A stretch of DNA of 64,000 bases from Armatimonadota bacterium (lineage in GTDB: Bacteria > Armatimonadota > SYMT01), in contig JAWLHY010000001.1 of NCBI GenBank assembly GCA_041690135.1, positions 1,284,865 to 1,348,864 of the forward strand, given 5' to 3'. Within the stretch, counting starts at the first letter, position 1; each line of letters starts with the position of its first letter. Under the pieces are notes generated by a model that worked only from the letters and a program-made list of their open reading frames with translations, ran no database searches and had not been told where the DNA came from. Below, in pieces: positions 1 through 64,000 of this stretch. The position numbers were made by a program, and so were the translations under genes.

Positions 1-1
1 G

Positions 2-1168
2 CCGCGCTGGAGTTGGCACACCAGCGCGGCATGGACGGATTACGACCGGGATGGGTTGCTGGACCTGTTTCTCTGCCGATACGTGTCCTGGTCGCCGGAA
101 AAGGACGTGCCCTGCCGGAGCAAGACCGGGAAGCGGACTTATTGCGGACCGGAGTTCTATCCTGGGGATCGGCCGGTTCTTTACCGGAACCTGGGTCGGG
201 GACGGTTCGAAGACGTGAGTGCCCGCACGGGCATTGCCTCCGCCGTTGGGAAAGGCCTTGGAATCGTTCCCGTGGATGAAAATGAGGATGGCTGGGTCGA
301 CCTGGCGGTGGCCAACGACATGACGCCCAATTTCCTGTTTCGCAATGAGGCGGGAAAGCGATTCGTGGAGGTAGGGCAGGAATCGGGTCTCGCCGTGGGG
401 GAGAGCGGCCGGCCGCGTGCCGGCATGGGGATCGACATCGCCGATACCCGGAACGACGGCCGTCTATCCGTAGCCATCGGCAACTTCGCCAACGAGGGGC
501 TGGCGCTCTTTTCCCAGGAAGGTGGCCTCTATTCGGACCAGGCGGGACCGGCGGGTCTGCTGCCGGAGAGCCTTTCTCGTCTGACCTTCGGTCTCATGTT
601 CTTGGACGCGGACCGGGACGGTTGGCAGGACCTGTTTGCCTTCAACGGACACGTCAATCCGCTGGTGGCCGAAGAGGGTGAAGAAGGCGAAGGCGCCACC
701 TATCGCCAGTCGCCCCTGCTCTTCCGGAACTCTCGGGGGCAGTATACGAACGTCAGTGCGACGGCCGGTCCGGCGATCCAACAGCCACAGGTGGGCCGGG
801 GATGCGCGTGGGGGGACTTCGACAATAACGGTCACCCGGATCTGCTCCTCTGTGAGAACGGGGGGCCGGCGCGTCTGCTGCGCAACACTACGGACGATGC
901 GCACCACTGGCTGGGTATCCAGTTACAGGGTCGAAGCAGCAATCGGAACGGCTACGGAGCGGAGGTCCGGCTGACCGCCGGAGGCGTCACACAGCGCCGT
1001 TGGGTGCGCAGTGGCGCCAGCTACCTTTCGCACAGCGATTCGCGTGCCCTGTTCGGCCTGGGACCCCAAGCCTCGGTGGATCGCCTGGAGGTCCGCTGGC
1101 CCTCGGGAAAGACGACCGTCCAGGAGGGCATAGCCGCCGACCGCTACCTTCAGGTTCGCGAGCCGTAA
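2..1168 (+). CDS. ASPIC/UnbV (CRTAC1-like) family protein with FG-GAP/VCBS-type repeats; 5'-truncated by the window start
   Basis: The frame is open from position 2. Repeated D-x-D-x-DG motifs (DYDRDGLLD, DENEDGWVD, DADRDGWQD, DFDNNGHPD) and a C-terminal UnbV-like tail (LGIQLQG..NGYGAEVRL..G). Confidence 0.7.
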   Translation, partial: PRWSWHTSAAWTDYDRDGLLDLFLCRYVSWSPEKDVPCRSKTGKRTYCGPEFYPGDRPVLYRNLGRGRFEDVSARTGIASAVGKGLGIVPVDENEDGWVDLAVANDMTPNFLFRNEAGKRFVEVGQESGLAVGESGRPRAGMGIDIADTRNDGRLSVAIGNFANEGLALFSQEGGLYSDQAGPAGLLPESLSRLTFGLMFLDADRDGWQDLFAFNGHVNPLVAEEGEEGEGATYRQSPLLFRNSRGQYTNVSATAGPAIQQPQVGRGCAWGDFDNNGHPDLLLCENGGPARLLRNTTDDAHHWLGIQLQGRSSNRNGYGAEVRLTAGGVTQRRWVRSGASYLSHSDSRALFGLGPQASVDRLEVRWPSGKTTVQEGIAADRYLQVREP

Positions 1169-1263
1169 CTCACTTCATGTGGACCATTTCCGGATCATGA
1201 ATTAAGGGAGCCGCAACCCATCCCGGTTGCGGCTCCCTTCTTCGTGACTACCCGACCTGGAAA

Positions 1264-1968
1264 TTAATTCAGGTCCCACATGTCCGTGGGGCCACCGATC
1301 TGCGGCGAGCCGGCGCGGATCCATACCGAGGACGGCTTCATTGCCTTGACGTGGCCGTCCAGGAAGGCAATGTTCGCCTGCCCGCTGTGGCGGGCTACCA
1401 CCGTCTGCGGTCCGCAGCAAGTACCACCCGCCCCGGGGCTCTGGGCATAGTAGCGCAGTACATTTCCTCCGCCGATGTTCGCCGGGAAGTCCGCATCCGG
1501 GTTAGCTTCGTACTGGGCCCACGAAACTCCGGCGTTGTCGCCGCCGCGGTCCGCGAAGAGGATGGTTTCCGCCGGCTTCTGCACCTGCGCCATCGACTTG
1601 ATGCCGCCGCTCGCCCAGCCGAACACCGAGTGGTGATGGCCGTAGCCGGTGTTGATGCCGGACGACACATCATACCCGACGCTGCTGGGGCACTTCAGCA
1701 CCTGGTAGTTCTTGATGTAGGGCTGAATGTGTTGGCCCCAGTACCCTCCGACGCAACTGGCTCCCATACACGACGAAATAATCATTTCGTCGTAGTCCTG
1801 GGAATACATGGTCGCTCCGGTGATGATCTGTTTCAGGTTACTCTTGCACGAGGTCGCGCGAGCAGCCTCGCGGGCGCGAGCAAAGACCGGGAAAAGGATG
1901 GCAGCCAGGATGGCGATAATGGCTATGACCACCAAGAGCTCAATCAGGGTAAACGCACGCTTCTTCAC
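1264..1968 (-). CDS. DUF1559 (H-X9-DG) protein with prepilin-type N-terminal cleavage/methylation domain
   Basis: N-terminus [29 protein letters not shown] is prepilin-like; C-terminal FLDGHVKAM is the H-X9-DG motif. GTG start with a GAGGAG RBS 6 nt upstream. Confidence 0.85.
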
Positions 1969-2258
1969 GTACTACTCCTCGAAATGGGATTGCGAACGCC
2001 ACTGTACCTTGCACTTCACTGATACTCCAGGGAGTGACGTTCGTGAATGAACGACAGATACTGCAACCCAGAATTGGGCTCACTTGCGCCAGCATCCTCC
2101 CTCAAAATGCCGAAACCAGCTCGCCATCTGCAACTCCTCAAAATCGTCTCTATAAGAGAATATTTCCGCAAGGATCCACGCGGGTTGGATGGCACACTTC
2201 AAACAGTGTATGTGATTGGTAACTCACCAGTCTGCTGGGCGCAAGGTTAAAAAGAGCC

Positions 2259-2725
2259 GTGGAGGAACTGATCGAAGCCGGCGCCGACGTGAACACAGCG
2301 GTGGTCTACGACGATACGGTCGAGCCAAACCGGCCCCGGACTCTGGAAGAGCGGATGCGAGCCCGGCCGCAGGTACCTCTGTGGCTGGCCGCGGGGCAAC
2401 TCGACACGCTGCAGGACGCCCCTCCCCTGTTCGCGGCGGCCCGCCTCGGGCACGCGGAAGTGTCCGGGTGCTTGCCCGCGCTGGTGCGGACCTTGAAGCG
2501 CGGAAGAGCCCGCGGTCGCTCACGCCGTTGATGTTGGCCGTGCGCTATGGCCATGTCGCAGCGGCAGAGGCGCTGATCCGGGCTGGAGCGGACGTCAACG
2601 CCACCCTCGACGTCAGCACTTACCGCCAGCCCGACCGGACCGCCCTCTCCATCGCGCGGGTGCGCAACGACCCGGATCTGATCCGGCTGTTGGAAGAGGT
2701 CGGCGCGGTGGATCCCGCACCCTGA
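2259..2725 (+). pseudogene. Ankyrin-repeat gene remnant, 5'-truncated and frameshifted
   Basis: Ankyrin-like translation (ELIEAGADVN..., LFAAARLGHAEV) starts right after an in-frame TAA. It switches frame near 2462-2470 (apparent 1-nt loss in gaagtg|tccggg) and continues as VRVLARAGADLEA...LTPLMLAVRYGHVAAAEALIRAGADVN. Confidence 0.5.
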
Positions 2726-2740
2726 CGTGGTTTTTTGACT

Positions 2741-3952
2741 ATGCGTAAGAGAACGATCAAAGCACCACCGGATCTCCGTGCCCCCGACGCACTGGAGAGG
2801 GTCCGGCAGTTCCTCCAGGGCGAGCCTGACCGGGAAGCCCTCGGTGAGGCGCTCCAGGCCGCCGCCGAAGCGGGACACCTGGAGACGGTGCGCCTCCTGC
2901 TCCGGGCGGGTGCTACGCCGCGGGGCGTGACGGAGCTCTCTCCGCTGGGCGCCGCTGCGGCCGGCGGTCACACGGAAGTTGCCGCGGCCTTGCTGGAGGC
3001 GGGGGCCCCGGTCGATATCGGTTTCGGGGAACAGGCACTGACCCCGCTGATGCTTGCGGCCGGGCATGGGCACCTGCTCCTCGTGCGGCTCCTCATTGCC
3101 GCCGGAGCGGTCGTCGATGCCGTGGACGTCCGGGGCCGAACCGCATTGGCACATGCCAGCAACGGCCACTACGCGGAAATCGTGGAGTACCTCCAGCCTC
3201 TCACCGCCCCGGAGAACCGTCGCCTGCCGCGCCCCAAAGTGGACGATGCCCGCACCCGCCAGTTCCTCCTGGCTGCGGAAGCGGGGCGGCTGGGCGAGAT
3301 ACGGAAGCTCCTGGCGACCGGGATCGCCGTGGACGTGATGATGGACACTCCCCTCGCGGGCGCTACCGCGCTGATCCGGGCCGCCCGAGCCGGCCGGGAG
3401 CGGGTAGTGCAGGTCCTGCTGGAAGGCGGAGCTACCGTCGATGTGGCGCACGAGGAGAACGAATGGACCCCGCTGATCGCGGCCACCCAGGCGAAGGGCA
3501 ACCTGCCGGTCCTGCGTCTCTTGCTTGCGTCCGGAGCGCAGGTGGATGCGCGAGACGCGGAAGGACACACTCCCCTGATCCACGCCGCCGCGCACAAGCA
3601 TTTGGAGCAGGTCGAGGCGCTCCTGACGGCCGGGGCCGACGTGAACGCCCGGAGTAGCGGCGGAATGACGGCCCTCATGCACGCCGCCCGCACCGACCGT
3701 TGGGCCGGCACCCCGGCCGCCCTGGCGACCACCCTTCGAGTACTCCTGGCGGCTGGGGCCGAGGTGGAGGCTCAGGATGCCCGGGGCCGGACCGCCCTGA
3801 TGCACTCTGTAGAAACCGGAGACCGTCCCGACGTGGTGGTGCTCTTGCTGGAAGCCGGCGCCGAGCGCAGCATGCAGGAAGAGCAGGGACTGACGGCCGC
3901 GGATCTGGCCCGGAAGTACCACCGCCCGAAAGCGCTGGCGCTTTTAGTGTAG
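2741..3952 (+). CDS. Ankyrin repeat protein (about 11 repeats)
   Basis: Repeated TPLMxAAxxGHxxxVxLLxAGAxVx motifs throughout. ATG at 2741 is preferred over the TTG at 2735. Confidence 0.85.
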   Translation: MRKRTIKAPPDLRAPDALERVRQFLQGEPDREALGEALQAAAEAGHLETVRLLLRAGATPRGVTELSPLGAAAAGGHTEVAAALLEAGAPVDIGFGEQALTPLMLAAGHGHLLLVRLLIAAGAVVDAVDVRGRTALAHASNGHYAEIVEYLQPLTAPENRRLPRPKVDDARTRQFLLAAEAGRLGEIRKLLATGIAVDVMMDTPLAGATALIRAARAGRERVVQVLLEGGATVDVAHEENEWTPLIAATQAKGNLPVLRLLLASGAQVDARDAEGHTPLIHAAAHKHLEQVEALLTAGADVNARSSGGMTALMHAARTDRWAGTPAALATTLRVLLAAGAEVEAQDARGRTALMHSVETGDRPDVVVLLLEAGAERSMQEEQGLTAADLARKYHRPKALALLV

Positions 3953-3975
3953 AGCCGGCGAGGGACTGACAAACC

Positions 3976-4341
3976 ATGGAGTTGATCGAAGCAGTGCAAG
4001 CGGGTGATACCACCCGCGCTGGCGAACTCCTGGAACTCGGGGTCGACACGGATGACGCAAGCCGAGCGCTCCCGCTCGCAGTGAGCCGGGGACATTTGCC
4101 GATCGTAGGTGAGTTGCTCCAGGCCGGCGCCGACCCCGAGCTGCCCTCGAATGAGGGGATACTCGCCATCGCGGCGGCAGGAACTCTTCAGGCTCAACTG
4201 GTGCTGGACTATAGCACCCCCGGCGAGCCGCGGGTACTGCGCGCGACGCACGAAGAAGAGGGAGAATTGGTGGCAATCGACGGGGTCGAGTCGTTCGATG
4301 ACCTGCTGCAGGTGATGCGGAAGCCACTCCGCCGGAGATGA
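3976..4341 (+). CDS. Small ankyrin-like protein
   Basis: ELLELGVDTD..ALPLAVSRGHLPIVGELLQAGADPE ankyrin-like repeats; GAGGGA RBS about 10 nt upstream of the ATG. Confidence 0.55.
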   Translation: MELIEAVQAGDTTRAGELLELGVDTDDASRALPLAVSRGHLPIVGELLQAGADPELPSNEGILAIAAAGTLQAQLVLDYSTPGEPRVLRATHEEEGELVAIDGVESFDDLLQVMRKPLRRR

Positions 4342-4380
4342 ACTCCGCATGTTCGTCTGGTATCATCCTCCTGCAAGCCG

Positions 4381-5202
4381 ATGAATCGACGAAACCTCAC
4401 GCAAGCGCTGATCGCCGCCGGTGCGTTGTGGCTTTCGTGCTGCAGTCACGGCCCGAAGGAGGAACGAATGGCGGTTGGAGACAAACCCGCGCCCAGACCG
4501 GTTCCGGAGGCCGAAGTGAACGGATGCGTCCTTGACCCGGCCCGTTTGGGTCCGCTGAAAGACTGCATGCAAAGCTGTGGCCCCGATGAACCGCGAGACG
4601 AATGGAACCATAGCTGCCTCCATCCCCGTACGGTCGCCTACTCCTGCGGCCGGGTCGTCGTTCCCGGCGCCCCCAACCCGCACGACCACCCCGAGGGGGA
4701 GCAGGAACTGTGCCGGCGCCTCGCGGAGGCCGCGGCTCCACTGACCGACGGTTTCTGGGCGCTCGGATCGGAGTCGACGACTCCCTTTGTGCCGTTCTTC
4801 CTCACCGCCAACTCCAGAGAGATGGCCCAGGAGGCACCGACTGCTGAAGATATCCGGCGACTGTTCGGCGGGAGCATCTACCCCGCGGCCAAGATTACCC
4901 TGGAGCCACTGGCGGAGGAGGGAAGTTGGTGGCAATTCGTGCTCGATATGAAAGCCGGCGGCCCCCCGGGCTCCTACCAGCCCGGCAAGGATCCCACGGT
5001 CGACGCCGATATCGACCGGTGGCGGAACATGGTCCGATGGTTCCGCTCCCGCCAGGAGTTTCGCGGCGCCTACTACATTGAGATCGGCGGTTATCCCCTG
5101 GACGAGGAGCTCAATCAGGCCAGCCTCTTCCCCTGCCTCATCGTCGGGGTCACGGAGCGGGGCAGTCTCGCCGGCGTCTGTTCCTACGCAGTTCAGACTT
5201 GA
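4381..5202 (+). CDS. Hypothetical secreted protein or lipoprotein
   Basis: N-terminal signal-like region with basic residues followed by ALIAAGALWLSCCS. Balanced aromatic and acidic composition, unlike the Arg/Gly-rich antisense ORF on the other strand. No clear RBS. Confidence 0.5.
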   Translation: MNRRNLTQALIAAGALWLSCCSHGPKEERMAVGDKPAPRPVPEAEVNGCVLDPARLGPLKDCMQSCGPDEPRDEWNHSCLHPRTVAYSCGRVVVPGAPNPHDHPEGEQELCRRLAEAAAPLTDGFWALGSESTTPFVPFFLTANSREMAQEAPTAEDIRRLFGGSIYPAAKITLEPLAEEGSWWQFVLDMKAGGPPGSYQPGKDPTVDADIDRWRNMVRWFRSRQEFRGAYYIEIGGYPLDEELNQASLFPCLIVGVTERGSLAGVCSYAVQT

Positions 5203-5486
5203 GAAGTCGGGCGAGCCGGGAGTGAGTCGTGATGACTGCGAAGCGCCCCGCCAGTCCAAAGGAAAGCCGGTGTAAACCTCGACCTGCCGTTGCGAGAGAT
5301 CCCGCGTTCGCTGCTTGTGCTGACCGCATTCAGGGACCTCCACGGTGTCGTACGGCTGCTTCTCCAGACGGGAGCGGACGAGAACTCGCAGCACGGTGAT
5401 GGTGTGAGTTCTCGAATGCTGCCGTGTGAGGGCATGCCGAAGTTATGCGTGACTTGCATCGGGGGGAACCGGAGCCATCTTGCGTA

Positions 5487-6056
5487 TCATGCGCCGAAGT
5501 GTGGGCGATTGAGGTACGGTCGTGAAACCTCGCAAATCGCACCATCTCCGCAATAAACAATATCGAACTGGACGTAGAGACCATCACGGTGACACGCCAC
5601 CACTCGGCCCGGATTATGGGGTCCTCCGCGGATGTCGAATCGGTCCCAGACTGTCTGGATCGAAGTCTCCTGCCGAATGGAAGCACAGTCTTCGATGAGT
5701 GACAGAAGCCAATTCTGATGGTTGGTTTGGGGATCGCAGCCCACGCCGAACAGGGTTAGCGTAGGCCGGCCCAACCGCCACACCCTGTCCCGTCCATCTG
5801 GGACGTTAAGCAATCGGTCGTGTCCGTCATAGCGGGGGCCGTCGAATGGCACCAGTTCCACGGCCAACTCCACGAGGTCGCATTCGCGATGAACGTAGCG
5901 GCCGTGGCGGAAGGCGTCGCCGCTCTGGAAGAACCGCTGCTCCAATTGACCCCGCGACATGCCTTCGGAGAGCGCTGCCCAGTCCTCAAAAATGCCCGCA
6001 AGCCACTGCTTTTCATCTCGGAACGGATCGTCCGCGGCGAGCCCGTGCCAACTCAT
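5487..6056 (-). CDS. Hypothetical protein
   Basis: Start at MSWHG... has a GAAGGAAG RBS 5 nt upstream of the ATG. Composition is protein-like. I recognised no domain. Confidence 0.55.
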   Translation of the reverse strand: MSWHGLAADDPFRDEKQWLAGIFEDWAALSEGMSRGQLEQRFFQSGDAFRHGRYVHRECDLVELAVELVPFDGPRYDGHDRLLNVPDGRDRVWRLGRPTLTLFGVGCDPQTNHQNWLLSLIEDCASIRQETSIQTVWDRFDIRGGPHNPGRVVACHRDGLYVQFDIVYCGDGAICEVSRPYLNRPHFGA

Positions 6057-6199
6057 GGGTTCTTCCTTCACAGCTCCGTTACACACGGAAAATGAAAGGC
6101 AGCGGCTCTCTCTTGGAGGGAACCGCTGCCTTAACCTTCACCTAGGGTCACTGGTATCGGCTTACGCCGCCGCCAGTTCCCCCGTTCTGCCGAAATTGC

Positions 6200-6910
6200 T
6201 TAACGACGCTGGAGGGCCATCAACAACCGCAGCACGTACCAGAACAGCAGGGCCACCGCGGCGAACAGTTCCAGGGCCGCCGCCACGTACTGGTCGGTCT
6301 CGTACTCATGGAGGACCTTGGAGGTGCTGTAGAGGATCGTGCCGCAAGCGAACAGGATCATCGCGGCGCTGAACCAGATGCCCAGGTTGAAGCCGAAGAT
6401 GGCGCCGCAGATGATCGCTCCCAGCGCCACGATGCCGCCGACCATCAGCGCTGTACGCAGGAAGGAGAAGTCCTTCTTGGTCATCAGCGTGTAGAACGAC
6501 AGCCCGCCGAAGGTCAGAATAGTGATACCGGCGGCCGAAGGCAGTGCTCCGGGAGCCATCACCGCGGCGAGGAAGATCATCGGGGAGAAGATGATCGCCT
6601 CGGCCAGAGTGTAGACCGCGAGCCCGCCGTACTGCATGGGAAGGCTGCGCGCGGACTGCGCCATCGAGGAGCCCATCCAGCCGGCCAGGGCGAATCCGCC
6701 CAGGATCAGCAGCCAGCCGAAGCGGTTGCCGGCGACCAGGCTCAGGATCAGGGCGCCGAGACCCACCTGGTAGAACAGGAACGAAAGGGCGACGAAGCCG
6801 ATGACCGCACCCGTCAGGTGCAGGTAGGTTTTGCGGATGAACGCCAGGCGCTCATCCAGGGGAGCGGATATGACCCCGGAATACCCGGGGAACCGATCGG
6901 TCATGCTCAT
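6200..6910 (-). CDS. Bax inhibitor-1/YccA (TMBIM) family membrane protein
   Basis: Seven hydrophobic segments and the typical C-terminal ILYSTSKVLHEYETDQYVAAALELF...LLFWYVLRLL motif. AGGAG RBS. Confidence 0.9.
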   Translation of the reverse strand: MSMTDRFPGYSGVISAPLDERLAFIRKTYLHLTGAVIGFVALSFLFYQVGLGALILSLVAGNRFGWLLILGGFALAGWMGSSMAQSARSLPMQYGGLAVYTLAEAIIFSPMIFLAAVMAPGALPSAAGITILTFGGLSFYTLMTKKDFSFLRTALMVGGIVALGAIICGAIFGFNLGIWFSAAMILFACGTILYSTSKVLHEYETDQYVAAALELFAAVALLFWYVLRLLMALQRR

Positions 6911-7323
6911 GGAAGCAGTTCTCCTGATGCCGGCAGAATTGGATCCGGCACTGGCACCAATTCGAATCTAACAAACTCTTGGGAATCCGCCAACCAGACC
7001 ACCCTCTTGTGCCCTTCCAACGCAACACCTTGCGACCGCCGTCCGGCACTCAATGGGATGGCGGCAGGTACCTGTAGAGGAGCGGTCGGCCCTGCACATC
7101 GTGCAGGAAGCCAGCTCTGAAGGATAGTTCACCCTCTGCGGGCCGGAATCCTTCGCCACTGGAGGAAAGGGTTGGAAGTTGGGGATACCGGCAACCGGAA
7201 GGGTTTCGTCGCCGCATCGGGCGGGTACTCCCGCTGTGCGATGCCCGTGTGAAGCTGCACGGCTTCCGGATGCCGCGCGCGACGATGTCGCCGCACGCAC
7301 AGTACCTCAAAGGAGAAAAGACG

Positions 7324-7515
7324 ATGGCCGATCAAACGAGCAACCGGAAAGACCACAAAGAGTCGATCGAAGAGGCGCAGCGCTCCACCTTGCAGCCGGA
7401 GTCCGGCAAAAAGGGCGGCGAGATCCCCAGCCAGGGTCACGGTCCGGCGACCCAGAAGAACCCAGAACACCGTGGGCACGGCGGGAAGGACAAGGACAAG
7501 CAGAAGTCGGACTGA
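7324..7515 (+). CDS. Small hydrophilic KGG-motif stress-like protein (63 aa)
   Basis: AAAGGAG RBS 8 nt upstream of the ATG. Highly charged, Gly/Lys-rich sequence (GKKGGEIPSQGHGPA...GGKDKDKQKSD). Confidence 0.55.
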   Translation: MADQTSNRKDHKESIEEAQRSTLQPESGKKGGEIPSQGHGPATQKNPEHRGHGGKDKDKQKSD

Positions 7516-7525
7516 GAGGGCATCT

Positions 7526-7909
7526 GTGGGTGTGTCACTGTTCGATCGGCAGACGGACGAAATCGTCTTCGACATCAACTTTTGGCATTGGCGCGCCATC
7601 GTCGAGGCAGTTCGGTCCCTCGAAGTTCTGCCGGATGAGCGAGTGGATGCCCTTCACGAACTGTGGCAAGACACAGGCCTGACGGCGGAAGAGGCGCGCC
7701 GGGTCGCATTTGCGATCCGGGAGCGCCTCCTGCCGACCTTGCATCCGGAAGAACGCCTGCTGCTCGACGGTACACGGACCACTGCACCGGACGACGGCAT
7801 CTTTTACACGGTGCCCGCCGAGCGGCATCGCAACTACAGCACCACTCCGGACGTCCTCGAACGGTTCGCCATGTGCTGTGAGACCTGCGGTGGTTTCCGC
7901 GTCTGTTGA
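7526..7909 (+). CDS. Hypothetical protein with a Cys-rich C-terminus (CCETCGGFRVC)
   Basis: ORF with protein-like composition downstream of the small stress-like gene. Start is uncertain (GTG). Confidence 0.35.
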   Translation: MGVSLFDRQTDEIVFDINFWHWRAIVEAVRSLEVLPDERVDALHELWQDTGLTAEEARRVAFAIRERLLPTLHPEERLLLDGTRTTAPDDGIFYTVPAERHRNYSTTPDVLERFAMCCETCGGFRVC

Positions 7910-7932
7910 GCGGTCCTTTCCCTGCAAGTCCC

Positions 7933-10425
7933 TCACATGGCGCGGACCCGCCGCGGTGACGGATTGACCCGCCAGCGGACGTGGCTCAAGAGCTCCGCGG
8001 CGCCCCAGGTCGCCAGCACGGATACCGCCACTGCAATCGTCCCCGTGAGCCCCATGGGCGTGAGCCCCAACATCTGCCGGAGTGGGGGAAGCAGCACGGT
8101 AAGCACCTGCAACCCGATGCTCAGGATGATGATTCCATTCAGCACCCCATTCCGTTCGGGCGGGACGTTGACCCGGCGCGCCGGGTAGACGAACACGAGT
8201 TGCGCGATCGACTCGTAGAGGAAGACTACGGTGATCGTTGTTGCGATGCTCAACCCGAACTGTGGCATCAGGGCGAGGAGCGCCAGGCCGACTGCCGCTT
8301 TCACGACGCCGGTGGACACCACGAACCGCAGGGAAGGCGTGTCGAGGAGCGGGGCCGCGGGATCGCGGGGCGGCTGGCGCATCACTTCGCGGTTATGGTC
8401 CAGGGCCAGCGCGAGGGCCGGCGGTCCGTCCGCCACGATGTTGATCCAGAGGAGCTGCACCGCGGTCAGCGGCAACAGCAGCGCCCCGGCATCATCGCGC
8501 GCATTCAACAGCACCGCCGTGAAGGCGGCGATCATCACCAGCAGAACCAGCGCCAGGTTGGTCGAGAAGAGGAACCGGATGAATTTCTGGATGTTCTCAT
8601 AGATGCTTCGCCCTTCTTCCACCGCGGTGACGATTGTCGCGAAGTTATCGTCCTGAAGCACCAGGTCGGCCACTTCTCGGGTCACGTCACTGCCGCGTTG
8701 CCCCATCGCCACCCCGACATCCGAGCGCTTCAGGGCGGGGGCATCGTTCACCCCGTCGCCGGTCATCGCGACGATCTCCCCATCCGCCTGGAGCGCCTCC
8801 ACCAGCCGCAGCTTGTCTTCCGGCGCGACGCGGGCGAAGACGTTGATCTCCCGGGCAACCTGCCGGAGCGCCTCCGGGGTGAGCGACTGGAGTTCGTGGC
8901 CGGTGATGGCCCGAGCTGACTGGATACCGATCTCGCGCGCCACCACCAGGGCGGTTGCCGGGTGGTCGCCCGTGATCATCAGCACGCGGATCCCGGCTTC
9001 CTGCGCCCGGCGGATCGCATCCGGTACCTCGGGGCGCGGCGGGTCCCACAGGGAAACCAGCCCGGCAAACTCCAGGTCCTGTTCCCCCTCCCCTTCTCGC
9101 CAGGCCAGCGCCAACATGCGGTAGCCCTCGCCGGCGTGCTCGGCCACCTTCCGCTCCCAGTCCTTCCGTTCGGCCGGCGTGAGGCGGCACCGGTTCAGGA
9201 TGACCTCCGGCGCGCCTTTCACGTAACTCACCGGGCGGCCAGCTTCCTCCACCGTGACGCGCATGAATTTCCGGGCGCTATCGAACGGAACACTCGAGCG
9301 GCGGGGATACTCCTGTTGAAGGGTAAGCGGATCGGTCCCTTGCTCGCGGCTGTATTCCAAAAGCGACACCTCCAGCGGATCGCCTACCCCCGTACCCACT
9401 TCGGCGTCATTCGCCAGGACCATGGCGCGCAGGGCGCGTTCCGGATCGGGAGTGTCCAGGTCCCGCACTTGCATGCGGTTCTCGGTCAGGGTTCCCGTCT
9501 TGTCGGTGGCAATCACCGTCACCGATCCGAGGGCCTCTACGGCGACCATCCGCCGGACCAAGGCCTGGCGGCGCGACATGCGCTCGATCCCGAGCGCCAG
9601 CGTCAGGGTCAACACGGCCGGCAGGCCTTCCGGCACGGCCGCGACGGCCAGAGCGACGGCGAAGAAGAGAACTCGATTGAACTGGTCCAGGCCTTCGAAC
9701 AGCAGTCCGAGCGCCACCAGCACCACGGCCAGCGCCAGCACCCAGCGAGCGATCTGGTGACCGAAGGTCGTCAGGCGGCGCTCCAACGGTGTCTCGCCCG
9801 CCTCGATGCCGCCCAGCATCTGCGCCATGCGCCCCAGGGTGCTCTCCAGGCCGGTGCGCCGGATCTCGGCGATGCCCTTACCCCGCACCAGCAGGGTGCC
9901 GCTCAGAACTTCCTCGCCGGCCGGTTTCTCGACCGGCAGCGACTCTCCGGTAACCACGGCCTCATCCACCAGAACGCCGTCAGCTTCGTGAAGGAGCCCG
10001 TCTGCGGGGATGCGGTCGCCGGCCTCCAGCCGCACCAAGTCCCCCGGCACGAGTTCGCTGCTTGGAATGCGTGCCAGCGTGCCGTCGCGGTAGGTCCACA
10101 CCTGCGGCGCGGAGAGATCCTGCAAACGGCTGAGAGCCGCCTCGGCCCGATACTCCTGGAATACTCCGAGCCCCGCGTTCAACAGAAGGATGAAGGCGAT
10201 GGCAATCGACTCCACCGGTAACCCGTGAGCGCCTTCCTGGATCCAGGCGAACAGGTCGAACGCGAGGGCAAACAACAGGATATAGATGAGCGGGCTCTGG
10301 AACTGGCGCAGAAACCGCCGCCACATCGGTTCCGACTGCTCCTCGGGAAGCGCGTTCGGTCCGTATCGCTCGCGCCTCGCCCGGGCTTCCTCGCTGCTCA
10401 ACCCCTGCCGCATGATCCTCTCCAC
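7933..10425 (-). CDS. Cation-transporting P-type ATPase (HAD superfamily; Ca2+/Mg2+-type)
   Basis: DKTGTLT phosphorylation motif, TGDGVNDAPALK hinge motif and about 10 TM segments. Confidence 0.95.
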   Translation of the reverse strand: MERIMRQGLSSEEARARRERYGPNALPEEQSEPMWRRFLRQFQSPLIYILLFALAFDLFAWIQEGAHGLPVESIAIAFILLLNAGLGVFQEYRAEAALSRLQDLSAPQVWTYRDGTLARIPSSELVPGDLVRLEAGDRIPADGLLHEADGVLVDEAVVTGESLPVEKPAGEEVLSGTLLVRGKGIAEIRRTGLESTLGRMAQMLGGIEAGETPLERRLTTFGHQIARWVLALAVVLVALGLLFEGLDQFNRVLFFAVALAVAAVPEGLPAVLTLTLALGIERMSRRQALVRRMVAVEALGSVTVIATDKTGTLTENRMQVRDLDTPDPERALRAMVLANDAEVGTGVGDPLEVSLLEYSREQGTDPLTLQQEYPRRSSVPFDSARKFMRVTVEEAGRPVSYVKGAPEVILNRCRLTPAERKDWERKVAEHAGEGYRMLALAWREGEGEQDLEFAGLVSLWDPPRPEVPDAIRRAQEAGIRVLMITGDHPATALVVAREIGIQSARAITGHELQSLTPEALRQVAREINVFARVAPEDKLRLVEALQADGEIVAMTGDGVNDAPALKRSDVGVAMGQRGSDVTREVADLVLQDDNFATIVTAVEEGRSIYENIQKFIRFLFSTNLALVLLVMIAAFTAVLLNARDDAGALLLPLTAVQLLWINIVADGPPALALALDHNREVMRQPPRDPAAPLLDTPSLRFVVSTGVVKAAVGLALLALMPQFGLSIATTITVVFLYESIAQLVFVYPARRVNVPPERNGVLNGIIILSIGLQVLTVLLPPLRQMLGLTPMGLTGTIAVAVSVLATWGAAELLSHVRWRVNPSPRRVRAM

Positions 10426-10773
10426 CCTTCCGGTCCATCCCTCTCGGTGGTGACCCTCGCCGCCGGCGAGGCGGTACCCCGCAGTCTTTACCCACTCCCA
10501 CCAGCGTGAAGCACTGAGAATGGGTCATGCGGAATGCCTGACCGACTACGGCCTCCAGCCACTAACAGAATGCCCGGTCTGTGCACCGGTGACGCGTCGC
10601 CATTGGCAGCGATGCAAATCGGATCTTGTGATCGGCTACAAAGCGGGGTTTGGGATGCCTTCCGAGGCAGATTTGGCGGATCTGGGTAAACGCCATACAG
10701 GAGCACTGGTGGGCGGCCGCCCTCTTCCTACACTGGGCGGTCCGGAAGTCCCCCGGTACCGGCGATTCAAGAT

Positions 10774-12438
10774 ATGACAGGATCCGTTTTCCATGACCTG
10801 GCGCTGCTGCTGTTATTGGCGGTCGGGGTGGGCGCCGCGGGCGTTCTCCTCCGACAACCGCTGATCATCTCCTTCATCGTGGTGGGGATCGCCGTCGGCC
10901 CCGCGGGGCTGGGCTGGACCAGCGCACAGCAAGAGATCGAGCTCCTCGCCACCTTTGGGATCGCCCTGCTGCTCTTCGTGGTCGGCCTCAAGCTGGACCT
11001 GCACCTGATCCGCACCACGGGTCCTGTCGCCCTGGCCACCGGATTAGGACAGGTCGCGTTCACCAGCATCCTCGGCTATTTCCTGGCGCGGGCACTGAGC
11101 ATGGCGCCCATCACCGCGCTTTACGTCGCTGTGGCCCTCACCTTCTCCAGTACGATCATCATCGTGAAGCTCCTCTCGGACAAGCGCGAGATCGACTCGC
11201 TCCACGGCCGTATCGCGATGGGGTTTCTCATCGTGCAGGACGTTCTGGTGGTGCTGGTGATGATCCTGCTCTCGGCCGTCGGCGCCGGAAGCGAAGCTAC
11301 AAGCACGGGACGCGCCATTCTGCTGATGGCGGTGAAGGGTGGCGTATTCCTGGCAGCTATCGCCTTGCTGATGCGGTTTGTGCTTCCGCGACTGTTGCAC
11401 CGGCTGGCTTATTCGCAGGAGTTGCTCATTCTGTCGGCCGTCGCCTGGGCTATAGCTCTGGCGGCGGCTGGGGATTTGCTCGGCTTCAGCAAGGAAGTCG
11501 GCGCCTTTCTCGCGGGGGTGTCCCTCGCTTCGACCGGTTACCGGGAGATCATCGGGGCCCGGCTCCAGGGTCTGCGGGACTTTCTGCTCCTCTTCTTTTT
11601 TGTCCACCTGGGGGCGCAGATGGAGTTGCGCCACCTGGGCGCGCAGTGGGTCCCCGCTCTCGTCCTCTCCGCTTTCGTGCTGATCGGCAACCCACTGATC
11701 GTGCTGGCGATCATGGGGTACATGGGCTACCGCCGGCGCACGAGCTTCCTGGCGGGCCTAACGGTGGCCCAGATCAGCGAGTTCTCCTTGATCCTGGTAG
11801 CCCTCGGGATGAACCTGGGCCATGTGGGGATGGAGACCACGGGGCTGGTGACGGTGGTGGGTCTGATCACCATCGGCTTGTCTACCTACATGATCCTCTA
11901 CTCGCATCTCCTCTACGACTGGCTAGCCCCGTGGCTGCGAGTCTTCGAGCGGCATGTTCCCCATCGGGAAGAGGACGCGGGAGCGGTGGCGGTGGAGGAG
12001 CCGGTGGAGGTGATTCTCTTCGGATTGGGCCGGTACGGATGCCGGATCGGAATGGGACTGGTGCGCAACGGACTGAAAGTCCTGGGTGTCGACTTCGATC
12101 CGGAGGCGGTGCGCAATTGGCAGGAACTCGAACTCCTGGCGCAGTATGGGGACGCGGAAGACCCGGAGTTTGCGGCCCATCTACCGCTGGCTCATGCCCG
12201 GATGGTGGTGTGTGCCGCGCCGCGCCTGGATACGAACCTCACGCTGCTCCGGGGTCTGCAGCATCATGGCTACCGGGGACTGGTAGTGCTCACCGCCCAT
12301 ACCTCCGCGGATGCGGAAGTGCTGAAGGGAGCCGGTGCCGACCTGGTGCTCCTTCCGTTCGCGGACGCGGCGGATCAGGCGGTGGATATCCTGGCCGCCC
12401 CCGCGGACCTCGCCCGCCAGTGGCAACGCGCGGCGTGA
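10774..12438 (+). CDS. Kef-type (CPA2) monovalent cation:proton antiporter with C-terminal TrkA-N/RCK-like domain
   Basis: N-terminal Na_H exchanger-like TM region (IISFIVVGIAVGPAGLGW) and a C-terminal Rossmann-like region (ILFGLGRYG). Confidence 0.9.
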   Translation: MTGSVFHDLALLLLLAVGVGAAGVLLRQPLIISFIVVGIAVGPAGLGWTSAQQEIELLATFGIALLLFVVGLKLDLHLIRTTGPVALATGLGQVAFTSILGYFLARALSMAPITALYVAVALTFSSTIIIVKLLSDKREIDSLHGRIAMGFLIVQDVLVVLVMILLSAVGAGSEATSTGRAILLMAVKGGVFLAAIALLMRFVLPRLLHRLAYSQELLILSAVAWAIALAAAGDLLGFSKEVGAFLAGVSLASTGYREIIGARLQGLRDFLLLFFFVHLGAQMELRHLGAQWVPALVLSAFVLIGNPLIVLAIMGYMGYRRRTSFLAGLTVAQISEFSLILVALGMNLGHVGMETTGLVTVVGLITIGLSTYMILYSHLLYDWLAPWLRVFERHVPHREEDAGAVAVEEPVEVILFGLGRYGCRIGMGLVRNGLKVLGVDFDPEAVRNWQELELLAQYGDAEDPEFAAHLPLAHARMVVCAAPRLDTNLTLLRGLQHHGYRGLVVLTAHTSADAEVLKGAGADLVLLPFADAADQAVDILAAPADLARQWQRAA

Positions 12439-12467
12439 TTATAGAGACAGTGGGTGCCGCAATCGGG

Positions 12468-12839
12468 TCAGCGGCACTCCACGCACAGTCCCGTTAACTC
12501 GGTGTGGTAACCGGTCACCTGGAAGCCGCTTGTTTCCACCGCCGCCTGCACCACCTCCTGCGGCAGCGACACCAGTACGTCCACCAGTTTTCCGCACCGG
12601 TGGCACACTGCATGGTCGTGCCGGTCGGTGCGCCGATCGTACTGCGTGACTTCCCCGACTCGGATCTCCTGCAGGTGACCGTCCTCCGCCAGGGCGCTGA
12701 GGTTGCGGTAGACCGTCGCATACCCGATCCCAGGAAGCACCTGGCGTACGCGCTCATAGACCTGCGCCGCCGTCGGGTGATCGCCGGATCGTTCCACGAT
12801 CTCGAGGATCGCCTGACGCTGTTTCGTCTGTCGCATCAT
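12468..12839 (-). CDS. Fur family transcriptional regulator (Fur/Zur/PerR-like)
   Basis: TKQRQAILEIV winged-helix region and HHDHAVCHRCGKL..CxxC metal-binding motifs. Confidence 0.9.
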   Translation of the reverse strand: MMRQTKQRQAILEIVERSGDHPTAAQVYERVRQVLPGIGYATVYRNLSALAEDGHLQEIRVGEVTQYDRRTDRHDHAVCHRCGKLVDVLVSLPQEVVQAAVETSGFQVTGYHTELTGLCVECR

Positions 12840-13339
12840 CGGACAGACTCTAGGAAATAGACTTGCATCATCCTGGAGAGCGTTCTACCCAACTGGAGTG
12901 GTATGCCGCGCACGTTCCCGGCGGCCCGCTTCTTGGGGGTCCCATTCACCAGAACATTATACGCTTTCTGGGCTCCGATCTTTTTGCCGCTAAATGTGAA
13001 GTCGGTGCTGGTAGTCCATGAGCAGTGGGCGCCCGTCTTCTGCAGGGTGGTTCCGGCACAGGGCGGCTGGTCCCATGATGTCACTACGGAGTCCCAACGC
13101 TATCGTGGGGACCTTCCACACATCATGGGAGTTCTCCGGTACTTGGCGGTCGAGCCCGCATCACAGCATGGGTGACCGCCGGAGTTGCCGTCCCTTTCTG
13201 TTCCGTCTCCACCCTTGGCTCCCTCAGGGTCTTCTATGCTCCGGGAGACTTTCATCGACTTTTTCTATTCGACACACGTATCTGGTGGATCTAGACTTAG
13301 CATGGCCCCCGCGCAAACAGACGCCCGGGGTGGAAACGG

Positions 13340-14485
13340 GTGGAAGCCATGCGTTCAGCGGTCGAGACGGCGGAGAGAGTGGCGCGCGAGGCACTCGCGC
13401 CCTGGGCGGAGCATGTGGACCGGGAGGGTCGCTGGCCGGCGGAGTCTCGGGCGGCGCTCGGTGGAGCCGGGTTGCTTGGGCTCGCTGTCCCCGAAGCCTA
13501 TGGAGGCCTCGGTGCTTCTCCGACCGTGGTGTCGGCGGTCGTGCGCACGCTGGCGGAGAGTTGTGCCTCCACGGCGATGATCTTCATGATGCACGTGTGC
13601 GCGCAGCAGGTGATCGCACAGGCGGAGGCGTTCCCCTTTCGTGAGGAGATTCTCCGGGCGATGGCCCGCGGGGAGCACCTCAGCACCCTGGCCTTCAGCG
13701 AGAAGGGCTCGCGGAGCCACTTCTGGGCGCCGGTGAGCCAGGCCGTGGCCGACGGAGACATCCATCGGCTCAGTGCGGAGAAGTCCTGGGTCACCAGCGC
13801 GGGACAGGCGGACAGTTACGTCGTGTCCACCCGCAGCACCGCGGCAGCGGAGATGACCGCTTCCACGCTTTACTATGTCCCGAACGGCGCCGCCGGGCTC
13901 AGCGTGGCGGGCTCTTGGTCTGGCCTCGGCCTTCGCGGGAATGCCAGCGCGCCGATGCGGCTCAAAAACGTGTCGGTGCCCGCTTCGCACCGCTTGAGCG
14001 GCGAGGGCGAAGGGTTCGGTGCGATGCTCAGCGTGGTCCTCCCCTGGTTTCAGCTCTGCAGCGCGTCCGTTTCCGTGGGGATCGCCGCGGCGGCGACGGA
14101 GGCCACCCGGCGCCACCTGATGGCCTCCAAACTGGAGCACCTGGACCAATCCCTGGCCTCCCTGATGAACCTGCGCGCGCGGTTGGCCCAGATGCAGATC
14201 GCCGTCGACACCCAGCGCGTGTTCCTGAACCACGTGGCGGGCCGGATGGAGAATCCCGGCCCCGACACGATGCTGGCAGTGCTGGAGAGCAAAGCCGCCG
14301 CCGCCGAGGTGGCGCTCGAGGTGACCGATCTGGCGATGCGGACCTGCGGAGGCGCCGCGTTTAGCCGGCACCTGGGTGTGGAGCGGAATTTCCGTGATGC
14401 CCGCGCCGGGGCGGTGATGGCCCCCACGACCGACGTACTGCATGATTTCATCGGCAAGGCACTCCTTGAGATGCCGCTGTTCTGA
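13340..14485 (+). CDS. Acyl-CoA dehydrogenase-fold flavoenzyme
   Basis: GLLGLAVPEAYGGLGAS and a C-terminal RTCGGAAFSRHLGVERNFRDARAGAVMAPT pattern typical of the ACAD family. Confidence 0.9.
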   Translation: MEAMRSAVETAERVAREALAPWAEHVDREGRWPAESRAALGGAGLLGLAVPEAYGGLGASPTVVSAVVRTLAESCASTAMIFMMHVCAQQVIAQAEAFPFREEILRAMARGEHLSTLAFSEKGSRSHFWAPVSQAVADGDIHRLSAEKSWVTSAGQADSYVVSTRSTAAAEMTASTLYYVPNGAAGLSVAGSWSGLGLRGNASAPMRLKNVSVPASHRLSGEGEGFGAMLSVVLPWFQLCSASVSVGIAAAATEATRRHLMASKLEHLDQSLASLMNLRARLAQMQIAVDTQRVFLNHVAGRMENPGPDTMLAVLESKAAAAEVALEVTDLAMRTCGGAAFSRHLGVERNFRDARAGAVMAPTTDVLHDFIGKALLEMPLF

Positions 14486-14523
14486 TGCCGCTCTTTTGAA
14501 GCCGCTTACTTGAGGGTACCCCT

Positions 14524-15357
14524 ATGGACCGTCCGATCTTGATTGGCGCCGTCGCCTACGACCAGCGTGTGGTCCCGATCTGGGAAGGCATGCGCGACTA
14601 CTTCCGCGAGGCCGGCATGCCGATCGACTACGTCCTCTACTCGAACTACGACCGGCAGGTAGAGGCCCTCCTGGACCGGCAAATCGATATCGCCTGGAAC
14701 ACCAACCTGGCCTGGCTGAAGGTCTGTCGCCGCACCGACAACCGCTGCCGGGCGCTCGCGATGCGGGATGTGGACGCCGATTTCAAGACCGTTTTCGTGG
14801 CGCGGACGGACAGCGGCATCCAGTCGCTCGCCGATATTCATGGCAAGCGTCTGGCCCTCGGCTCCGCCGACTCCGGTCAGGCCGCCATCCTTCCCATTGA
14901 GTTTCTCCGCGAAGCCGGCGTGGATGCCGAGCGAGAGTGCCGGGTGTCCCGGTTCAACCTGGACGTGGGCAAACACGGCGACACGGGCACCAGCGAGCTG
15001 GAAGTTCTGCGCGCCCTCCGTGACGGGGAGGCGGATGCGGGCGCCATGGCGGACTCTACCTGGATCCGGCAGGTCACCGAAGGACGGGTGGACCCGACGC
15101 AGGTGCGCGCGATCTGGACCTCTCCCGGCTACTGCCACTGCAACTTCACGGTCCTGGAAGATTTCCCCGAAGAAGTCGGGCGCAACTGGACCGGCACTCT
15201 CCTGACGATGACCTACGACAATCCTCGCTGGCGGGAGTTGATGGACCTGGAGGGCCTCAAGCGCTGGCTGGAGGCCACGCCGGAGGTGATGAAGGGCTAC
15301 GATAGCCTCTGGGAAGCGGTGGAGCGCCAGGGCCTGACCCGCAACTGGCCGTCGTGA
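14524..15357 (+). CDS. PhnD/SsuA/transferrin-family substrate-binding-like protein without a signal peptide
   Basis: PhnD-like N-terminus (LIGAVAYDQRVVPIWEGMRDYFREAGMPIDYVLYSNYDRQVEALLDRQIDIAWN). No hydrophobic leader. GAGGGTA RBS. Confidence 0.75.
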   Translation: MDRPILIGAVAYDQRVVPIWEGMRDYFREAGMPIDYVLYSNYDRQVEALLDRQIDIAWNTNLAWLKVCRRTDNRCRALAMRDVDADFKTVFVARTDSGIQSLADIHGKRLALGSADSGQAAILPIEFLREAGVDAERECRVSRFNLDVGKHGDTGTSELEVLRALRDGEADAGAMADSTWIRQVTEGRVDPTQVRAIWTSPGYCHCNFTVLEDFPEEVGRNWTGTLLTMTYDNPRWRELMDLEGLKRWLEATPEVMKGYDSLWEAVERQGLTRNWPS

Positions 15358-16631
15358 GTTCCCGAATGGAAGAGTTTCCGCAGCCGGCAGCGCTGGTCGA
15401 GGGCGGCGCACTGGAAGTGGGCAACGGCCTGCTGATGCTTCTTCGCGAAGCCATGGAGCCGCTCCCGCCGGACGCCGTGGTGGCCGTACGCGCCTCCCAC
15501 CCCACGGTGGCTCACGACCTGCCCGCCTGGTGCCGGGTGATGGCGCATACGTACATGGGTGCGGCGTCCGGCCCGGATGGAACGGTCTACTACTTCCGGA
15601 AGAGCCCCTTCCTCCCCATCGCCACCGAAGAGCGGCCGGACTGGGGGGTGCGGATGCCCCGTCGCGACAACGGGGAACTCCACACACGGGATTGGATGGT
15701 CGGCCGGGTGGAGGCGGTGCCGGACCGGGCGACCACCACCACCGGATTCGCGCCGCGTGGAGCCGTAGTAGAGCAGGGCGCGCCGGCTTTCGACTTCACC
15801 ATCAACGAGCGCTCCGCGGTGTGGGCGGCGGAGGTCGCGGATCTCTACGAGCAGGCGACGGCCAACCAGTGGGACGCCTCTCGCGATATTCCGTGGGACC
15901 GCCTGGAGCCGCTGCCGGAACCGCTGGAGCGGGCTGTCTGCCAGTTGATGACGTTTCTGACGGAGAACGAGTACTCTGCTCTCTACGTCCCCGCGAAGTT
16001 CGTCCCGCGCATCAACCCGCAGTTCAATGAAGTCGTGATGTTCCTCTGCACGCAGATGATGGATGAATCACGGCACATCGAGGCTTTCACCAAGCGTGCC
16101 CTGGCCAACGGCGGCGGGCTCCAGTACTCGGCCGCGTCAACCCAGCTCAGCCTGAAGACGCTGTTCGATCAACACGACTTCACCTCCGCCTCCTTCCTCC
16201 TCTCCGTGCTTGGCGAGGGGACCTTCCTGGATCTCCTGCGGTTCATCGAGACGCACGCGCCGGACCCGGTAACCGCCGAGATCTGTCGCCGCGCGCGCGT
16301 GGACGAGACGCGCCACGTGCATTTCGGGATGGCCCACATGCGCTACTACCTCGCGCAGGACCCGGCCAACTATGAGCACCTCGAACGGGCGGTGCGGGAG
16401 CGGGCCGCGTTCATGCAGTCGGTGACGGAGGTGAGCCCGCGGGTCCAGGAAGCGCTGGCGATCCTCGCGGCGGGTGGCTTGAACGCGGACCGCCTGCCGG
16501 AAGGGCTGGCGAAAGTGCGGGCTCTCGTGAGTGAGATGCACGAGCACCGCATGCGCCGTCTCTTGGCCGCCGGCTTCTCCGCGGAGCAGGCAGTCGAGAT
16601 CTCCCGCCTCCACACCCCGAACTTCATGTAA
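15354..16631 (+). CDS. TusA-like N-terminal domain fused to a ferritin-like diiron-carboxylate domain
   Basis: GTGA start/stop overlap with the upstream gene. Two E...ExxH pairs (ENEY...DESRHIE and GEG...DETRHVH) with about 32-36 residue spacing. Confidence 0.7.
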   Translation: MSSRMEEFPQPAALVEGGALEVGNGLLMLLREAMEPLPPDAVVAVRASHPTVAHDLPAWCRVMAHTYMGAASGPDGTVYYFRKSPFLPIATEERPDWGVRMPRRDNGELHTRDWMVGRVEAVPDRATTTTGFAPRGAVVEQGAPAFDFTINERSAVWAAEVADLYEQATANQWDASRDIPWDRLEPLPEPLERAVCQLMTFLTENEYSALYVPAKFVPRINPQFNEVVMFLCTQMMDESRHIEAFTKRALANGGGLQYSAASTQLSLKTLFDQHDFTSASFLLSVLGEGTFLDLLRFIETHAPDPVTAEICRRARVDETRHVHFGMAHMRYYLAQDPANYEHLERAVRERAAFMQSVTEVSPRVQEALAILAAGGLNADRLPEGLAKVRALVSEMHEHRMRRLLAAGFSAEQAVEISRLHTPNFM

Positions 16632-16692
16632 GCGGTCTTCGCCACTCCGGCCCCGAAGGAGCCTCAATCCCCGGCCCCCTCGGGGGCTGCAG

Positions 16693-16728
16693 CCTTCCAA
16701 CCTTCAACCTTCAACCTTCAACCTCTCC
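16693..16728. repeat. CCTTCAA heptamer microsatellite (about 5 units)
   Basis: ccttccaa ccttcaa ccttcaa ccttcaa cctctcc, directly upstream of the tRNA-Gln promoter. Confidence 0.5.
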
Positions 16729-16735
16729 AAAGGTA

Positions 16736-16765
16736 TTGACATCCCCCCGCGCGAGCCGCTACTAT
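16736..16765 (+). promoter_or_regulatory. Sigma70-like promoter for tRNA-Gln (TTGACA-N18-TACTAT)
   Basis: Perfect -35 TTGACA at 16736-16741 and a -10 TACTAT at 16760-16765. The tRNA 5' end lies 10 nt downstream. Confidence 0.5.
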
Positions 16766-16775
16766 ACAACCACGT

Positions 16776-16848
16776 TGCCGGATAGCTCAGTTGGCAGAGC
16801 GACTGACTCTGGATCAGTAGGTCCTAGGTTCGAGCCCTAGTCCGGCAG
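16776..16848 (+). tRNA. tRNA-Gln (anticodon CUG)
   Basis: Hand-folded cloverleaf: acceptor TGCCGGA/TCCGGCA (U1:A72), D-stem GCTC/GAGC, anticodon stem ACTGA/TCAGT with loop CTCTGGA, T-loop TTCGAGC, discriminator G. No encoded CCA. Confidence 0.9.
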
Positions 16849-16997
16849 TGTTTCCCACCCCATTGGATTGACCAGGAGCGCCCCTTCCCGCTGCGCCCCG
16901 ACGTCGATCGCAAAAGAGGCCGGGCAGGTCGCGACCCTCGCGTCTGTCCGGTTTTTTCACGTCTAGTGGACCGAGGAATTGGAGCAGGGAGACGAGA

Positions 16998-18725
16998 GTG
17001 AGCCAGGGACAAGAAGTGGAGAAGACGGTAACTTCGGCGGACTCCGCGGGTCGTCGCGAAGTGCCGACCGACTACATCCGGGAAGCGATCAAGGAAGACC
17101 TCCGCAACGGACGGTTCGACCGCGTGCACACGCGCTTTCCTCCGGAGCCGAACGCCTACCTGCACATCGGGCACGCGAAGGCCGTCTGGATCGACTACGG
17201 CATCGCGCTGGACTTCGGCGGGTTGTTCAACCTGCGCTTCGATGATACGAACCCGGTGCGCGAAGATCAGGAGTTTGTGGACGGCATTATCGAGGACGTG
17301 CGCTGGCTCGGTGCCGACTGGGGTGACCGGCTCTGCTTCGCATCCGACTACTTCGAGCAGATGTACGCGTGGGCTCTTGACCTGATCCGCAAGGGTAAGG
17401 CCTACGTGTGCGATCTTACGGCGGAGGAGCTGAGCGCCACCCGCGGCACCCTCACCACTCCGGGCCAGGAAAGTCCCTTCCGGAACCGCAGCGTGGAGGA
17501 GAACCTGGACCTGTTCGCGCGCATGCGGGCCGGCGAATTTCCCGACGGCGCCCGGACGCTCCGCGCGAAGATCGACATGGCCTCGCCGAACATGGTCATG
17601 CGCGATCCCGTGATGTACCGCATCCTTCATACCAAGCACCATCGCCAGGGCGATAAGTGGTGCATCTACCCGACCTACGACTGGGCCCACGGCCTCGAGG
17701 ATTCCATCGAGGGGGTCACCCACTCCCTCTGCTCGCAGGAGTACGAGATCCACCGGCCGCTCTATGACTGGTTCCTGGATGAACTGGACATCTATCATCC
17801 GCGCCAGATCGAGTTCGCGCGCCTGAACCTGACCCACACCGTGATGAGCAAGCGCCGCTTCATCGAGCTGGTGAACGGAGGGCACGTCCAGGGCTACGAC
17901 GATCCCCGGCTGCCGACGCTCGCCGGGCTGCGCCGCCGCGGCTACACGCCCGAAGCGATTCGGGAGTTCTGCCGTCGGATCGGCGTCTCTAAGACGGATA
18001 GCTGCGTGGAAGTGGCGTACCTGGAAGACTGCGTCCGCGAGGACCTGAACCGGTGGTCGCCCCGCGTGATGTCTGTGCTGGACCCGCTGAAGGTGGTGCT
18101 GGTGAACTACCCCGAGGGCCAGACGGAAGAGCTCGACGTCATCAACAACCCCGAGGATCCCGCCGCCGGAACCCGCAAGGTGACCTTCGCCCGCGAGCTG
18201 TACATCGAGCGCGACGACTTCCGCGAGGAGCCGCCGCCCAAGTTCTTCCGGCTGGCTCCCGGTCGTGAGGTCCGGCTGCGGAACGCCTACCTGGTCCGGT
18301 GCGTGGACGTGATCAAGGACGCGGAAGGCAACGTCACCGAGGTCCACTGCACCTACGATCCGGAGACCCGCGGTGGGGATGCGCCGGACGGACGCAAGGT
18401 AAAGGCTACCCTGCACTGGCTCGCGGCCCCGGCAGCCGTTCCGGCCGAGGTCCGGCTCTACGACCACCTGTTCGTGAAACCGGATCCGGACGACGTGGAG
18501 CCCGGCCAGACCTACTTCGACAATCTCAACCCGAACTCGCTGAAGGTGGTCTCGGGATTTGTGGAACCGGCCGTAGCCGAAGCGGCCCCCGGCACGCGCT
18601 ACCAGTTCGAGCGCCTGGGTTACTTCTGCGTGGACAAGGAATCCACGCCGGAGAGACCCGTCTTCAACCGGACAGTTACCCTCCGCGATACCTGGGCCAA
18701 AATCGAAAAGCGCACGGGCAAGTAA
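16998..18725 (+). CDS. glnS: Glutamine--tRNA ligase
   Basis: [16 protein letters not shown] (HIGH) and VMSKR (KMSKS) class I motifs. Length and pattern fit GlnRS. Confidence 0.95.
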
Positions 18726-18852
18726 CCGCCTGATCGTATTCGTGACGGCCGACCACCGCCCCAACGGAGGAGGCGCAGGTCCGGAGCACAAAACCTATGG
18801 GCGTGAAGCGCAAGACGGACTTGCGCTTCACGCCCTTTGCATTTGGCACAGC

Positions 18853-20823
18853 ATGAAACCTCTCCCTCTCGCTTATCGCCAGGTCCACCTCGACTTCCAC
18901 ACTTCGGAACTGATCACCGGGATCGGCCGCGACTTCGATGCCGGCCGCTTCGCGCGCACGCTCAAAGAAGCGCACGTTAATTCCGTGACCTGCTTCTCCC
19001 GCTGCCACCACGGGATGATCTACCACGACACCCGGTTCCCCGCGCGGCATCCGCACCTGGAAGTCAACCTGCTCCAGGAGCAGATCGAGGCCTGTCACGC
19101 GGAGGGCATCCGGGTGCCGATCTACATCAGCGTGGGCTTCGACGAGTTCATGGCCCGGCGCCATCCGGAATGGGTGGAACTGGGCGGGGACGGAAAGGTC
19201 CGGGGCGCGGCGCCGCTGGAGGCGGGCTGGCGCAAACTCTGTCTCAATACCCCCTACATCGATTACGTCTCCGAGCAGACGCAGGAAGTGCTGTCCCTCT
19301 TCCCCACGGATGGGCTGTTTTTCGACATCATCCACCAGGGGCCGTGCTGTTGTCGCTGGTGCATGGAGGGCATGCAGGCGGAGGGCGTCGACCCGGAAGA
19401 CGAAGGTCAGCGGAAGGCCTACGCGCGAGAAGTGCTGAACCGCCTCCGGACACGCATCACCCGGGAGGTGCGCGAGGTCAACCCGGACTGCCTGATCTTC
19501 TGGAACAGCGGCCACGTGGACCCCACCTTCCGGCCGGTGCTCCACACCTTCTCCCACCTGGAGATCGAGAGCCTCCCCAGTGGCGGGTGGGGCTATGATC
19601 ATTTCCCCACTTCGGTCCGCTACGCCCGCAACCTGGGCCTCGACCACCTGGGGATGACCGGCAAGTTCCACAAGACCTGGGCCGGTTTCGGGGAGTTCAA
19701 GAACCCTCCGGCCCTGGAGTACGACTGCTTCACCGCCCTGGCCGAAGGCAGCAAATGCTCCATCGGCGACCAGCTCCATCCCAACGGGGAGCTGGACCCC
19801 GCCACGTACGAGCTCATCGGGGGCGTCTATGCGCAAGTGGCAGCCCGCGAGCCGTGGTGCGCCGGGGCGAAGGCGGTGACGGAGATCGCCATCTTCAATC
19901 CGGAGGCCATTGGGGTCCACGATGGCCGGGTCGATACCTCCGCGGGTGGCGCGCACCGGATGCTGGTGGAGGCCCACTACCAGCACGACATGGTGGACGA
20001 GGAGATGGACTGGTCTCGCTACCGGGTCCTGATCTTACCGGACAAAATCCGCCTCCACGACGCGCTCGCCGCGAAGTTCCGGGCTTATCTCGCCCAGGGA
20101 GGCAGCCTCATCGCCTCCCATCTCTCGGGGTTGGCCGCGGACCGCGACGAGTTTGTTCTGCCGGAACTCGGCGTGACCTACCGCGGTGTAGCGCCCTTTT
20201 CACCGGACTACGTGGCGCCGGGACCGGAGATCGCCGCGGGCATCCCGGCGAGCCAGCACGTGATGTACGAGCGCGGCCTGGAGGTGGAGACGAAAGGCGC
20301 GGAGGAGTTGGCACGCGTTTGGCACCCCTATTTCAACCGCACCTACGCGCACTTCTGCAGCCACCGTCATACCCCTGCGGAGAAAGAGAGCCCCTTCCCG
20401 GCTGTAACCCGGAACGGGCGGGTGATCTACTTCGCCCATCCCCTCTTCGCCGCGTTCAAACAGCACGGCCTTCGGGTCTATAAGCAGCTCTTCCTGAACG
20501 CCCTTCGCCTGCTGCTTCCCGAGCCCCTGATCGCGACCGACGCCCCCTCCACGGCCCGGATCTCGCTCGCCCGCCAGGACAATCCGGTCCGTACGATCGT
20601 CCATCTCCTCCACTACATCCCGGAACAGCGCTACCGCGAGACGCCCATGGTCGAGGAAGCGCTGCCGCTCTTCAACGTGAGCCTGGCCGTCCGCCTGGAC
20701 CACGAACCCGCCCGCGTTTACCTCGCCCCGGATGGCGCTTCCCTCCCTTTCACCTGGTCCAACGGCAGGGTTCACCTCACCGTCCCTGAAGCTCGCGGCC
20801 ACGTGATGGTGGTGTTCGAATGA
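18853..20823 (+). CDS. Putative glycoside hydrolase (beta-galactosidase/GH42-like TIM barrel with trimerisation-like domain)
   Basis: MKPLPLAYRQVHLDFHTSE... N-terminus, as in PVC-clade proteins annotated beta-galactosidase trimerisation-domain protein. Function is inferred from memory. Confidence 0.7.
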   Translation: MKPLPLAYRQVHLDFHTSELITGIGRDFDAGRFARTLKEAHVNSVTCFSRCHHGMIYHDTRFPARHPHLEVNLLQEQIEACHAEGIRVPIYISVGFDEFMARRHPEWVELGGDGKVRGAAPLEAGWRKLCLNTPYIDYVSEQTQEVLSLFPTDGLFFDIIHQGPCCCRWCMEGMQAEGVDPEDEGQRKAYAREVLNRLRTRITREVREVNPDCLIFWNSGHVDPTFRPVLHTFSHLEIESLPSGGWGYDHFPTSVRYARNLGLDHLGMTGKFHKTWAGFGEFKNPPALEYDCFTALAEGSKCSIGDQLHPNGELDPATYELIGGVYAQVAAREPWCAGAKAVTEIAIFNPEAIGVHDGRVDTSAGGAHRMLVEAHYQHDMVDEEMDWSRYRVLILPDKIRLHDALAAKFRAYLAQGGSLIASHLSGLAADRDEFVLPELGVTYRGVAPFSPDYVAPGPEIAAGIPASQHVMYERGLEVETKGAEELARVWHPYFNRTYAHFCSHRHTPAEKESPFPAVTRNGRVIYFAHPLFAAFKQHGLRVYKQLFLNALRLLLPEPLIATDAPSTARISLARQDNPVRTIVHLLHYIPEQRYRETPMVEEALPLFNVSLAVRLDHEPARVYLAPDGASLPFTWSNGRVHLTVPEARGHVMVVFE

Positions 20824-20885
20824 GGGTGATCGCAGTTGGCAATAATTGCCATCAAGAGGTAGACTCTGATCCAGGAGGAAGATCC

Positions 20886-21170
20886 ATGGCGGTCGAAACA
20901 ATCAACTTCTCCTTACCGGAGCCACTCAAGCGTTTCGTTGATGAGCGAGTAGCCGGAGGCGGTTACAGCAGTGCGAGCGAGTACTTGCGCGAACTGATTC
21001 GAAAGGATCAGGAACGGCAAGACCGGCAGCACTTGCTGGTCGAAAAACTGGAAGCATTGCTGCTCGAAGGGTTGAATAGCGGCGAAGCAATCGAATGGAC
21101 GCCGGAATACCGGGCTCAACGTCGGGAACGTCTGATTGCGAGAGCTAAAGCGGAAGGTTGCCGGCCGTAG
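20886..21170 (+). CDS. parD: ParD-family type II antitoxin (RHH)
   Basis: INFSLPEPLKRFVDERVAGGGYSSASEYLRELIRKDQER. GGAGGAAG RBS. Confidence 0.8.
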   Translation: MAVETINFSLPEPLKRFVDERVAGGGYSSASEYLRELIRKDQERQDRQHLLVEKLEALLLEGLNSGEAIEWTPEYRAQRRERLIARAKAEGCRP

Positions 21171-21174
21171 GAAC

Positions 21175-21498
21175 ATGAACCCCCTCGCGATTAACGTACA
21201 TCCACGCGCCGAAGAGGACTTGGAAGATGCGTTCATGTACTTCTCGCGTCGGGCGGGCATCAGTGTGGCCGAGAAGTTTGATGACGCCGTCGGCCGGACT
21301 TTGAGCTTGCTGGCGGAACAGCCCGAACTGGGGGCGACCGCAACCTTCCGCTCCCGCGGGCTTGCGGACGTCCGAAGATGGGCCGTTCCGGAGTTCAGAA
21401 GCTACCTCATTTTCTACCGTTTGACGGAAAGGTCTATCGAAGTTCTCCGGGTTCTTCACGGAGCACGCGACCTGGAGCCGCTCCTTCTCGAGGAGTAA
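21175..21498 (+). CDS. parE: ParE/RelE-family type II toxin
   Basis: Starts 4 nt after the parD stop. Conserved ...YLIFYRL..E.IEVLRVLHGARDL C-terminal pattern. Confidence 0.8.
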   Translation: MNPLAINVHPRAEEDLEDAFMYFSRRAGISVAEKFDDAVGRTLSLLAEQPELGATATFRSRGLADVRRWAVPEFRSYLIFYRLTERSIEVLRVLHGARDLEPLLLEE

Positions 21499-21654
21499 AC
21501 CGAGGGACTTTCGAGCCCCCCGCCGTCCGCAAAGCTAGACAATGAATACTTCAGGTGGGCGACCGCTCCGACGTCAACGATTACTCATGCAACAGGGGGC
21601 GGGTCGCGGACGTCCTTCTGTCTGGAACACCAACGCGTAGAGGAGCCAGCCGTC

Positions 21655-23097
21655 GTGCACTGTAAGCGATTCATCCCCCGACCCCTTACCCGCCGCGAGA
21701 TGCTGGCGACGGGCGCCAACGGTTTCGGCCTGGTGGCGCTGATGAGCCTCCTGGCGGAGGAGGCGGAAGCGGCCGCACCCAAAACGGTTCCCACGCGCGA
21801 CCGGAAACTCAACCCGCTCGCTCCCGCGCCCACCCACTACGCGGCTAAAGCGAAGAGCGTGATTTTCCTCTTCATGGACGGCGGACCCTCCCAGGTGGAC
21901 ACCTTCGATCCGAAGCCGCGCCTGATCAAGGAGCATGGCCAGCCGATCAAGATGAAGGTGCCGGCTACCCAGTTCGACAACGTGGGGAACGTGCTCAAGT
22001 CACCCTGGGAGTTCCGCCAGTACGGGGAGAGCGGACTGCCGATCAGCGACCTCTTTCCGCACGTGGCCACGTGCGCCGACGACCTGGCGATCGTCCGCTC
22101 GATGACCTCCAACTTCTCGGAGCACACCAACGCCAACTATTTCATCCACTCCGGCAGCGGTGTCCAGGGGCGACCCAGCATGGGCGCCTGGGCAACCTAT
22201 GGCCTCGGCTCGGAATGCCAAAATCTGCCGGGGTTCCTGGTTCTCAATAGTGGGATGATTCCGCCGGGCGGGTTGGACTGTTTCAACAGCGGATTTCTGC
22301 CGGCTACTTATCAGGGCTCGATGTTCCGGAACGGGTTCGAGCCGGTGGCGGATCTACGCCCCAGCGAGGCGAACCCGGAACTCCAGGAGAACAAGCTGGC
22401 CCTGCTGCGGCAGCTCGACCAGGGCGCCGCGCAGCGGGCCGGGCACGATGACCGCGTGGAGGCGGCCATCCGCAATTACGAGCTCGCCTTCCGAATGCAG
22501 ACCGCCGTCCCCGACCTGATGGACCTGAAGGGCGAGTCCGAAGTGACGAAGAAGCTCTACGGTTTGGACGACAAATCCACTCAGACCTTCGGTCAGCAGT
22601 GCCTGGTGGCACGGCGTCTGGTGGAGCGCGGCGTGCGCTTCATCGAGTTGCTTTGCCCGCACGTGGGCCACGACCGCTGGGACCAGCACGGCAACCTGCG
22701 CGAGGGGCACGCGACCAACGCCCAGGCCGTTGACAAGCCGATCGCCGGCCTACTCAAGGATCTGAAAAGTCGTGGGATGCTCGAGAGCACTCTCGTGGTG
22801 TGGGCGGGCGAGTTCGGCCGCACCCCCATGGCCCAGGGCGCCAACGGAAGGGATCACAATCCCTTTGGCTTTTCCATCTGGCTCGCCGGTGGTGGCATTA
22901 AGGGCGGAACGGCGTATGGGGAGACGGACGAATACGGCTACTTCGCCATCCGGGACAAGGTCTCCATCCACGACCTGCACGCGACCATGCTCCACCTGAT
23001 GGGCATGGACCACAAGCGCCTCACCTATCGCTTCAGCGGCCGCGACATGCGCCTCACTGACGTACATGGTGAGGTCATCCAGGATATCCTTGCTTGA
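21655..23097 (+). CDS. DUF1501 (sulfatase-like) protein with Tat signal
   Basis: Tat-type leader (TRREMLATGANGFGLVALMS); the body matches the DUF1501 pattern (FLFMDGGPSQVDTFDPKP...). GTG start with an AGAGGAG RBS. Confidence 0.9.
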   Translation: MHCKRFIPRPLTRREMLATGANGFGLVALMSLLAEEAEAAAPKTVPTRDRKLNPLAPAPTHYAAKAKSVIFLFMDGGPSQVDTFDPKPRLIKEHGQPIKMKVPATQFDNVGNVLKSPWEFRQYGESGLPISDLFPHVATCADDLAIVRSMTSNFSEHTNANYFIHSGSGVQGRPSMGAWATYGLGSECQNLPGFLVLNSGMIPPGGLDCFNSGFLPATYQGSMFRNGFEPVADLRPSEANPELQENKLALLRQLDQGAAQRAGHDDRVEAAIRNYELAFRMQTAVPDLMDLKGESEVTKKLYGLDDKSTQTFGQQCLVARRLVERGVRFIELLCPHVGHDRWDQHGNLREGHATNAQAVDKPIAGLLKDLKSRGMLESTLVVWAGEFGRTPMAQGANGRDHNPFGFSIWLAGGGIKGGTAYGETDEYGYFAIRDKVSIHDLHATMLHLMGMDHKRLTYRFSGRDMRLTDVHGEVIQDILA

Positions 23098-23508
23098 TCA
23101 GTCGCTTTCGGCGCTGACGTGCTCGAACAGCTTGCGGAACTTCTCGGCCTCGATATCGGTGACGCTGGAAGCCACGAGCTCCAGGCAGTAGAGCCAGAGG
23201 ATGACCACCGCTTTCTCGGCGGGCAGTTCGAGCGTACGGCAGAGAAAGTCGCGGACGATCGCTTCGTAGGAGCCTTCCGGCTCGTTGAGAGTGATCCGGC
23301 CCACCGGGTTGTGGCTGCCCTCGACCCGAGGCTGGACCGTATCCAGGAACTCGCGCACGTTGGCCGGTGTCATCCGGCTGAGATCGCCGCCGAACTGGTA
23401 TTTGACTAGCTTCCGGAATTCCTTGAGCGTCACCGCGGCATCTCCCCGGGCTGTACGAGATCGCCGCCCCCCGCGACCTCTACGTATTAGACGCAATGAA
23501 CGGGCCAT
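23098..23508 (-). CDS. Hypothetical protein
   Basis: ORF directly abutting the DUF1501 stop, tail to tail. A likely later start is MTPANV at about 23373. Confidence 0.45.
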   Translation of the reverse strand: MARSLRLIRRGRGGRRSRTARGDAAVTLKEFRKLVKYQFGGDLSRMTPANVREFLDTVQPRVEGSHNPVGRITLNEPEGSYEAIVRDFLCRTLELPAEKAVVILWLYCLELVASSVTDIEAEKFRKLFEHVSAESD

Positions 23509-23573
23509 TGGTTCCGAAGGAACCGGGCCCTTTCCCGGCGCCCAGGCGACAATTCACCTCATTCACCTCCGGT

Positions 23574-24539
23574 TTACCCGGATTGCGAGGCGAGAAACGC
23601 TTGGACGCGCTCGCGGGTAGGTAGGGCCGGGATGGCGCCTTTCTGCTGGCAGGTGATCGCTCCGATAGCGTTGGCAAAACGACCGATCTGCGCGAGTGCT
23701 TCGGCAGTCAGTGCTGTGGGATCGGAACTCTCCAGCAATCCGGTCAGCAATCCGGCCACGAAGCCGTCTCCCGCCCCGGTCGTGTCCACCGCCTGCACCG
23801 CATATCCGGGGACAGAGGCCCGGCTCCCAGCAGTGGCGAGCAGGCAGCCATGCGATCCCTGCGTCAGCGCCACTAAACGGGGACCTGCTTCGAGGAGCCG
23901 ATCGAGGTAAGTATCGACCGGCGCGGGACCGAAAAGGAACTCCGCTTCCTCTTCACTCACTTTGACGAGATCCGACAGGGGGAGCGCCTCCCGGATTTCG
24001 CGCCGGGCATGCTCGAGATCAGCCCAAAGCGGTGGGCGGAGGTTGGGGTCGAAGCTGATGAGGCTGCCGTTTCGGCGGGAACGGTGAAGCGCATCCAGGG
24101 TGGCGGCGCGGCTGGGGTCCTGGATCAGCGAGATGGAGCCGAAGTGGTAGATCCGGCATCCTTCCAGGGCGGCATCCGGAATATCCTTCGGGCGGTGACG
24201 CATGTCGGCACTGGGGTTCCGGTAGAACACGAAGTCCCGCTCCCCATTGGCCTGTAGAGACACGAAAGCGAGGCCCGTACGGGCCTCGCCGTCGAAGGTC
24301 ACGAACCGCGTGTCAACGCCCGCACCGGAGAGGGTCTGCTCCAGGAAGTGACCGAAGGGATCATCCCCCACCCTTCCGAGGAACGCCGTGTCTACGCCCA
24401 GGCGAGCCAGGCCCACCGCCACGTTCGCAGGCGCTCCGCCGGGCGCCTTGCGGAAGCCGGGGCACTCAATAAGAGTGACCCCGGCCGTATCCGCCACGAA
24501 GTCGACCAGTGCCTCCCCGAGGGTGACGACGGTGGGCAT
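23574..24539 (-). CDS. PfkB-family carbohydrate kinase (fructokinase-like)
   Basis: N-terminal GEALVDF...GGAPANVAVGLARLG and C-terminal DTTGAGDGFVAGLL motifs. Confidence 0.9.
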   Translation of the reverse strand: MPTVVTLGEALVDFVADTAGVTLIECPGFRKAPGGAPANVAVGLARLGVDTAFLGRVGDDPFGHFLEQTLSGAGVDTRFVTFDGEARTGLAFVSLQANGERDFVFYRNPSADMRHRPKDIPDAALEGCRIYHFGSISLIQDPSRAATLDALHRSRRNGSLISFDPNLRPPLWADLEHARREIREALPLSDLVKVSEEEAEFLFGPAPVDTYLDRLLEAGPRLVALTQGSHGCLLATAGSRASVPGYAVQAVDTTGAGDGFVAGLLTGLLESSDPTALTAEALAQIGRFANAIGAITCQQKGAIPALPTRERVQAFLASQSG

Positions 24540-24545
24540 TGCGGC

Positions 24546-25583
24546 TTACTTGTTGATGAGGGAAACGACTTCTTCCCAGTTCTCGATCGGAACGGTCTTC
24601 AGTCTCTCCAGGGCAGCCTGCAGCGGCTTGGCCACCACCTGGGTGCCCTCCAGCGCGGCCATGTGGCCCCACTGGCCGTCGCGGACCATATCGGCGGCCT
24701 TGATGCCGACCCGCGAGCCGAGCACGCGGTCGAACAGCGTGGGCGAGCCGCCTCGCTGCACGTGCCCGAGGGTCACCGAACGGGTTTCGATACCCAGGCC
24801 CTTCTCGATCTCACTGGCCAGGTACTCACCCACTTCCCGGTGGGACAGGATGGCGTGGCCAAAGTCGTCCAGCTTCATGTCGCCCGTGTCGGCGGCCGGA
24901 AGCTCGGTGCCCTCAGACGCGACGATGAGACCGTAGGTCTTACCGCGAGCCCGCTTGCGCTTGAGGGCGGCCAGCATGGCCTCCATGTCCAGTTCCACCT
25001 CGGGCAGAGTGATCCAGTCCGCGCCGGCGGCGATGCCCACGTGCAGCGCCACCCAGCCCGCGTGCCGGCCCATCACTTCCAGCACCAGGATGCGGCGGTG
25101 GCTCTTGGCGGTGTCCATGAGCCGGTCGGCCGCGTCGAGCGCCACACCCGCGGCGCTGTCGAAGCCGAAGGTGTAGTCGGTGGCGTTCAGGTCGTTGTCC
25201 ATCGTCTTCGGGACCCCGACCACGTGGAGGCCGTAGTGCGTGTGGAACTTGTGCGCCACGCCCAGCGTGTCTTCCCCGCCCAGGGCAATCAGGGCGTCCA
25301 GCTCCAGCCGCTTCCAGGTCTCCAGGCACTGCTGGAGGGAATCCTCGGCTCCTTTGCGGAACGGGTTGGTCCGCGAGGAGCCGAGCATCGTGCCGCCTTC
25401 GCGGATGATCGTCTCGACCCGCTCCAGCGTCAGTTCGGTGGTGATTCCCTCCACGAGGCCCTTCCACCCCAGTTCCAGTCCGACGAATTCGAAGCCGTGG
25501 TCGAGCCCTCGCATGAAGGCTCCGCGGATCGCCGGGTTCAATCCGGGGCAGTCGCCCCCGCCGGTCAGGATCCCAACGCGCAT
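24546..25583 (-). CDS. pfp: 6-phosphofructokinase, probably PPi-dependent
   Basis: GGGDCPGLN, GGEDT and PKTMDND motifs. Asp at the E. coli Gly104 position and Lys at the Gly124 position are hallmarks of PPi-PFK. Confidence 0.9.
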   Translation of the reverse strand: MRVGILTGGGDCPGLNPAIRGAFMRGLDHGFEFVGLELGWKGLVEGITTELTLERVETIIREGGTMLGSSRTNPFRKGAEDSLQQCLETWKRLELDALIALGGEDTLGVAHKFHTHYGLHVVGVPKTMDNDLNATDYTFGFDSAAGVALDAADRLMDTAKSHRRILVLEVMGRHAGWVALHVGIAAGADWITLPEVELDMEAMLAALKRKRARGKTYGLIVASEGTELPAADTGDMKLDDFGHAILSHREVGEYLASEIEKGLGIETRSVTLGHVQRGGSPTLFDRVLGSRVGIKAADMVRDGQWGHMAALEGTQVVAKPLQAALERLKTVPIENWEEVVSLINK

Positions 25584-25651
25584 GTGTGTCTCCTGTACTC
25601 CTAAAACTCCACAAGGATCCCGCAGCGCGTGAGGGCCGGCGGGGTCACTTG

Positions 25652-26206
25652 CTACACATCCAGTTCGAGCAGGCCGTATCCTTCGTTACGTCGATGATAA
25701 AGGATACTGACCCGGTCCGTCTCGGCGTTGATGAACGCAAAGAAGTCGTGGTTCAAAAGCTCCATCTGCAGCGAAGCTTCCTCCACGGACATGGGTTTTA
25801 TCGCAAAGCGCTTCCGCCTGACCACGCCGGGACCCGTCTCGGCGGCTCCGGCTTCTTCTTCCGGTAGCTCCGCCAGCTGCGCCATGGCGGCGGCCACGGT
25901 CGGCGCGTCCGCCCGGCCCTTGTGGGACATCACCTTGCCCTTGAATCGCCGGACCTGCTGCTCCAGTTTTTCCGTCACGCCGTCGAACGCCGCCATCACG
26001 TCACTGGCGCGCTCTTCCGCCCGGAGCAAAACGCCGTCCAGGTCCAGTTGGACTTCCACGATCTGCCAGTTGCGCTGCACGCTGTGCGTGACATGCGCTT
26101 CCCGCGCCGTCCGGAAGTAGCGAGCCAGCCGCTGCAGCTTCTTCTCGGCATACTCGCGCTCGCGGTCGGTGATGTGGACGGACTTTCCGTTAAACGTTAC
26201 TCGCAT
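25652..26206 (-). CDS. hpf: Ribosome hibernation promoting factor, long form
   Basis: N-terminal sigma-54-modulation-like domain plus a C-terminal dimerisation domain (FAIKPMSVEEA...). Confidence 0.92.
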   Translation of the reverse strand: MRVTFNGKSVHITDREREYAEKKLQRLARYFRTAREAHVTHSVQRNWQIVEVQLDLDGVLLRAEERASDVMAAFDGVTEKLEQQVRRFKGKVMSHKGRADAPTVAAAMAQLAELPEEEAGAAETGPGVVRRKRFAIKPMSVEEASLQMELLNHDFFAFINAETDRVSILYHRRNEGYGLLELDV

Positions 26207-26502
26207 GGGACATCCCTCTGTCTGCCTGTTGTGAAGTTGTCGCTCCGTAGAGCAGTCTCATCATACCCCGTTGCGCCAAAACCGCTGCCGGTCGCCGCGC
26301 AATTTGCTGAGAAGTCGGGCACGACCGTGCTTATCCGAACATTATACAGGCTCACCTGCTATCAGAGTCCACGGTCGCCCAGGCCTACCACAGGATCGGC
26401 CACAATCCAGCGCGAGATCACGCGGGCCGGAGGGACCGGGTGCATTGATGCCGAACCATCCGTTACTGTCAACGCTCATCTCAGGACGTAGAGGGCTTCA
26501 CA

Positions 26503-27888
26503 TTGTCTGAACAGAAGGCCAAGGCCGCCAATCCGTACGCTCGGCCCGCCGAAGCCGTCCAAGAGCCTCCGCGTGGCTTCGCCGGCACACTCCGGTTCCT
26601 CGGCCCCAGCTTCATCCTCATCGGCAGCATCGTCGGTTCCGGGGAATTGATCCTCACCACCACGTTTGGGGCGACGGTGGGGTTCTCTGCGCTCTGGTTC
26701 ATTATCCTGGCCTGTATCAGTAAAACCATCGTCCAGTCGGAGCTCGGACGCTACACCATCTCCTCCGGCGATACCTGTCTCGAAGCATTCAACCGCTTGC
26801 CGGGGCCTCGCTACCGGGTCTCCTGGTTCATCTGGATGTATATCCTCTGGCAGGTTCCGGGTCTCATCAACGGTGGCGCGATCCTGGGGAGTACGGGGCA
26901 GGTACTGTCGGTGGCGTTCCCCATCTTCGGCCAGCAGGTCTGGGCGCTGATTATCGCAGTCTTTAACGTGAGCATCCTGCTCTGGGGGCGTTACCGCTTC
27001 CTTGAGCGCACTTCGGTGACCATGGTCATGACCTTCAGCGTCATCACCGTGGCCGGGGCGATAGCCCTCCAGTTCACCGAGAACGCCGTACCATTGCCGA
27101 TGGTCCTCGATGGGCTGCGGATGCAGCTTGCACCGATCATGGCTCCCGCCGCCATTGCGATGACCGTTTCCGCCTTCGCCGGCACGGGGGTCGGAGGCGG
27201 CGAGTTGATGAGCTACACCTATTGGTGTGTGGAGAAGGGCTACGCCCGCTACGCCGGCGAGTCGGACGGTAGTGACGCCTGGGTGAAGCGGGCGCGCGGC
27301 TGGATACGCGTGATGCAGATTGATGTGTGGATGGCCACTGCGGTTTTCACCGCGGGTACGCTGGCCTTTTTCTGGTTGGGCGCGGGAATTCTGCATCCCC
27401 AGGGGAAGGTACCCAGCAATAACGAGCTGATCTCCACCATTCAGCAGATCTACATCCAGTCGCTGGGTCCCTGGGCTTCCGGGCTGTTCCTGCTCGGCAG
27501 CTTCTTTGTTCTGTATTCTACGATTTTCTCCGGCACCGCGGGCACCAGCCGCATGTATGCCGATGTGCTGGGTGTGCTGAAGATCGTGGACTTTAGCGAC
27601 TTCCAGGCGCGAATGAAGTGGATCCGGATCTTTACCGTGGCCGTGCCGACCATCCAGACGATCGTCTTTGCACTCAAGGCGGAACCGAAAACGATGCTGG
27701 TATTCAGCGCGATCGCTAACGGAATGTTGGTTCCGGTAATCGCCTTCAGCACGATCTGGCTACGTTATCGCCTCACGGATAAGCGCATCCGGCCGTCCCT
27801 GTTTAGCGATATCCTGCTCTGGATCTGTGCGTTCATCATCCTCGCCGTATCCGCGGTGTTTCTGAAACAGAAGGTCTTCGGAGGTTAG
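26503..27888 (+). CDS. Nramp-fold transporter, divergent (NRMT-like?)
   Basis: About 11 TM segments. TM1 LGPSFILIGSIVGSGELIL aligns to Nramp LGPxFxxxxAYxDPGN, but DPGN is replaced by GSGE and the TM6 MPH motif is absent. Confidence 0.75.
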   Translation: MSEQKAKAANPYARPAEAVQEPPRGFAGTLRFLGPSFILIGSIVGSGELILTTTFGATVGFSALWFIILACISKTIVQSELGRYTISSGDTCLEAFNRLPGPRYRVSWFIWMYILWQVPGLINGGAILGSTGQVLSVAFPIFGQQVWALIIAVFNVSILLWGRYRFLERTSVTMVMTFSVITVAGAIALQFTENAVPLPMVLDGLRMQLAPIMAPAAIAMTVSAFAGTGVGGGELMSYTYWCVEKGYARYAGESDGSDAWVKRARGWIRVMQIDVWMATAVFTAGTLAFFWLGAGILHPQGKVPSNNELISTIQQIYIQSLGPWASGLFLLGSFFVLYSTIFSGTAGTSRMYADVLGVLKIVDFSDFQARMKWIRIFTVAVPTIQTIVFALKAEPKTMLVFSAIANGMLVPVIAFSTIWLRYRLTDKRIRPSLFSDILLWICAFIILAVSAVFLKQKVFGG

Positions 27889-27894
27889 TCACCT

Positions 27895-28884
27895 GTGAGG
27901 TTCATCGTTTACGGCGCTGGCGGAATCGGTGCCGCTATGGGCGCCTTCCTGCACGAAAGTGGACAGGAGTCTGTGCTCATCGCGCGCGGAGAGCACCTCC
28001 GCCGTATTCAGGCGGAAGGCCTCACCCTCATCACGGGTGAGGGGCGGAGCGTGGTGCGCGTCCCGGCCGTGGGACATCCCGGCGAGCTGGAGCCGCGGCC
28101 GGACGATGTGGTGCTGCTCACGATGAAAGCGCAGGACACGGAACTGGCGCTCCGGGACCTCCGCGATACCGTGGGCGACCCGTGGAACACGCCGGTCTTC
28201 TGTGTCCAGAACTGCCTCGCCAACGAACGGATGGCGGCACGCTACTTCGCCCACGTGTACGGCGTGATGATCGTGATTCCCGGTGTCTACCTGGAGCCGG
28301 GAGTTGTCTTCAACCCCATCGCGGGGAATCACGGCTACATGGACGTGGGCTGCTATCCAAGTGGTATCGACTCGAGGGTGGAAATGTTCGTAGAGGCCGT
28401 CCGGCGGGCCGGGTACGCCGCCAACCCCCACCCCGACGTGTTGGGTCCCAAGGCCGCGAAGTTCCTGGGCAACCTGGAGAACGCCATGGGCGCCATCACG
28501 GACGGCCGGGGGGATTCGGGCCCCTACATGGCGGAGGCCCGGCGGGAAGCGATCGAGTGCCTCCGCGCGGCCGGTCACCCCCTGGAAGACCACGAGTCGT
28601 ACGCCGCTCGCCGCAAGGCCCACCGGGGCACCGACGTGGAGCTACCCGAAACGCGCGGCAACCGTGGGTCGAGCTGGCAGAGCCTCAAACGCGGCCAGGG
28701 AACCATCGAGGTGGATTTCCTCAATGGTGAGGTGGTGCTCCTCGGCCGTCTCCACGGCATTCCCACCCCCTTCAACGCCGTCCTCCAGCGCGTCGCCAAC
28801 TCCATGGCCCGCAACCGCCAGCAGCCCGGCCTCTACGCCGCCGAAGACCTCTGGCAAATGGCAACCGCCCAGGGAACCGCCTGA
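27895..28884 (+). CDS. panE: 2-dehydropantoate 2-reductase (ApbA/PanE family)
   Basis: MRFIVYGAGGIGAAMGAFL Rossmann N-terminus with an ApbA_C-like C-terminus. GGAGG RBS; GTG start. Confidence 0.8.
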   Translation: MRFIVYGAGGIGAAMGAFLHESGQESVLIARGEHLRRIQAEGLTLITGEGRSVVRVPAVGHPGELEPRPDDVVLLTMKAQDTELALRDLRDTVGDPWNTPVFCVQNCLANERMAARYFAHVYGVMIVIPGVYLEPGVVFNPIAGNHGYMDVGCYPSGIDSRVEMFVEAVRRAGYAANPHPDVLGPKAAKFLGNLENAMGAITDGRGDSGPYMAEARREAIECLRAAGHPLEDHESYAARRKAHRGTDVELPETRGNRGSSWQSLKRGQGTIEVDFLNGEVVLLGRLHGIPTPFNAVLQRVANSMARNRQQPGLYAAEDLWQMATAQGTA

Positions 28885-28926
28885 TCCGCGAATATCGCGA
28901 ATGAAGCGAATGGGAAGGGGTGGTTA

Positions 28927-29511
28927 GGTGTTCGGGCACCCCTGTGGGGCGTAAATGTTCGGGTGTTCGGGTGTTCAGGCTGTCAGGCAACGAAAACGGT
29001 AGTCATGGCGAGGAGCGATAGACCCGCAGCAACTTCCTCGTGCCTGATGAGTCTACCGCCGAAGCAACAGGCTTCCTGAACCATTACCCGTAAGCGACCC
29101 TATGCTCTGCCGGGCAGGCGTGGCCAGCCCCCTGGTCAGGGCACCCGTCATTGTTCGGAACTCTTTATCCTTATCCACCCCGCCCTCTGGTCAGGGCAGT
29201 CGTCCTTACCCGGGATCCTAATCCAAATCCTCGTCCTAATCCACCCCGCCCCCTGGTCAGGGCACCCGTCATTACTCGGGACTCTTTATCCTTATCTACT
29301 CGATTCTTATCCACTCGATCCTCATCCACCCCACCCCCTGGTCAGGGCAATTACTCTCGACTGGTAAGACAAAACGAAACGGTCCGCCACAGCACCAAGC
29401 TGCAGCGGACCGTACGTATTCTGGGTTGCAGACCAGGCATTCAGGACTTCCAGGCGAGCGTTTTCAGATCATAGCGCCTGAACACCTGAACACCCGACTA
29501 CCTGAACACCC
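28927..29511. repeat. Composite intergenic repeat element: inverted terminal GGTGTTCRGG triplets flanking about 4 tandem units starting CCCRCCCYCTGGTCAGGGCA, with TTATCC/TAATCC hexamer tracts
   Basis: Left end GGTGTTCGGG...GTTCGGGTGTTCGGGTGTTCAGG (28927-28979). Right end CCTGAACACCTGAACACCCGACTACCTGAACACCC (29477-29511), its reverse complement. CTGGTCAGGGCA copies near 29127, 29183, 29249 and 29334. Confidence 0.6.
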
Positions 29512-30120
29512 TTATCCCAGGTACCCCTTCTCTTCCAGGTACGCAATGATCACCGCCAGCGACTCTTCGACCGTCTGGGTCTCGGTGTTCACTACCACTT
29601 CCGGGTTCTCGGGGGCTTCGTAGGGGGCGGAGATGCCGGTGAACTCCTTGATCTGGCCGGCGCGCGCCTTGGCGTACAGGCCCTTCGTGTCACGCTTCTC
29701 GCACTCATCCACGGAAGCCTGCACGTAGACCTCGATGAAATCCCCTTCCTTCTGGCTGGCGCGGGCGCGGTCTCGGTCCTCGCGGTAAGGGGAGATGAAG
29801 GCGGTGGTGTTGATGATGCCGGCGTCCGTGAACAGGCGGGCCACCTCGCCGATGCGGCGGATGTTCTCGGTGCGGTCCTCCGGCGAGAAACCGAGGTCCT
29901 TGTTGAGGCCGTGGCGGATGTTGTCGCCGTCCAGCACGTACGAGCGGACCCCGCGCTGCCACAGGGCGTCATCAAGGGCGTTGGCGAGGGTCGACTTACC
30001 GGAGCCGGAGAGTCCGGTCATCCAGACGGTGCACCCGCGGTGCCCAAACTTCTTCTCGCGCTCATCGCGGCTCACCGTGTGGGCGTGCCACACGATGTTG
30101 GTCGACTTGGTTTCAGACAT
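29512..30120 (-). CDS. cysC: Adenylyl-sulfate kinase
   Basis: [10 protein letters not shown]-loop. Start at MSETK with a GGAAGGAAC RBS. The longer upstream ORF extension is rejected. Confidence 0.92.
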
Positions 30121-30337
30121 TCTTCCGTGTTCCTTCCTGGTGGGAGACAACCCACCCACCTCCGGCTTCGCCAGGCGGGGAGCCCACGCGGCGGCAAGGG
30201 CGGGTGGTGAATTGAAAGCGGGTGGTGGAAACTGCAAATCGGAGGGGCGCCATGCACCCCAGGGGACGCCGTCCGGGTTTGGTGATCCGGCGCCCTGAAA
30301 GTATATCCCACCCTGTCCGGCGACAAGGTTGGGCAGT

Positions 30338-30394
30338 TCCTACTCCTAACTCTTACTCCTACTCTTACTTCTACTCTTACTCCTACTCCCACCA
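30338..30394. repeat. (Y)TACTC hexamer microsatellite
   Basis: cctactcctaactcttactcctactcttacttctactcttactcctactcc. Related tracts occur at 37055-37085. Confidence 0.5.
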
Positions 30395-30593
30395 CTGGGC
30401 TAGGAACCGCATACGGTCCTTCCGCCGTGTAACTATAAGAGCTGGCTCTCTCTGATTGGTTCTTTCTGGCTCTCCTGTCGGCCTGGTGGTTAATTCGGGT
30501 TTCGGATCTGCTGCGCTGTGTCTAGCGGTGCCCATCGGCCGATAGACTAAGAAGAAGAGGCCGGGAGAGATCCATCCGCCGCCACGTTTCATC

Positions 30594-32435
30594 ATGCGCT
30601 TTTCCAAGGACAAGAAGAGTTTCCGCATCACCGCTACCGCAGGTCGTCCCGCACGGGATGCCTCCGCACTGACCGCTGCCGCCGGCGGGCTCCTCGCCCT
30701 GCTGGCCACGATCCCCGCCGCGCCCGTGGCGGCCGCTCCGCCCGCGAAGCGCGCGCCACGCAAGGTGTCGCGACCGGCGAAGAAGGCCGCGCCGGCGCCC
30801 AAGCCGGTCCAGCCACGCCGGGTGCTGGATATCGAGAAACTGCGGGCCGTGGAGGTCGGCAGGTACCCCAATTCCGTACAGACCTGTGACGTGTTAGTGG
30901 TCGGAGGGAGCCTGGGGGGCGTGGCGGCCGCGGAAGCGCTGGCCAAAAAGGGCCATACGGTGATCCTGACGGAGCCGACCTCCATGCTGGGTGGCCAGTT
31001 GACTTCGCAGGCCGTGACCTGTCCGGATGAAAACGCCTACATCGAGCGGAACCCGGGGGTCGGGACCCGCGCTTATCGGCAGCTGCGCGAGCAGTTCCGA
31101 AGCAAGTATGCCGCCATGCCCGGGATCAAGCCGGGGCGCTCTAACAGCGTAGGCGCCTGTTGGGTCAGCCGCACCTCCGGTGAGCCCACGGTGTGGGAAC
31201 AGGTCATCCGGGAGCGCCTGCAGGCTGTTACGGGACCGGCTGGTATCCGCCAGATTTTGACGCGCAATCAGTTGATTCAGGTCAGCCGCCACCCGCACAA
31301 CGATCGCTACCATTATGCCGACTTCGTGAACCTGGACACCGGTCGCATCACCCGCGTAGTGGCCCATTATCTCCTCGACGCCACGGAGATGGGCGATGGG
31401 CTCGAGGCCGCGGAGATGCCCTGGCGCGTGGGAGCCGAGGCGCGCTCCGAATACAACGAGACGCACGCGCCGGAGAAGGCCCGGCAGGACTGGATTCAGA
31501 GCTTCACCTACTGCTTCAACGTCCGCTGGCAGCCCGAGGGTCCACACCGGATTGTGGAGAAGCCGGCCGAGTACGACTACTTCAAGTCGCTCGGCGAGTA
31601 CACGCTCGGGTACGACTACATCGATCGCGGCCGGATCTACTACAAGGTGTTCGGTCGGGTGCCGGGAGGCGGCGGTCCCTTCTGGAGCTATCGCCGGATC
31701 ATCGCCGCGTCCTCCTTTTCGGGCAATCCGAAGTACGCCCAGGACGTCGCCCTCATCAACTGGCGCGGCAACGATTTCCACGAGGAGAACCCGATCGGGA
31801 AGCCGCTGGATGAGCAGATCCGCATCCTGAAGCGCGCCAAGGCGTTCGCGCAGGGCTTCCTCTACTGGCTCCAGACGGAATGCCCGCGCGATGACGGCGG
31901 CTACGGCTACCCGGAGATGCAGCTCGCCCCCGACACGATGGGGAGCGCGGACGGTTTTGCGCTGCATCCCTACATCCGCGAGTCGCGCCGGCTGGTGGCG
32001 GAGTTCATGATGAACGAAAACCACCTCGCGCCCGACCCGAACAATCCGGACAAGAAGTGGGGTGAGGAATTCCCGGATACCGTGGGCATCGCGCTCTACT
32101 CGATGGACATCCACCCGTCCAAAGGAGAGCCGCCGTTCCTTAGCCGCGCCCTTCCCTACCACATCCCACTGGGGTCCTTCATTCCGAAGGAAGGCGCCGC
32201 CAACGTGCTGCCGGCCTCCAAGAACTTTGGGGCGACGCGGTTGGCCCTAAGCTCGGCTCGGATGCACCCGACCGAGTGGCTGGCCGGCGAAGTGGCGGGA
32301 GAACTGGCGGGTTTCTGCGTGCGGAAACAGGTGCAGCCAAGCCAGGTCCGGAACACGCCCGCCTTGCTGGCGGAGTTCCAGTCGCTGCTGCAAAGCGAGG
32401 GTCATCCCCTCCGGTGGCGGGACATCATCCAGTAA
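30594..32435 (+). CDS. FAD-dependent oxidoreductase with N-terminal signal/Ala-Pro-Lys-rich linker
   Basis: VLVVGGSLGGVAAAEALAKKGHTVILTE dinucleotide-binding motif after a low-complexity AAPPAKRAPRKVSRPAKKAAPAPKP region. Confidence 0.75.
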   Translation: MRFSKDKKSFRITATAGRPARDASALTAAAGGLLALLATIPAAPVAAAPPAKRAPRKVSRPAKKAAPAPKPVQPRRVLDIEKLRAVEVGRYPNSVQTCDVLVVGGSLGGVAAAEALAKKGHTVILTEPTSMLGGQLTSQAVTCPDENAYIERNPGVGTRAYRQLREQFRSKYAAMPGIKPGRSNSVGACWVSRTSGEPTVWEQVIRERLQAVTGPAGIRQILTRNQLIQVSRHPHNDRYHYADFVNLDTGRITRVVAHYLLDATEMGDGLEAAEMPWRVGAEARSEYNETHAPEKARQDWIQSFTYCFNVRWQPEGPHRIVEKPAEYDYFKSLGEYTLGYDYIDRGRIYYKVFGRVPGGGGPFWSYRRIIAASSFSGNPKYAQDVALINWRGNDFHEENPIGKPLDEQIRILKRAKAFAQGFLYWLQTECPRDDGGYGYPEMQLAPDTMGSADGFALHPYIRESRRLVAEFMMNENHLAPDPNNPDKKWGEEFPDTVGIALYSMDIHPSKGEPPFLSRALPYHIPLGSFIPKEGAANVLPASKNFGATRLALSSARMHPTEWLAGEVAGELAGFCVRKQVQPSQVRNTPALLAEFQSLLQSEGHPLRWRDIIQ

Positions 32436-33030
32436 CGGCGCGGCGGCGCGTGACGAGCCGTCTCAGAAAGACCAGGGTCAGCAGGCCCATAACGGTGTAG
32501 GCCACCGGGTCAACATACTGCTTGAAGCTCTCGTAGTTCTGGCCGAGTAGAAAGCCTGCATAGGTGAGCACCCAGGTCCAGAGGGCCGAGGCCAGGGTGG
32601 TGTAAAAGAGGAATACCGGAAGGCTTATCTCGCTGAGGCCGGCCGGGATGGAGATGCTGGAGCGGATACCGGGGGTGAGTCGGCACACGAAGATGACCAC
32701 CCCCCCGTACTGCTTGAGCCAGCCTCGCGCCCTCCGGACGTCGTCCCGCGAAACGGTCAGCCATTTGCCGTAGCGGTCCGCCCACGCTTCGATCCGCTCC
32801 GCCCCGGCGAGGCGGCCGAGGAAGTAGAGCGGCAGCGTCCCCACGACGGAAGCCAGCGTGCCGACCAGCACCACCATCCAGAAGGAGAGGTCACCGCGCG
32901 CCGCGGCAAACCCCGCGAACGGCATGATCGACTCCGAAGGCACCGGCGGGAAAAGGTTTTCCAGGATCAGCAGCACGGCGATGCCCGGATAACCGAATGC
33001 CGTGACGATCTCGATTACGTTCTCCGCCAT
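32425..33030 (-). CDS. DedA/VTT-domain membrane protein
   Basis: Typical DedA pattern (LENLFPPVPSE...F.GR..G.). Confidence 0.88.
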   Translation of the reverse strand: MAENVIEIVTAFGYPGIAVLLILENLFPPVPSESIMPFAGFAAARGDLSFWMVVLVGTLASVVGTLPLYFLGRLAGAERIEAWADRYGKWLTVSRDDVRRARGWLKQYGGVVIFVCRLTPGIRSSISIPAGLSEISLPVFLFYTTLASALWTWVLTYAGFLLGQNYESFKQYVDPVAYTVMGLLTLVFLRRLVTRRRAVTG

Positions 33031-33125
33031 CCGCCCCTCGCTCGCTCACCGTGGATACTTTCACGATTGGTCGCATTGTAGCGAGCGGAGCGCGTCACCC
33101 GCAAGGTCCCGAATGGGACTCTGGG

Positions 33126-34097
33126 TTAATAACGCCGGCACACGTTGAGCAACTGCTGGCGGATGGCCGGCTCACTCGGTGCGCCCCGGCTCAGCCAGAA
33201 AGTCAATAGCGCGCACTCATGGGCGTCGATGCGCTTGGGCACCACCGTGCGTCCCCCGGCGGCCCGGTAGGCCTGCAGCACCAGGTTGCGCCCGTTGAGG
33301 AGGCCGAAGAGCTTGCGATAGCCGCGGAACAGCACAGCGAAGTCGTAGGCCGGATCTCCGATGCGCGCGAACTCCCAGTCCACGACCGCCGGCTTGGCTT
33401 CGGCGGTATAGAGCGGGTGGATGATGTTCTGCGGCAGCGGATCTCCGTGGATCACACAGGGGGGCTGGTCGGGATCGCGAAGCATCAACTCCATGAATCT
33501 TACCGCGCGCTGGGCATCGCGGTCGCGCTCCAGGAACTTCTCCGGGATCCGGGAGAGCTCCGCGCGGAGATGGGCCTGGCGCGACTCGTAGCCGTGAAGG
33601 TGCTCGAACTGTTCGGCCGGTAGACGGTGAATGGCGGCCAGGCCGCGACCGATCAACTCGCACAGCTCCTCCGCCCGGGGCCGCAGGATCTTTTCATCCA
33701 GGGCCAGGCCCGGACAGGCGGTCATCAACAGGGCCGGCTGTCCGCCGAACTCGGGTGCCTCTTCCTCGAACAGTACGCAGCGCGGCGCGGAGAAATCGCC
33801 CAGTTGCCCTTCCAGGCGGCGGAGCGTTTCCGCCTCTTTGATCATAGACTGTTTGATCGAGGATCCGGGGTTGTCTCGATAGCACACGGCATCCCCAGGA
33901 AGCCGCAGCAGGTAGTACTGGTCGTTATCTAGCGCGTCGGTTTCCCGCACTCCCACCAGAAAGTTGTGGTGGTTGATCCCGGCAAACCGGGTGAAGCGCT
34001 CTTCGATTGTGAGCTGCGGACTGTTAGTGATCCGCCGCAGCCAGTTCTGCGCGCGCGCTCGGATCTGCCAGGCCTGCCAGTTATTGCCGACGTTCAT
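33126..34097 (-). CDS. Phosphotransferase (APH/choline-kinase-like) family protein
   Basis: VIHGDPLPQNIIH catalytic loop and VVDWEFARIGDPAYDF motif. Confidence 0.8.
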   Translation of the reverse strand: MNVGNNWQAWQIRARAQNWLRRITNSPQLTIEERFTRFAGINHHNFLVGVRETDALDNDQYYLLRLPGDAVCYRDNPGSSIKQSMIKEAETLRRLEGQLGDFSAPRCVLFEEEAPEFGGQPALLMTACPGLALDEKILRPRAEELCELIGRGLAAIHRLPAEQFEHLHGYESRQAHLRAELSRIPEKFLERDRDAQRAVRFMELMLRDPDQPPCVIHGDPLPQNIIHPLYTAEAKPAVVDWEFARIGDPAYDFAVLFRGYRKLFGLLNGRNLVLQAYRAAGGRTVVPKRIDAHECALLTFWLSRGAPSEPAIRQQLLNVCRRY

Positions 34098-34176
34098 GGA
34101 GCACTACCCTACACTGCCGCGTACGCGCGCGGACTGCTGTAACATTGCCCCTGCGAGGGCTATAATCCAGGTTGAG

Positions 34177-35100
34177 ATGCCGGAAGGAGACACACTCTAT
34201 CGAACCGCGGTCACTCTGCGGAAGGCGCTGCTGGGTCGCGAGGTGACGCGCTTTGAGACTTCCGTGGAAACGGTTGCGGTCGTCGATCGAAATACTCCCG
34301 TGGCGGGGCGCACGATCTCGGGAGTGGAGGCGCGAGGAAAGCACCTCCTGATCACGCTCGCCCCATCGGAAGGTGCCGCACACCCGCCGGTAGAGCAATC
34401 CTCGATCCCTATTCCTTCTGTCGGCATGCCGGACCTTCACCAACCGGGCGACCCCGTCCTGGTTTTGCACACCCACTTGCGCATGACGGGGTCGTGGCAC
34501 ATCTACCGACCCGGGGAGCGCTGGCAGAAGCCCGAGCGATACGCAAAGGTCGTCCTCTACACAGAGGCGTTCGTCGCGCCCTGCTTCAGCGCACCTGTCG
34601 TGGAGTTACTGACCGAGCGTCAGGCTAGTCGCCATCCGGACCTGGTGGAGCTCGGCCCCGATGCAATGACGGACGAATTCGATTCGGAGGAGGCGTTTGC
34701 GCGCCTGCGGCGCCACCCGGACGTCCCCATCGGCGTCGCCCTCATGAACCAGCGTTTGATGTCCGGCGTGGGCAACGTCTACAAGAGCGAGGTCCTCTTC
34801 ACCCAGCGCGTCTCTCCGTTTGCGCTGGTGCGCGACCTGGGAGATGCGACCCTGCGCGCGCTCATCGCCGAATCCAACCGCCTGCTTCGCCTCAACCGCG
34901 GAAGGACCGTCCGCCGCACCGTCTTCGGCTTGAGTGAGCACGACCGCCTTTGGGCCTATGGCCGCAGCGGACAACCCTGTCGGGTCTGCGGGGATACCAT
35001 TCGCATGCGCCGTCAGGGCACCGATGCCCGCTCCACCTACTTCTGCCCCCGCTGCCAGTCCGCTCCGGTCGCGAAGGAACAGGATGGACAGGATGAATAG
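34177..35100 (+). CDS. Formamidopyrimidine-DNA glycosylase / endonuclease VIII family (Fpg/Nei)
   Basis: Starts MPEGDTL (Pro2 nucleophile). C-terminal zinc finger CRVCG...YFCPRCQ. TATAAT at 34161-34166. Confidence 0.85.
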   Translation: MPEGDTLYRTAVTLRKALLGREVTRFETSVETVAVVDRNTPVAGRTISGVEARGKHLLITLAPSEGAAHPPVEQSSIPIPSVGMPDLHQPGDPVLVLHTHLRMTGSWHIYRPGERWQKPERYAKVVLYTEAFVAPCFSAPVVELLTERQASRHPDLVELGPDAMTDEFDSEEAFARLRRHPDVPIGVALMNQRLMSGVGNVYKSEVLFTQRVSPFALVRDLGDATLRALIAESNRLLRLNRGRTVRRTVFGLSEHDRLWAYGRSGQPCRVCGDTIRMRRQGTDARSTYFCPRCQSAPVAKEQDGQDE

Positions 35101-35121
35101 GATGAGGGTTCTTCCCGCACC

Positions 35122-35520
35122 TTAACCGTTTGCCACTGGCGCCAGCAGGTTTGCATCCCGTGCCAGCACCCACCGTCCATTCTCCTTCTTCATCACGGAC
35201 AGCGTGTGCCCGGCCCGCGTCATCGAAGCCGCACCGCCCGGCGGGGTCACTACCACTTTGAGCCGGGTCCACATGAATGCCCAGTCCCCCACCACCTGGA
35301 TTTCCTGAATCTCGCTGGTGCCCTCGAACTTCGGCCCGTCCGCGCCCGCGTGGGATCGCGCCGCCGCCTCGAAGTCGGCCTTCCGCATCACCGGCTGCCC
35401 CGGGACCAGGAAGACCACGTCTTCCGCCATCAGGGAAAGCACCGTTTCGATATCCCCCGCCTGGCTCGCTTCCATCCAGGTGGATACAAGCTGCCGGATC
35501 TCCGCCTCATCACGCTCCAT
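35122..35520 (-). CDS. SnoaL-like/NTF2-like (DUF4440-type) protein
   Basis: MERDEAEIRQLVSTWMEASQAGDIETVLSLMAEDVVF... matches the NTF2-like pattern. Confidence 0.65.
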   Translation of the reverse strand: MERDEAEIRQLVSTWMEASQAGDIETVLSLMAEDVVFLVPGQPVMRKADFEAAARSHAGADGPKFEGTSEIQEIQVVGDWAFMWTRLKVVVTPPGGAASMTRAGHTLSVMKKENGRWVLARDANLLAPVANG

Positions 35521-35796
35521 CCTCAGAACTCCTTTGTACTTCGTAAGTATCCCGCCGTTCCGTGGGAATACTGCCCGGCACATACCGTCCCTGCAACTCT
35601 TCTCGCTGGTTCGTACCCATCATGCATTTTAGTGTGGATTCGCCGATTGCATCGGCGCTTTGCGATGATGCAATCGGACCCCGGCCTGGTAGGCGGCAAT
35701 CTGGTCCTTATCCTAGGCTTCACCGTCTGTCGCTGTGATCTCATCACCTACACCTGCTCTGCCGTGAATTGGCCACGCCGGCAAGTGCCAGCCGCT

Positions 35797-36117
35797 TCAA
35801 GTAAGGTCTTCCAACTCGAACACAATCTCTCCCTCGGCCAGCCGCCGGAACTCTGCGTATTCGACCGCCCACCGCCGGGCCTCCGATGGGTAGGTTGTGG
35901 CCATGCTGAACATATGGACCTTTCGGTCGAGTTCCTTACGGATCCGTGCTGACAGCAGATCCACAGGCAGCCGTGAACATCGCGCACAGAGAAATCCCAG
36001 AATCCTGTCCCCGTGGCACACGGCCGGCGCCCTGCGGAACCCCTGTGTCTTTCCCTTACAGGCGAAGCACAGCGTGTTGAACCCGCAATGAGCGTAATGA
36101 CTTCGGATCGCCAGCAT
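35797..36117 (-). CDS. Hypothetical small Cys-rich protein
   Basis: AGAGGGAG RBS 8 nt upstream of the ATG. Multiple CxxC pairs (CGFNTLCFAC...CHGD...CARC). Weak evidence. Confidence 0.3.
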   Translation of the reverse strand: MLAIRSHYAHCGFNTLCFACKGKTQGFRRAPAVCHGDRILGFLCARCSRLPVDLLSARIRKELDRKVHMFSMATTYPSEARRWAVEYAEFRRLAEGEIVFELEDLT

Positions 36118-36251
36118 GGCAATTACTCCCTCTTTTGGCGCGTCTGTGCGAGAATGGGAGATGATCTGCCTGCCCCACCACCGGCACTTCGCGGCCCTAT
36201 CGGTTCCAGGTGGTCCGGATTTCGCATTACGCTACACGCAATACCAAAACG

Positions 36252-37025
36252 ATGCCCATCTTCGAAACCCATTGCCATCTAAATAACCGCCAGTTCCAGG
36301 CCGACCGGGAAGCGGTCCTCGCGCGGGCTCAAGCCGCGGGCGTGGCAGAGTTTATGGAAATCGGCTACGACCTGGAATCCAGTCGCGCCGCGGTGGCTTT
36401 CGCCGATCCCGAGGCTGGAAGATACGCCGCCGTTGGGATTCATCCGCACGATGCAGCAAGCTGGAACCTGGAGGCCGAAGCCGAGCTGCGGCGCCTGGCG
36501 GCCCAGCCCGGAGTGGTCGCCATCGGCGAGATCGGCCTCGACTTCTACCGCAACCTTTCGCCCCGCGAGGCGCAGTTCACGGCGTTTCAGGCGCAACTCG
36601 AACTAGCGGCGGAGCTAGGGTTGCCGTTCGTCGTCCACACCCGTGAATCGGTGACCCCCTCCCTGGACGTGCTGGAGCCTTTCGCCCAGCGGGGCGTCCG
36701 TGGGATCATGCATTGCTGGAGTGGAACAGCCGAGGAAGCTCGCCGGGCACGCGCCTTGGGGCTGATCCTGGGGATTGGCGGCGTGGTGACCTACAAGAAT
36801 CCCGGTGAGCTCCCCCAGGCGGTGGCGGAAGCAGGGCTGGAAGAGCTGGTATTGGAGACGGACTGCCCCTACCTCTCGCCCATGCCGCACCGCGGCAAGC
36901 GGAATGAGCCCGCCAATCTTCCCCTGATCGCTATCCGGGTCGCCGAGATCCGCGGCATCAGCGTGGAAGAGGTCTGCGCCGGCACCACCCACACCGCCCG
37001 CTCCCTCCTCCTCCCCAGCCCATAA
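36252..37025 (+). CDS. tatD: TatD family hydrolase
   Basis: MPIFETHCHLN start and GIHPHDA motifs. Confidence 0.9.
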   Translation: MPIFETHCHLNNRQFQADREAVLARAQAAGVAEFMEIGYDLESSRAAVAFADPEAGRYAAVGIHPHDAASWNLEAEAELRRLAAQPGVVAIGEIGLDFYRNLSPREAQFTAFQAQLELAAELGLPFVVHTRESVTPSLDVLEPFAQRGVRGIMHCWSGTAEEARRARALGLILGIGGVVTYKNPGELPQAVAEAGLEELVLETDCPYLSPMPHRGKRNEPANLPLIAIRVAEIRGISVEEVCAGTTHTARSLLLPSP

Positions 37026-37054
37026 ATCCCAAGACCAACCCACCCCTCAGCCAA

Positions 37055-37138
37055 CCTACTCTTACTCTTACTCCTACTCCACTCCACCCCCGCCCCCACA
37101 CCCTCTCCCCCATCCTAATCGTAATCCTCATCTTAATC
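37055..37138. repeat. Hexamer microsatellites (CTTACT/CCTACT and TAATCC-type) with a C-rich core CCACCCCCGCCCCC
   Basis: cctactcttactcttactcctactccactcc ... catcctaatcgtaatcctcatcttaatcgg. Same motif family as 29161-29329 and 30338-30394. Confidence 0.5.
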
Positions 37139-37206
37139 GGCCGTAGGCACGATCCATGGTATAATGGGCCACTTCAATTGGGGTTTCGAAAGTCAGCGGT
37201 GCAACC

Positions 37207-37491
37207 ATGGACGAACAAGAGGCAATCCAGCAGTTTCTGGGGGACCGGCCGGATACGGCCCAACTTCGTGAGTGGCGGACCACCCTGGAAGACCGCCTGA
37301 AGGCGCTGAAGGGTGAGCGTGAGCGGCTGAATGGCGATACGGCGGATAAGCTCGACAGCCGGATCGCGCAACTTGAGAAGCAGATCACCGCACTTTCGGA
37401 AGAGGAGGCGATCACGCAGTTCGTCGAGGATTCCGTACGAGTGACGCTAGCCATGGGAACGGTTTCGGACGGTATGGATGAATTGGACTAA
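37207..37491 (+). CDS. Hypothetical coiled-coil protein
   Basis: Heptad-rich charged sequence in tandem with the next small ORF. Confidence 0.45.
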   Translation: MDEQEAIQQFLGDRPDTAQLREWRTTLEDRLKALKGERERLNGDTADKLDSRIAQLEKQITALSEEEAITQFVEDSVRVTLAMGTVSDGMDELD

Positions 37492-37511
37492 CACGGCGAC
37501 TGGAAAGGAGT

Positions 37512-37874
37512 ATGGAAGTGGAAGTCAGGGATACACATCGACTGGGCGCGCGGATGCTGGCCATCAACATCCGTCTGGCGGAGCTGGACCACGAGTTGCA
37601 GCGTACCCAGGTGCGCGTTCATCACTTGGAAGCACAGTTGGAAGACGCCCGCCTGGCGCGCATGGTCGGTGAGGACGCCGGGAACCCCGAAGAGATCGTG
37701 CCCGAACTGGAGCAGTCGCGCGACAAATTGGAGAACCAGCGCTCCTTCATCAGTGGCGTGCGGGCCAACCTGCGCCAGGCGCGCGCGGATTACATGATGG
37801 CCCGAGTGGCGGAACGCCGCGAGGAGCGCCGGTTGGAAGCCGAGCGAGCCGCGGAAGACGACCCGGTGGAATAA
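37512..37874 (+). CDS. Hypothetical coiled-coil protein
   Basis: GGAAAGGAG RBS 5 nt upstream of the ATG. Helical, heptad-rich sequence. Confidence 0.55.
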   Translation: MEVEVRDTHRLGARMLAINIRLAELDHELQRTQVRVHHLEAQLEDARLARMVGEDAGNPEEIVPELEQSRDKLENQRSFISGVRANLRQARADYMMARVAERREERRLEAERAAEDDPVE

Positions 37875-37888
37875 CGGACGGAGACTTC

Positions 37889-39259
37889 ATGTCCACGACA
37901 CGGAAGCCTCGGGCGAGCCTCCACACGCTCGGGTGTAAAGTCAACCAGTACGAAACTCGGGAGACGGCGGCGGAGTTGCTCGCACTCGGCTACGAGGTCG
38001 TGCCCTTCGGACAGCCGGTGGATGTCTGCGTCGTCAATACCTGTTCGGTAACGAATGAGGCGGACGTGAAGTCCCGCGCGGCCATCCGCCGCGCGGGACG
38101 CACCGGCGACGATCCGCTCATCGTGGCCACCGGGTGCTATGCGGATGTGGCGCCCGAGGAAGTGGCGGGCCTGCCCGGCGTGGCGGCCGTGGTCCCCAAC
38201 CGCGAGAAGCCGCGCCTGGCCGAGATCGTGGACGAAACGGTGCGGCTCAGTGGCCGGCTGCTATTCGATCTTCCCGCCGCCGAACCAGCTGCACCCGAAT
38301 CGGCTCCCCGGGAAGAGGGCCTGATCCAACTGCTCCACGCCGCGGAAGGGGTGATGGCCCGGACCCGCGCGGTGATCAAGATTCAGGACGGCTGCAACCA
38401 CTTTTGCTCCTTCTGCATCATCCCGTTCGCGCGAGGACGCCTGCGTAGCCGCGCGGCGGCAGAGGTCTTGCAGGAGGCTCGCGTGCTGGCGAAGCGCGGC
38501 TATCGTGAATTGGTCCTGACGGGGATTTGCATCGGCGATTACGGGGATGAGAAGGGATTCGCGCGGGGAGAGCGGGACCCGCTGGCCCTTTTGTTGGAAG
38601 ACCTGGCCGCGATACCCGGCATCGAACGGATTCGCTTGAGCTCGATCGACCCCGCGGATACCAGTCGCGACCTGTTGGAGACCATGGCCCGCGTTCCCCA
38701 GGTCTGCCGGCACCTGCACCTCTCTCTCCAGGCGGGGGACGAAGAGGTGCTGCGGCGGATGCGCCGGCGCTATACCGCGGCGCGGTTCAGCGAGCTTGTG
38801 TCGCAGATTTACGAATGGATGCCGGATGCCGGTCTCACCTGCGACGTGATCGTGGGCTTCCCCGGCGAGACCGAGGAGCAGTTCGCGCAGACCTATTCGC
38901 TGTGCGAGCAGTCCCGGTTCTGCAAGATTCACGCATTTCCCTACAGCCCGCGGAGCGGCACCCAGGCGGCGCGTTGGGAGGACGATGTTCCCGCGGCGGA
39001 GAAGCAACGGCGCGTGCGCGAGTTGGTCGCGCTCTCCGACCGGCTTGGGTTGGAGTTTAGCCAGCGCTACCTGGGGGAAACGGTGACCGTGCTGGTGGAA
39101 CAGCGCGACCGGCGTACGGGCCTCCTGGGTGGGCTGACGGGGAACTATCTCCGCGTCAGTTTCGAGGGCGATGATCGCTTGCGGGGGCAAATCCTGCCCG
39201 TCCAGGTGCAAAGCGCCGGATCGGAAGGGTGCTCGGGTACGCCTGTCGAAACTCCGTAG
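37889..39259 (+). CDS. mtaB: Radical-SAM methylthiotransferase (MtaB-like, MiaB/RimO family)
   Basis: N-terminal MTTase domain (LGCKVNQYE), radical SAM CNHFCSFC motif and a C-terminal TRAM-like domain. Confidence 0.9.
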   Translation: MSTTRKPRASLHTLGCKVNQYETRETAAELLALGYEVVPFGQPVDVCVVNTCSVTNEADVKSRAAIRRAGRTGDDPLIVATGCYADVAPEEVAGLPGVAAVVPNREKPRLAEIVDETVRLSGRLLFDLPAAEPAAPESAPREEGLIQLLHAAEGVMARTRAVIKIQDGCNHFCSFCIIPFARGRLRSRAAAEVLQEARVLAKRGYRELVLTGICIGDYGDEKGFARGERDPLALLLEDLAAIPGIERIRLSSIDPADTSRDLLETMARVPQVCRHLHLSLQAGDEEVLRRMRRRYTAARFSELVSQIYEWMPDAGLTCDVIVGFPGETEEQFAQTYSLCEQSRFCKIHAFPYSPRSGTQAARWEDDVPAAEKQRRVRELVALSDRLGLEFSQRYLGETVTVLVEQRDRRTGLLGGLTGNYLRVSFEGDDRLRGQILPVQVQSAGSEGCSGTPVETP

Positions 39260-39271
39260 GGGTAACTCACG

Positions 39272-39613
39272 ATGTCCTGTATTTTTTGCCGGATCGCCGC
39301 GGGCGAAATTCCCACGAATAAAGTTGTGGAGAACGACCACGTGGTGGCGTTTCACGATCTCAACCCGCAGGCTCCCGTGCATGTCCTGGTGATACCCATG
39401 CGGCATGTGGTGAACGTGGGGAGCGCCGAGCCCGCCGATGCGGAGGCCCTGGCGCAGGTCCTCCTCGCCTGTCGCCAGGTGGCGGAGAAGTGCGGCGTTG
39501 CCGAAAGCGGTTTTCGGGTGGTGCTCAATACCAACGCCGACGCCGGCCAGAGTGTCGACCACCTGCATGCTCATGTCCTGGGTGGCCGCCATCTGGCGTG
39601 GCCGCCGGGGTAG
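39272..39613 (+). CDS. HIT family protein
   Basis: HLHAHVLGG histidine triad. Confidence 0.9.
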   Translation: MSCIFCRIAAGEIPTNKVVENDHVVAFHDLNPQAPVHVLVIPMRHVVNVGSAEPADAEALAQVLLACRQVAEKCGVAESGFRVVLNTNADAGQSVDHLHAHVLGGRHLAWPPG

Positions 39614-39699
39614 CCTTGACTGTGCGCGGGAAGGTCCCGTATACTGTGGGTTGCGTCCGCCTGTCGGACATCCATCTTACAAGGGAAGGGGTGAACTAG

Positions 39700-39897
39700 T
39701 TGGCTCAGGTCCAGGTTAAGCCGAATGAATCGCTGGATCAGGCGCTGCGCCGCTTTAAGAAGCAGCTGCAGCAGTCCGGCATTCTCAAGGAAGCGCGCGA
39801 GCACGAGCATTATGAAAAGCCGAGCGATAAGAAGCGCAAGGCGATGGCGGCGCGCCGGCGCAAGGCGCGTGCGGATGCTATGCGGGCTCGCGGGTAA
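39700..39897 (+). CDS. rpsU: 30S ribosomal protein S21
   Basis: TTG start with an [25 protein letters not shown]...[15 protein letters not shown] pattern. Confidence 0.92.
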
Positions 39898-40118
39898 GCC
39901 GGCTTTCACATCCTTCTAAATGCTGATTAGCAATGGGGCCGCCGGGGACTCTTCCTCGACGCGAAACACCGGCGGTCCCTCTATTCATCGGTCCAGCTCT
40001 ATTACTTTCGTAGCAAACCGATTCCCTCACAGGCCGTGCATCGCATCGGGTGAGCCCCGTGAGATCAGCGTAAGCCCCCGGTCTCACGTCACCAGGTCCG
40101 CACGAGGACAGGACACCC

Positions 40119-42353
40119 TTGTCCACCAGGTCTAGCCGCAAGAAAAAGTTAACCCGCGCGCAGGTGGTGTGGAGACGCTGGGTAGACTGGCGTAAGATCC
40201 TGATCGCCGTCTGCACGGGCATCTTTATTGCCGCTCTCCTCACCGTTCGCCTGCTTCCCGATAAGGTGGCGGTAAAGCCCGGGGACGCGGCTCCTGGAGA
40301 TGTGTTCGCCGGTCGCTACGTCCGTTATCCGGACCACGTCCGTACGGAGCACCTTCGCGACCTTGTGGCGAAACAGGTTCCCCGGGTCTACCATCCCGTG
40401 GCCAACGCCGACTCCGAGTCCCGCGGCGAGATTCGCGCGTTCTTTGAGGCGGCCGCGCAACTCCGTGACGAGAAGCCTGTCCCACCGAAGGAGCAGCAGC
40501 TCCAGCGGCTATCCAAAGCAGCGCCAAACCTCGCCCCCGAGCATCTGGAGATCGCGCTCCGCCTCCGCGGACCTCAGTTGAGAGCGGCGGAACAGAGCGC
40601 TCTCCGCTTGGCGGCCGACGTGATGCGGCGTCCGATCTCGCCCGAGAACCTGGAAGATGAGCGGGCCTGGGTGCGGAGTCGCACCTCGGATGCAAACCTC
40701 ACGCCCGAGGCAAATACCCTGGTCCGGGAAATCGTGGCCGTCAATTTGCTCGCCAACCAGCATTACAACGAGCAGGAGACGGAAGCGGCCCGCCGGCGGG
40801 AGCGTGAGCGGGTGGCCACCCAATATGAAACGATCCGCCGTGGCGATCTGATCCTCCGGAAGGGCGATACGGTCACCGAGGAGCACATGTCCAAGCTCCG
40901 TGCCCTCGGCCTCGTGCGGGAACAGATCGATGTCTGGACCGCCGTTAGCCTAATCCTCCTGGCTTTCGGTCTGGTCGCGGTCTTCTGTCTCTACCTCTAC
41001 CAGTTCCACCCACGGATCCTGCGCAGCGTCAACGAACTACTGCTCATCTCGGTTGTGGTTTGCGGCTGTTTGTTGCTGTACCGCCTGGGCAGCACCGCGT
41101 TGGGGCTGCGATTTTCCGGTGAACAGCTCGGCTTCATCGGCATGGTCTGCTCCGCCCTGGGGGCGATGCTCATCGCCTCTCTGTTGTGCCCGCAGATCGC
41201 GGTTTTCGTCGGGGTGGCCCTGGCGCTGCTGACCTCCGTGCAGGTTGGCGCCGAGTTGAAGTTCGCGATCCTCTCGATCGTGAGTAGCCTGGTGGGAGTG
41301 CAGGCGGTCAGCACGATCCGCAACCGGGACGGCATTCTGCGCGCCTGTTTCACCGTCTCGGCCGTAAATGCGGTTACGGCGTTGGTGGCGCACGGGGCAA
41401 CGGAAGCGACGTTGCCCAACGAGCTGTCGCAGTTGGGGCAGAACGCCGTTTGGGCCACCGGCGGCGGCTTCATGTCGGTGATGCTTTTTGTGCTCTTTGC
41501 TGCGTGGCTGGAGCGCCCCTTCCGGCTGACCACCCATCTCACTCTCCTGGAGCTCTCCGATCCCAGCCATCCGCTCCTTCGCCGGTTGCAAATGGAGGCG
41601 CCCGGCACGTATCACCACAGCATCATCGTGGGGAACCTGTCCGAGGCCGCCGCGGAAGCGATCGGTGCCGATGCACTCTTCTGTCGGGTCTCCTCGCTTT
41701 ATCACGACGTGGGGAAGGTAGTGCGGCCGCACTTCTTCGTGGAGAACCAGTCGTCCGAGAACCTGCACGACAACATCAATCCTTCCCTCTCCTCGCTGAT
41801 CGTCACATCGCACGTGAAGGATGGCGTGGAACTGGCGGAGGAGCATCGTCTGCCGCCGCCCCTCATCGCCATCATCCGCGAGCATCACGGCACCTGCCTC
41901 ATCAAGTACTTCTACCACCGGGCCGTTACCACGGGCGAAGAGGCCTCGCCTGCGCTGGAGTTCCAGTTCCGCTACGAGGGCCCTCGCCCGCAAACCAAGG
42001 AATCCGGAATCATCATGGTGGCCGACGCGGTAGAGGCGGCCTCCCGGACGTTGGATAAGCCCACCCCAGGTAGGATTCGTGATCTGATCGAACGGATCGT
42101 GCGCGACCGTTTGACCGACGGGCAGTTCGACGAGTGTGAGCTGACCTTTAAGGATCTGGAAAAGGTCATCACCTCCATGACCCGATCACTCACTAGCCTG
42201 CTCCACGCGCGGGTAGAATATCCTGTAGGGGATACATCGGAGATGAGGAGACTGGCGGCGGATGGAGCTGCAGGTAAAGAATCTATGGGGAAGGCGCTAT
42301 CCGATACCCCGGAAGCAGCTCCTGGACCTTACAGCCGCCCTGTTGGACGCTGA
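40119..42353 (+). CDS. 7TM-receptor-linked HD/HDIG phosphohydrolase (YqfF-like)
   Basis: N-terminal extracellular region, a 7-TM block, and a C-terminal HD domain (HHSIIVG...LYHDVGK). Confidence 0.88.
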
Positions 42354-42714
42354 AGGGATTCCCAACCGGGGCGCGGAGGTGTCGGTGGTCTTCTGCGACG
42401 ACGCCTTCATCCATACGCTCAACCGGGACTATCGCGGCTTCGATAAGCCTACTGACGTCTTGAGTTTTCCCCAGGATGTGGAAGCCGGCGTGCTGGGAGA
42501 TGTGGTGATTTCAGTTCCCACCGCCGCCCGCCAGGCGGAAGCGCAGGGGCATGCGTTGGAGCGAGAAGTCGAATGGCTGTACGTCCACGGCCTGCTGCAC
42601 CTCGTGGGCTACGATGATTCGACCGATGAAGAAGCCGAAGAGATGAACCGTCGCGCTCGGATCGTTCTGGAACGACTGGCTGCACTGCAGAGCGGCCAGA
42701 CTGTCGAGCAGTAG
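42262..42714 (+). CDS. ybeY: rRNA maturation endoribonuclease YbeY
   Basis: [10 protein letters not shown] and [11 protein letters not shown] motifs. The N-terminus aligns with E. coli YbeY from residue 1, which implies a 92-nt overlap with the upstream gene. Confidence 0.9.
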
Positions 42715-42716
42715 TC

Positions 42717-43478
42717 GTGCTGCGCTCAAAGAGCCCCATCGATAGTTTCGGTCACGCCCTGAACGGGGTGCTGCTGAGTTTTCGCACGCAGCGGCACCTG
42801 CGTATCCATTTCGTGCTGGCGGTGCTCGTCCTGGTGGCGGGCTTCCTCTGGAACCTGACGCGGGCGGAGCTCCTCATTCTCACCTTTGCCATTGCGCTGG
42901 TGATCATGGCGGAGTTGTTCAACACGGCAGTGGAGACGGTCGTCGACCTGATTACCACGGACTACCATCCTCTCGCCAAAGTCGCCAAGGATGTGGCGGC
43001 GGGCGCGGTGCTGGTCACCGCCGTCAACGCCGCTCTCTGTGGAGTGCTCCTGTTTCTTGATGTGGAAGCGCTCCGGAAGCGTCTGCACTATCCCCCGGAA
43101 GAGGGGAACCCGGTGCAGGTCTTCGCCGTCGGTTTCGTGCTCCTACTCATTCTTCTCGTCATCTGGAAGGTAAAGGGAGGCCGCGGGACTTTTCTCCACG
43201 GTGGGGTGGTGAGCGGGCATTCCGCCATCGCGTTCTTCCTTTGTACGATCATACTGCTGCTCACGCAGCATCCCCTGGTCGCATTCGTCGCGATCTTGCT
43301 TGCCTTGCTGGTGTCCCAGAGCCGGGTGGAAGCCGGCGTACACTCCGTCCGGGAAGTGCTCTTCGGTGCGCTGCTGGGAATGCTCATTCCCGTGCTCCTG
43401 TACCGGATGATCCCTGCTGTGATCCAACAGTTCTCCGGACGGCTCCTGGGAGCCGGGAATTGGATCCATGGACCCTGA
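42717..43478 (+). CDS. dgkA: Diacylglycerol kinase (DgkA-type) fused to a PAP2-like phosphatase module
   Basis: N-terminal 120 aa are DgkA-like. The C-terminal half carries PAP2-like motifs (...VVSGHSA... and SRVEAGVHSVREVLFGALLG). Confidence 0.8.
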   Translation: MLRSKSPIDSFGHALNGVLLSFRTQRHLRIHFVLAVLVLVAGFLWNLTRAELLILTFAIALVIMAELFNTAVETVVDLITTDYHPLAKVAKDVAAGAVLVTAVNAALCGVLLFLDVEALRKRLHYPPEEGNPVQVFAVGFVLLLILLVIWKVKGGRGTFLHGGVVSGHSAIAFFLCTIILLLTQHPLVAFVAILLALLVSQSRVEAGVHSVREVLFGALLGMLIPVLLYRMIPAVIQQFSGRLLGAGNWIHGP

Positions 43479-44844
43479 CCCCTGGTTATACTCGGCAGTC
43501 GTTCTCGTCATTCTCCTGCTGCTCGCCCTGGCGCTCCTTTCGAGCCTGGAGACCGCTGTGCTCTCTGCCCGGCGTTCGCGTTTGGCTCACCTGCAACCTT
43601 CTCCCGCCGTGCAACGCGCGGAAGCAGTCCTGGAGGACCCGAACCAGTTCCAGAGCAGCGCGCACCTCGCCAAGTCGTTCTGCGAGGCTGCCATTTATCC
43701 GGCTGCCGCCATTGCCGGCCTCGACCTGGCTCTCCGCGTGGCGGGCCCACAGGCTGTCGCTTCGGGGCCCTTCAGCCTTCTCACCCTCGCCTGGCCGGGA
43801 CTGCTGCTGGGTCCCCTGCTGGCCTACTTTTGCGTGGTCCTGTTGGGTGAGGTGCTGCCCAAGGCGGTGGCAACGCGGCATCCGGAGCAAACGCTGCTCC
43901 GCTGGTCCGGTTTCATCCGCACTTTCACGCTGGCTTTCACCCCCTTTCACTGGCTGGCCCGCCAGGCCGCCCAGGCCCTGACGCTTCCGATTGGGGTAGC
44001 ACCCCACCTGGCAACGCGCGCCGCCCATTCGGAAGAGGAGATCAAGCTACTGGTGGAGGACAGCGCCGAGGAAGGCGTGCTCGAAGAGGACGAGAAGGAG
44101 ATGATCCAGTCGATCTTCGAGTTTACCGACACCATTGCGCGCCAGATCATGGTGCCCCGGATCGACATTCACAGCGCCCGCGAGGAGGCCTCCCTCGACG
44201 AGTTGGTGGGTGTTGCGCTGGAAAGCGGCCATTCGCGAATTCCCGTCTATCGCGACACGCTCGACCGTGTCGTGGGCATCGTCCATGTCAAAGACCTGTT
44301 GCCTTACCTGGTGAAAGGCAAACTCAACACGCCGATCCGTACCCTGATGCGCGAACCGTTCTTCGTGCCGGAAGGCAAGAAGATCGATGAGCTGCTCCAG
44401 GAGTTCCGCTCCCACAAGAGCCAGCTGGCCATCGTGGTGGATGAGTACGGCGGGACCAGCGGATTGGTGACCATTGAAGACGTGCTGGAAGAGATCGTCG
44501 GCGAGATCGAGGACGAATACGATGTCGAAGAGCAACCGGGTGCTGAAGTTCTCGCGGCCGGCGAAGGGGCGTTGATTGATGCCCGGATGTCCGTAGACGA
44601 CGTTAACGAGTCGCTCGGTTTCGACCTGCCCCAGGGCGACTACGATACCCTCGGCGGCTTCGTGTTCAGCCTGTTTGGTCGCCCGCCTTCGGTAGGGGAT
44701 GCCGTGAGCCACAACGGATACGAGTTCGTGGTGGAAGCCACGGAGGGCCTCCGCATCCTCAAGGTTCGGGTGCTTCTGCACCCGAATGAAGACGAGCCGG
44801 CCGCTCCCGATGCCGCATCCTTTTCCGTTTCCGAGCCCTCCTGA
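43468..44844 (+). CDS. CNNM/CorC-HlyC family protein (DUF21 + CBS pair + CorC_HlyC)
   Basis: DUF21 TM N-terminus, CBS pair and a C-terminal transporter-associated domain. Confidence 0.9.
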   Translation: MDPDPWLYSAVVLVILLLLALALLSSLETAVLSARRSRLAHLQPSPAVQRAEAVLEDPNQFQSSAHLAKSFCEAAIYPAAAIAGLDLALRVAGPQAVASGPFSLLTLAWPGLLLGPLLAYFCVVLLGEVLPKAVATRHPEQTLLRWSGFIRTFTLAFTPFHWLARQAAQALTLPIGVAPHLATRAAHSEEEIKLLVEDSAEEGVLEEDEKEMIQSIFEFTDTIARQIMVPRIDIHSAREEASLDELVGVALESGHSRIPVYRDTLDRVVGIVHVKDLLPYLVKGKLNTPIRTLMREPFFVPEGKKIDELLQEFRSHKSQLAIVVDEYGGTSGLVTIEDVLEEIVGEIEDEYDVEEQPGAEVLAAGEGALIDARMSVDDVNESLGFDLPQGDYDTLGGFVFSLFGRPPSVGDAVSHNGYEFVVEATEGLRILKVRVLLHPNEDEPAAPDAASFSVSEPS

Positions 44845-44921
44845 AGTCCGGAAGGGCTCGCTCACAGGGGGGATGAGCCGCAGTAAATGCCCGCGCGCCC
44901 TGGGAACTGCTGCCTTCAGCC

Positions 44922-44961
44922 CGCGTGCTACGTCCGGCTGCTACCAGCCGGACGTAGCACG
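44922..44961 (+). promoter_or_regulatory. Perfect 18-bp stem / 4-nt loop hairpin
   Basis: GCGTGCTACGTCCGGCTG-CTAC-CAGCCGGACGTAGCACGC, about 80 nt past the corC-like stop and with no U-tract. A second weaker hairpin (CGAGCCCTCC...GGAAGGGCTCG) overlaps the stop codon itself. Confidence 0.45.
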
Positions 44962-44964
44962 CCT

Positions 44965-45160
44965 CGGCTTGTAGTAGCCGGGCTTTAGCCCACGTGTTCG
45001 CGAGCCTGATCACGGCGCCTGCTTGGAACAACAACCACATTCCATGTTTACGGTTCCCCCAGGCTTGTAGTAGCCGGGCTTCAGCCCGCGTGTTCGCGAG
45101 CTTGGCGATGGAGCCTGTTGTGGGGCAAGTAACCCCGTCCGTGTGTACGGTTCCCCGGGT
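44965..45160. repeat. Imperfect tandem duplication, about 96-bp unit x2
   Basis: Units begin GGCTTGTAGTAGCCGGGCTTYAGCCCRCGTGTTCGCGAGCYTG and end TTTACGGTTCCCC. A partial third copy overlaps the upstream hairpin. Confidence 0.55.
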
Positions 45161-45274
45161 CAGGGGCGCCAAAGGGCCTGGTCGTGGACACAGACAGCGC
45201 AAGAGCGTCTTGTGACCAGCCTGACCATCCGCATCTGTGGCGTTGAAGCGCTTCCCCTTTAGGGTTGTGCAGAA

Positions 45275-45312
45275 GAAAGGGGTGGTGCAACATCTGTTGC
45301 GCCACCCCTTTC
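45275..45312 (-). terminator. Hairpin directly after the stop of the SBBP-repeat gene (18-bp stem, one mismatch)
   Basis: GAAAGGGGTGGTGCAACA-tc-TGTTGCGCCACCCCTTTC. On the minus strand it is followed by TTCTTCTG, a weak U-tract. Confidence 0.5.
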
Positions 45313-45344
45313 AGGCGTTCAGCTAATTCGCGCCGGTCGGCTTC

Positions 45345-47924
45345 CTAGAGCGGGATAAAGCCCCGGCCCGAGAGGTTGACCTTCACGGATGATCGCTTCT
45401 TGTCGCTGCACTCGATGATCATCGTGTGGTTCATCGGCCCGATTACGTCCGGCTTGAACTGGATTGTGACCCACTGATAAGAACGCGGAGGCATGATGTA
45501 GCTGCCGCCGCCGTCCGCAACCGTGAACGGCGGCGGACAGGGCTGGATCTTCACCGCCAGCGGCGTCTTGGCGACGTTCATAATCCGGATGCGCTTGCTG
45601 ATGACGAAGCCAACGGGTGTCTTCGGGAAGACCAGCTTCTTGCCGACCTTGATCGTGCCGCTGGCCACGATCGGGGCCTCGTCCGTAACCTTCACCAGGA
45701 AGGCGTCGCTGACACCCCCACCGTAACCCGGTTGGATGGTGCCACTGGTGCCGGGGAACGTTGCGCCAAGCGTGGTTCCCGCGATGTATACGTCACCCTC
45801 GCCGTTGACGGCAATGGCGTTGCCGTAGTCCTGATCGTTGCTGCCGAAGTAACCCGAATAGATCAGGTTGCTCGCGGTGCTGTCCAGCTTCGTGACGAAG
45901 GCGTCGAAGAGACCGCCGAAGTGCTTCTGCATCGCCCGCGTGGTGGGGAAGTTCACCGAGCTGGTGTATCCCGTTACGTAGGCAATACCATTCGGCCCCA
46001 CTGCGATCGCCTGTCCGAAGTCGTCGCCGCTGCCCCCCAGGTAGGTGGAGTACACCAACTGGAAGCCGGCCGCATCGATTTTGGTGACGAAGGCGTCAGC
46101 CTTTCCGTACGGCGTTCCCCGGTAGGGCCGCGGCTCCTTCTTGCTGATCGGGAAGTTGTTCGACTTGGTGTACCCGGTTACGTACGCGTTGCCGACCTCA
46201 TCCGCTGCCACATCCAGAGCTTTGTCGTCGTTAACGCCGCCCAGGTAGGTGGACCAGACGAACTTCTGGCCGCTCGGCACCATCTTTGCGACCCAGCCGT
46301 CGCTGTGGTCGGGACGCTTGCTCCGGTTGACCCGCTGTAGATTGTTGAACACCGGGAAGGTGTACTTTGAGTTCGTGCCGCCGCAGATGTAGACGAAACC
46401 CTGCGAGTCGACGTCGATCCCGTAACCAACGTCAGTGCCCTCGCCGAAGTCGGTATTTCCACCGTAATTCTCCGGTCCACCTCCCAGGAAGGTGGAGAAG
46501 GAGATCTGTCCGAGGACATCGAGTCCCGTGACAAATGCGTCCGTTGGGCCGCCGCCGTAAAGACCCTGAATCGGGCTCACGGTCCAGAACTCACCTCCGG
46601 TGGTGCTACCGGTGATGTAGGCATTGCCGGCCGGATCTACCGCGATGGCGTATGCGATGTCTTCCTGCGGAATCACCTTCGGCGGCGCGTAGTTGCCCAC
46701 GTAGGTGGAGTAGAAGATCCCGGACCCATCGACCGTAAGACGGGTGACGAAGGCATCGGCCGCACCCCCGCCGTAGATCGGCTGAGCCGGCTCGGTACCG
46801 GGCGGGCTGGCGATCGGGAAATCTTGCGAATTGGTAGCCCCACACACGTAAGGGCGACCCGCCATGTCGACCGCTACGTCATTGCCGTAGTCCTGGCCCG
46901 TGCCGCCAATGTAGGTCGAGTAAACGAGTTCCGTGCCTTCTTCGTTGATCTTGCAGACGTAGGCGTCCGTCAGGCCCGCGTTGTTCGTCTGGAAGGCCCC
47001 TGCGGTCGTCGGAAAGTCAACGGAGTCCGTGGACCCGGAGACGTAGACAAACCCTTCCGGATCCAGTGCCAGGCCATTCCCCTGATCCAGTCCGGACCCG
47101 CCCAGGTAGGTCCCCCAGAGGAGGACCGGGTCAATCACGAGAGGCTTGGACTTATCGTATTCAGCGATCTGGAAACCGACTTTGCCGTTATCAGCCAGGG
47201 TGTAAGCCGAGTCGATGTGAAGGCGCGCCCCTTCGATTTCCTGGTAGACCAGCGGCTTCTGCAGTCCGAGCGAGCCGGAAGGGGTCTCTACCGAGAGATT
47301 GCCGCTGCCATCGACCGACACGGACTTGGCACCGGCGAACTCGAGTTGGACCTGGTTGGGATCGGCTCCCGGTGCAACTACGAAGTCATGCTCCAACTGG
47401 CGCTGATTGCCGTAGTACACCACATCCACGCCTTGATAGACGTCCTCGAACCGCACGCGCTCGAAGTGGGGCACGTTGCGAATCCAACTGGAGTCGTTGC
47501 GTCCGCGCAGGTAGTGGCTTACTCCGCGCTGACGCCGCTCCGCCCGGCCCTTAGCGGATGGGTCCGCTCCCACCAGGCGCATCGTTACCGAGGCGCGTTC
47601 CGGCTCCGTTAACAGGCCCGCGCGACCATTTACCCGCTCGGTGAGCTTCCCTTCCCGTTGCCGGCGAAGTTTGATCTCGGCTTCTGCGGGGCGCAGGAGT
47701 ACGTTGTACCCGTTGCCGCGGGCGAGGAATTTCACCCGGGTATCGGTCTGTCCGTGGTTCGCCTCAAAGCTAAGGGGCAGCCGGGAGTACGCCCGGGCGA
47801 TGTCCTGTAGAGGCGCTTGGCCTTTCGGCTCTATTACGGGGTTGGTGCCAGCCGCCCCGGCGCCCAGGAGAGCCATGGCCGCCACCATCGTACCACCGAG
47901 CCAGCGCGGCATGTTCTTGTTCAT
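45345..47924 (-). CDS. Large secreted SBBP beta-propeller-repeat protein
   Basis: Signal peptide MNKNMPRWLGGTMVAAMALLGAGAAG. Many YVTGyTxSxNFPxT repeats. Alternative starts at 47912 and 47939. Confidence 0.85.
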   Translation of the reverse strand: MNKNMPRWLGGTMVAAMALLGAGAAGTNPVIEPKGQAPLQDIARAYSRLPLSFEANHGQTDTRVKFLARGNGYNVLLRPAEAEIKLRRQREGKLTERVNGRAGLLTEPERASVTMRLVGADPSAKGRAERRQRGVSHYLRGRNDSSWIRNVPHFERVRFEDVYQGVDVVYYGNQRQLEHDFVVAPGADPNQVQLEFAGAKSVSVDGSGNLSVETPSGSLGLQKPLVYQEIEGARLHIDSAYTLADNGKVGFQIAEYDKSKPLVIDPVLLWGTYLGGSGLDQGNGLALDPEGFVYVSGSTDSVDFPTTAGAFQTNNAGLTDAYVCKINEEGTELVYSTYIGGTGQDYGNDVAVDMAGRPYVCGATNSQDFPIASPPGTEPAQPIYGGGAADAFVTRLTVDGSGIFYSTYVGNYAPPKVIPQEDIAYAIAVDPAGNAYITGSTTGGEFWTVSPIQGLYGGGPTDAFVTGLDVLGQISFSTFLGGGPENYGGNTDFGEGTDVGYGIDVDSQGFVYICGGTNSKYTFPVFNNLQRVNRSKRPDHSDGWVAKMVPSGQKFVWSTYLGGVNDDKALDVAADEVGNAYVTGYTKSNNFPISKKEPRPYRGTPYGKADAFVTKIDAAGFQLVYSTYLGGSGDDFGQAIAVGPNGIAYVTGYTSSVNFPTTRAMQKHFGGLFDAFVTKLDSTASNLIYSGYFGSNDQDYGNAIAVNGEGDVYIAGTTLGATFPGTSGTIQPGYGGGVSDAFLVKVTDEAPIVASGTIKVGKKLVFPKTPVGFVISKRIRIMNVAKTPLAVKIQPCPPPFTVADGGGSYIMPPRSYQWVTIQFKPDVIGPMNHTMIIECSDKKRSSVKVNLSGRGFIPL

Positions 47925-48137
47925 CCTCGTGCTACTCATCCTGATCAGCCATCCTCTGCGCCGCGCGACGACCGGAGCGGACTCCAACGAGCCGGTCCGC
48001 TTCCTCACTGGCCTCTGCCGCGCCGCTGCCTACAGCCAACAGCTTGATTGCTGTCGCAGCGCCTAAATGACCTCTTATCACTTTATTAATCGGTCAGTCC
48101 CTTTCCTGCTTAGGAACCGTTTTCTCTTGTTTTTCGC

Positions 48138-49049
48138 TTACGCGTCCGCCACCAGTGTGTTCCGAAGCACACCGATGTTCTCGATCTCCACCTCCACGGT
48201 GTCGCCCGGCTGGAGAAAACTCCCCCGTGCGCTTCCCACCCCACCGGGAGTTCCCGTGGAAATCAGGTCTCCCGGCTCCAGGGTAACGACACGGCTGATG
48301 AACGCGACGATCTCCGGGACAGTGAAGATCATGTCTCCGGTGCTGGCACTCTGACGGATCTCGCCGTTCACCCTTGTTCGCAGCGCGAGGGCGTGCGGGT
48401 CCTCGATTTCGTCGCGGGTTACCAACCACGGTCCGCAAGGGGCACTGGTATCGAACCACTTCCCCACTAGCCAGTCGAAGAATTTGTCTCGCTCCCGGTC
48501 CACCCGCGGAGGCTCCTTGGAAGCCAGGCTGCGCTCCGAGATGTCGTTCAGGACCGTATAACCCGCCACGTACCGGTATGCCTGCTCGACGGGGATCTCT
48601 TTGCCGCGCTGACCGATGACGATGACGAACTCCCCTTCGTAGTCCAGCTTTCGGCCGATCTTCGGGTAGCGGATCTCCTCATGGGCGCCGATCAGCGTGG
48701 TGCTGGGCGGCTTCATAAAGAAATAGGGGTAAGTCAAGTCCTTCTCGTGGGTGGGCCGTCCCCCCTCTCGCACGTGCTCCTGATAGTTTCCGGCGAGGGC
48801 CAGCAGTTTTCGTGCCTGCGGTACCGGTGGCTTCAACTCAACGGTGCTGAGCGGCCGGAGTTGCCCGGCCAGCGATTCTCCTCGTTCGGCGCGTTCCACC
48901 GCCGACATCACGGCGGACATTCCTAACTCCCCGGCTTCCAGGAATGCGAGGGCGGTCGGGTAGACGTTGGTGAGATCGAGAACCCTTTCTCCGGAGAGAA
49001 GGGCGCCGAGTCGCAATTGGCCGTCAATAGAAAAAGAGAGTACGCGCAT
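48138..49049 (-). CDS. Fumarylacetoacetate hydrolase (FAH) family protein
   Basis: DYEGEFVIVIG and GDLISTGTPGGVG motifs. Confidence 0.9.
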   Translation of the reverse strand: MRVLSFSIDGQLRLGALLSGERVLDLTNVYPTALAFLEAGELGMSAVMSAVERAERGESLAGQLRPLSTVELKPPVPQARKLLALAGNYQEHVREGGRPTHEKDLTYPYFFMKPPSTTLIGAHEEIRYPKIGRKLDYEGEFVIVIGQRGKEIPVEQAYRYVAGYTVLNDISERSLASKEPPRVDRERDKFFDWLVGKWFDTSAPCGPWLVTRDEIEDPHALALRTRVNGEIRQSASTGDMIFTVPEIVAFISRVVTLEPGDLISTGTPGGVGSARGSFLQPGDTVEVEIENIGVLRNTLVADA

Positions 49050-49204
49050 GGAGTTCCCTTTTCAGTCTCAGCGGGTTGGGAACCGGCACTGCCGCTCGCA
49101 CGACCCACAGTAGATATGCCGGTGCCCTACCAAGCATGCATTAAACTTCCGTAGTACGGCCCATCCCGAGATCGGGAGAATCTCTCCTGATTTCCGCAAT
49201 GGTG

Positions 49205-50281
49205 TCATCCGATCGATGGATTCCAGCCAATTCCAGGCTGGTCCGCCGACACAAGAAGGCGATCATTTTCCTGGGCGAAGGGTAGCCCCGCCGGTTCAAG
49301 ACCGATAAGAGCGTGGGAGTCCAGATCCACGAAAGTGAAGGCGCCCGTGCCACACGCCAGGTGGAGGCCGCCGGCGACTCCGAGGAGGCTCTCCAGCATG
49401 CAGCCGATCATCAACTGAAGACCGGCGGCCCGCGCCACGGCGACGATTTCAAGGGCTCCCAGAAGACCGGCCTTGGCGACCTTGATGTTGATCCCGTGTG
49501 CCGCCCGCTCAGCGGCGAGACGGACGGCCGCGCTGGCGTCGATCACCGCTTCATCGGCAATCACCGGCACGGAGCTGTCGCGGGTTACCTCTGCCAGTCC
49601 TTCCCAGTCCTCGCAGGGAACGGGCTGTTCCAGCATTTCGACGGGAACGGAGTGCCGCTCGCACTGCCGAAGGAAGGCGAGGGCCTCAACGGCGGTGAAG
49701 GCCTGGTTGGCATCCAACCGGATGGCCGCGGAAGGGGCGGAGTGCGCTACGGAGAGGACTCGCCGGAGGTCCTCATCGCGATCGGGGCCCCCCACCTTGA
49801 TTTTTAAGGAGCGATAGCCCCGTTCGGCCGCTGCGCGAGCCAGGTTTCCGGATTCCTCGACCGTGCTGATGGGGATCGTGATATCGGTGCGCACCTCCGC
49901 GACAGCGCCGCCGAAGTAAACCCACAGGGGAACTCCCCAGGTCTGGGACAGGCCGTCCAACAGGGCCATTTCCACGGCACTGCGTGCTGTCGGGTCGGCG
50001 GGCAGGCACTCCAGGAGCATAGCGCCCCAGCGGGAAACGCGTCGAAGGTCGGCGCCGGAGAGGGCCTCCGCGGCTCTACTTACCGCCGCCGTTACCGTTT
50101 CCGGCGTCTCTCCGGTAACATAGGCGGCGGGGGACGCTTCTCCCCAGCCGGTAATGCCGTTCGAGAAAGCAGCTTCTACGCGTACGTTTTCGGCCTCCGT
50201 CGACCGGCGCTTGGCGCTTTCGAACGGGCTCTTCATCGGCAGCACCGTAAGGTGTGCCCGTATCTCCAGGATTTCGACCAT
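49205..50281 (-). CDS. Mandelate racemase/muconate lactonizing enzyme family protein (L-Ala-D/L-Glu epimerase-like)
   Basis: MVEILEIRAHLTVLPMKSPF N-terminus aligns from residue 1 with dipeptide epimerases. Enolase-superfamily body. GGAAGGGA RBS. Confidence 0.85.
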   Translation of the reverse strand: MVEILEIRAHLTVLPMKSPFESAKRRSTEAENVRVEAAFSNGITGWGEASPAAYVTGETPETVTAAVSRAAEALSGADLRRVSRWGAMLLECLPADPTARSAVEMALLDGLSQTWGVPLWVYFGGAVAEVRTDITIPISTVEESGNLARAAAERGYRSLKIKVGGPDRDEDLRRVLSVAHSAPSAAIRLDANQAFTAVEALAFLRQCERHSVPVEMLEQPVPCEDWEGLAEVTRDSSVPVIADEAVIDASAAVRLAAERAAHGINIKVAKAGLLGALEIVAVARAAGLQLMIGCMLESLLGVAGGLHLACGTGAFTFVDLDSHALIGLEPAGLPFAQENDRLLVSADQPGIGWNPSIG

Positions 50282-51770
50282 GCATCCCTTCCAATCTCTC
50301 TCCCGTCGCGGCTTCCTGCCCCGACCGCTTCTCTTGGGGCTCGTTGCGCTCACGGCGCCGGTGCTCGCGGCCCAGGAGTCCGAAGCCGGCGCGCGAATGG
50401 CCCTCGAACAGCGGATCGATGCGGCGGTGCAGGCGTTGGGACCCCATGCCACTTCGGCTGTGCGAGTCGTTTCGCTCGACACGGGTGAGGTTCTTTACGA
50501 GCGCAACGCGGATCTGTCGCTCAACCCCGCTTCCAATATGAAGCTTCTCACGTCCGCGGCGGCTCTGGGTATTCTGGGACCCAATTACCGGTTTCAAACG
50601 CGCGTTGCGTTGCGCGGTCGTCTCGCCGGCGGCCGGCTCAAAGGGGACCTTGCCCTTATCGGCGGCGGCGACCCAGTGCTGGAGACTGAGGACCTCGCCG
50701 CGCTGGCCGATGCGGTCCGGAAGGCCGGCATCCGGCGGGTAGAGGGAAGGCTGGTCGTGGATGAGAGCCGGTACGACGCAGAGCGCCTGGGAATCGGCTG
50801 GCAGTCCGATGACGAGCCCTATTACTACAGCGCGCAGATCAGCGGCCTGAGCGTGAACCGCAACGTGTTGACGGTCCAGGTGCGACCCGGCAAAAAGGCG
50901 GGGCAGCCGCCCGTGATCGAGCTGGCGCCGGTGCCGGGTCACCTTAAGGTAACATCCAGTCTCACTACCGTCGCGGCTGGAGCCGGTACGGATGTCGATA
51001 TCACCCGCCGCCGCGGTCATAACGAGCTCCTCATCTCGGGCCGGATCGCGGTGGACAGCGGTCCGGTTCGGGAGACGGCGGTGACGATGGAGGAGCCGGC
51101 GCTCTTCACCGGGGCGCTCTTCCGCCGGCTGCTGGCCGCTCGCGGGGTGGTGGTTGAGGGTTCCACGGTGCGGGGCAAAACGGGAGCGGAATGGCGGCAG
51201 GTCGCTCGTCGCGACTCCCCTCCCCTTTCGGAGATCGTGGTAGCCCTGAACAAGCCCAGCGATAATCTGGTCGCCGAGATGCTGTTGAAGGAGCTGGGAT
51301 ATCAACGGAAGCAGCCCGGTGACGCGACAACGGGTTCTACCGTGGTCGAAGAGTGGCTGAAGGGATTGGGAATTGCTGTTTCCGGGGTGCGTGTGAACGA
51401 CGGCAGTGGATTGAGCCGGATGGACCTCGTAACCGCGCGCGCGATCAGCGACCTCCTGGTAAAGGCCGATAAGCAAGCGTGGCGTGAGATCTTCATTCAC
51501 TCCCTGCCAGTGGCGGGGGTGGACGGGACCTTGCGCCGCCGGCTGAAGGATACTCCGGCGGAAGGCAATCTCCGCGCCAAAACGGGGACATTGAGCCACG
51601 TAACGGCGCTGGGAGGATATGTCACCACCGCTGGCAAGGAGCGGTTGGCATTCAGCATCCTGATCAACAACTATCCGGGTCCGGCCAGCGGTCCGGAGGG
51701 CTCCAAGCGCATTGAGGACCGAATTGCGGTCACTCTCGCGGAGTGGGAGCGACCGAAGCCCGCGAATTAG
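50280..51770 (+). CDS. dacB: D-alanyl-D-alanine carboxypeptidase/endopeptidase (PBP4, peptidase S13)
   Basis: Signal peptide MHPFQSLSRRGFLPRPLLLGLVALTAPVLAAQ. SNMK, SDN and KTG active-site motifs. Confidence 0.88.
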   Translation: MHPFQSLSRRGFLPRPLLLGLVALTAPVLAAQESEAGARMALEQRIDAAVQALGPHATSAVRVVSLDTGEVLYERNADLSLNPASNMKLLTSAAALGILGPNYRFQTRVALRGRLAGGRLKGDLALIGGGDPVLETEDLAALADAVRKAGIRRVEGRLVVDESRYDAERLGIGWQSDDEPYYYSAQISGLSVNRNVLTVQVRPGKKAGQPPVIELAPVPGHLKVTSSLTTVAAGAGTDVDITRRRGHNELLISGRIAVDSGPVRETAVTMEEPALFTGALFRRLLAARGVVVEGSTVRGKTGAEWRQVARRDSPPLSEIVVALNKPSDNLVAEMLLKELGYQRKQPGDATTGSTVVEEWLKGLGIAVSGVRVNDGSGLSRMDLVTARAISDLLVKADKQAWREIFIHSLPVAGVDGTLRRRLKDTPAEGNLRAKTGTLSHVTALGGYVTTAGKERLAFSILINNYPGPASGPEGSKRIEDRIAVTLAEWERPKPAN

Positions 51771-51911
51771 GGCGAACCGGTTTGTTCGGGCGTGGGTCAT
51801 GGCAACAGACACAGGAAGTTCCATCCGGACGGTCCGTTTGTGGGCGAGGGGCCGGGGGGAGAAATATGGGGCGGCTCGCGATAGCACGCGGAGCGCCCGA
51901 GGAGCGATGTC

Positions 51912-52859
51912 ATGCCACGCGCAATTCATTGGGTTGCAGGGCTCCTGCTGACGGGGGTGGTGCTCGGAAAGGCCGGTGCAGCTGAGATCCGGCCGGTCCC
52001 GGTCTACGTGAATGGGGGACGTCTCAGCTCGGACGCCCTGATGGTGACGGAAGCCGGGCGTACGGTCCTGCCGATGCGGGCGCTGTTTACCTCGCTGGGT
52101 GCCCGGGTCGAGTGGGACGCCCGCGAGCGCGCCGTTTACGCGTGGACACCCGACGGAAGCGGCGTCCGGTTTGAAGTCGGCGAGCGCCAGGCCCAGATCA
52201 TGGAAATGGCGGATCGTCCCCAAGCCGGCGACTGGGGGAAAGTCGTGGGTCGTCGCACGCTGGACGTGCCGGCCCTGGTCGTGCAGGACCGCGTCTACAT
52301 TCCGATCCGGGCCGCCGGCGAGTCGTTGAATGCGGACGTCCGCTGGGTGGCCAGCACTCCGGCCGTGTACATCGCCACGGGTGCCGTGGCGGGAACGCGC
52401 GAGGAGACCCCTCTCGAAGTGGACCCGGCACCCGAGAACGACCGGCCCGCCCGGCCGGCCGCCACGGCTGCCCAGATTGCCCAGGCGCTGGACGTTCGTC
52501 TGGTGATCGGTGAACAGGTTTTCCCGCGCGGCGAAACGGTGCCCCTCCAACTGGTGGTGACTAACCAGAGTCAGCGACCGGTGGTGGTGCCCTTCGGTTC
52601 CGGACAGCAGTTCGATTTTGAGGTAGTACGGAACGGCACGGTGGTCTGGAATTGGGCACGGGACCGGGCCTTCACCCAGGTGTTCAGTACGATGACTCTC
52701 CAGCCGGGCGAACGGATGGTCTATGAGACGAGCTGGGCACAGCGGAACAACCAGGGTAACCGCGTGCGTCCGGGCCTCTACACGGTCCGCGGCGTGGTGA
52801 CTCCCGCTTTCCCCCGGCTTCGTCCCGCCGACGAGAAGCGCATCGAGATCGTCGAGTAG
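51912..52859 (+). CDS. Secreted protein: copper-amine-oxidase-like N-terminal (stalk) domain + BsuPI-like intracellular proteinase inhibitor domain
   Basis: Signal peptide, then VYVNGGRLSSD..GRTVLPMRALFTSLGARVEWD (CAO-N-like). C-terminal FDFEVVRNGTVVWNW...TLQPGERMVYETSW is BsuPI-like. Confidence 0.7.
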   Translation: MPRAIHWVAGLLLTGVVLGKAGAAEIRPVPVYVNGGRLSSDALMVTEAGRTVLPMRALFTSLGARVEWDARERAVYAWTPDGSGVRFEVGERQAQIMEMADRPQAGDWGKVVGRRTLDVPALVVQDRVYIPIRAAGESLNADVRWVASTPAVYIATGAVAGTREETPLEVDPAPENDRPARPAATAAQIAQALDVRLVIGEQVFPRGETVPLQLVVTNQSQRPVVVPFGSGQQFDFEVVRNGTVVWNWARDRAFTQVFSTMTLQPGERMVYETSWAQRNNQGNRVRPGLYTVRGVVTPAFPRLRPADEKRIEIVE

Positions 52860-52875
52860 CTGTTACAATGACGGC

Positions 52876-54633
52876 GTGAACTACGACAGCTTTTGCATGG
52901 CAGCCGCGGCCGAGGAACTCCACCGGGAGTTCCTCGGCGCTTTCGTGGACCGCGTCCACCAGCCCGACGAGTTGCTCGTCGTTCTCGCGTTCTCCGGACG
53001 CGGCGCCCGGCGGCACTGGCTGCTGTCCTGTGACGCTCGCTGGCCCCGATCCCACGAGACCCGGCGCCGGCGCAATAACCCTCCCAACCCGCCCGCCTTT
53101 TGCATGCTGTTGCGGAAGTACCTGGAGGGCAGCCGGCTTGTGGAAGTGGAGCAGGTGCGGTTCGACCGGATTCTGCGCCTGACCTTTCGCAGGGGCGATG
53201 AAACCTGCATCCTCGTGCATGAGGTGATGGGTCGGCACAGCAATTTGTTGCTGCTGGGGGCCGACCAGAAAATCCTGGGCGCCGTCAAACTGGTCTCCCC
53301 CGACCAGACCCGGGTGCGGCCGGTGGCGCCGGGCCTGGCCTACCACGAGCCTCCCGGCGAGCGACCCGACCCTCGGGGGCTGAGCCGAATGGATCTGGAA
53401 GTGCTGTTCCGCGAGCAGGAAGTTCGCACTCCCGAACGGCTGACCCGGAGCTTAAGTGGCTGGGGAACCTTTCCCGCGCGCGAGGTATTCCTGGAAGTAG
53501 AAGCACGGATGGCCGGCGATCGTGCCGAACCGGACCTCCAAGACCTCCCAAACCCACCCGACGTGGCAGCTTCCCTGGCGGAGAGCGTTCACCGCCGCAT
53601 GGAGCGGGTCCGGCAGGGTAACTTCGCACCTCACGTGTTGCTGGACGAACACGGACGTGCCAGGGGCATTTGGGCGTTCGCTTCGCACCAGCCGGGATGG
53701 ACCGACGGACGGGTATTTCCGGGGATCTCAGCCGCCTGCGATGCGTATTTTGCCGAACTCGAAGAGACCCACGCGCGCGAGACGCTGCGGAAATCGCTGG
53801 TAGGCGCCCTGGAAAGGGCCCTGCGAACAACGGAACTCCAGCGGTCCGAAGCGCAGGGCTTTCTCGACCGCCTGGCGCAGAACGAACTACTCCGCATTCA
53901 AGGGGAGCTGGTAGCCGCGCATGCCGGCCAGATCGAACGCGGCGCCGAGCGCGTGGAGCTGCCGAACTGGTATGACCCATCCGGCGGCGCCCTCTCCATC
54001 GCTCTCGATCCGGAGCTAAGTGCGCGGGAGAATGCCGACCGCTTCTTCCAGCGTTACCGTCGCGGTGTGGCTGGTGCGGAAGCGGCGCTGGACCGGGTCC
54101 CGGAACTGGAAGCACGGATTGCCGAACTGGAACGGGAGTTAGCCGAGGCGCAAGTCGCGGAGCATCGCCGGTTGGAAGAACTGTGGGAAGACGCCCGTCG
54201 CCGCGGGCTCTTCCGTGAGGTCTCAACCCGCGGCAAGGACCGCTCCGAGGGCGGCAGTGAGTTTCCGACGGGGGTTCGGGTGAAGCGGTTTACGATGGGC
54301 AACTGGGAGATCGTATGGGGCGAGAACGCCACCTCCAACGACTATCTCACTATGCGCTGGGCGCGTCCCGGCGACTTGTGGCTCCATGCCCGCGCCATCA
54401 CGGGGGCCCATGTAATCGTCCGCGGAGTGGAAACTCTGGATCGTCTCCCGCCGGAAGTGCTGCGCGAAGCCGCGCGTCGAGCGGCGGCACACAGCGAGGG
54501 ACGGCATTCCGCGGTGGTAGCCGTGGACTACACCTTCCGTCGTTACGTCCGTAAGCCGAAAGGGAGCGCACCGGGCGCGGTTACGTACGTTCGCGAGAAG
54601 ACGCTCCACATCGACCCGCGCTCCGGACAATAA
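52876..54633 (+). CDS. rqcH: NFACT-family ribosome quality-control protein (RqcH/FbpA-like; NFACT-N + coiled coil + NFACT-R/DUF814)
   Basis: C-terminal WLHARAITGAHVIVRG...AVDYTFRRYVRKPKG matches DUF814. GTG start. Confidence 0.85.
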   Translation: MNYDSFCMAAAAEELHREFLGAFVDRVHQPDELLVVLAFSGRGARRHWLLSCDARWPRSHETRRRRNNPPNPPAFCMLLRKYLEGSRLVEVEQVRFDRILRLTFRRGDETCILVHEVMGRHSNLLLLGADQKILGAVKLVSPDQTRVRPVAPGLAYHEPPGERPDPRGLSRMDLEVLFREQEVRTPERLTRSLSGWGTFPAREVFLEVEARMAGDRAEPDLQDLPNPPDVAASLAESVHRRMERVRQGNFAPHVLLDEHGRARGIWAFASHQPGWTDGRVFPGISAACDAYFAELEETHARETLRKSLVGALERALRTTELQRSEAQGFLDRLAQNELLRIQGELVAAHAGQIERGAERVELPNWYDPSGGALSIALDPELSARENADRFFQRYRRGVAGAEAALDRVPELEARIAELERELAEAQVAEHRRLEELWEDARRRGLFREVSTRGKDRSEGGSEFPTGVRVKRFTMGNWEIVWGENATSNDYLTMRWARPGDLWLHARAITGAHVIVRGVETLDRLPPEVLREAARRAAAHSEGRHSAVVAVDYTFRRYVRKPKGSAPGAVTYVREKTLHIDPRSGQ

Positions 54634-54638
54634 CCGCT

Positions 54639-55106
54639 TTAGACCTGGTCGCCGCCGCTGCAGTACTTTTGGTGGGCTTCGTGGATCTGATCGATCCGCC
54701 GTTGATGTCGTTCGGCGCCACTGAACGGCTCGTCCACCCAGGCGCGCACGACTTCTAGAGCCGCACCCACTCCGATGACACGCTCCCCCATCGTGAGAAC
54801 GTTCGCGTCATTGTCCTTTCGCGAGGACTTCGCGCTGAAGACGTCGTGACAGGTGACGGCGCGGATGCCCGGTACTTTATTGGCGGCAATACATGGCCCC
54901 AGACCCGAGCCACAAGGGAAGATGCCCAGGTCCGCCTCACCGCGGGCGACGGCCTCGGCGACTTTGAACGTGTACTCCGGATAGTCGACCGGTTGGTCCC
55001 CGTTCGTTCCCAGGTCCAGGACCTCGTGGCCCATCTCCGACAGCAGCTTCTGGATCGCCCGCTTCAGATTGATGCCGGCGTGGTCACTTCCAATTGCGAT
55101 CTTCAC
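54639..55106 (-). CDS. rpiB: Ribose-5-phosphate isomerase B (RpiB/LacAB family)
   Basis: KIAIGSDHAG...CGSGLGPCIAANK motifs. GTG start at VKIAIG preferred over the longer ORF. Confidence 0.88.
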   Translation of the reverse strand: MKIAIGSDHAGINLKRAIQKLLSEMGHEVLDLGTNGDQPVDYPEYTFKVAEAVARGEADLGIFPCGSGLGPCIAANKVPGIRAVTCHDVFSAKSSRKDNDANVLTMGERVIGVGAALEVVRAWVDEPFSGAERHQRRIDQIHEAHQKYCSGGDQV

Positions 55107-55253
55107 CCTCAAATCCCCCGCCCCAGATGGGCACCGGCCCATTATACCTCAAAGGGGGATTGTGGTAGAATTACGCGACGGCGCGGGACGGGTCCCGTGA
55201 CCTTTTCTCCCCTATTCTCCCGGTCGTACGCCGGCAAAGAAGAGCAAGCGTTT

Positions 55254-55685
55254 ATGGCGGCAGGTCATCAGCATCATCTGGAATTCGGCGGCAGCCCGGT
55301 AGGAACCGAGTTCGACGGCTCGCTTCAGTTTCGCCTTGTAGACCGCATTCCACACATTTCAGTTTCCCAGGACTTCACTGAGAAGACGGCCCGCCAGATC
55401 CGGTATGCTCTCGTGGCGACCGTCGGCCCGGAGCGCCCGTTCTACCACCGGTACCACTACGTGGTGCTCGACGTGCGGATGATCGGCGAGTGGGCGGCGG
55501 GCAGCGGTGAGTTTGTAGGCGCCCTGCGCGACCGGATGCGGAACATCGGTGGGGAACTCTTTCTGGTAGCCACAAATCGGGTTCCGGTGCCGGGGGAAGT
55601 GCCGACCTTTCCGAGTGCCGAAGAGGCGATCGCCGCGGCCAAGAAACTCCGGGCGGAGCGTCGTGCCGCCGCACTTGGCCTTTAG
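55254..55685 (+). CDS. STAS-domain-like hypothetical protein
   Basis: AAGAAGAG RBS. YVVLDVRMIGEWAAGSGEFVGALRDRMRNIGGELFLVATN resembles the anti-sigma-antagonist (STAS) core. Confidence 0.5.
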   Translation: MAAGHQHHLEFGGSPVGTEFDGSLQFRLVDRIPHISVSQDFTEKTARQIRYALVATVGPERPFYHRYHYVVLDVRMIGEWAAGSGEFVGALRDRMRNIGGELFLVATNRVPVPGEVPTFPSAEEAIAAAKKLRAERRAAALGL

Positions 55686-55700
55686 CCAGTAGCAGACCCT

Positions 55701-56618
55701 ATGGGTTCCGAGGTTGGCCCCGTTCAAGCCCTGGCAATCCTGCTTGGGTTGTTCTTTGCGTTGGGCGACCTGGCTATCCTCGTTTACCTGATTGCGCGTC
55801 CGGCGGCACGACGACTGCTTACCCGGCCGTGGAGTCCTCTGGATCTGTTCCTGGGCATCCAACTGGTGTTCGGGAGCGTGATCCTGGTGGCGTTCGTCGC
55901 GCTGATGGGGATTGCCCGGGTCTACCCGGACATGGCGGTGACGTTCTCCCGGTTCAAACCCGTGGTGACGTTCTTTGCGCTATTCTTGCCGGTAATGCTC
56001 CTTCAGCAGGTGGCGCTCCTACTGGTCCCGATAGGCTTCGTCCGGCTCAAGTACCGCACCTCCCTCACGGCATTGGGGCTCCGGAAGACCGCCGTCTCCA
56101 CGGCACGCCTGCTGGTGACCGGTGCGGCGTTGGCAGTCCTGATCCTGCCACTCAGCGACCTCCTGGATACGCTGCTCCGAAGGTGGCTGATCGAATCCGG
56201 GCAGTTCCCGTTTGCCGAGCAATTGCGCGCGCTGGGTCGCGGGGTGAGCATGCTCGAATACCTGGACGGGATCCGGCAGCATGTCCCCGCCCTGGTTCTC
56301 ATGTGCCTGCTGGCCGGCATCGCCGCGCCGGTCGCGGAAGAGGTGTTCTTCCGCGGGTTCGCCTACCGAATTCTCAAGCAGCGGTTTGGCGTGCGAGGAG
56401 CAATCGTCAGCAGCGCGCTCTTGTTCGCGGCCATTCACGTTGACCCGGTGAGCCAGGTGCCGATTTTCTTTATCGGCATTGTCCTGGCGTGGCTCTATGA
56501 GAGGACAGGGAGCCTCGCCGCCCCGGTCGGGCTCCACTGTGCGAACAACCTGCTGACGTTGCTGTTTTACCTGCTGGCTCCACAGTTCCGTTTCTGGGAC
56601 GGTTGGCTGCGCTGGTAG
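55701..56618 (+). CDS. CPBP-family intramembrane metalloprotease (CAAX/Abi)
   Basis: EEVFFRG..., FAAIHV and HCANN motifs across TM helices. Confidence 0.8.
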   Translation: MGSEVGPVQALAILLGLFFALGDLAILVYLIARPAARRLLTRPWSPLDLFLGIQLVFGSVILVAFVALMGIARVYPDMAVTFSRFKPVVTFFALFLPVMLLQQVALLLVPIGFVRLKYRTSLTALGLRKTAVSTARLLVTGAALAVLILPLSDLLDTLLRRWLIESGQFPFAEQLRALGRGVSMLEYLDGIRQHVPALVLMCLLAGIAAPVAEEVFFRGFAYRILKQRFGVRGAIVSSALLFAAIHVDPVSQVPIFFIGIVLAWLYERTGSLAAPVGLHCANNLLTLLFYLLAPQFRFWDGWLRW

Positions 56619-56630
56619 CCTGGCGACGGA

Positions 56631-57704
56631 CTATTCCGCCTCGGGATAGGAACCGAGGATCCGTGTGAACAGGGTGTGCGCTTCAAAGTCGGCGAGCGCG
56701 CGCCCTAGCGGAGACTCCTCTCCCTCGGCCTCATGCCCCTGGACGTCCACAAAGAAGACGTATTCCCAGGGAGTTTGTTTCGTGGGGCGGGACTCGATGA
56801 AGGTCAACGAGACACCGTTCTCGGAGAGGGACGACAACGCGCGGACGAGTGCCCCCGGCCGGTGCGGGACGGAGAACATCAGACTGGTCTTGTCCCTTCC
56901 GGAGGGTGCGGGCCGAAGCTGGCCGACCACCCAGAAGCGGGTGCGGTTGCGAGGATTATCCTCGATATGCTCCGCCAGGATACCCAGGCCGTACTGCTCC
57001 GCGGCCGCCAGATTGGCGATGGCGCCGGCCTCGGGATCGTTCGCGGCCAACGCAGCTCCCCGAGCCGTGGTCGTGGTTTCCACCATCTCCACGTGGCCCA
57101 GGTGGCGGTTGATCCAGTCCCGGCATTGCGCGGTCGCCTGGAACATCGTGTAAACCCGCCGTACGCTCTCCAGGGAAGGCGCATTCGAGAGCAGGTTATG
57201 CTGGATCGGGACATAGATTTCGGAGCAGATGCGGAGGTCGCACCGCAGGAACATGTCGAGGCTGGGCGCGACGACACCCTCGGTGGAGTTTTCCACCGGT
57301 ATCACGCCAAAGTCCGCAGCGCCGCGCTCGACTTGGGCGAAGACTTCCGCGATGGAGCCCGTTTCCAGGAACTGCACCTGGCTTCCGAAGCGCCGCCGAG
57401 CCGCCACGTGCGTGTTGCTGGCGGGAGGTCCCCAGTAGGCGACCGTGAGGGGACGTTCGAGAGCCCGGCACGCGGAGATGATCTCCCGGTAAATCGCCTG
57501 GATGGCGCCGGCCTCCAACGGCCCCGCGCTCGCGGCGGCGACCCGTTCCAGGACCTGCCGCTCGCGCTCGGGCGCGTAGGCGGGGCGGTCCGTCTTTTCT
57601 TTTGCCTCTCCGATCCGGCGCGCGCACTCGGCCCGTTCGTTGACCAGGCGAACGATTTCCTGGTCCAGCGCGTCGATGCGCCGTCGGTAATCACTGATTT
57701 CCAT
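56631..57704 (-). CDS. pheA: Bifunctional chorismate mutase / prephenate dehydratase
   Basis: N-terminal AroQ chorismate-mutase helix region, a PDT domain and an ACT domain. Confidence 0.92.
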   Translation of the reverse strand: MEISDYRRRIDALDQEIVRLVNERAECARRIGEAKEKTDRPAYAPERERQVLERVAAASAGPLEAGAIQAIYREIISACRALERPLTVAYWGPPASNTHVAARRRFGSQVQFLETGSIAEVFAQVERGAADFGVIPVENSTEGVVAPSLDMFLRCDLRICSEIYVPIQHNLLSNAPSLESVRRVYTMFQATAQCRDWINRHLGHVEMVETTTTARGAALAANDPEAGAIANLAAAEQYGLGILAEHIEDNPRNRTRFWVVGQLRPAPSGRDKTSLMFSVPHRPGALVRALSSLSENGVSLTFIESRPTKQTPWEYVFFVDVQGHEAEGEESPLGRALADFEAHTLFTRILGSYPEAE

Positions 57705-57923
57705 GCATCCGACCTGAGATAAAGTGGATTGCCCGTTTGGAAGTCACGCGCGCCCGCGCGCAGAGTTGTCGCGCTCGGGTAGCGGTGCTGGGCATAGTTA
57801 GTTTTCGCCGGGAAAGGTCACCATTCCTCGCCGAGCGCCCGGGTCATTCGGGGCCCGGCGTGGGCGTTCCGCGACGGTCCGCCCCCAGCGATTTCGGGTG
57901 GCTTCCCGGAGGAGTAATCGTAT

Positions 57924-58790
57924 ATGGCAAATGGGTGGTTCCGCAAGCGAAAAGAAGAACCGAGGAACGTTCCGGAGGGGCTCTTCACCCAATGCAATAA
58001 ATGCCGTGAGCAGTTATTCACACGGGAATGGGAGCGCAATCTCAAGGTCTGCATGAAGTGCGGACATCATCATCGCTTCTCCGCCCGCGAGCGAATCGAG
58101 CTTCTCATCGATGCGGGTGCCTTCCACGAACTCGACGCGAACCTGGCCTCCAACAACCCACTGGATTTTCCCGGCTATGCGGAGTCCCTGGAGCGCAACC
58201 GCACAAAAACCGGCATGACGGATGCGATCGTGAGCGGGGCGGGGACGCTCGAAGGCATTCCGCTGACGATTTCCGTCACGGATGCCAACTTCATGATGGG
58301 CAGCATGGGAAGTGTCGTGGGCGAGCGTATCGCGCGGGCCGTCGAACACGCCACCGAGCGGCGTATCCCCACGGTGTTGGTGTCCGGCACCGGTGGCGGC
58401 GCCCGGATGCACGAAGGGTTGCTCTCCTTGATGCAGATGGCGAAGACCAGCGCCGCCATTGCCCGGCACCATGCCGCCGGGTTGATGACGGTGGTTGTGC
58501 TGACTGAGCCATCGATGGCGGGGGTGCTCGCCAGTTGGGGCTCCCTGGGCGATATCATTCTTGCGGAGCCGGGGGCGATGATCGGGTTCGTGGGTCAGCG
58601 CGTCTCCCAACAGGCCAACGTGAGCAAGGTGCCGGCGGACTTCCAGACGGCGGAGTTCCAGTTGGCGCATGGCCAGGTAGACGTTATTGTCCCTCGCAAG
58701 GATCTCAAGGCGACCCTGGCGAGAATGTTCCAGTTCGCCGGCACTCCGCGGGTCGTTACGAGCGACCCCGTAGCGGCAGTTACGGCTTAG
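57924..58790 (+). CDS. accD: Acetyl-CoA carboxylase carboxyltransferase subunit beta
   Basis: N-terminal zinc ribbon CNKCREQ...CMKCGHH. GGAGGAG RBS. Confidence 0.95.
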   Translation: MANGWFRKRKEEPRNVPEGLFTQCNKCREQLFTREWERNLKVCMKCGHHHRFSARERIELLIDAGAFHELDANLASNNPLDFPGYAESLERNRTKTGMTDAIVSGAGTLEGIPLTISVTDANFMMGSMGSVVGERIARAVEHATERRIPTVLVSGTGGGARMHEGLLSLMQMAKTSAAIARHHAAGLMTVVVLTEPSMAGVLASWGSLGDIILAEPGAMIGFVGQRVSQQANVSKVPADFQTAEFQLAHGQVDVIVPRKDLKATLARMFQFAGTPRVVTSDPVAAVTA

Positions 58791-58807
58791 GCAACGAAAG
58801 GTACAAG

Positions 58808-59785
58808 ATGGCGAGTTTTGAGGACTTCGAGCGGGCCATTTCGGAACTCGAAGGCCAGATCGAAAAGCTCAAGCGCCTTACCCGGGAACAGAACATCGAT
58901 CGGAGTGCGGACATTGCGGAGCTTGAAGCCCAGGTCCAGCGACTGCTGACCGATTTCTACACGCGTCCGTCCGGCTGGATGCGGACGCGGATTGCCCGGA
59001 ACCCCAAGCGACCCTTTACGCTGGACTTCATCCGGATGGTGTTCCAGGAGTTCCAGGAGCTCCACGGCGATCGCTGTTTCGGCGATGACGGCGCAATGGT
59101 CGGCGGGCTGGCTCGTCTCAACGAAGACTGGGTGGTCGTGGTCGGACAGCAGAAGGGCCGCGACGCACAGGAGCGCCACCGGCGCAACTTCGGGATGGCG
59201 CGTCCCGAAGGCTATCGCAAAGCCCTGCGCTTGATGAAACTGGCGGAAAAGTTCCACCGCCCGATCATCTGCTTCATCGACACGCCGGCCGCCGACTGTA
59301 CCGTGCCGAGCGAGGAACGCGGCATCAGCGAGGCGATTGCGCACAACTTGCAGGAGATGTTCTTGCTGCGCGTGCCCATTATCGTGGTGATTCTCGGCGA
59401 AGGCGGCAGTGGTGGAGCCATCGGGATTGGCGTGGGCGACCGGGTGCTCATGTTCGAACACGCCATTTACTCGGTCATCCCGCCGGAAGGGTGTGCGGCC
59501 ATCATCTGGAAGGACGCAAAGCGCGGTGAGGAGGCGGCGGAAGCGCTCCAGTTGACCGCCGAGGACGCGGTGCGATTTGGCGCTGTTGATGAAATTGTTC
59601 CGGAGCCTCTGGGCGGTGCCCATCGCGACCCGGATGCGGCCGGCCGGGAATTACGGGCCGCCCTGGAGCGGCATCTGGCGGAACTGACATCACTGGCATC
59701 GGATACGTTGACCGGCACGCGTTACGCGCGGTTTCGGCGACTGGGCGAGTTCGTCGAACTCTCCACGGGTACAGCGGCAAGTTAA
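58808..59785 (+). CDS. accA: Acetyl-CoA carboxylase carboxyltransferase subunit alpha
   Basis: Start MASFEDFE, 17 nt after accD (GAAAGG RBS), with a crotonase-fold body. The long upstream ORF extension is rejected. Confidence 0.95.
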   Translation: MASFEDFERAISELEGQIEKLKRLTREQNIDRSADIAELEAQVQRLLTDFYTRPSGWMRTRIARNPKRPFTLDFIRMVFQEFQELHGDRCFGDDGAMVGGLARLNEDWVVVVGQQKGRDAQERHRRNFGMARPEGYRKALRLMKLAEKFHRPIICFIDTPAADCTVPSEERGISEAIAHNLQEMFLLRVPIIVVILGEGGSGGAIGIGVGDRVLMFEHAIYSVIPPEGCAAIIWKDAKRGEEAAEALQLTAEDAVRFGAVDEIVPEPLGGAHRDPDAAGRELRAALERHLAELTSLASDTLTGTRYARFRRLGEFVELSTGTAAS

Positions 59786-59834
59786 GGATTGCATTCGGCA
59801 AGAGGCCCAACTTCCACACCATTGGGAGCAAACA

Positions 59835-59877
59835 AAAGCGAGCGGGGGAAGGCATTACGCCTTCCCCCGCTCGCTTT
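59835..59877. terminator. Bidirectional hairpin between convergent accA and the sigma factor gene (19-bp perfect stem, 5-nt loop)
   Basis: AAAGCGAGCGGGGGAAGGC-ATTAC-GCCTTCCCCCGCTCGCTTT, flanked by A/T-rich sequence on both sides. Confidence 0.6.
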
Positions 59878-59898
59878 CCAAATATTCGAAGACGTTTT

Positions 59899-60759
59899 TC
59901 AGCAGGCGCCCACCGCCTCGGCCGCATTCTCTTCATCTTCGGCTTTCGGCAAAGTTTCGGGGAAGAAAAGGCCGTGCTGGCGCGCCATAAATCCGGAAAG
60001 ACGGCTGATGGCCTGCGCGTGGAGTTGATGTGCCCGACTTTCACTCCGTCCCAGGTGCTTCGCGATCTGCTTGAGCGTCCAGCCCTCATAGTAATAGTAG
60101 ATGACGACGGTGCGCTCCTGGAGCGGCAGCCAACTGATGCAACGCATCATCAGCGACTTTTGGCTCTCCACGATCGCCATTGTGTCGGGGTCCGGCTCCT
60201 TGCTCTTGACGGACTCGAGCACCACCAGCGGATCGAGGTCCTCGTGCTCGGAGTCACCCACCACGTCTTCGAGCGAGACCACCTGAAGCACGTTGGCTTC
60301 ATAGTAGAGCTGGTAGAAGGCGTCAATCGGCATGTCCAGGTGCCTGGCCATATCGGCATCCGCTACGTGCTGGACGCCGGTAGTGAGCATGAGCTCTTCT
60401 TCCGCCCGGTGGAGGAGCTTCTGTTTGGTCCGGACGCTACGGGGTACCCAATCTTCCCGTCGAAGATACTCGAGCATTGCGCCACGGATCATGGAAATTG
60501 CATACGACTCGAATTTCACCTTGCGGCGCGGGTCGAAATGATCGACGGCCTTCACCAGTGCGATGAGACCTTCTTGTTCAAGATCCTCCGCTGCAATCTT
60601 CACGGGGACGGTGGGGATGATGCGCTGTCGCGTCTTGGTGATCAGGTAGGTGTAATGTTCAATGATGGTGTCGCGGGCGCGGAGCGATCCTCGCTCCTTG
60701 AACTCGCGCCAGAGACGGGCAAGCGTGGCAAGCAGTTCAGCGGAGGTTCGTCTGGACAT
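59899..60759 (-). CDS. RNA polymerase sigma factor, sigma-70 family group 3 (FliA/WhiG/SigB-like)
   Basis: Regions 2, 3 and 4 are recognisable (LIALVKAVDHFDPRRKVKFESYAISMIRGAML; C-terminal HTH WTLKQIAKHLGRSESRAHQLHAQA). Confidence 0.85.
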   Translation of the reverse strand: MSRRTSAELLATLARLWREFKERGSLRARDTIIEHYTYLITKTRQRIIPTVPVKIAAEDLEQEGLIALVKAVDHFDPRRKVKFESYAISMIRGAMLEYLRREDWVPRSVRTKQKLLHRAEEELMLTTGVQHVADADMARHLDMPIDAFYQLYYEANVLQVVSLEDVVGDSEHEDLDPLVVLESVKSKEPDPDTMAIVESQKSLMMRCISWLPLQERTVVIYYYYEGWTLKQIAKHLGRSESRAHQLHAQAISRLSGFMARQHGLFFPETLPKAEDEENAAEAVGAC

Positions 60760-61533
60760 GGGGCACTGACCTTTTCTCTCGCTTCGACGAAATAGGTGTC
60801 TCCGGTAAGGGTGGGCTTTCCGGTACCGGGGGGCACGCTTAAGAATTACGAACTAGATATATGTGTGGGTAAGGGTCTAACAAAAACTCGGTAATGGGAC
60901 CGTCGGATGTTGCTTGCTCCTGGAGCAGCCAAGCCAGGCCACAAAACCAGGATCCTCAGCTTGTTAGAGTGGTAGAGAGGGTCCTGCGCTGGGGGCGCGA
61001 CCGAGTTAGGAACCTTTCCTGCCGATCCGGATCGGAACTTGCCCGGAACCGGAGGGCATCGGCCTTCACTTCCCTGTGGGATGAGGGAGAACGCCGTGAC
61101 GAGCGAAAGTTCGTCGTGACGGCCGTCTCTTCCTGCCACATTCTGACACGTTTTTCTGGGGTATGCAGGTTCAAGGTGGAAGGAGATCCATCAGCCGTAA
61201 AACGCATCGTTTCGTACATGGCTGCCATTTGATAGGTCCTGCAGGGCCGTGTGGATGAACACCCTACGTGCTGTTGCGCCGGGGGGAGGGAAGGATTAAG
61301 TCCGCTTGGCATATGTTATCAGATCTGACCGTGGCGCGGGGTTGAAGGTTCCCCACTCCGGTGTACTTTCCAACCATTAGCCACCCGCCCCTTTCCACAC
61401 TCCATCCATGTGCGTAGTGGGCAGGTCGTTCTTGCGGTGTGACGGCGGCTGGGGGAGCTGGACGTCACCGATCAAACCTTCGCCGGAAGAGCGAAACGGT
61501 GTCAAAAAGTGTCAGACCGCTTTGCCACGGCAT

Positions 61534-61562
61534 AAAAAAACGGCAATCCAGGGGGATTGCCG
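61534..61562 (-). terminator. Rho-independent terminator of tRNA-Arg
   Basis: Minus strand reads CGGCAATCC-CCCT-GGATTGCCG followed by TTTTTTT. Confidence 0.8.
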
Positions 61563-61580
61563 TTCTCGCATTCCAAAATA

Positions 61581-61654
61581 CGCGCCCGGAGGGACTCGAA
61601 CCCCCGGCCTACAGGTCCGCAACCTGTCGCTCTAATCCGCTGAGCTACGGGCGC
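61581..61654 (-). tRNA. tRNA-Arg with anticodon GCG as read
   Basis: Minus-strand cloverleaf: GCGCCCG-TA-GCTC-AGCGGATTA-GAGC-G-ACAGG-TTGCGGA-CCTGT-AGGCC-GGGGG-TTCGAGT-CCCTC-CGGGCGC-G. Confidence 0.85.
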
Positions 61655-61671
61655 ATCTCAAGTGCAGGCAG

Positions 61672-61700
61672 AGTATAGCATCGCGTCGGAGGGGTGTCAA
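61672..61700 (-). promoter_or_regulatory. Sigma70-like promoter for tRNA-Arg (TTGACA-N17-TATACT)
   Basis: Minus strand TTGACA (61700-61695) and TATACT (61677-61672). The tRNA 5' end lies 17 nt downstream. Confidence 0.5.
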
Positions 61701-61821
61701 TAGCCTTTGGTGTCTCCGGTGCGGGCATTTTTGGTAGGGTCCTACGGCCGTGCAAAAATGACCGCCGCGGGGGGCGGCGCGGTGGCGTGATCGCTCCACG
61801 CGCCGCGTTGCCGAGGCGCGA

Positions 61822-62856
61822 TCAGGCCGGTCGGGTCCGGAAGTTGACCCAGGTGTGCACGTGGGGAGCGCCGCGGAAATGCCAGACGAGCGTGGGCCCT
61901 TCCAGCCGCCAGATGTCCCACTCCCGGTCGTTTCCGAGGTCTTCATTCCGGTAGAAGGAGAGGTGGACCGTCTCCAGTCCCCCATTCGCCTGGAGAGCGG
62001 CCATGGCCTCGCGAACGTCCGGTTCCCGGTAGGGTGCGAGCAGCTTCTGCATCACTTTCCCCACTAACTCTCGCTGATCCCGCGATAGCTCACCCGCCGC
62101 GACACCGGCAAATCCGTTCTTCTTGAGACGTATCGAGCTTTCCGCGGGTGCCATCGGGAGGAGCGCCTTCTCGCGCTGCTTGCCGTCCAGGGCCTGGAAA
62201 ACCTCATTCGCCACCTGGGTCTGGTAGTAAAAGAGGTTGGCCTTTTCGTTTCCGGTGGCCCCATGGCCATAGATGACCGGCCCGCCGAACACCGCGTCGG
62301 GAAGGGTGTTCCCATCCGCCCGCAGCGTGAGGTGCCGCCCGGTCAACAACCAGGAAGGGGTGCCGCCTTCGGGTGTGCCGAACAGCGCGCAGCTAAAGTG
62401 CTCGAGCCCGCCGGAGTCATCCTTCATCTGCCGGAGGAAGAGGTCGTAGCCCTCTTCGGAGGTCACCCCCCGCACGATTTCATGGATGATCCGTTGCTGT
62501 TCGGGCGTGTAAAGCTGGCCGATCTGTTGCGGGATCACGTGCCAGTTAGCGCCCGCGCGCGTGAGCCGCGGATCCGTGGCGGGAAGGAACGCCACCTTCT
62601 TCTGTTCGGCCGTCAGGCTTTCCAATAGCCGCTTTACGGAGGCTTCGGCGGGTGGGACCTTGGTCCCCTTGGCTACCGGCTCCGCGGCGTGGGCACGGGG
62701 CCAACCGGCGATCCCGCCGGCGGCCGCGGCCAGGGCGGTCGCCCCTGCACCCAGGATCAGTTTGCGCCGACCCGGGTTTGGCTCGCACTCTGGGCAAGTA
62801 TTCTTCGAGACGTCTCTGTCCATGATCTTTCTCCAGCTTCCGGCCTGGGCAGGCAC
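61822..62856 (-). CDS. Hypothetical exported protein (Tat-like RRKLIL leader; DUF3500-like?)
   Basis: N-terminal GRRKLILGAGATALAAAAG leader and a protein-like body. The domain assignment is uncertain. Confidence 0.7.
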   Translation of the reverse strand: MPAQAGSWRKIMDRDVSKNTCPECEPNPGRRKLILGAGATALAAAAGGIAGWPRAHAAEPVAKGTKVPPAEASVKRLLESLTAEQKKVAFLPATDPRLTRAGANWHVIPQQIGQLYTPEQQRIIHEIVRGVTSEEGYDLFLRQMKDDSGGLEHFSCALFGTPEGGTPSWLLTGRHLTLRADGNTLPDAVFGGPVIYGHGATGNEKANLFYYQTQVANEVFQALDGKQREKALLPMAPAESSIRLKKNGFAGVAAGELSRDQRELVGKVMQKLLAPYREPDVREAMAALQANGGLETVHLSFYRNEDLGNDREWDIWRLEGPTLVWHFRGAPHVHTWVNFRTRPA

Positions 62857-62953
62857 AACTGCTTGGGGAGGTGAGAGCCCGCGGCGGGTCCCGGACCGGA
62901 CAGCCGTCGAGCCCTTTCACGGATGAGACAGCACAGGGTGCTCGGGGTTTCGC

Positions 62954-64000
62954 CTACTCCACCCTGGCTCCGGCATCGATCCAGGCTCGTAGCAGGGCGA
63001 GTTGTTCCCGGGTAGGTTCGCGGTCGGGGGGCATCCGGGGGTTGCGATCTCCCGTCATCGTCAAGTAGAACAGGCTTTCTCCGCTGTTTCCAGGCACCAG
63101 GGCCGGCCCACGGTTTCCACCGGCCAGTAGCCGCTCCCGGGTCTCGACAGAGAAGCCGCTAAGTGCCCGCCCATCCTTGTGGCAGGAGAGACAGTTCGCT
63201 TCAAGAAACGGCTTCACATCCCTGCGGTAGTTGACGGTACGACCGGCGGGAATGACGCGGACGACCTGGCCCGGTTTCAGAGGCGCCAGTGGGCCCCGTA
63301 GGTCGAGTAGGTTGCCGCCGGAGCCCGTCGAGGCCTTTTGTACCTGGACCAGCGCTCCGGCGGCATCACGAGGAGCCTCGACGGGCACTATGCGGACCTT
63401 TGCCATCGGGTTGAGTTGTTGAGGCCAGCCTGCGAAATCGGGAAACAATTGGAGCTTGCCGCTGGTGCCGGTAACATCCTTCACATACGCCGGCGCGCCC
63501 TCCACATTGGCCCGTGCGATCATCCGAAGGGTTTGCTGCCTCTGAAACCGCGCAAGCGTTGCTGCGTCCAGTACCTCCCGCGCCATGCGAGGAGCATTCC
63601 CTCGGTATCCGCTATTGACCCACACCTTCGTTCCAGGCGCAACTTTGAACACGTACACCGGGTTCTCGTTCAACACCAGGCGGGTATCCCGCCCATATTC
63701 CAGGGTCAGGCGGTCCGGCAGCGCCTCCCTTTTCTCCACCTGAATACGTTCGGCGGTTAAGGTGTAATTGAGGGTATCCTGGCCGACGATCCGGTAACAC
63801 TGGCCGCTTTGCACCTGCTGGGAGATCTCATCTCGCATTTCGAGTAGATAGCTCGATGCGGGATGGGGCGCCTGATCGTTCCTGCCCGCCAGGGTCAACA
63901 GCACGCGCTCGCCGGCCGGGAAGTCTTCGGCTGCCGCGCCAGGCTCGCCGAAGCGCCAGAGGGAGGCATAAGGGAGAAACCGAAAGCGGTAAGTTTTCCG
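62954..64000 (-). CDS. Protein with C-terminal PSCyt-type c-type cytochrome domain (CxxCH); N-terminus lies beyond the window
   Basis: CLSCHKDG heme-binding motif plus the ...LYLTMTGD..MPP..LTREQLALLRAWIDAGA pattern. The frame stays open upstream of the first GTG to the window edge. Confidence 0.6.
   Translation of the reverse strand, partial: RKTYRFRFLPYASLWRFGEPGAAAEDFPAGERVLLTLAGRNDQAPHPASSYLLEMRDEISQQVQSGQCYRIVGQDTLNYTLTAERIQVEKREALPDRLTLEYGRDTRLVLNENPVYVFKVAPGTKVWVNSGYRGNAPRMAREVLDAATLARFQRQQTLRMIARANVEGAPAYVKDVTGTSGKLQLFPDFAGWPQQLNPMAKVRIVPVEAPRDAAGALVQVQKASTGSGGNLLDLRGPLAPLKPGQVVRVIPAGRTVNYRRDVKPFLEANCLSCHKDGRALSGFSVETRERLLAGGNRGPALVPGNSGESLFYLTMTGDRNPRMPPDREPTREQLALLRAWIDAGARVE

Follow-up and report, generated by a model that had tools for sequence, protein, structure and literature searches.

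Three co-directional genes in an Armatimonadota genome form a real unit, a self-contained cassette present in hundreds of bacterial species. We propose, with a probability of about 0.6, that they encode a self-contained cytosolic oxidation module: the Rv1679-Rv1680-Rv1681 module with an O2/di-metal third enzyme replacing the radical-SAM enzyme. The trio would be an oxygen-using counterpart of that cassette because its di-iron oxidase replaces a radical-SAM enzyme bearing the same N-terminal domain. The oxidative small-molecule module suggested by the initial annotation stays the best reading.

An ORF check of the window (the whole 64,000-nucleotide stretch analysed) found four ORFs at the positions annotated initially, and Pfam and NCBIfam searches confirmed the domain calls of all four genes. 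A Fur-family (PerR-like) regulator gene (12468..12839, reverse strand; PF01475, 84.6 bits) is separated from gene 1 by a 500-bp divergent intergenic region (12840..13339), whose single sigma-70-like site, TCGACA-17-TAGACT (13269-13297, forward strand), lies ~45 bp upstream of gene 1. Gene 1 (13340..14485, forward strand) encodes an ACAD-fold flavoprotein with three ACAD Pfam domains, a relative of the Rv1679/FadE16 family; ATG 13349 is an alternative to its GTG start at 13340. Its TGA stop codon (14483-14485) is followed after 38 bp by the ATG (14524) of gene 2 (14524..15357, forward strand), which encodes a cytosolic PhnD/SsuA-fold, SBP-like relative of the Rv1680 family. A Shine-Dalgarno-like GAGGGTA, read from the sequence, occupies 14512..14518 on the forward strand, 5 nt before this ATG. 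Gene 3 (15354..16631, forward strand) is a TusA-like::ferritin-like fusion by Pfam and NCBIfam domain calls, and its GTG (15354) overlaps the gene 2 stop codon as GTGA. The operon layout described initially, from the divergent region to this overlap, is thus confirmed. The NCBI gene 3 product, P0001 (421 aa), begins at ATG 15366, which puts 8 bp between genes 2 and 3 in place of the overlap; the longer N-terminus is kept in homologues such as P0003, and the ends of genes 2 and 3 also overlap in the related loci L007 and L003.

Gene 3 has relatives in at least 579 GTDB species. In a neighbourhood search of the kind that the initial annotation had suggested, the trio recurs together across phyla. 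Among 53 informative loci, defined as gene 3 relatives with the TusA-like domain and sufficient flank, the PhnD-like gene is adjacent in 51 and the ACAD gene as well in 49. With adjacency in 49 of 53 loci from more than 10 phyla, the three-gene arrangement is far beyond chance. It is seen in Planctomycetota, Actinomycetota, Chloroflexota, Acidobacteriota, Bacillota, Myxococcota, Bdellovibrionota and others, in the order ACAD-SBP-DIFE or DIFE-ACAD-SBP, where DIFE is the TusA-like::di-iron protein of gene 3. Presence of the TusA-like domain tracks with presence of the ACAD/SBP partner genes: where the domain is lacking, the SBP gene is adjacent in 0/4 loci.

No further neighbour is conserved. 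In a census of 113 flanking genes no Pfam family was seen more than 4 times, and therefore no ETF is conserved; transporter (ABC permease/ATPase), reductase and Fur genes are likewise absent as conserved families, and ORF clustering of the loci found nothing conserved besides the trio. The cassette encodes no reductase for the di-metal centre. The closest relative, L007, has 80% nucleotide identity over the operon. At individual loci, an AhpC/TSA gene is inserted within the trio (the L005/L006/L011 group), an ssu-like ABC/luciferase cluster adjoins it (Fimbriiglobus), or a sulfatase gene does (Bacillus sp. EB600). Literature searches found no biochemical or genetic data on any cassette member.

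In gene 3, the N-terminal domain (residues about 12-83; 15387..15602, forward strand) is predicted to be TusA-like from a PF01206 match of 23.9 bits, below the 28.6 cutoff, together with AF2. It has the TusA secondary structure beta-alpha-beta-alpha-beta-beta (E13-18, H26-34, E42-47, H52-62, E66-73 and E76-82 in AF2) and the 'D(I/L)P..C' motif, whose Cys60 ('PAWCR'; 'AWC', equivalent to E. coli Cys56) is kept. Unlike TusA, however, it is fused to a redox catalytic domain and has Gly in place of the persulfide Cys of the CPxP motif. With only the Cys56 equivalent retained, the sulfur-carrier role envisaged initially is unsupported. The linker or cap region (residues 84-155; 15603..15818, forward strand) contains the motifs PDWG, DW..G and GFAPRGAVVE; its invariant columns in alignment A1 are D113, G117, P123, G131, F132, P134, R135, G136 and E140, and its AF2 pLDDT is 74-92. 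The ferritin-like di-metal carboxylate oxidase domain (residues 156-425 plus stop; 15819..16631, forward strand) possesses all six ligands (E206, E238, H241, E288, E318 and H321), an intact 4-carboxylate/2-His site in a ferritin-like fold that bears out the diiron domain recognised initially. Phe245 occupies the R2 tyrosyl position, and the C-terminal tail LHTPNFM is invariant. The closest structures to this domain are a VlmB homologue, R2lox and ADO. Gene 3 scores 31.6 against the R2lox model NF006200 (cutoff 194) and differs from R2lox and aldehyde-deformylating oxygenase in its ~155 extra N-terminal residues and its partners.

The M. tuberculosis/actinomycete cassette Rv1678-Rv1679-Rv1680-Rv1681 corresponds to NCBIfam NF049986, NF049984, NF049985 and NF049973. 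Rv1679 is named FadE16 and Rv1681 'MoeX'; the labels 'molybdopterin biosynthesis' and 'phosphonate transporter' given to this cassette rest on weak similarity. In NCBIfam, gene 1 matches NF049984 (454.6 bits; cutoff 600) and gene 2 NF049985 (358.6 bits; cutoff 400) far better than any other family, with both scores under the cutoff; the same two families are the best matches of their counterparts in four other phyla. The initial view that the trio matches no described system must be qualified: genes 1 and 2 are related to families that are catalogued but functionally uncharacterised. The Rv1681-family radical-SAM enzyme adjoins the ACAD/SBP pair in actinomycetes and soil metagenomes. In Streptomyces and Pseudonocardiaceae, the ACAD (608 bits) and SBP-like (496 bits) genes are followed by the radical-SAM gene (520 bits), with gene ends overlapping. 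The SBP-like gene lies alongside in 65 of 80 metagenomic radical-SAM loci (each of the remaining 15 is either short or truncated by a contig end), both partner genes are found in 49, and the di-iron gene is found in none. Gene order and tight coupling to the third gene are the same as here. What differs is the third enzyme, here a ferritin-like di-metal oxidase, and the trio lacks both an Rv1678-type and a DoxX-like membrane gene; a DoxX/DoxD-like one is present in 21 radical-SAM-type loci.

Across the sampled loci, with neighbourhoods of about 6-10 kb, the third gene is TusA-like::di-iron or TusA-like::radical-SAM, never both. Profile comparison demonstrates that these two enzymes have a homologous predicted TusA-like domain at the N-terminus and unrelated catalytic domains: hhalign of the N-terminal profiles gave 97.1% (E 6.3e-11), and full-length profiles gave 94.4%, driven by the N-terminus only. 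The Pfam TusA model also made repeated sub-threshold matches at the N-terminus of five radical-SAM proteins, and the persulfide Cys is absent from this version as well. Actinobacterial di-iron-type SBPs share 65-69% identity with the Streptomyces radical-SAM-type SBP, versus about 50% with the median di-iron-type SBP, and mean cross-type identities (0.48 and 0.45) are near the within-type values (0.54 and 0.48). These identities mark the ACAD-like and SBP-like proteins of the two versions as orthologues. The versions do not sort cleanly by aerobic or anaerobic lifestyle: aerobic Streptomyces and Mycobacterium have the radical-SAM type, and a Kuenenia MAG and Dehalococcoidia MAGs the di-iron type.

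The data speak against an ordinary beta-oxidation dehydrogenase for gene 1. In the family alignment, the catalytic 'YEG' motif aligns to invariant M360-A361-P362, so that the catalytic Glu is replaced by Ala-Pro. Together with the lack of an ETF among the 113 flanking genes, this upholds the initial statement that this is not a fatty-acid locus. Non-dehydrogenase ACAD-fold enzymes (DszC/SfnB, 3-sulfinopropanoyl-CoA desulfinase, VlmH-type N-hydroxylases) also lack the canonical Glu, but gene 1 scores far below those family cutoffs and resembles true ACADs (Acyl-CoA_dh_1; PDB matches with E about 1e-36) more closely than it does the two-component monooxygenase type. Gene 2 shares its fold and Pfam family (PF12974, 127 bits) with the periplasmic binding proteins PhnD, PtxB and SsuA, and in the PDB it is most closely related to cyanobacterial PhnD and PtxB. 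Unlike these, it has no transporter genes, and no room for a signal peptide, because NF049985 is covered over positions 2-268 of 268 from residue 4; its signal-less nature had been noted initially. The S-T-S anion loop of PhnD is replaced by ADSGQ, leaving the proposed phosph(on)ate/sulfonate binding unsupported, and the family has new invariants including D147-x-GKHGDTG-x-SE and H205-C206.

The best reading of these data is that a radical-SAM enzyme and a di-metal enzyme that activates O2 may be interchangeable in a three-protein module. The Cys-less TusA-like domain would link the third enzyme with the ACAD/SBP pair for docking or hand-over. The PhnD-fold protein, which has no signal peptide, may hold or present a small metabolite, or itself be an enzyme. 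Given the absent catalytic Glu, the ACAD-fold flavoprotein would use its flavin for a redox step that is not the alpha,beta-dehydrogenation of an acyl-CoA. The di-metal enzyme would carry out the hydrogen-abstraction/oxidation step done by the 5'-deoxyadenosyl radical in the Rv1681 version; gene position and the common domain suggest this putative functional equivalence, and the two enzymes could instead act at different steps on a shared scaffold. The swap would be an in-situ displacement, as in other O2-dependent/O2-independent pairs such as AcsF/BchE, HemF/HemN, and class I R2 versus class III activase. The analogy is one of logic only: in those pairs, too, di-iron/O2 and radical-SAM enzymes fill the same slot in a conserved gene set, whereas here the two enzymes also have a homologous N-terminal domain, their distribution does not follow lifestyle and the equivalence of reaction is putative.

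Organosulfur scavenging, the first option of the initial annotation, is unlikely. Here a sulfonate or sulfinate would be bound by the SsuA/PhnD-fold protein and oxidised by the SfnB/DszC-like ACAD and the di-iron oxidase, and the TusA-like domain would take up the sulfur set free. Every part has relatives in sulfur metabolism, gene 3 has the TusA-like fold, and secondary NCBIfam matches of the ACAD include 3-sulfinopropanoyl-CoA desulfinase (E 2e-39) and SfnB (E 4e-34); the Fimbriiglobus and Bacillus neighbours and the DoxX/DoxD-like gene point the same way. However, the SfnB and DszC scores are far under their cutoffs (118 versus 431; 79 versus 850), and neither the persulfide Cys, in either version, nor the anion-binding loop is kept. 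No sulfur-assimilation family is enriched among the 113 flanking genes, and Rfam searches of seven Bacillota, Dehalococcoidia and Actinomycetota loci and of the window gave neither a SAM riboswitch nor any other match.

It is quite unlikely that the third enzyme is a maturase, recruited by its TusA-like domain to install a protein-derived cofactor or radical in the SBP-like protein or the ACAD, in the manner of radical-SAM QhpD and flavoprotein QhpG on QhpC, or of RNR R2 and class III activase. That two unrelated catalysts have a dedicated recognition domain in common is consistent with their recruitment to a partner protein, and the SBP-like loop D-x-G-K-H-G-D-T-G-x-S-E and H-C pair are exceptionally conserved outside the PhnD ligand site. 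The nearest named relatives of the radical-SAM enzyme include protein- and peptide-modifying maturases, and the LHTPNFM tail is reminiscent of the R1-docking tail of R2. But that radical-SAM enzyme (327 aa, few extra Cys) lacks a SPASM or twitch auxiliary-cluster domain, the residue at the R2 tyrosyl position of the di-iron enzyme is Phe, and a glycyl-radical motif is not evident.

Valanimycin-type N-oxidation of an amine, hydroxylamine or hydrazine by a VlmH-like ACAD-fold flavin N-hydroxylase and a VlmB-like di-iron oxidase, close to the N-oxygenation option of the initial annotation, we regard as very unlikely. VlmB-type di-iron azoxy synthase/'protein 60' (PDB 6d9f, 8wvr) is only 20% identical to gene 3 and has neither the TusA-like domain nor ACAD/SBP partners; the flanking-gene census and ORF clustering found no valanimycin pathway genes at these loci.

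Highly improbable, too, is the peroxide- or metal-stress operon under the divergent Fur/PerR-like regulator proposed initially. The divergent pair has a 500-bp common region, and the regulator's best NCBIfam match is Thermus-type PerR (110 bits, below the 200 cutoff); the AhpC/TSA insertion, and redoxin or DsbD-like genes upstream in four radical-SAM-type loci, would also fit. Yet the Fur-family gene is absent beside the trio in L007, occurs in only 1 of 80 related loci (about 9 kb away) and adjoins none of 82 radical-SAM loci, and the redoxin association is sporadic. Region 12840-13339 contains no inverted repeat or palindromic box (the sole pair found, at 13373-13396, is inside gene 1) and has no Rfam match; it is not conserved in L007 at the nucleotide level, where homology begins at 13364. 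The Fur-family gene is a chance neighbour in this genome and not part of the system.

Finally, default database names such as 'phosphate/phosphite/phosphonate ABC transporter substrate-binding protein' and 'possible acyl-CoA dehydrogenase FadE16' imply a beta-oxidation ACAD, the binding protein of a phosphonate transporter and a ferritin, three ordinary genes with no relation to one another. Synteny and motifs already contradict this reading: the trio stays together over more than 10 phyla with no ABC permease/ATPase or ETF nearby, gene 2 has no signal peptide and gene 1 no catalytic Glu, and the di-metal site, with its large cap region, is of oxidase rather than ferritin or Dps type.

The module comprises three co-directional genes on the forward strand: the ACAD-like gene 1 (13340–14485, +, starting at GTG 13340 or ATG 13349), the PhnD-like gene 2 (14524–15357, +), and gene 3 (15354–16631, +), which encodes a TusA-like domain joined to a ferritin-like domain. 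A Shine-Dalgarno-like GAGGGTA (14512–14518, +) lies within the 38-bp gap between genes 1 and 2, genes 2 and 3 share a GTGA overlap (15354–15357), and a divergent intergenic region of 500 bp (12840–13339) separates gene 1 from a Fur-family gene, an ORF call on the reverse strand (12468–12839, −). These four ORFs, the gap, the overlap and the intergenic region had all been described in the initial annotation and were confirmed on re-reading. The start codons of genes 1 and 3 are uncertain; NCBI starts gene 3 at ATG 15366 (P0001, 421 aa), and the longer N-terminus is kept in homologues.

The three genes are conserved together as a self-contained unit. Clustered at 90% identity, homologues of gene 3 fall into more than 3000 groups, and relatives were found in no fewer than 579 GTDB species representatives. 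Among the 80 loci that we fetched, the genes are ordered ACAD-SBP-gene 3, or gene 3-ACAD-SBP in Bacillota and Dehalococcoidia, and the arrangement recurs in Planctomycetota, Actinomycetota, Chloroflexota, Acidobacteriota, Bacillota, Myxococcota, Bdellovibrionota, and others. Adjacency was counted only where a locus extended 2.6 kb or more in each direction. Where the TusA-like domain is present, an SBP-like gene is adjacent in 51 of 53 such loci; in 49 the ACAD gene is there too, next to the Rv1680-family SBP-like gene as it is in the window. The neighborhood search proposed in the initial annotation recovers all three genes together. Where the domain is absent, in paralogues from Latescibacterota and Gemmatimonadota, either partner was found in none of four loci. 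All-versus-all ORF clustering of 83 loci yielded only the trio families and antisense shadow ORFs as conserved, and in a Pfam census of 113 immediate neighbors no family recurred at more than four loci; genes for ETF, ABC transporters, reductases, and regulators were all missing.

Several departures from this arrangement were observed. Di-iron paralogues without a TusA-like domain occur at loci L049, L050, L057, L067 (~10001–11035), and L086 (1219–2211); their match begins at query residue 85–95, and they have no ACAD or SBP neighbors. An ORF of ~123 aa lies just 3′ of the paralogous di-iron gene in four loci, and one small-ORF family clustered there in five. Two further loci, L015 (9306–9518) and L016 (7915–8475), contain a full-length TusA-like/di-iron gene with no ACAD or SBP gene within 10 kb and a second, separate TusA-like-matching stretch upstream; they may represent a different sub-architecture. 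In Limnocylindrales-type loci (L005, 5813–7696; L006; L011), transglutaminase-core and AhpC/TSA-redoxin genes split the trio between the SBP-like and di-iron genes. Two metagenomic proteins were discounted as Rosetta-stone fusion evidence: P0031 (499 aa), in which SBP residues 1–80 are joined straight to the gene 3 protein, and P0248 (426 aa), a lone read-through from an ACAD C-terminus into SBP. Because the first 80 SBP residues run directly into gene 3, P0031 resembles the product of a deletion or of chimeric assembly, and the two are probably such an artefact and a lost stop codon, respectively, though they could hint at physical association.

Gene 3 belongs to no curated family. Its match to the Pfam TusA model (PF01206; residues 27–80, 23.9 bits, E = 3.7e-5) falls short of the gathering score of 28.6, the matches to DUF455, AurF (PF11583, cutoff 29.6), and R2lox (NF006200, 31.6 bits against a cutoff of 194) are likewise sub-threshold, and no NCBIfam family scores above its cutoff. 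An AlphaFold2 model built from 40 homologues (pLDDT 90.6, pTM 0.82) predicts an N-terminal beta-alpha-beta-alpha-beta-beta domain (residues ~12–83), a conserved linker/cap (84–155), and a helical bundle. The modeled N-terminal elements (E13–18, H26–34, E42–47, H52–62, E66–73, E76–82; pLDDT 88–94) correspond to the TusA-type two-layer fold. Gly23, in 'VGNGLL', lies 37 residues before a conserved 'AWC', and no Cys occurs at its position in the 40 homologues or in the radical-SAM (rSAM) versions described below. We take Gly23 to occupy the position of Cys19 in the CPxP motif of E. coli TusA, and the Cys of 'AWC' that of Cys56. Given that the domain lacks the persulfide Cys, canonical sulfur carriage, which the initial annotation had linked to the fold, is unlikely. 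The di-metal site of gene 3 is intact: six ligands (E206, E238, H241, E288, E318, H321) are invariant in the 40 homologues and align with those of 6d9f, and a four-helix-bundle core with the ligand pattern E, ExxH, E, ExxH places the domain with the R2/R2lox/ADO/VlmB group. Phe245 stands at the tyrosyl-radical position of R2, as in R2lox and R2c.

When a di-iron-type actinobacterial SBP was used as query, it retrieved Streptomyces proteins named 'Rv1680 family SBP-like protein' by NCBI. The Streptomyces loci encode an ACAD (NF049984, 608.7 bits), an SBP-like protein (NF049985, 495.7 bits), and a 327-aa rSAM protein (NF049973, 'Rv1681 family', 520 bits) whose gene start overlaps the SBP gene end; upstream of these are a DoxX-like gene and one for an Rv1678-family membrane protein. 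This is the Rv1679-Rv1680-Rv1681 cassette (FadE16/SBP-like/MoeX) of M. tuberculosis and other actinomycetes. Of 80 metagenomic loci found with the rSAM query, 65 contain the SBP-like gene (49 contain both partners) and the remaining 15 are either short or truncated where the contig stops; the genes are co-directional, or convergent in a second clade, and none of the 80 has a di-iron gene.

In the rSAM proteins, the ~75–95 residues ahead of the cluster motif (YTNFDCNLxCDYCC) are similar to the gene 3 N-terminus, with the common pattern GLL..L....GD.VAV...P...L.AWCR.TGN.L....R.V.R.G. When the two N-terminal alignments were compared profile to profile, the probability was 97.1% (E = 6.3e-11); with full-length profiles the value was 94.4%, the signal coming from the N-terminal domain alone. 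The Pfam TusA model also matched five rSAM proteins repeatedly, below threshold, in the same N-terminal place. Gene 3 is homologous to the Rv1681 family in this domain only; its product is a ferritin-like di-metal protein, not an rSAM enzyme. A BLAST similarity between gene 3 residues 131–172 and the rSAM C-terminus (E = 0.73) was set aside, having received no support from profile comparison.

The partner genes are orthologous between the two versions, as judged from their sequences. Actinobacterial di-iron-type SBPs are 65–69% identical to the Streptomyces rSAM-type SBP; against the median di-iron-type SBP the figure is only ~50%, and mean cross-type identities (0.48 for SBP, 0.45 for ACAD) are near those within types. 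With the N-terminal domain shared and the partners orthologous, the third gene has therefore undergone at least one exchange in situ, in which the SBP-like protein, the ACAD, and the N-terminal domain were retained. As two unrelated catalysts have the TusA-like domain in common, and its presence tracks the partner genes, we infer that it is a docking or hand-over domain. The rSAM form occurs in aerobic actinomycetes, and some MAGs of anaerobic lineages have the di-iron form. Since the versions do not sort by lifestyle, an 'O2-independent backup' reading may be too simple.

The rSAM-type cassette differs from the di-iron type in its accessory genes. A DoxX/DoxD-like membrane gene lies upstream in 21 of 82 rSAM-type loci (the actinomycete cassette), as at L087 (3251–5845) and L088 (4870–5811). 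NF049986, the Rv1678-family membrane gene, turned up only in L087, L088, and L112, and a few rSAM-type loci also contain redoxin and DsbD-TM genes; all of these are absent from the di-iron-type cassette. A thiol-redox association (AhpC, redoxin, DsbD) was considered and dropped, as it occurs in few loci only.

Gene 1 has the three-domain ACAD fold (PF02771, PF02770, and PF00441, all above cutoff), and its top NCBIfam match, by a wide margin, is NF049984, 'Rv1679 family acyl-CoA dehydrogenase' (454.6 bits, below the cutoff of 600). The 'IYEGT' of 3pfd, 5ol2, and 2vig lies opposite V359-M360-A361-P362-T363, so the 'YEG' catalytic Glu of the SCAD/MCAD type is absent; A361-P362 is invariant across 102 family members of both the di-iron and rSAM versions. 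In a manual alignment the IVD-type position in helix G, near the invariant P235 and F237, also lacks Glu. The motifs S120-E121-x-G123 and K148-S149-x-V151-T152, which we take to contact FAD, look intact. With the catalytic Glu missing and the FAD motifs apparently preserved, gene 1 probably encodes a flavoprotein with an activity other than alpha,beta-dehydrogenation. No ETF or beta-oxidation gene was found among the 113 flanking genes or in the annotated loci, which, along with the missing Glu, bears out the initial view that this is not a beta-oxidation locus. Gene 1 also scores below the cutoffs of SfnB (TIGR04022, 118 against 430.9) and DszC-type proteins (NF043015, 78.6 against 850). One of its top structural relatives, 7p98, deposited as a 'short-chain acyl-CoA dehydrogenase', likewise has the ACAD fold and lacks the canonical base, with 'YTG' where the catalytic 'YEG' is expected.

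Gene 2 matches PF12974 (127 bits) and, as its top NCBIfam hit, NF049985, 'Rv1680 family SBP-like protein'. The whole profile is covered at 358.6 bits, below the cutoff of 400; actinobacterial di-iron-type members reach up to 390 bits and the Streptomyces protein 496. Because the full profile is matched from residue 4, and the ORF is not extendable upstream, no space is left for a signal peptide, and the product is predicted to be cytosolic. The hallmarks of a PhnD/PtxB transporter (a signal peptide or lipobox, and adjoining permease and ATPase genes) were sought for gene 2 and not found. In a HMMER alignment, 'SADSGQA' of gene 2 lies opposite 'SESSTSG' of 7s6g and 'DRASTSS' of PtxB, at the S-T-S anion-loop position. 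The family invariants include the loop D147-x-G-K-H-G-D-T-G-x-S-E158 and H205-C206; the GKHGDTG loop and H205-C206 are not among the known ligand residues of PhnD.

Collectively, these results show that the module consists of three proteins, that its third catalyst varies, and that the di-metal site, of the O2 type, is intact. In the mechanism we propose, the SBP-like protein would bind or present a small metabolite, or act as a catalyst itself, the ACAD-fold flavoprotein would carry out a flavin redox step, and the third enzyme would perform a hydrogen abstraction or oxidation step. For this step it would use O2 at the di-metal centre in the window version and the 5′-deoxyadenosyl radical in the Rv1681 version. 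Pairs of O2-dependent and O2-independent enzymes are established (AcsF/BchE, HemF/HemN, class I versus class III RNR), and the proposed exchange would, by analogy, follow the same logic. The initial idea of an oxidative module outside beta-oxidation survives in this scheme, stripped of its Fur control and TusA sulfur carriage.

Faint hints at a sulfur-related substrate come from the neighbors of the trio in two genomes (an ssu-like cluster in Fimbriiglobus and a sulfatase gene in Bacillus sp. EB600), from the DoxX-like genes, and from SfnB- or desulfinase-like secondary matches. N-oxidation is a similarly slight suggestion, drawn from VlmB, the closest structure to gene 3, which oxidizes a hydrazine to an azoxy group (PMC11705231). 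A role in protein maturation is a further, unlikely possibility. We assign a probability of roughly 45% to the reading that the di-iron form and the rSAM form (found in M. tuberculosis, Streptomyces, and soil bacteria) represent an unrecognised, widespread pathway, in which a Cys-less TusA-like domain would recruit either of two unrelated radical/oxidative catalysts to a flavoprotein/binding-protein pair that makes or destroys an undescribed metabolite or protein-derived cofactor. If such a pathway exists, it would add a new example of O2-dependent/O2-independent displacement and provide a first function for 'MoeX', 'FadE16', and Rv1680.

The trio is not a member of any characterized system. 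Genes 1 and 2 belong to families catalogued by NCBIfam with the window proteins below the cutoffs, and gene 3 has no curated family; we thus place the trio as a di-iron-type variant of a catalogued, functionally uncharacterized cassette. It lacks defining features of the TusA, PhnD-transporter, beta-oxidation ACAD, R2lox, AurF, and SfnB/DszC families, and likewise those of a Fur/PerR regulon, the Rv1681 cassette, and anti-phage defence; PADLOC models gave no match among the four window proteins. Our literature search on Rv1678-Rv1681, fadE16, moeX, the trio, and TusA-like/ferritin-like combinations found no functional study. On the strength of structural similarity, Rv1680 has been called a 'putative phosphonate transporter component' (PMC8562490); Rv1679 is listed as 'possible FadE16' (PMC5017210), and Rv1681/MoeX appears as a urinary antigen. 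The names FadE16 'acyl-CoA dehydrogenase', Rv1680 'phosphonate transporter component', and MoeX 'molybdopterin biosynthesis' are probably all misleading, and annotators should be cautious with TusA, PhnD, and ACAD as fold-based names, since the usual functions do not accompany them here.

A very common unannotated architecture, TusA-like/ferritin-like, is now tied to two fixed partner proteins, and the module is the counterpart of a four-gene M. tuberculosis cassette. The exchange of di-iron and rSAM enzymes on a common TusA-like domain was unexpected; by linking the trio to Rv1679-Rv1681 it makes the function of both experimentally approachable. That a di-metal oxidase and an rSAM enzyme have a recognition domain and a genomic slot in common yields a concrete, testable mechanistic hypothesis.

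The Fur-family gene lies outside the conserved unit. It is absent at the trio of L007, the nearest relative found, and was seen once among 80 related loci, ~9 kb away; neither the intergenic region nor the regulator is conserved at related loci. A search for Fur/PerR regulon membership found neither conserved regulator linkage nor a recognizable operator, and region 12840–13339 contains no palindrome or inverted repeat; the Fur control postulated in the initial annotation is unsupported. Farther upstream, past the Fur-family gene, come genes for a P-type cation ATPase (7933–10425, −) and a Kef-type Na+/H+ exchanger with a TrkA-N domain (10774–12438, +), and the regulator could equally be assigned to these ion-homeostasis genes. 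Rfam searches gave no match at the gathering threshold in seven loci (Bacillota, Dehalococcoidia, Actinomycetota); in window positions 10000–19000 they matched tRNA-Gln only, with nothing in the intergenic region.

The trio is followed by tRNA-Gln(CTG) (16775–16849) and, 3′ of it, a glutaminyl-tRNA synthetase gene (16998–18725). L007, from an Armatimonadota MAG, has 80% nucleotide identity across 13364–16632, with the tRNA-Gln/GlnRS block upstream of its trio and inverted. Further downstream in the window, a gene for a 693-aa GHL6/GH42M-like putative glycoside hydrolase (18742–20823) overlaps by 4 bp a 116-aa ORF (20820–21170) without a Pfam match at E ≤ 1e-5. A strong sigma-70-like site (TTGACA-18-TACTAT, 16736–16765) lies immediately 5′ of tRNA-Gln(CTG), and between it and the trio stop is a heptamer tandem repeat, CCTTCAA ×4.4 (16693–16724).

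Follow-up and report, generated by a model that had tools for sequence, protein, structure and literature searches.

Closest described systems

In Escherichia coli, TusA (YhhP; PDB 3LVJ, 3LVK and 1DCJ) is a free protein that carries a persulfide on Cys19 of its CPxP motif. The N-terminal domain of the fusion protein analysed here has the same two-layer fold, with profile-level homology over the whole domain, and it retains a cysteine at the second position where TusA has one (Cys60, in PAWCR); however, it is fused to an enzyme and has Val22 where TusA has Cys19.

The C-terminal domain resembles three groups of solved structures, all of them remote relatives. R2lox (PDB 4HR0, 3EE4) has the same ferritin-like bundle, its E/ExxH/E/ExxH residues can be aligned with those of the fusion residue for residue, and both proteins have Phe at the position of the R2 tyrosine. 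The two are about 18-20% identical, and R2lox lacks the TusA domain, the 70-residue conserved N-terminal extension, the HTPNFM tail and the acyl-CoA-dehydrogenase-fold (ACAD) and periplasmic-binding-protein-fold (SBP) partners. The azoxy synthase VlmB, a dimetal oxidase, carries out a multi-electron oxidation that is driven by the substrate. Of all solved structures, VlmB and its Kitasatospora homologue (8WVR, 6D9F) match best in both sequence (E 2e-5 to 1e-6) and fold, at about 20% identity, but VlmB has no TusA domain and belongs to a natural-product gene cluster, whereas the fusion belongs to a three-gene cassette found across phyla. Cyanobacterial ADO (4RC6, 4KVQ) has the core bundle that superposes best by target-normalised TM score (0.74-0.82); it is a minimal bundle of ~230 aa, 15-18% identical, with no fused domain and with other partners.

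For the gene set as a whole, the nearest described system is Rv1679 (FadE16)-Rv1680-Rv1681 (MoeX) of Mycobacterium tuberculosis, three genes whose adjacency we take from the consecutive numbering of the locus tags that name the NCBIfam models. Genes 1 and 2 of our locus give their best NCBIfam matches to the Rv1679 and Rv1680 families, and relatives of the mycobacterial cassette share the order ACAD, SBP, third enzyme. The third gene differs: in the Rv1679-Rv1681 type it encodes a radical-SAM enzyme, and the radical-SAM loci add an MtaA/URO-D-like protein, whereas here it encodes the diiron fusion. Ferritin-like diiron and radical-SAM enzymes are known to occupy the same slot of shared gene sets in AcsF/BchE and in ribonucleotide reductase (class I R2 versus the class III NrdG activase). 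Those pairs have known substrates, whereas an equivalence here would be read from gene context alone.

The three-gene operon

The window, that is, the whole stretch of 64,000 nucleotides from an Armatimonadota bacterium that was analysed, contains three tightly packed genes on the same strand:

13269..13297, + strand: promoter-like site upstream of the three-gene operon (TCGACA-17-TAGACT, 9/12 consensus matches; weak evidence)
13340..14485, + strand: gene 1, acyl-CoA-dehydrogenase-fold flavoprotein, Rv1679/FadE16-like, without the catalytic Glu (NCBIfam, Pfam, PDB)
14524..15357, + strand: gene 2, cytoplasmic periplasmic-binding-protein-fold protein, Rv1680-like, of PhnD/NMT1 type (NCBIfam, Pfam, PDB)
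15354..16631, + strand: gene 3, TusA-like/ferritin-like fusion protein of 425 aa, last gene of the operon

The open reading frame that an earlier note had placed at 15354-16631 is present as described. Its GTG start codon and the gene 2 stop codon overlap (GTGA, in the sequence TCGTGAG), an arrangement that indicates translational coupling; an alternative ATG at 15366 would give the 421-aa product found in the protein database. The promoter-like site lies ahead of the first operon gene, which starts at 13340, and searches of the region preceding the operon, both in the window and in nine Bacillota loci, revealed no riboswitch or RNA leader. The two domains that the earlier note recognised in gene 3 both hold up, but it missed the ACAD-like and SBP-like operon partners and the parallel radical-SAM version of the gene set.

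The N-terminal domain

The relevant features of the first part of the protein are:

15381..15605, + strand: residues 10-84, with a TusA fold; both models show the topology beta-alpha-beta-alpha-beta-beta
15417-15419, + strand: Val22, replacing the TusA active-site Cys (aligned with E. coli TusA Cys19)

In the models the domain is a two-layer fold, with strands at residues 13-18, 42-47, 66-73 and 76-82 and helices at 22-34 and 52-62. Searched with Foldseek, its best fold matches in the PDB are TusA and YeeD, and it superposes on TusA 3LVK_B with an E value of 3e-5, a target-normalised TM score of 0.81 and an rmsd of 2.5 A. The single window sequence scores 23.9 bits against Pfam TusA PF01206 (E 3.7e-5, below the gathering score of 28.6), the match to PF01206 is precomputed for most homologues, and the family profile of the domain finds E. 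coli TusA/YhhP at 1e-9. The sub-threshold Pfam match, the family profile and the superposition agree with the TusA-like fold proposed earlier from the sequence. A still closer relative is the stand-alone 'TusA2' encoded in radical-SAM-type loci (41% identical, E 1e-17). By sequence comparison, the domain is shown to be homologous to this stand-alone paralogue from TusA/DsrE sulfur-relay clusters, with the carrier cysteine lost.

The missing CPxP cysteine, which the earlier note had also pointed out, is confirmed by the alignment of Val22 with TusA Cys19, and Val22 means that the domain is unable to hold a persulfide on that residue. A cysteine is found there in 7 of 80 genome-locus homologues. 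As the carrier cysteine is absent from the window protein, and likewise from most cassette-type members, a direct sulfur role of the window protein's TusA domain is excluded.

The conserved core and the predicted dimetal site

The rest of the protein consists of a conserved segment, a helical bundle and a short tail:

15630..15833, + strand: residues 93-160, a conserved segment in extended form (PDWG...RDWxVGR...GFAPRGAVxExGxP), confidently modelled (pLDDT 76-95) though for the most part not helical
15834..16610, + strand: ferritin-like helical-bundle dimetal-carboxylate domain, residues 161-419 (Foldseek against the PDB, family profile)
15963..15974, + strand: ENEY, residues 204-207, invariant, with E206 predicted as first metal ligand
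16062..16082, + strand: DESRHIE, residues 237-243; E238 and H241 are predicted ligands, both invariant
16086-16088, + strand: Phe245, at the position of the R2 radical tyrosine; invariant, +4 after His241
16212..16220, + strand: GEG, residues 287-289, invariant, with E288 predicted as third carboxylate ligand
16302..16322, + strand: DETRHVH, residues 317-323; E318 and H321 are predicted ligands; invariant
16611..16631, + strand: C-terminal tail HTPNFM and stop codon; HT[PAS]N[FY]M ends essentially all complete homologues

Twelve residues of the extended segment are invariant (D96, W97, D113, G117, P123, G131, F132, P134, R135, G136, E140 and P144). The segment is also kept in homologues that have no TusA domain, which match from residue ~93 onward, so that it is part of the conserved core. 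The HTPNFM tail could be a partner-binding or active-site tail.

The four motifs that the earlier note named are present. Its spacings need correction: ENEY and DESRHIE are separated by 29 residues rather than 36, and GEG and DETRHVH by 27 rather than 32 (from ligand to ligand, E206-E238 is 32 and E288-E318 is 30). On its own, the motif is weak evidence, since shuffling this Glu-rich protein yields the loose pattern E..ExxH..E..ExxH in 7% of cases. That it is real follows from its invariance, its alignment with known ligands and the fold matches of a high-confidence model. E204, E206, E238, H241, E288, E318 and H321 are invariant in 80 genome loci. E206 aligns with R2lox E69, E238/H241 with DEAKHVE (E102/H105), and E318/H321 with R2lox MDEGRHIQ (E202/H205) and with IDEVRH of the VlmB homologue; we take E69, E102/H105 and E202/H205 to be the metal-ligand numbering of R2lox. 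The counterpart of E288 in the VlmB homologue 6D9F is the Glu of 'IIIEG'.

The structure model of the fusion (pLDDT 93) gives 80 Foldseek matches in the PDB at E <= 1e-3, and the best 50 of these 80 all belong to the ferritin-like dimetal-carboxylate oxidase superfamily, beginning with the VlmB homologue 6D9F (1e-5) and followed by R2lox, VlmB 8WVR and ADO 4RC6 (target-normalised TM score 0.82). The family profile likewise finds R2lox and the VlmB homologue in the PDB, each at 1e-6. Scores against curated families of this kind are below their thresholds: the R2lox models NF006200 and NF006201 give 31.6 bits (cut-off 194) and 13.2 bits (cut-off 346), AurF PF11583 gives 16.1 bits (gathering threshold 29.6), and DUF455 PF04305 gives 17.6 bits (34.3). 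No Pfam or NCBIfam family was found for the fusion core. Alignments and model together show the C-terminal domain to be a ferritin-like dimetal-carboxylate domain with a complete and invariant ligand set and a predicted metal site, and the E/ExxH/E/ExxH site suggested earlier is supported.

The two partner genes

Particular sites in genes 1 and 2 bear on what the partners might do:

14417-14425, + strand: MAP of gene 1, residues 360-362, the site without the catalytic Glu
14971-14988, + strand: KHGDTG of gene 2, within an invariant DVGKHGDTGxSE loop (80 orthologues)
15136-15141, + strand: His205-Cys206 of gene 2, invariant (80 orthologues)

The best NCBIfam match of gene 1 is NF049984 (E 3e-136, 454.6 bits, below the cut-off of 600), and all three Pfam ACAD domains are matched. 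Its closest PDB relatives are SCAD/BCAD, at about 1e-36, in which Ala361 aligns with the YEG glutamate. Conservation of M360-A361-P362 among 70 orthologues is 95% or higher, and KSxVT, the FAD motif, is retained. We reject a role as canonical acyl-CoA dehydrogenase, as both known catalytic Glu positions are occupied by other residues, Ala361 and Trp.

Gene 2 gives its best NCBIfam match to NF049985 (E 2e-107, 358.6 bits, below the cut-off of 400), matches Pfam Phosphonate-bd at 9e-37 and finds PhnD 7S6G (1e-23) and PtxB in the PDB. The alignment to mature PhnD starts near residue 5-30, and gene 2 thus has no N-terminal signal extension. An ABC uptake system can be rejected for the trio, which encodes neither a permease nor an ATPase and whose SBP-like protein lacks a signal peptide. 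Because both scores fall below the curated cut-offs, genes 1 and 2 form a sister group of Rv1679 and Rv1680 and are not equivalogs. A homology search with the SBP-like protein returned close relatives only and did not reach M. tuberculosis.

Distribution of the cassette and its relatives

ACAD and SBP genes adjoin the fusion in 61 of the 80 genome loci, in two gene orders and at least eight phyla, and the association is kept in divergent metagenome homologues with 36-46% identity. All-versus-all clustering of ORFs and a search of 124 flanking ORFs for Pfam domains revealed no other enriched neighbour family; sulfur-metabolism genes in particular are not enriched among these 124 ORFs, and the cassette contains no CoA ligase/transferase or phosphonate genes. 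The fusion protein is extremely conserved, also outside the metal site. Cultivable carriers of the cassette include Paenibacillus, Cohnella, Neobacillus, Ammoniphilus and Fimbriiglobus ruber.

Stand-alone sulfur-relay genes for TusA and DsrE replace ACAD and SBP in six genome loci and in the locus L084, and it is exactly the proteins with these neighbours that have Cys at the TusA active-site position (motif GGDLDCGSGLLL). Core homologues without a TusA domain occur as tandem paralogue pairs with uninformative neighbours, and their N-termini have no Pfam domain. Gene 3 encodes a real and widespread kind of fusion, which joins a cysteine-less sulfur-carrier-like domain to a predicted oxygen-activating two-metal enzyme.

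A parallel gene set has a radical-SAM enzyme as its third component. The radical-SAM protein of locus L107 matches the NCBIfam model NF049973, 'Rv1681 family radical SAM protein', at 6e-79. It is short (~270 aa) and related to maturase-type SkfB, MftC-like and AhbD-like proteins. Its close homologues are 72-86% identical to one another and occur in four arrangements: TusA-TusA-DsrE-URO-D-radical SAM (L109, L114); URO-D-ACAD-SBP-radical SAM (L110); the same four genes followed by an ArsR-rhodanese regulator and a rhodanese/metallo-beta-lactamase fusion (L112); and ACAD, SBP, TusA-TusA-DsrE and URO-D all around one radical-SAM gene (L111). One further radical-SAM homologue (L113) lacks all of the partners. 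Treating ACAD + SBP and TusA + DsrE as mutually exclusive alternatives is therefore rejected, as L111 has both sets. The ACAD proteins of these loci are 47-51% identical to that of the window and, like gene 1, have no catalytic Glu (VMAPTTD in L110 and L112, VMVPTTD in L111); the SBP proteins are ~40% identical and keep GKHGD and HC. No SECIS family of Rfam was found in the radical-SAM loci.

Neither the window nor any diiron-type locus contains a radical-SAM or URO-D homologue; the third gene there is the fusion. In related bacteria, apparently including M. tuberculosis, a radical-SAM enzyme stands in the place of the fusion. The two systems are not strictly one-for-one, since diiron loci have no URO-D-like partner. 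In the literature we found no functional description of Rv1679, Rv1680 or Rv1681 (moeX, fadE16); mentions were limited to Rv1681 as a urine antigen and to Rv1679 in a hypoxia proteome.

Proposed function and alternatives

Our preferred interpretation, which we regard as slightly more probable than not, makes the fusion the O2-dependent catalytic subunit of a conserved and self-contained trio, and the counterpart of the radical-SAM step in an undescribed pathway with a link to sulfur trafficking. The trio would comprise an ACAD-fold flavoprotein without catalytic base, a cytoplasmic SBP-fold protein and the fusion. By analogy with the known pairs, the diiron and radical-SAM enzymes would be non-homologous, O2-dependent and O2-independent solutions of one step. 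A reduced Fe/Fe or Mn/Fe site would react with O2 and oxidise a substrate handed over by the partners. In Cys-bearing relatives, the substrate or its sulfur may sit as a persulfide on the fused TusA domain, with TusA1 and DsrE as suppliers. The cysteine-less domain of the window protein would be limited to docking or gating; presentation of the substrate would fall to the ACAD-like and SBP-like proteins, and His205-Cys206 of the latter is a candidate handling site. The coupling of a carrier module to an O2-activating centre, as the earlier note imagined it, is supported for the family, whose Cys-bearing members adjoin TusA/DsrE, but taken literally it fails for the window protein, with its Val22. 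Our best guess at the substrate class, and the least secure part of the proposal, is a sulfur-containing one, namely sulfane sulfur on a carrier or a small organosulfur molecule. Sulfur genes are not enriched near the diiron-type trio, so that the sulfur link is indirect and rests on the Cys-bearing relatives and the radical-SAM-type loci.

A bolder form of the idea is possible but, in our view, doubtful. Here the fusion and the Rv1681-family enzyme would be the O2-dependent and O2-independent catalysts of one step that handles TusA/DsrE-carried sulfur (or selenium), and a carrier-bound persulfide or an organosulfur intermediate would be the direct target of the dimetal site. Such a pathway would span Planctomycetes, Armatimonadota and Bacillota through to mycobacteria (the Rv1679-Rv1681 genes).

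Sulfur may have no part in the reaction. The fusion could be a dimetal oxygenase or oxidase for an acyl-CoA/fatty-acyl-type or phosph(on)ate compound, its TusA-like domain a structural relic and the sulfur-relay neighbours incidental. The closest structural relatives, R2lox, ADO and VlmB, act on lipids, aldehydes and N-N compounds; the partners are nearest to short-chain acyl-CoA dehydrogenases and to phosphonate, phosphite and phosphate binders; and Val22 and the lack of enriched sulfur genes around the trio fit as well. We nevertheless consider this unlikely, given that the N-terminal domain is specifically related to TusA2 of TusA/DsrE clusters, that Cys-bearing family members lie inside such clusters, that the same ACAD/SBP families occur with TusA-TusA-DsrE in L111 and beside persulfide-type genes in L112, and that CoA ligase, CoA transferase and phosphonate genes are missing from the cassette. 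Iron storage, peroxide detoxification or redox sensing by a non-enzymatic, ferritin- or rubrerythrin-like protein seems very improbable: beyond the superfamily fold and a weak match to Pfam Ferritin (E 0.11), the best matches are substrate-binding oxidases rather than ferritins or rubrerythrins, a rubredoxin domain is missing, the gene is strictly tied to its two enzyme-like partners in hundreds of genomes, and conservation extends far beyond the metal site.

The fusion might instead be an R2-like generator of an oxidant or radical, or a protein-modifying maturase, whose dimetal site places a radical or a post-translational modification on a partner, for example at His205-Cys206 or Lys150-His151 of the SBP-fold protein, with the radical-SAM enzyme doing the same anaerobically, as in class I versus class III ribonucleotide reductase or in radical-SAM maturases. 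R2lox and the ribonucleotide reductase R2 are among the best fold matches. Mn/Fe R2c and R2lox have Phe at the R2 tyrosine position, as does the fusion (the invariant Phe245), so that a Mn/Fe site would be possible; R2 has a partner-binding C-terminal tail, which the invariant HTPNFM may resemble by analogy. The small size and maturase-type kinship of the radical-SAM counterpart, and the enzyme-like invariant Lys-His and His-Cys pairs of the SBP-like protein, point the same way. This would leave the fusion to a sulfur-carrier-type domain unexplained, however, and the sequence similarity to R2 is very weak; we judge it somewhat less likely than the sulfur-free oxidase.

Significance

As the earlier note supposed, no characterised protein with this architecture was found in Pfam, NCBIfam, the PDB or the literature, and no functional description of TusA together with a ferritin-like, DsrE or diiron protein was found in the literature either. 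Direct action on a carrier-bound persulfide or organosulfur compound, if true, would be a type of reaction that ferritin-like oxidases are not known to perform. As cultivable bacteria carry this small, self-contained cassette, the preferred hypothesis of an O2-dependent catalytic subunit can be tested directly by reconstitution and genetics. If it is true, the fusion would represent a new functional branch of the ferritin-like dimetal oxidases, with a fused sulfur-carrier-derived domain and ACAD-fold and SBP-fold partners; it would add a further natural diiron/radical-SAM replacement pair; and it would give a first functional handle on M. tuberculosis Rv1679-Rv1681 ('FadE16', a hypothetical protein and 'MoeX').

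The fusion protein and its dimetal domain

The open reading frame at 15354-16631 is real; it encodes a 425-residue fusion of a TusA-like and a ferritin-like domain, and it begins with a GTG that shares bases with the TGA stop codon of the gene upstream. Starting instead at the ATG at 15366 gives a 421-residue product with 100% identity to a protein-database entry. The features of this region are:

13340-14485, + strand: gene 1, acyl-CoA-dehydrogenase (ACAD) fold, all ACAD domains present
14524-15357, + strand: gene 2, PhnD/NMT1-type binding-protein (SBP) fold
15354-16631, + strand: gene 3, the fusion, with ENEY (residues 204-207), DESRHIE (237-243), GEG (287-289) and DETRHVH (317-323)
16736-16765: promoter-like site (10/12 matches) just upstream of the tRNA gene
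16775-16849, + strand: tRNA-Gln(CUG)
16998-18725, + strand: glutaminyl-tRNA synthetase-like reading frame directly after the tRNA, which thus adjoins its cognate synthetase

An earlier note, made from the sequence alone, had read the four motifs as the E/ExxH/E/ExxH pattern of a ferritin-like diiron domain. The motifs are present, but they stand 29 and 27 residues apart (32 and 30 from ligand to ligand) rather than 36 and 32 as given there. Because shuffling this Glu-rich sequence yields a loose E..ExxH..E..ExxH pattern in 7% of cases, the motif alone is little proof, and the support for a dimetal site therefore comes from conservation, homology and fold.

Seven residues (E204, E206, E238, H241, E288, E318 and H321) are invariant in an alignment of 22 sequences from several phyla (52-88% identity) and unchanged in 80/80 recovered genome loci. 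In phmmer and profile alignments, E206, E238/H241 and E318/H321 fall on the known metal ligands E69, E102/H105 and E202/H205 of R2lox (numbers that agree with E69D entries among the matches), and E288 falls on the corresponding Glu in 6D9F, a VlmB homologue. Phe245, also invariant in the 22 sequences, stands where R2 has its radical tyrosine. The AlphaFold2 model (51 input sequences; pLDDT 93.2, pTM 0.85) was compared with the PDB using Foldseek, and all 50 matches listed are ferritin-like dimetal proteins, including 6D9F (1e-5), R2lox, VlmB (8WVR), RNR R2 and cyanobacterial ADO (target-normalised TM up to 0.82). The ferritin-like assignment is borne out by these ligands, alignments and matches; sequence and model together show a dimetal-oxidase-type domain with a complete predicted ligand set. 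Every family-level score is far under its curated threshold, and within the ferritin-like superfamily the domain forms a distant branch that has no name. Residues 93-160, highly conserved, confidently modelled and mainly non-helical, are part of this core, since distant homologues lacking the TusA domain align from about residue 93 on. Essentially all complete homologues of the fusion share its C-terminus, HTPNFM here and HT[PAS]N[FY]M across the family.

The TusA-derived domain

The N-terminal domain has the topology beta-alpha-beta-alpha-beta-beta both in the full model and when residues 1-92 are modelled alone (pLDDT 85). The best PDB match of the isolated domain is E. coli TusA (3LVK_B; E 3e-5, target-normalised TM 0.81, rmsd 2.5 A), followed by YhhP and YeeD, and the family profile of the domain matches TusA/YhhP over its whole length (E 1e-9). 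Profile alignments place Val22 at the active Cys19 of TusA. A TusA-like fold without the CPxP cysteine, as first proposed from the sequence, is what these results give: the domain is TusA-derived and lacks the carrier cysteine.

Some relatives have the cysteine. ACAD and SBP genes are absent from six genome loci (L013, L018, L020, L026, L028, L032) and from the metagenome locus L084; at all seven, a DsrE-family gene and a stand-alone TusA lie directly upstream of the fusion. Exactly these seven fusions have Cys where TusA has its active-site residue, within the motif GGDLDCGSGLLL. L009 is the only locus combining this Cys with ACAD and SBP. A neighbour-joining tree built on the core domain, which is not robust, places Cys-bearing fusions in two clades nested among cassette-type (ACAD- and SBP-linked) clades, and from this nesting we read an ancestral cysteine that was lost repeatedly.

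Both types occur in one Armatimonadota MAG (JBKBRF01), the cysteine-less copy with ACAD and SBP (L001:8001-9275) and the Cys-bearing copy with TusA and DsrE (L032:8001-9239). At two other loci (L105:4529-6091, L106:4508-6070), a gene that immediately follows free-standing TusA and DsrE encodes a 520-residue protein in which the same Cys-bearing domain, of the type of the TusA paralogue TusA2 (GGDLDCGSGLLL...LPAWCRMTENE), is joined to a MetE-like, cobalamin-independent methionine-synthase-like domain (PF01717, E 4e-32).

Distribution

The full-length architecture is matched by >3,000 90%-identity clusters, by 1,205 representatives of a 50%-identity library at E <= 1e-3 (164 at E <= 1e-30) and by 358 stretches in a one-genome-per-species collection, where carriers include Gemmataceae, Armatimonadota, Actinomycetota, Chloroflexota, Acidobacteriota, Bacillota, Melainabacteria/Sericytochromatia and Myxococcota. 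Source names for the homologues are only 'ferritin-like domain-containing protein' or 'TusA-related sulfurtransferase'. A search for the halves as separate genes, which the earlier note had advised, found both: TusA-less core homologues (31-38% identity), several of them tandem paralogue pairs, and stand-alone TusA2 (41% identical to the window's N-terminal domain, E 1e-17). Adjacent core pairs (L081:515-2270, L116:128-2382, L117:241-2840; for example 377 + 369 and 359 + 479 residues), with no ACAD, SBP, TusA or DsrE gene nearby, suggest a heterodimeric relative of the family.

The three-gene cassette

Genes 1 and 2 precede the fusion on the same strand, with 38 nt between them and a 4-nt overlap between genes 2 and 3. 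The top NCBIfam match of gene 1 is 'Rv1679 family acyl-CoA dehydrogenase' (E 3e-136, under the cut-off). Ala361 stands at the catalytic-Glu position and Trp at the alternative IVD-type position, and Met-Ala-Pro at the former is >=95% conserved among 70 orthologues; a canonical dehydrogenase is therefore ruled out. Gene 2 best matches 'Rv1680 family SBP-like protein' (E 2e-107, likewise under the cut-off), and the closest solved relatives of its product are PhnD (7S6G) and PtxB. The product lacks a signal peptide, and the neighbourhood is free of transporter genes; the invariant residues of the product are enzyme-like (a DVGKHGDTGxSE loop and His205-Cys206).

Both partners are adjacent on the same strand in 61/80 genome loci, ordered ACAD-SBP-fusion or fusion-ACAD-SBP. 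Six loci have a single detectable partner (SBP in five, ACAD in one), two have neither and another six are of the TusA + DsrE type; a contig end cuts about five of the 80. The association is kept in divergent metagenome homologues (36-46% identity), in Bacillota the trio is an isolated cassette between unrelated flanks, and a Pfam survey of 124 flanking reading frames found no enriched family. In the genomes, the fusion is obligatorily coupled to two partners: an ACAD-fold protein with no catalytic base and an SBP-fold protein of the cytoplasm.

At two related loci (L089:6260-7171 and L086), another reading frame of ~300 residues takes the ACAD slot upstream of SBP-fusion; it has no NCBIfam match and, judged by eye from EEEVKH, may be ferritin-like.

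A radical-SAM counterpart

Locus L107 contains TusA-TusA-DsrE, a gene for an MtaA/URO-D-like protein (URO-D) and a radical-SAM (rSAM) gene, for which 'Rv1681 family radical SAM protein' (E 6e-79) leads all other NCBIfam matches by far. Close homologues of this rSAM, 72-86% identical among themselves, occur in four arrangements:

L109, L114: TusA-TusA-DsrE-URO-D-rSAM
L110: URO-D-ACAD-SBP-rSAM
L112: URO-D-ACAD-SBP-rSAM, then an ArsR/rhodanese regulator and a rhodanese/metallo-beta-lactamase fusion
L111: URO-D-ACAD-SBP-rSAM, with DsrE-TusA-TusA divergently adjacent

A further homologue, L113, stands without any of these partners. At rSAM loci, the ACAD shares 47-51% identity with the window's ACAD and the SBP ~40% with the window's SBP; the ACAD keeps VMAPTTD (L110, L112) or VMVPTTD (L111), and the SBP keeps GKHGD and HC. 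No rSAM or URO-D homologue is found in the window or in any locus with the fusion. Because rSAM loci share both partner sets and fusion loci lack rSAM and URO-D, ACAD + SBP and TusA + DsrE belong to one system, whose variable element is either rSAM + URO-D or the TusA2-diiron fusion; fusion and rSAM are equivalent in position. Going by how the three NCBIfam models are named, the rSAM version in M. tuberculosis would be Rv1679, Rv1680 and Rv1681; a literature search found no reported function for any of them.

Two small membrane proteins (~190 residues with a faint DoxD match, and ~145 residues) are conserved beside rSAM-type clusters (L109:3495-4527, L110:1900-2939, L111:699-1733, L112:118-1192, L114:1831-2865) and missing from nearly all fusion loci, among which L071 has one weak DoxD-like match. 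The URO-D gene of five rSAM-type loci has a conserved in-frame TGA (SS[FL]WA*GE; L111:2554-2556, L112:2555-2557, L107:2911-2913, L109:6608-6610, L114:4690-4692), beyond which the frame continues and is conserved. The intact gene of L110 (3508-4539) has TGG (Trp) there, and the position aligns with the zinc-ligand Cys of the MtaA HxC motif (PDB 4AY7). The TGA-bearing genes share a perfectly conserved 6-bp hairpin, GUCAUC-CGUGA-GAUGGC, which is altered in L110; it is found 15 nt downstream of the TGA, with its first stem base 19 nt after the T. From the sequence, the TGA could be selenocysteine or programmed read-through; Rfam gave no SECIS match.

Interpretation

The fusion probably catalyses, with O2, a step for which the rSAM version needs no O2. 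In Cys-bearing forms, the stand-alone paralogue TusA1 and DsrE would pass the substrate, or the sulfur in it, to the fused domain, where it would be bound as a persulfide; in the window protein this domain may now be a docking or gating module, with substrate presented by the ACAD-like and SBP-like proteins. Our best guess is a sulfur-containing substrate, because of the TusA/DsrE clusters and the persulfide-type genes of L112, an argument that is indirect for the cassette type. An oxygenase for a non-sulfur small molecule is one alternative; another is an R2-like radical generator or protein maturase that acts on the partners themselves. A non-enzymatic ferritin-like protein is unlikely.

The fusion belongs to a large uncharacterised family, best described as a variant of the ferritin-like dimetal oxidases. 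What is new is its conserved three-gene cassette, its Cys-bearing, TusA/DsrE-linked relatives and a parallel Rv1681-type radical-SAM system.
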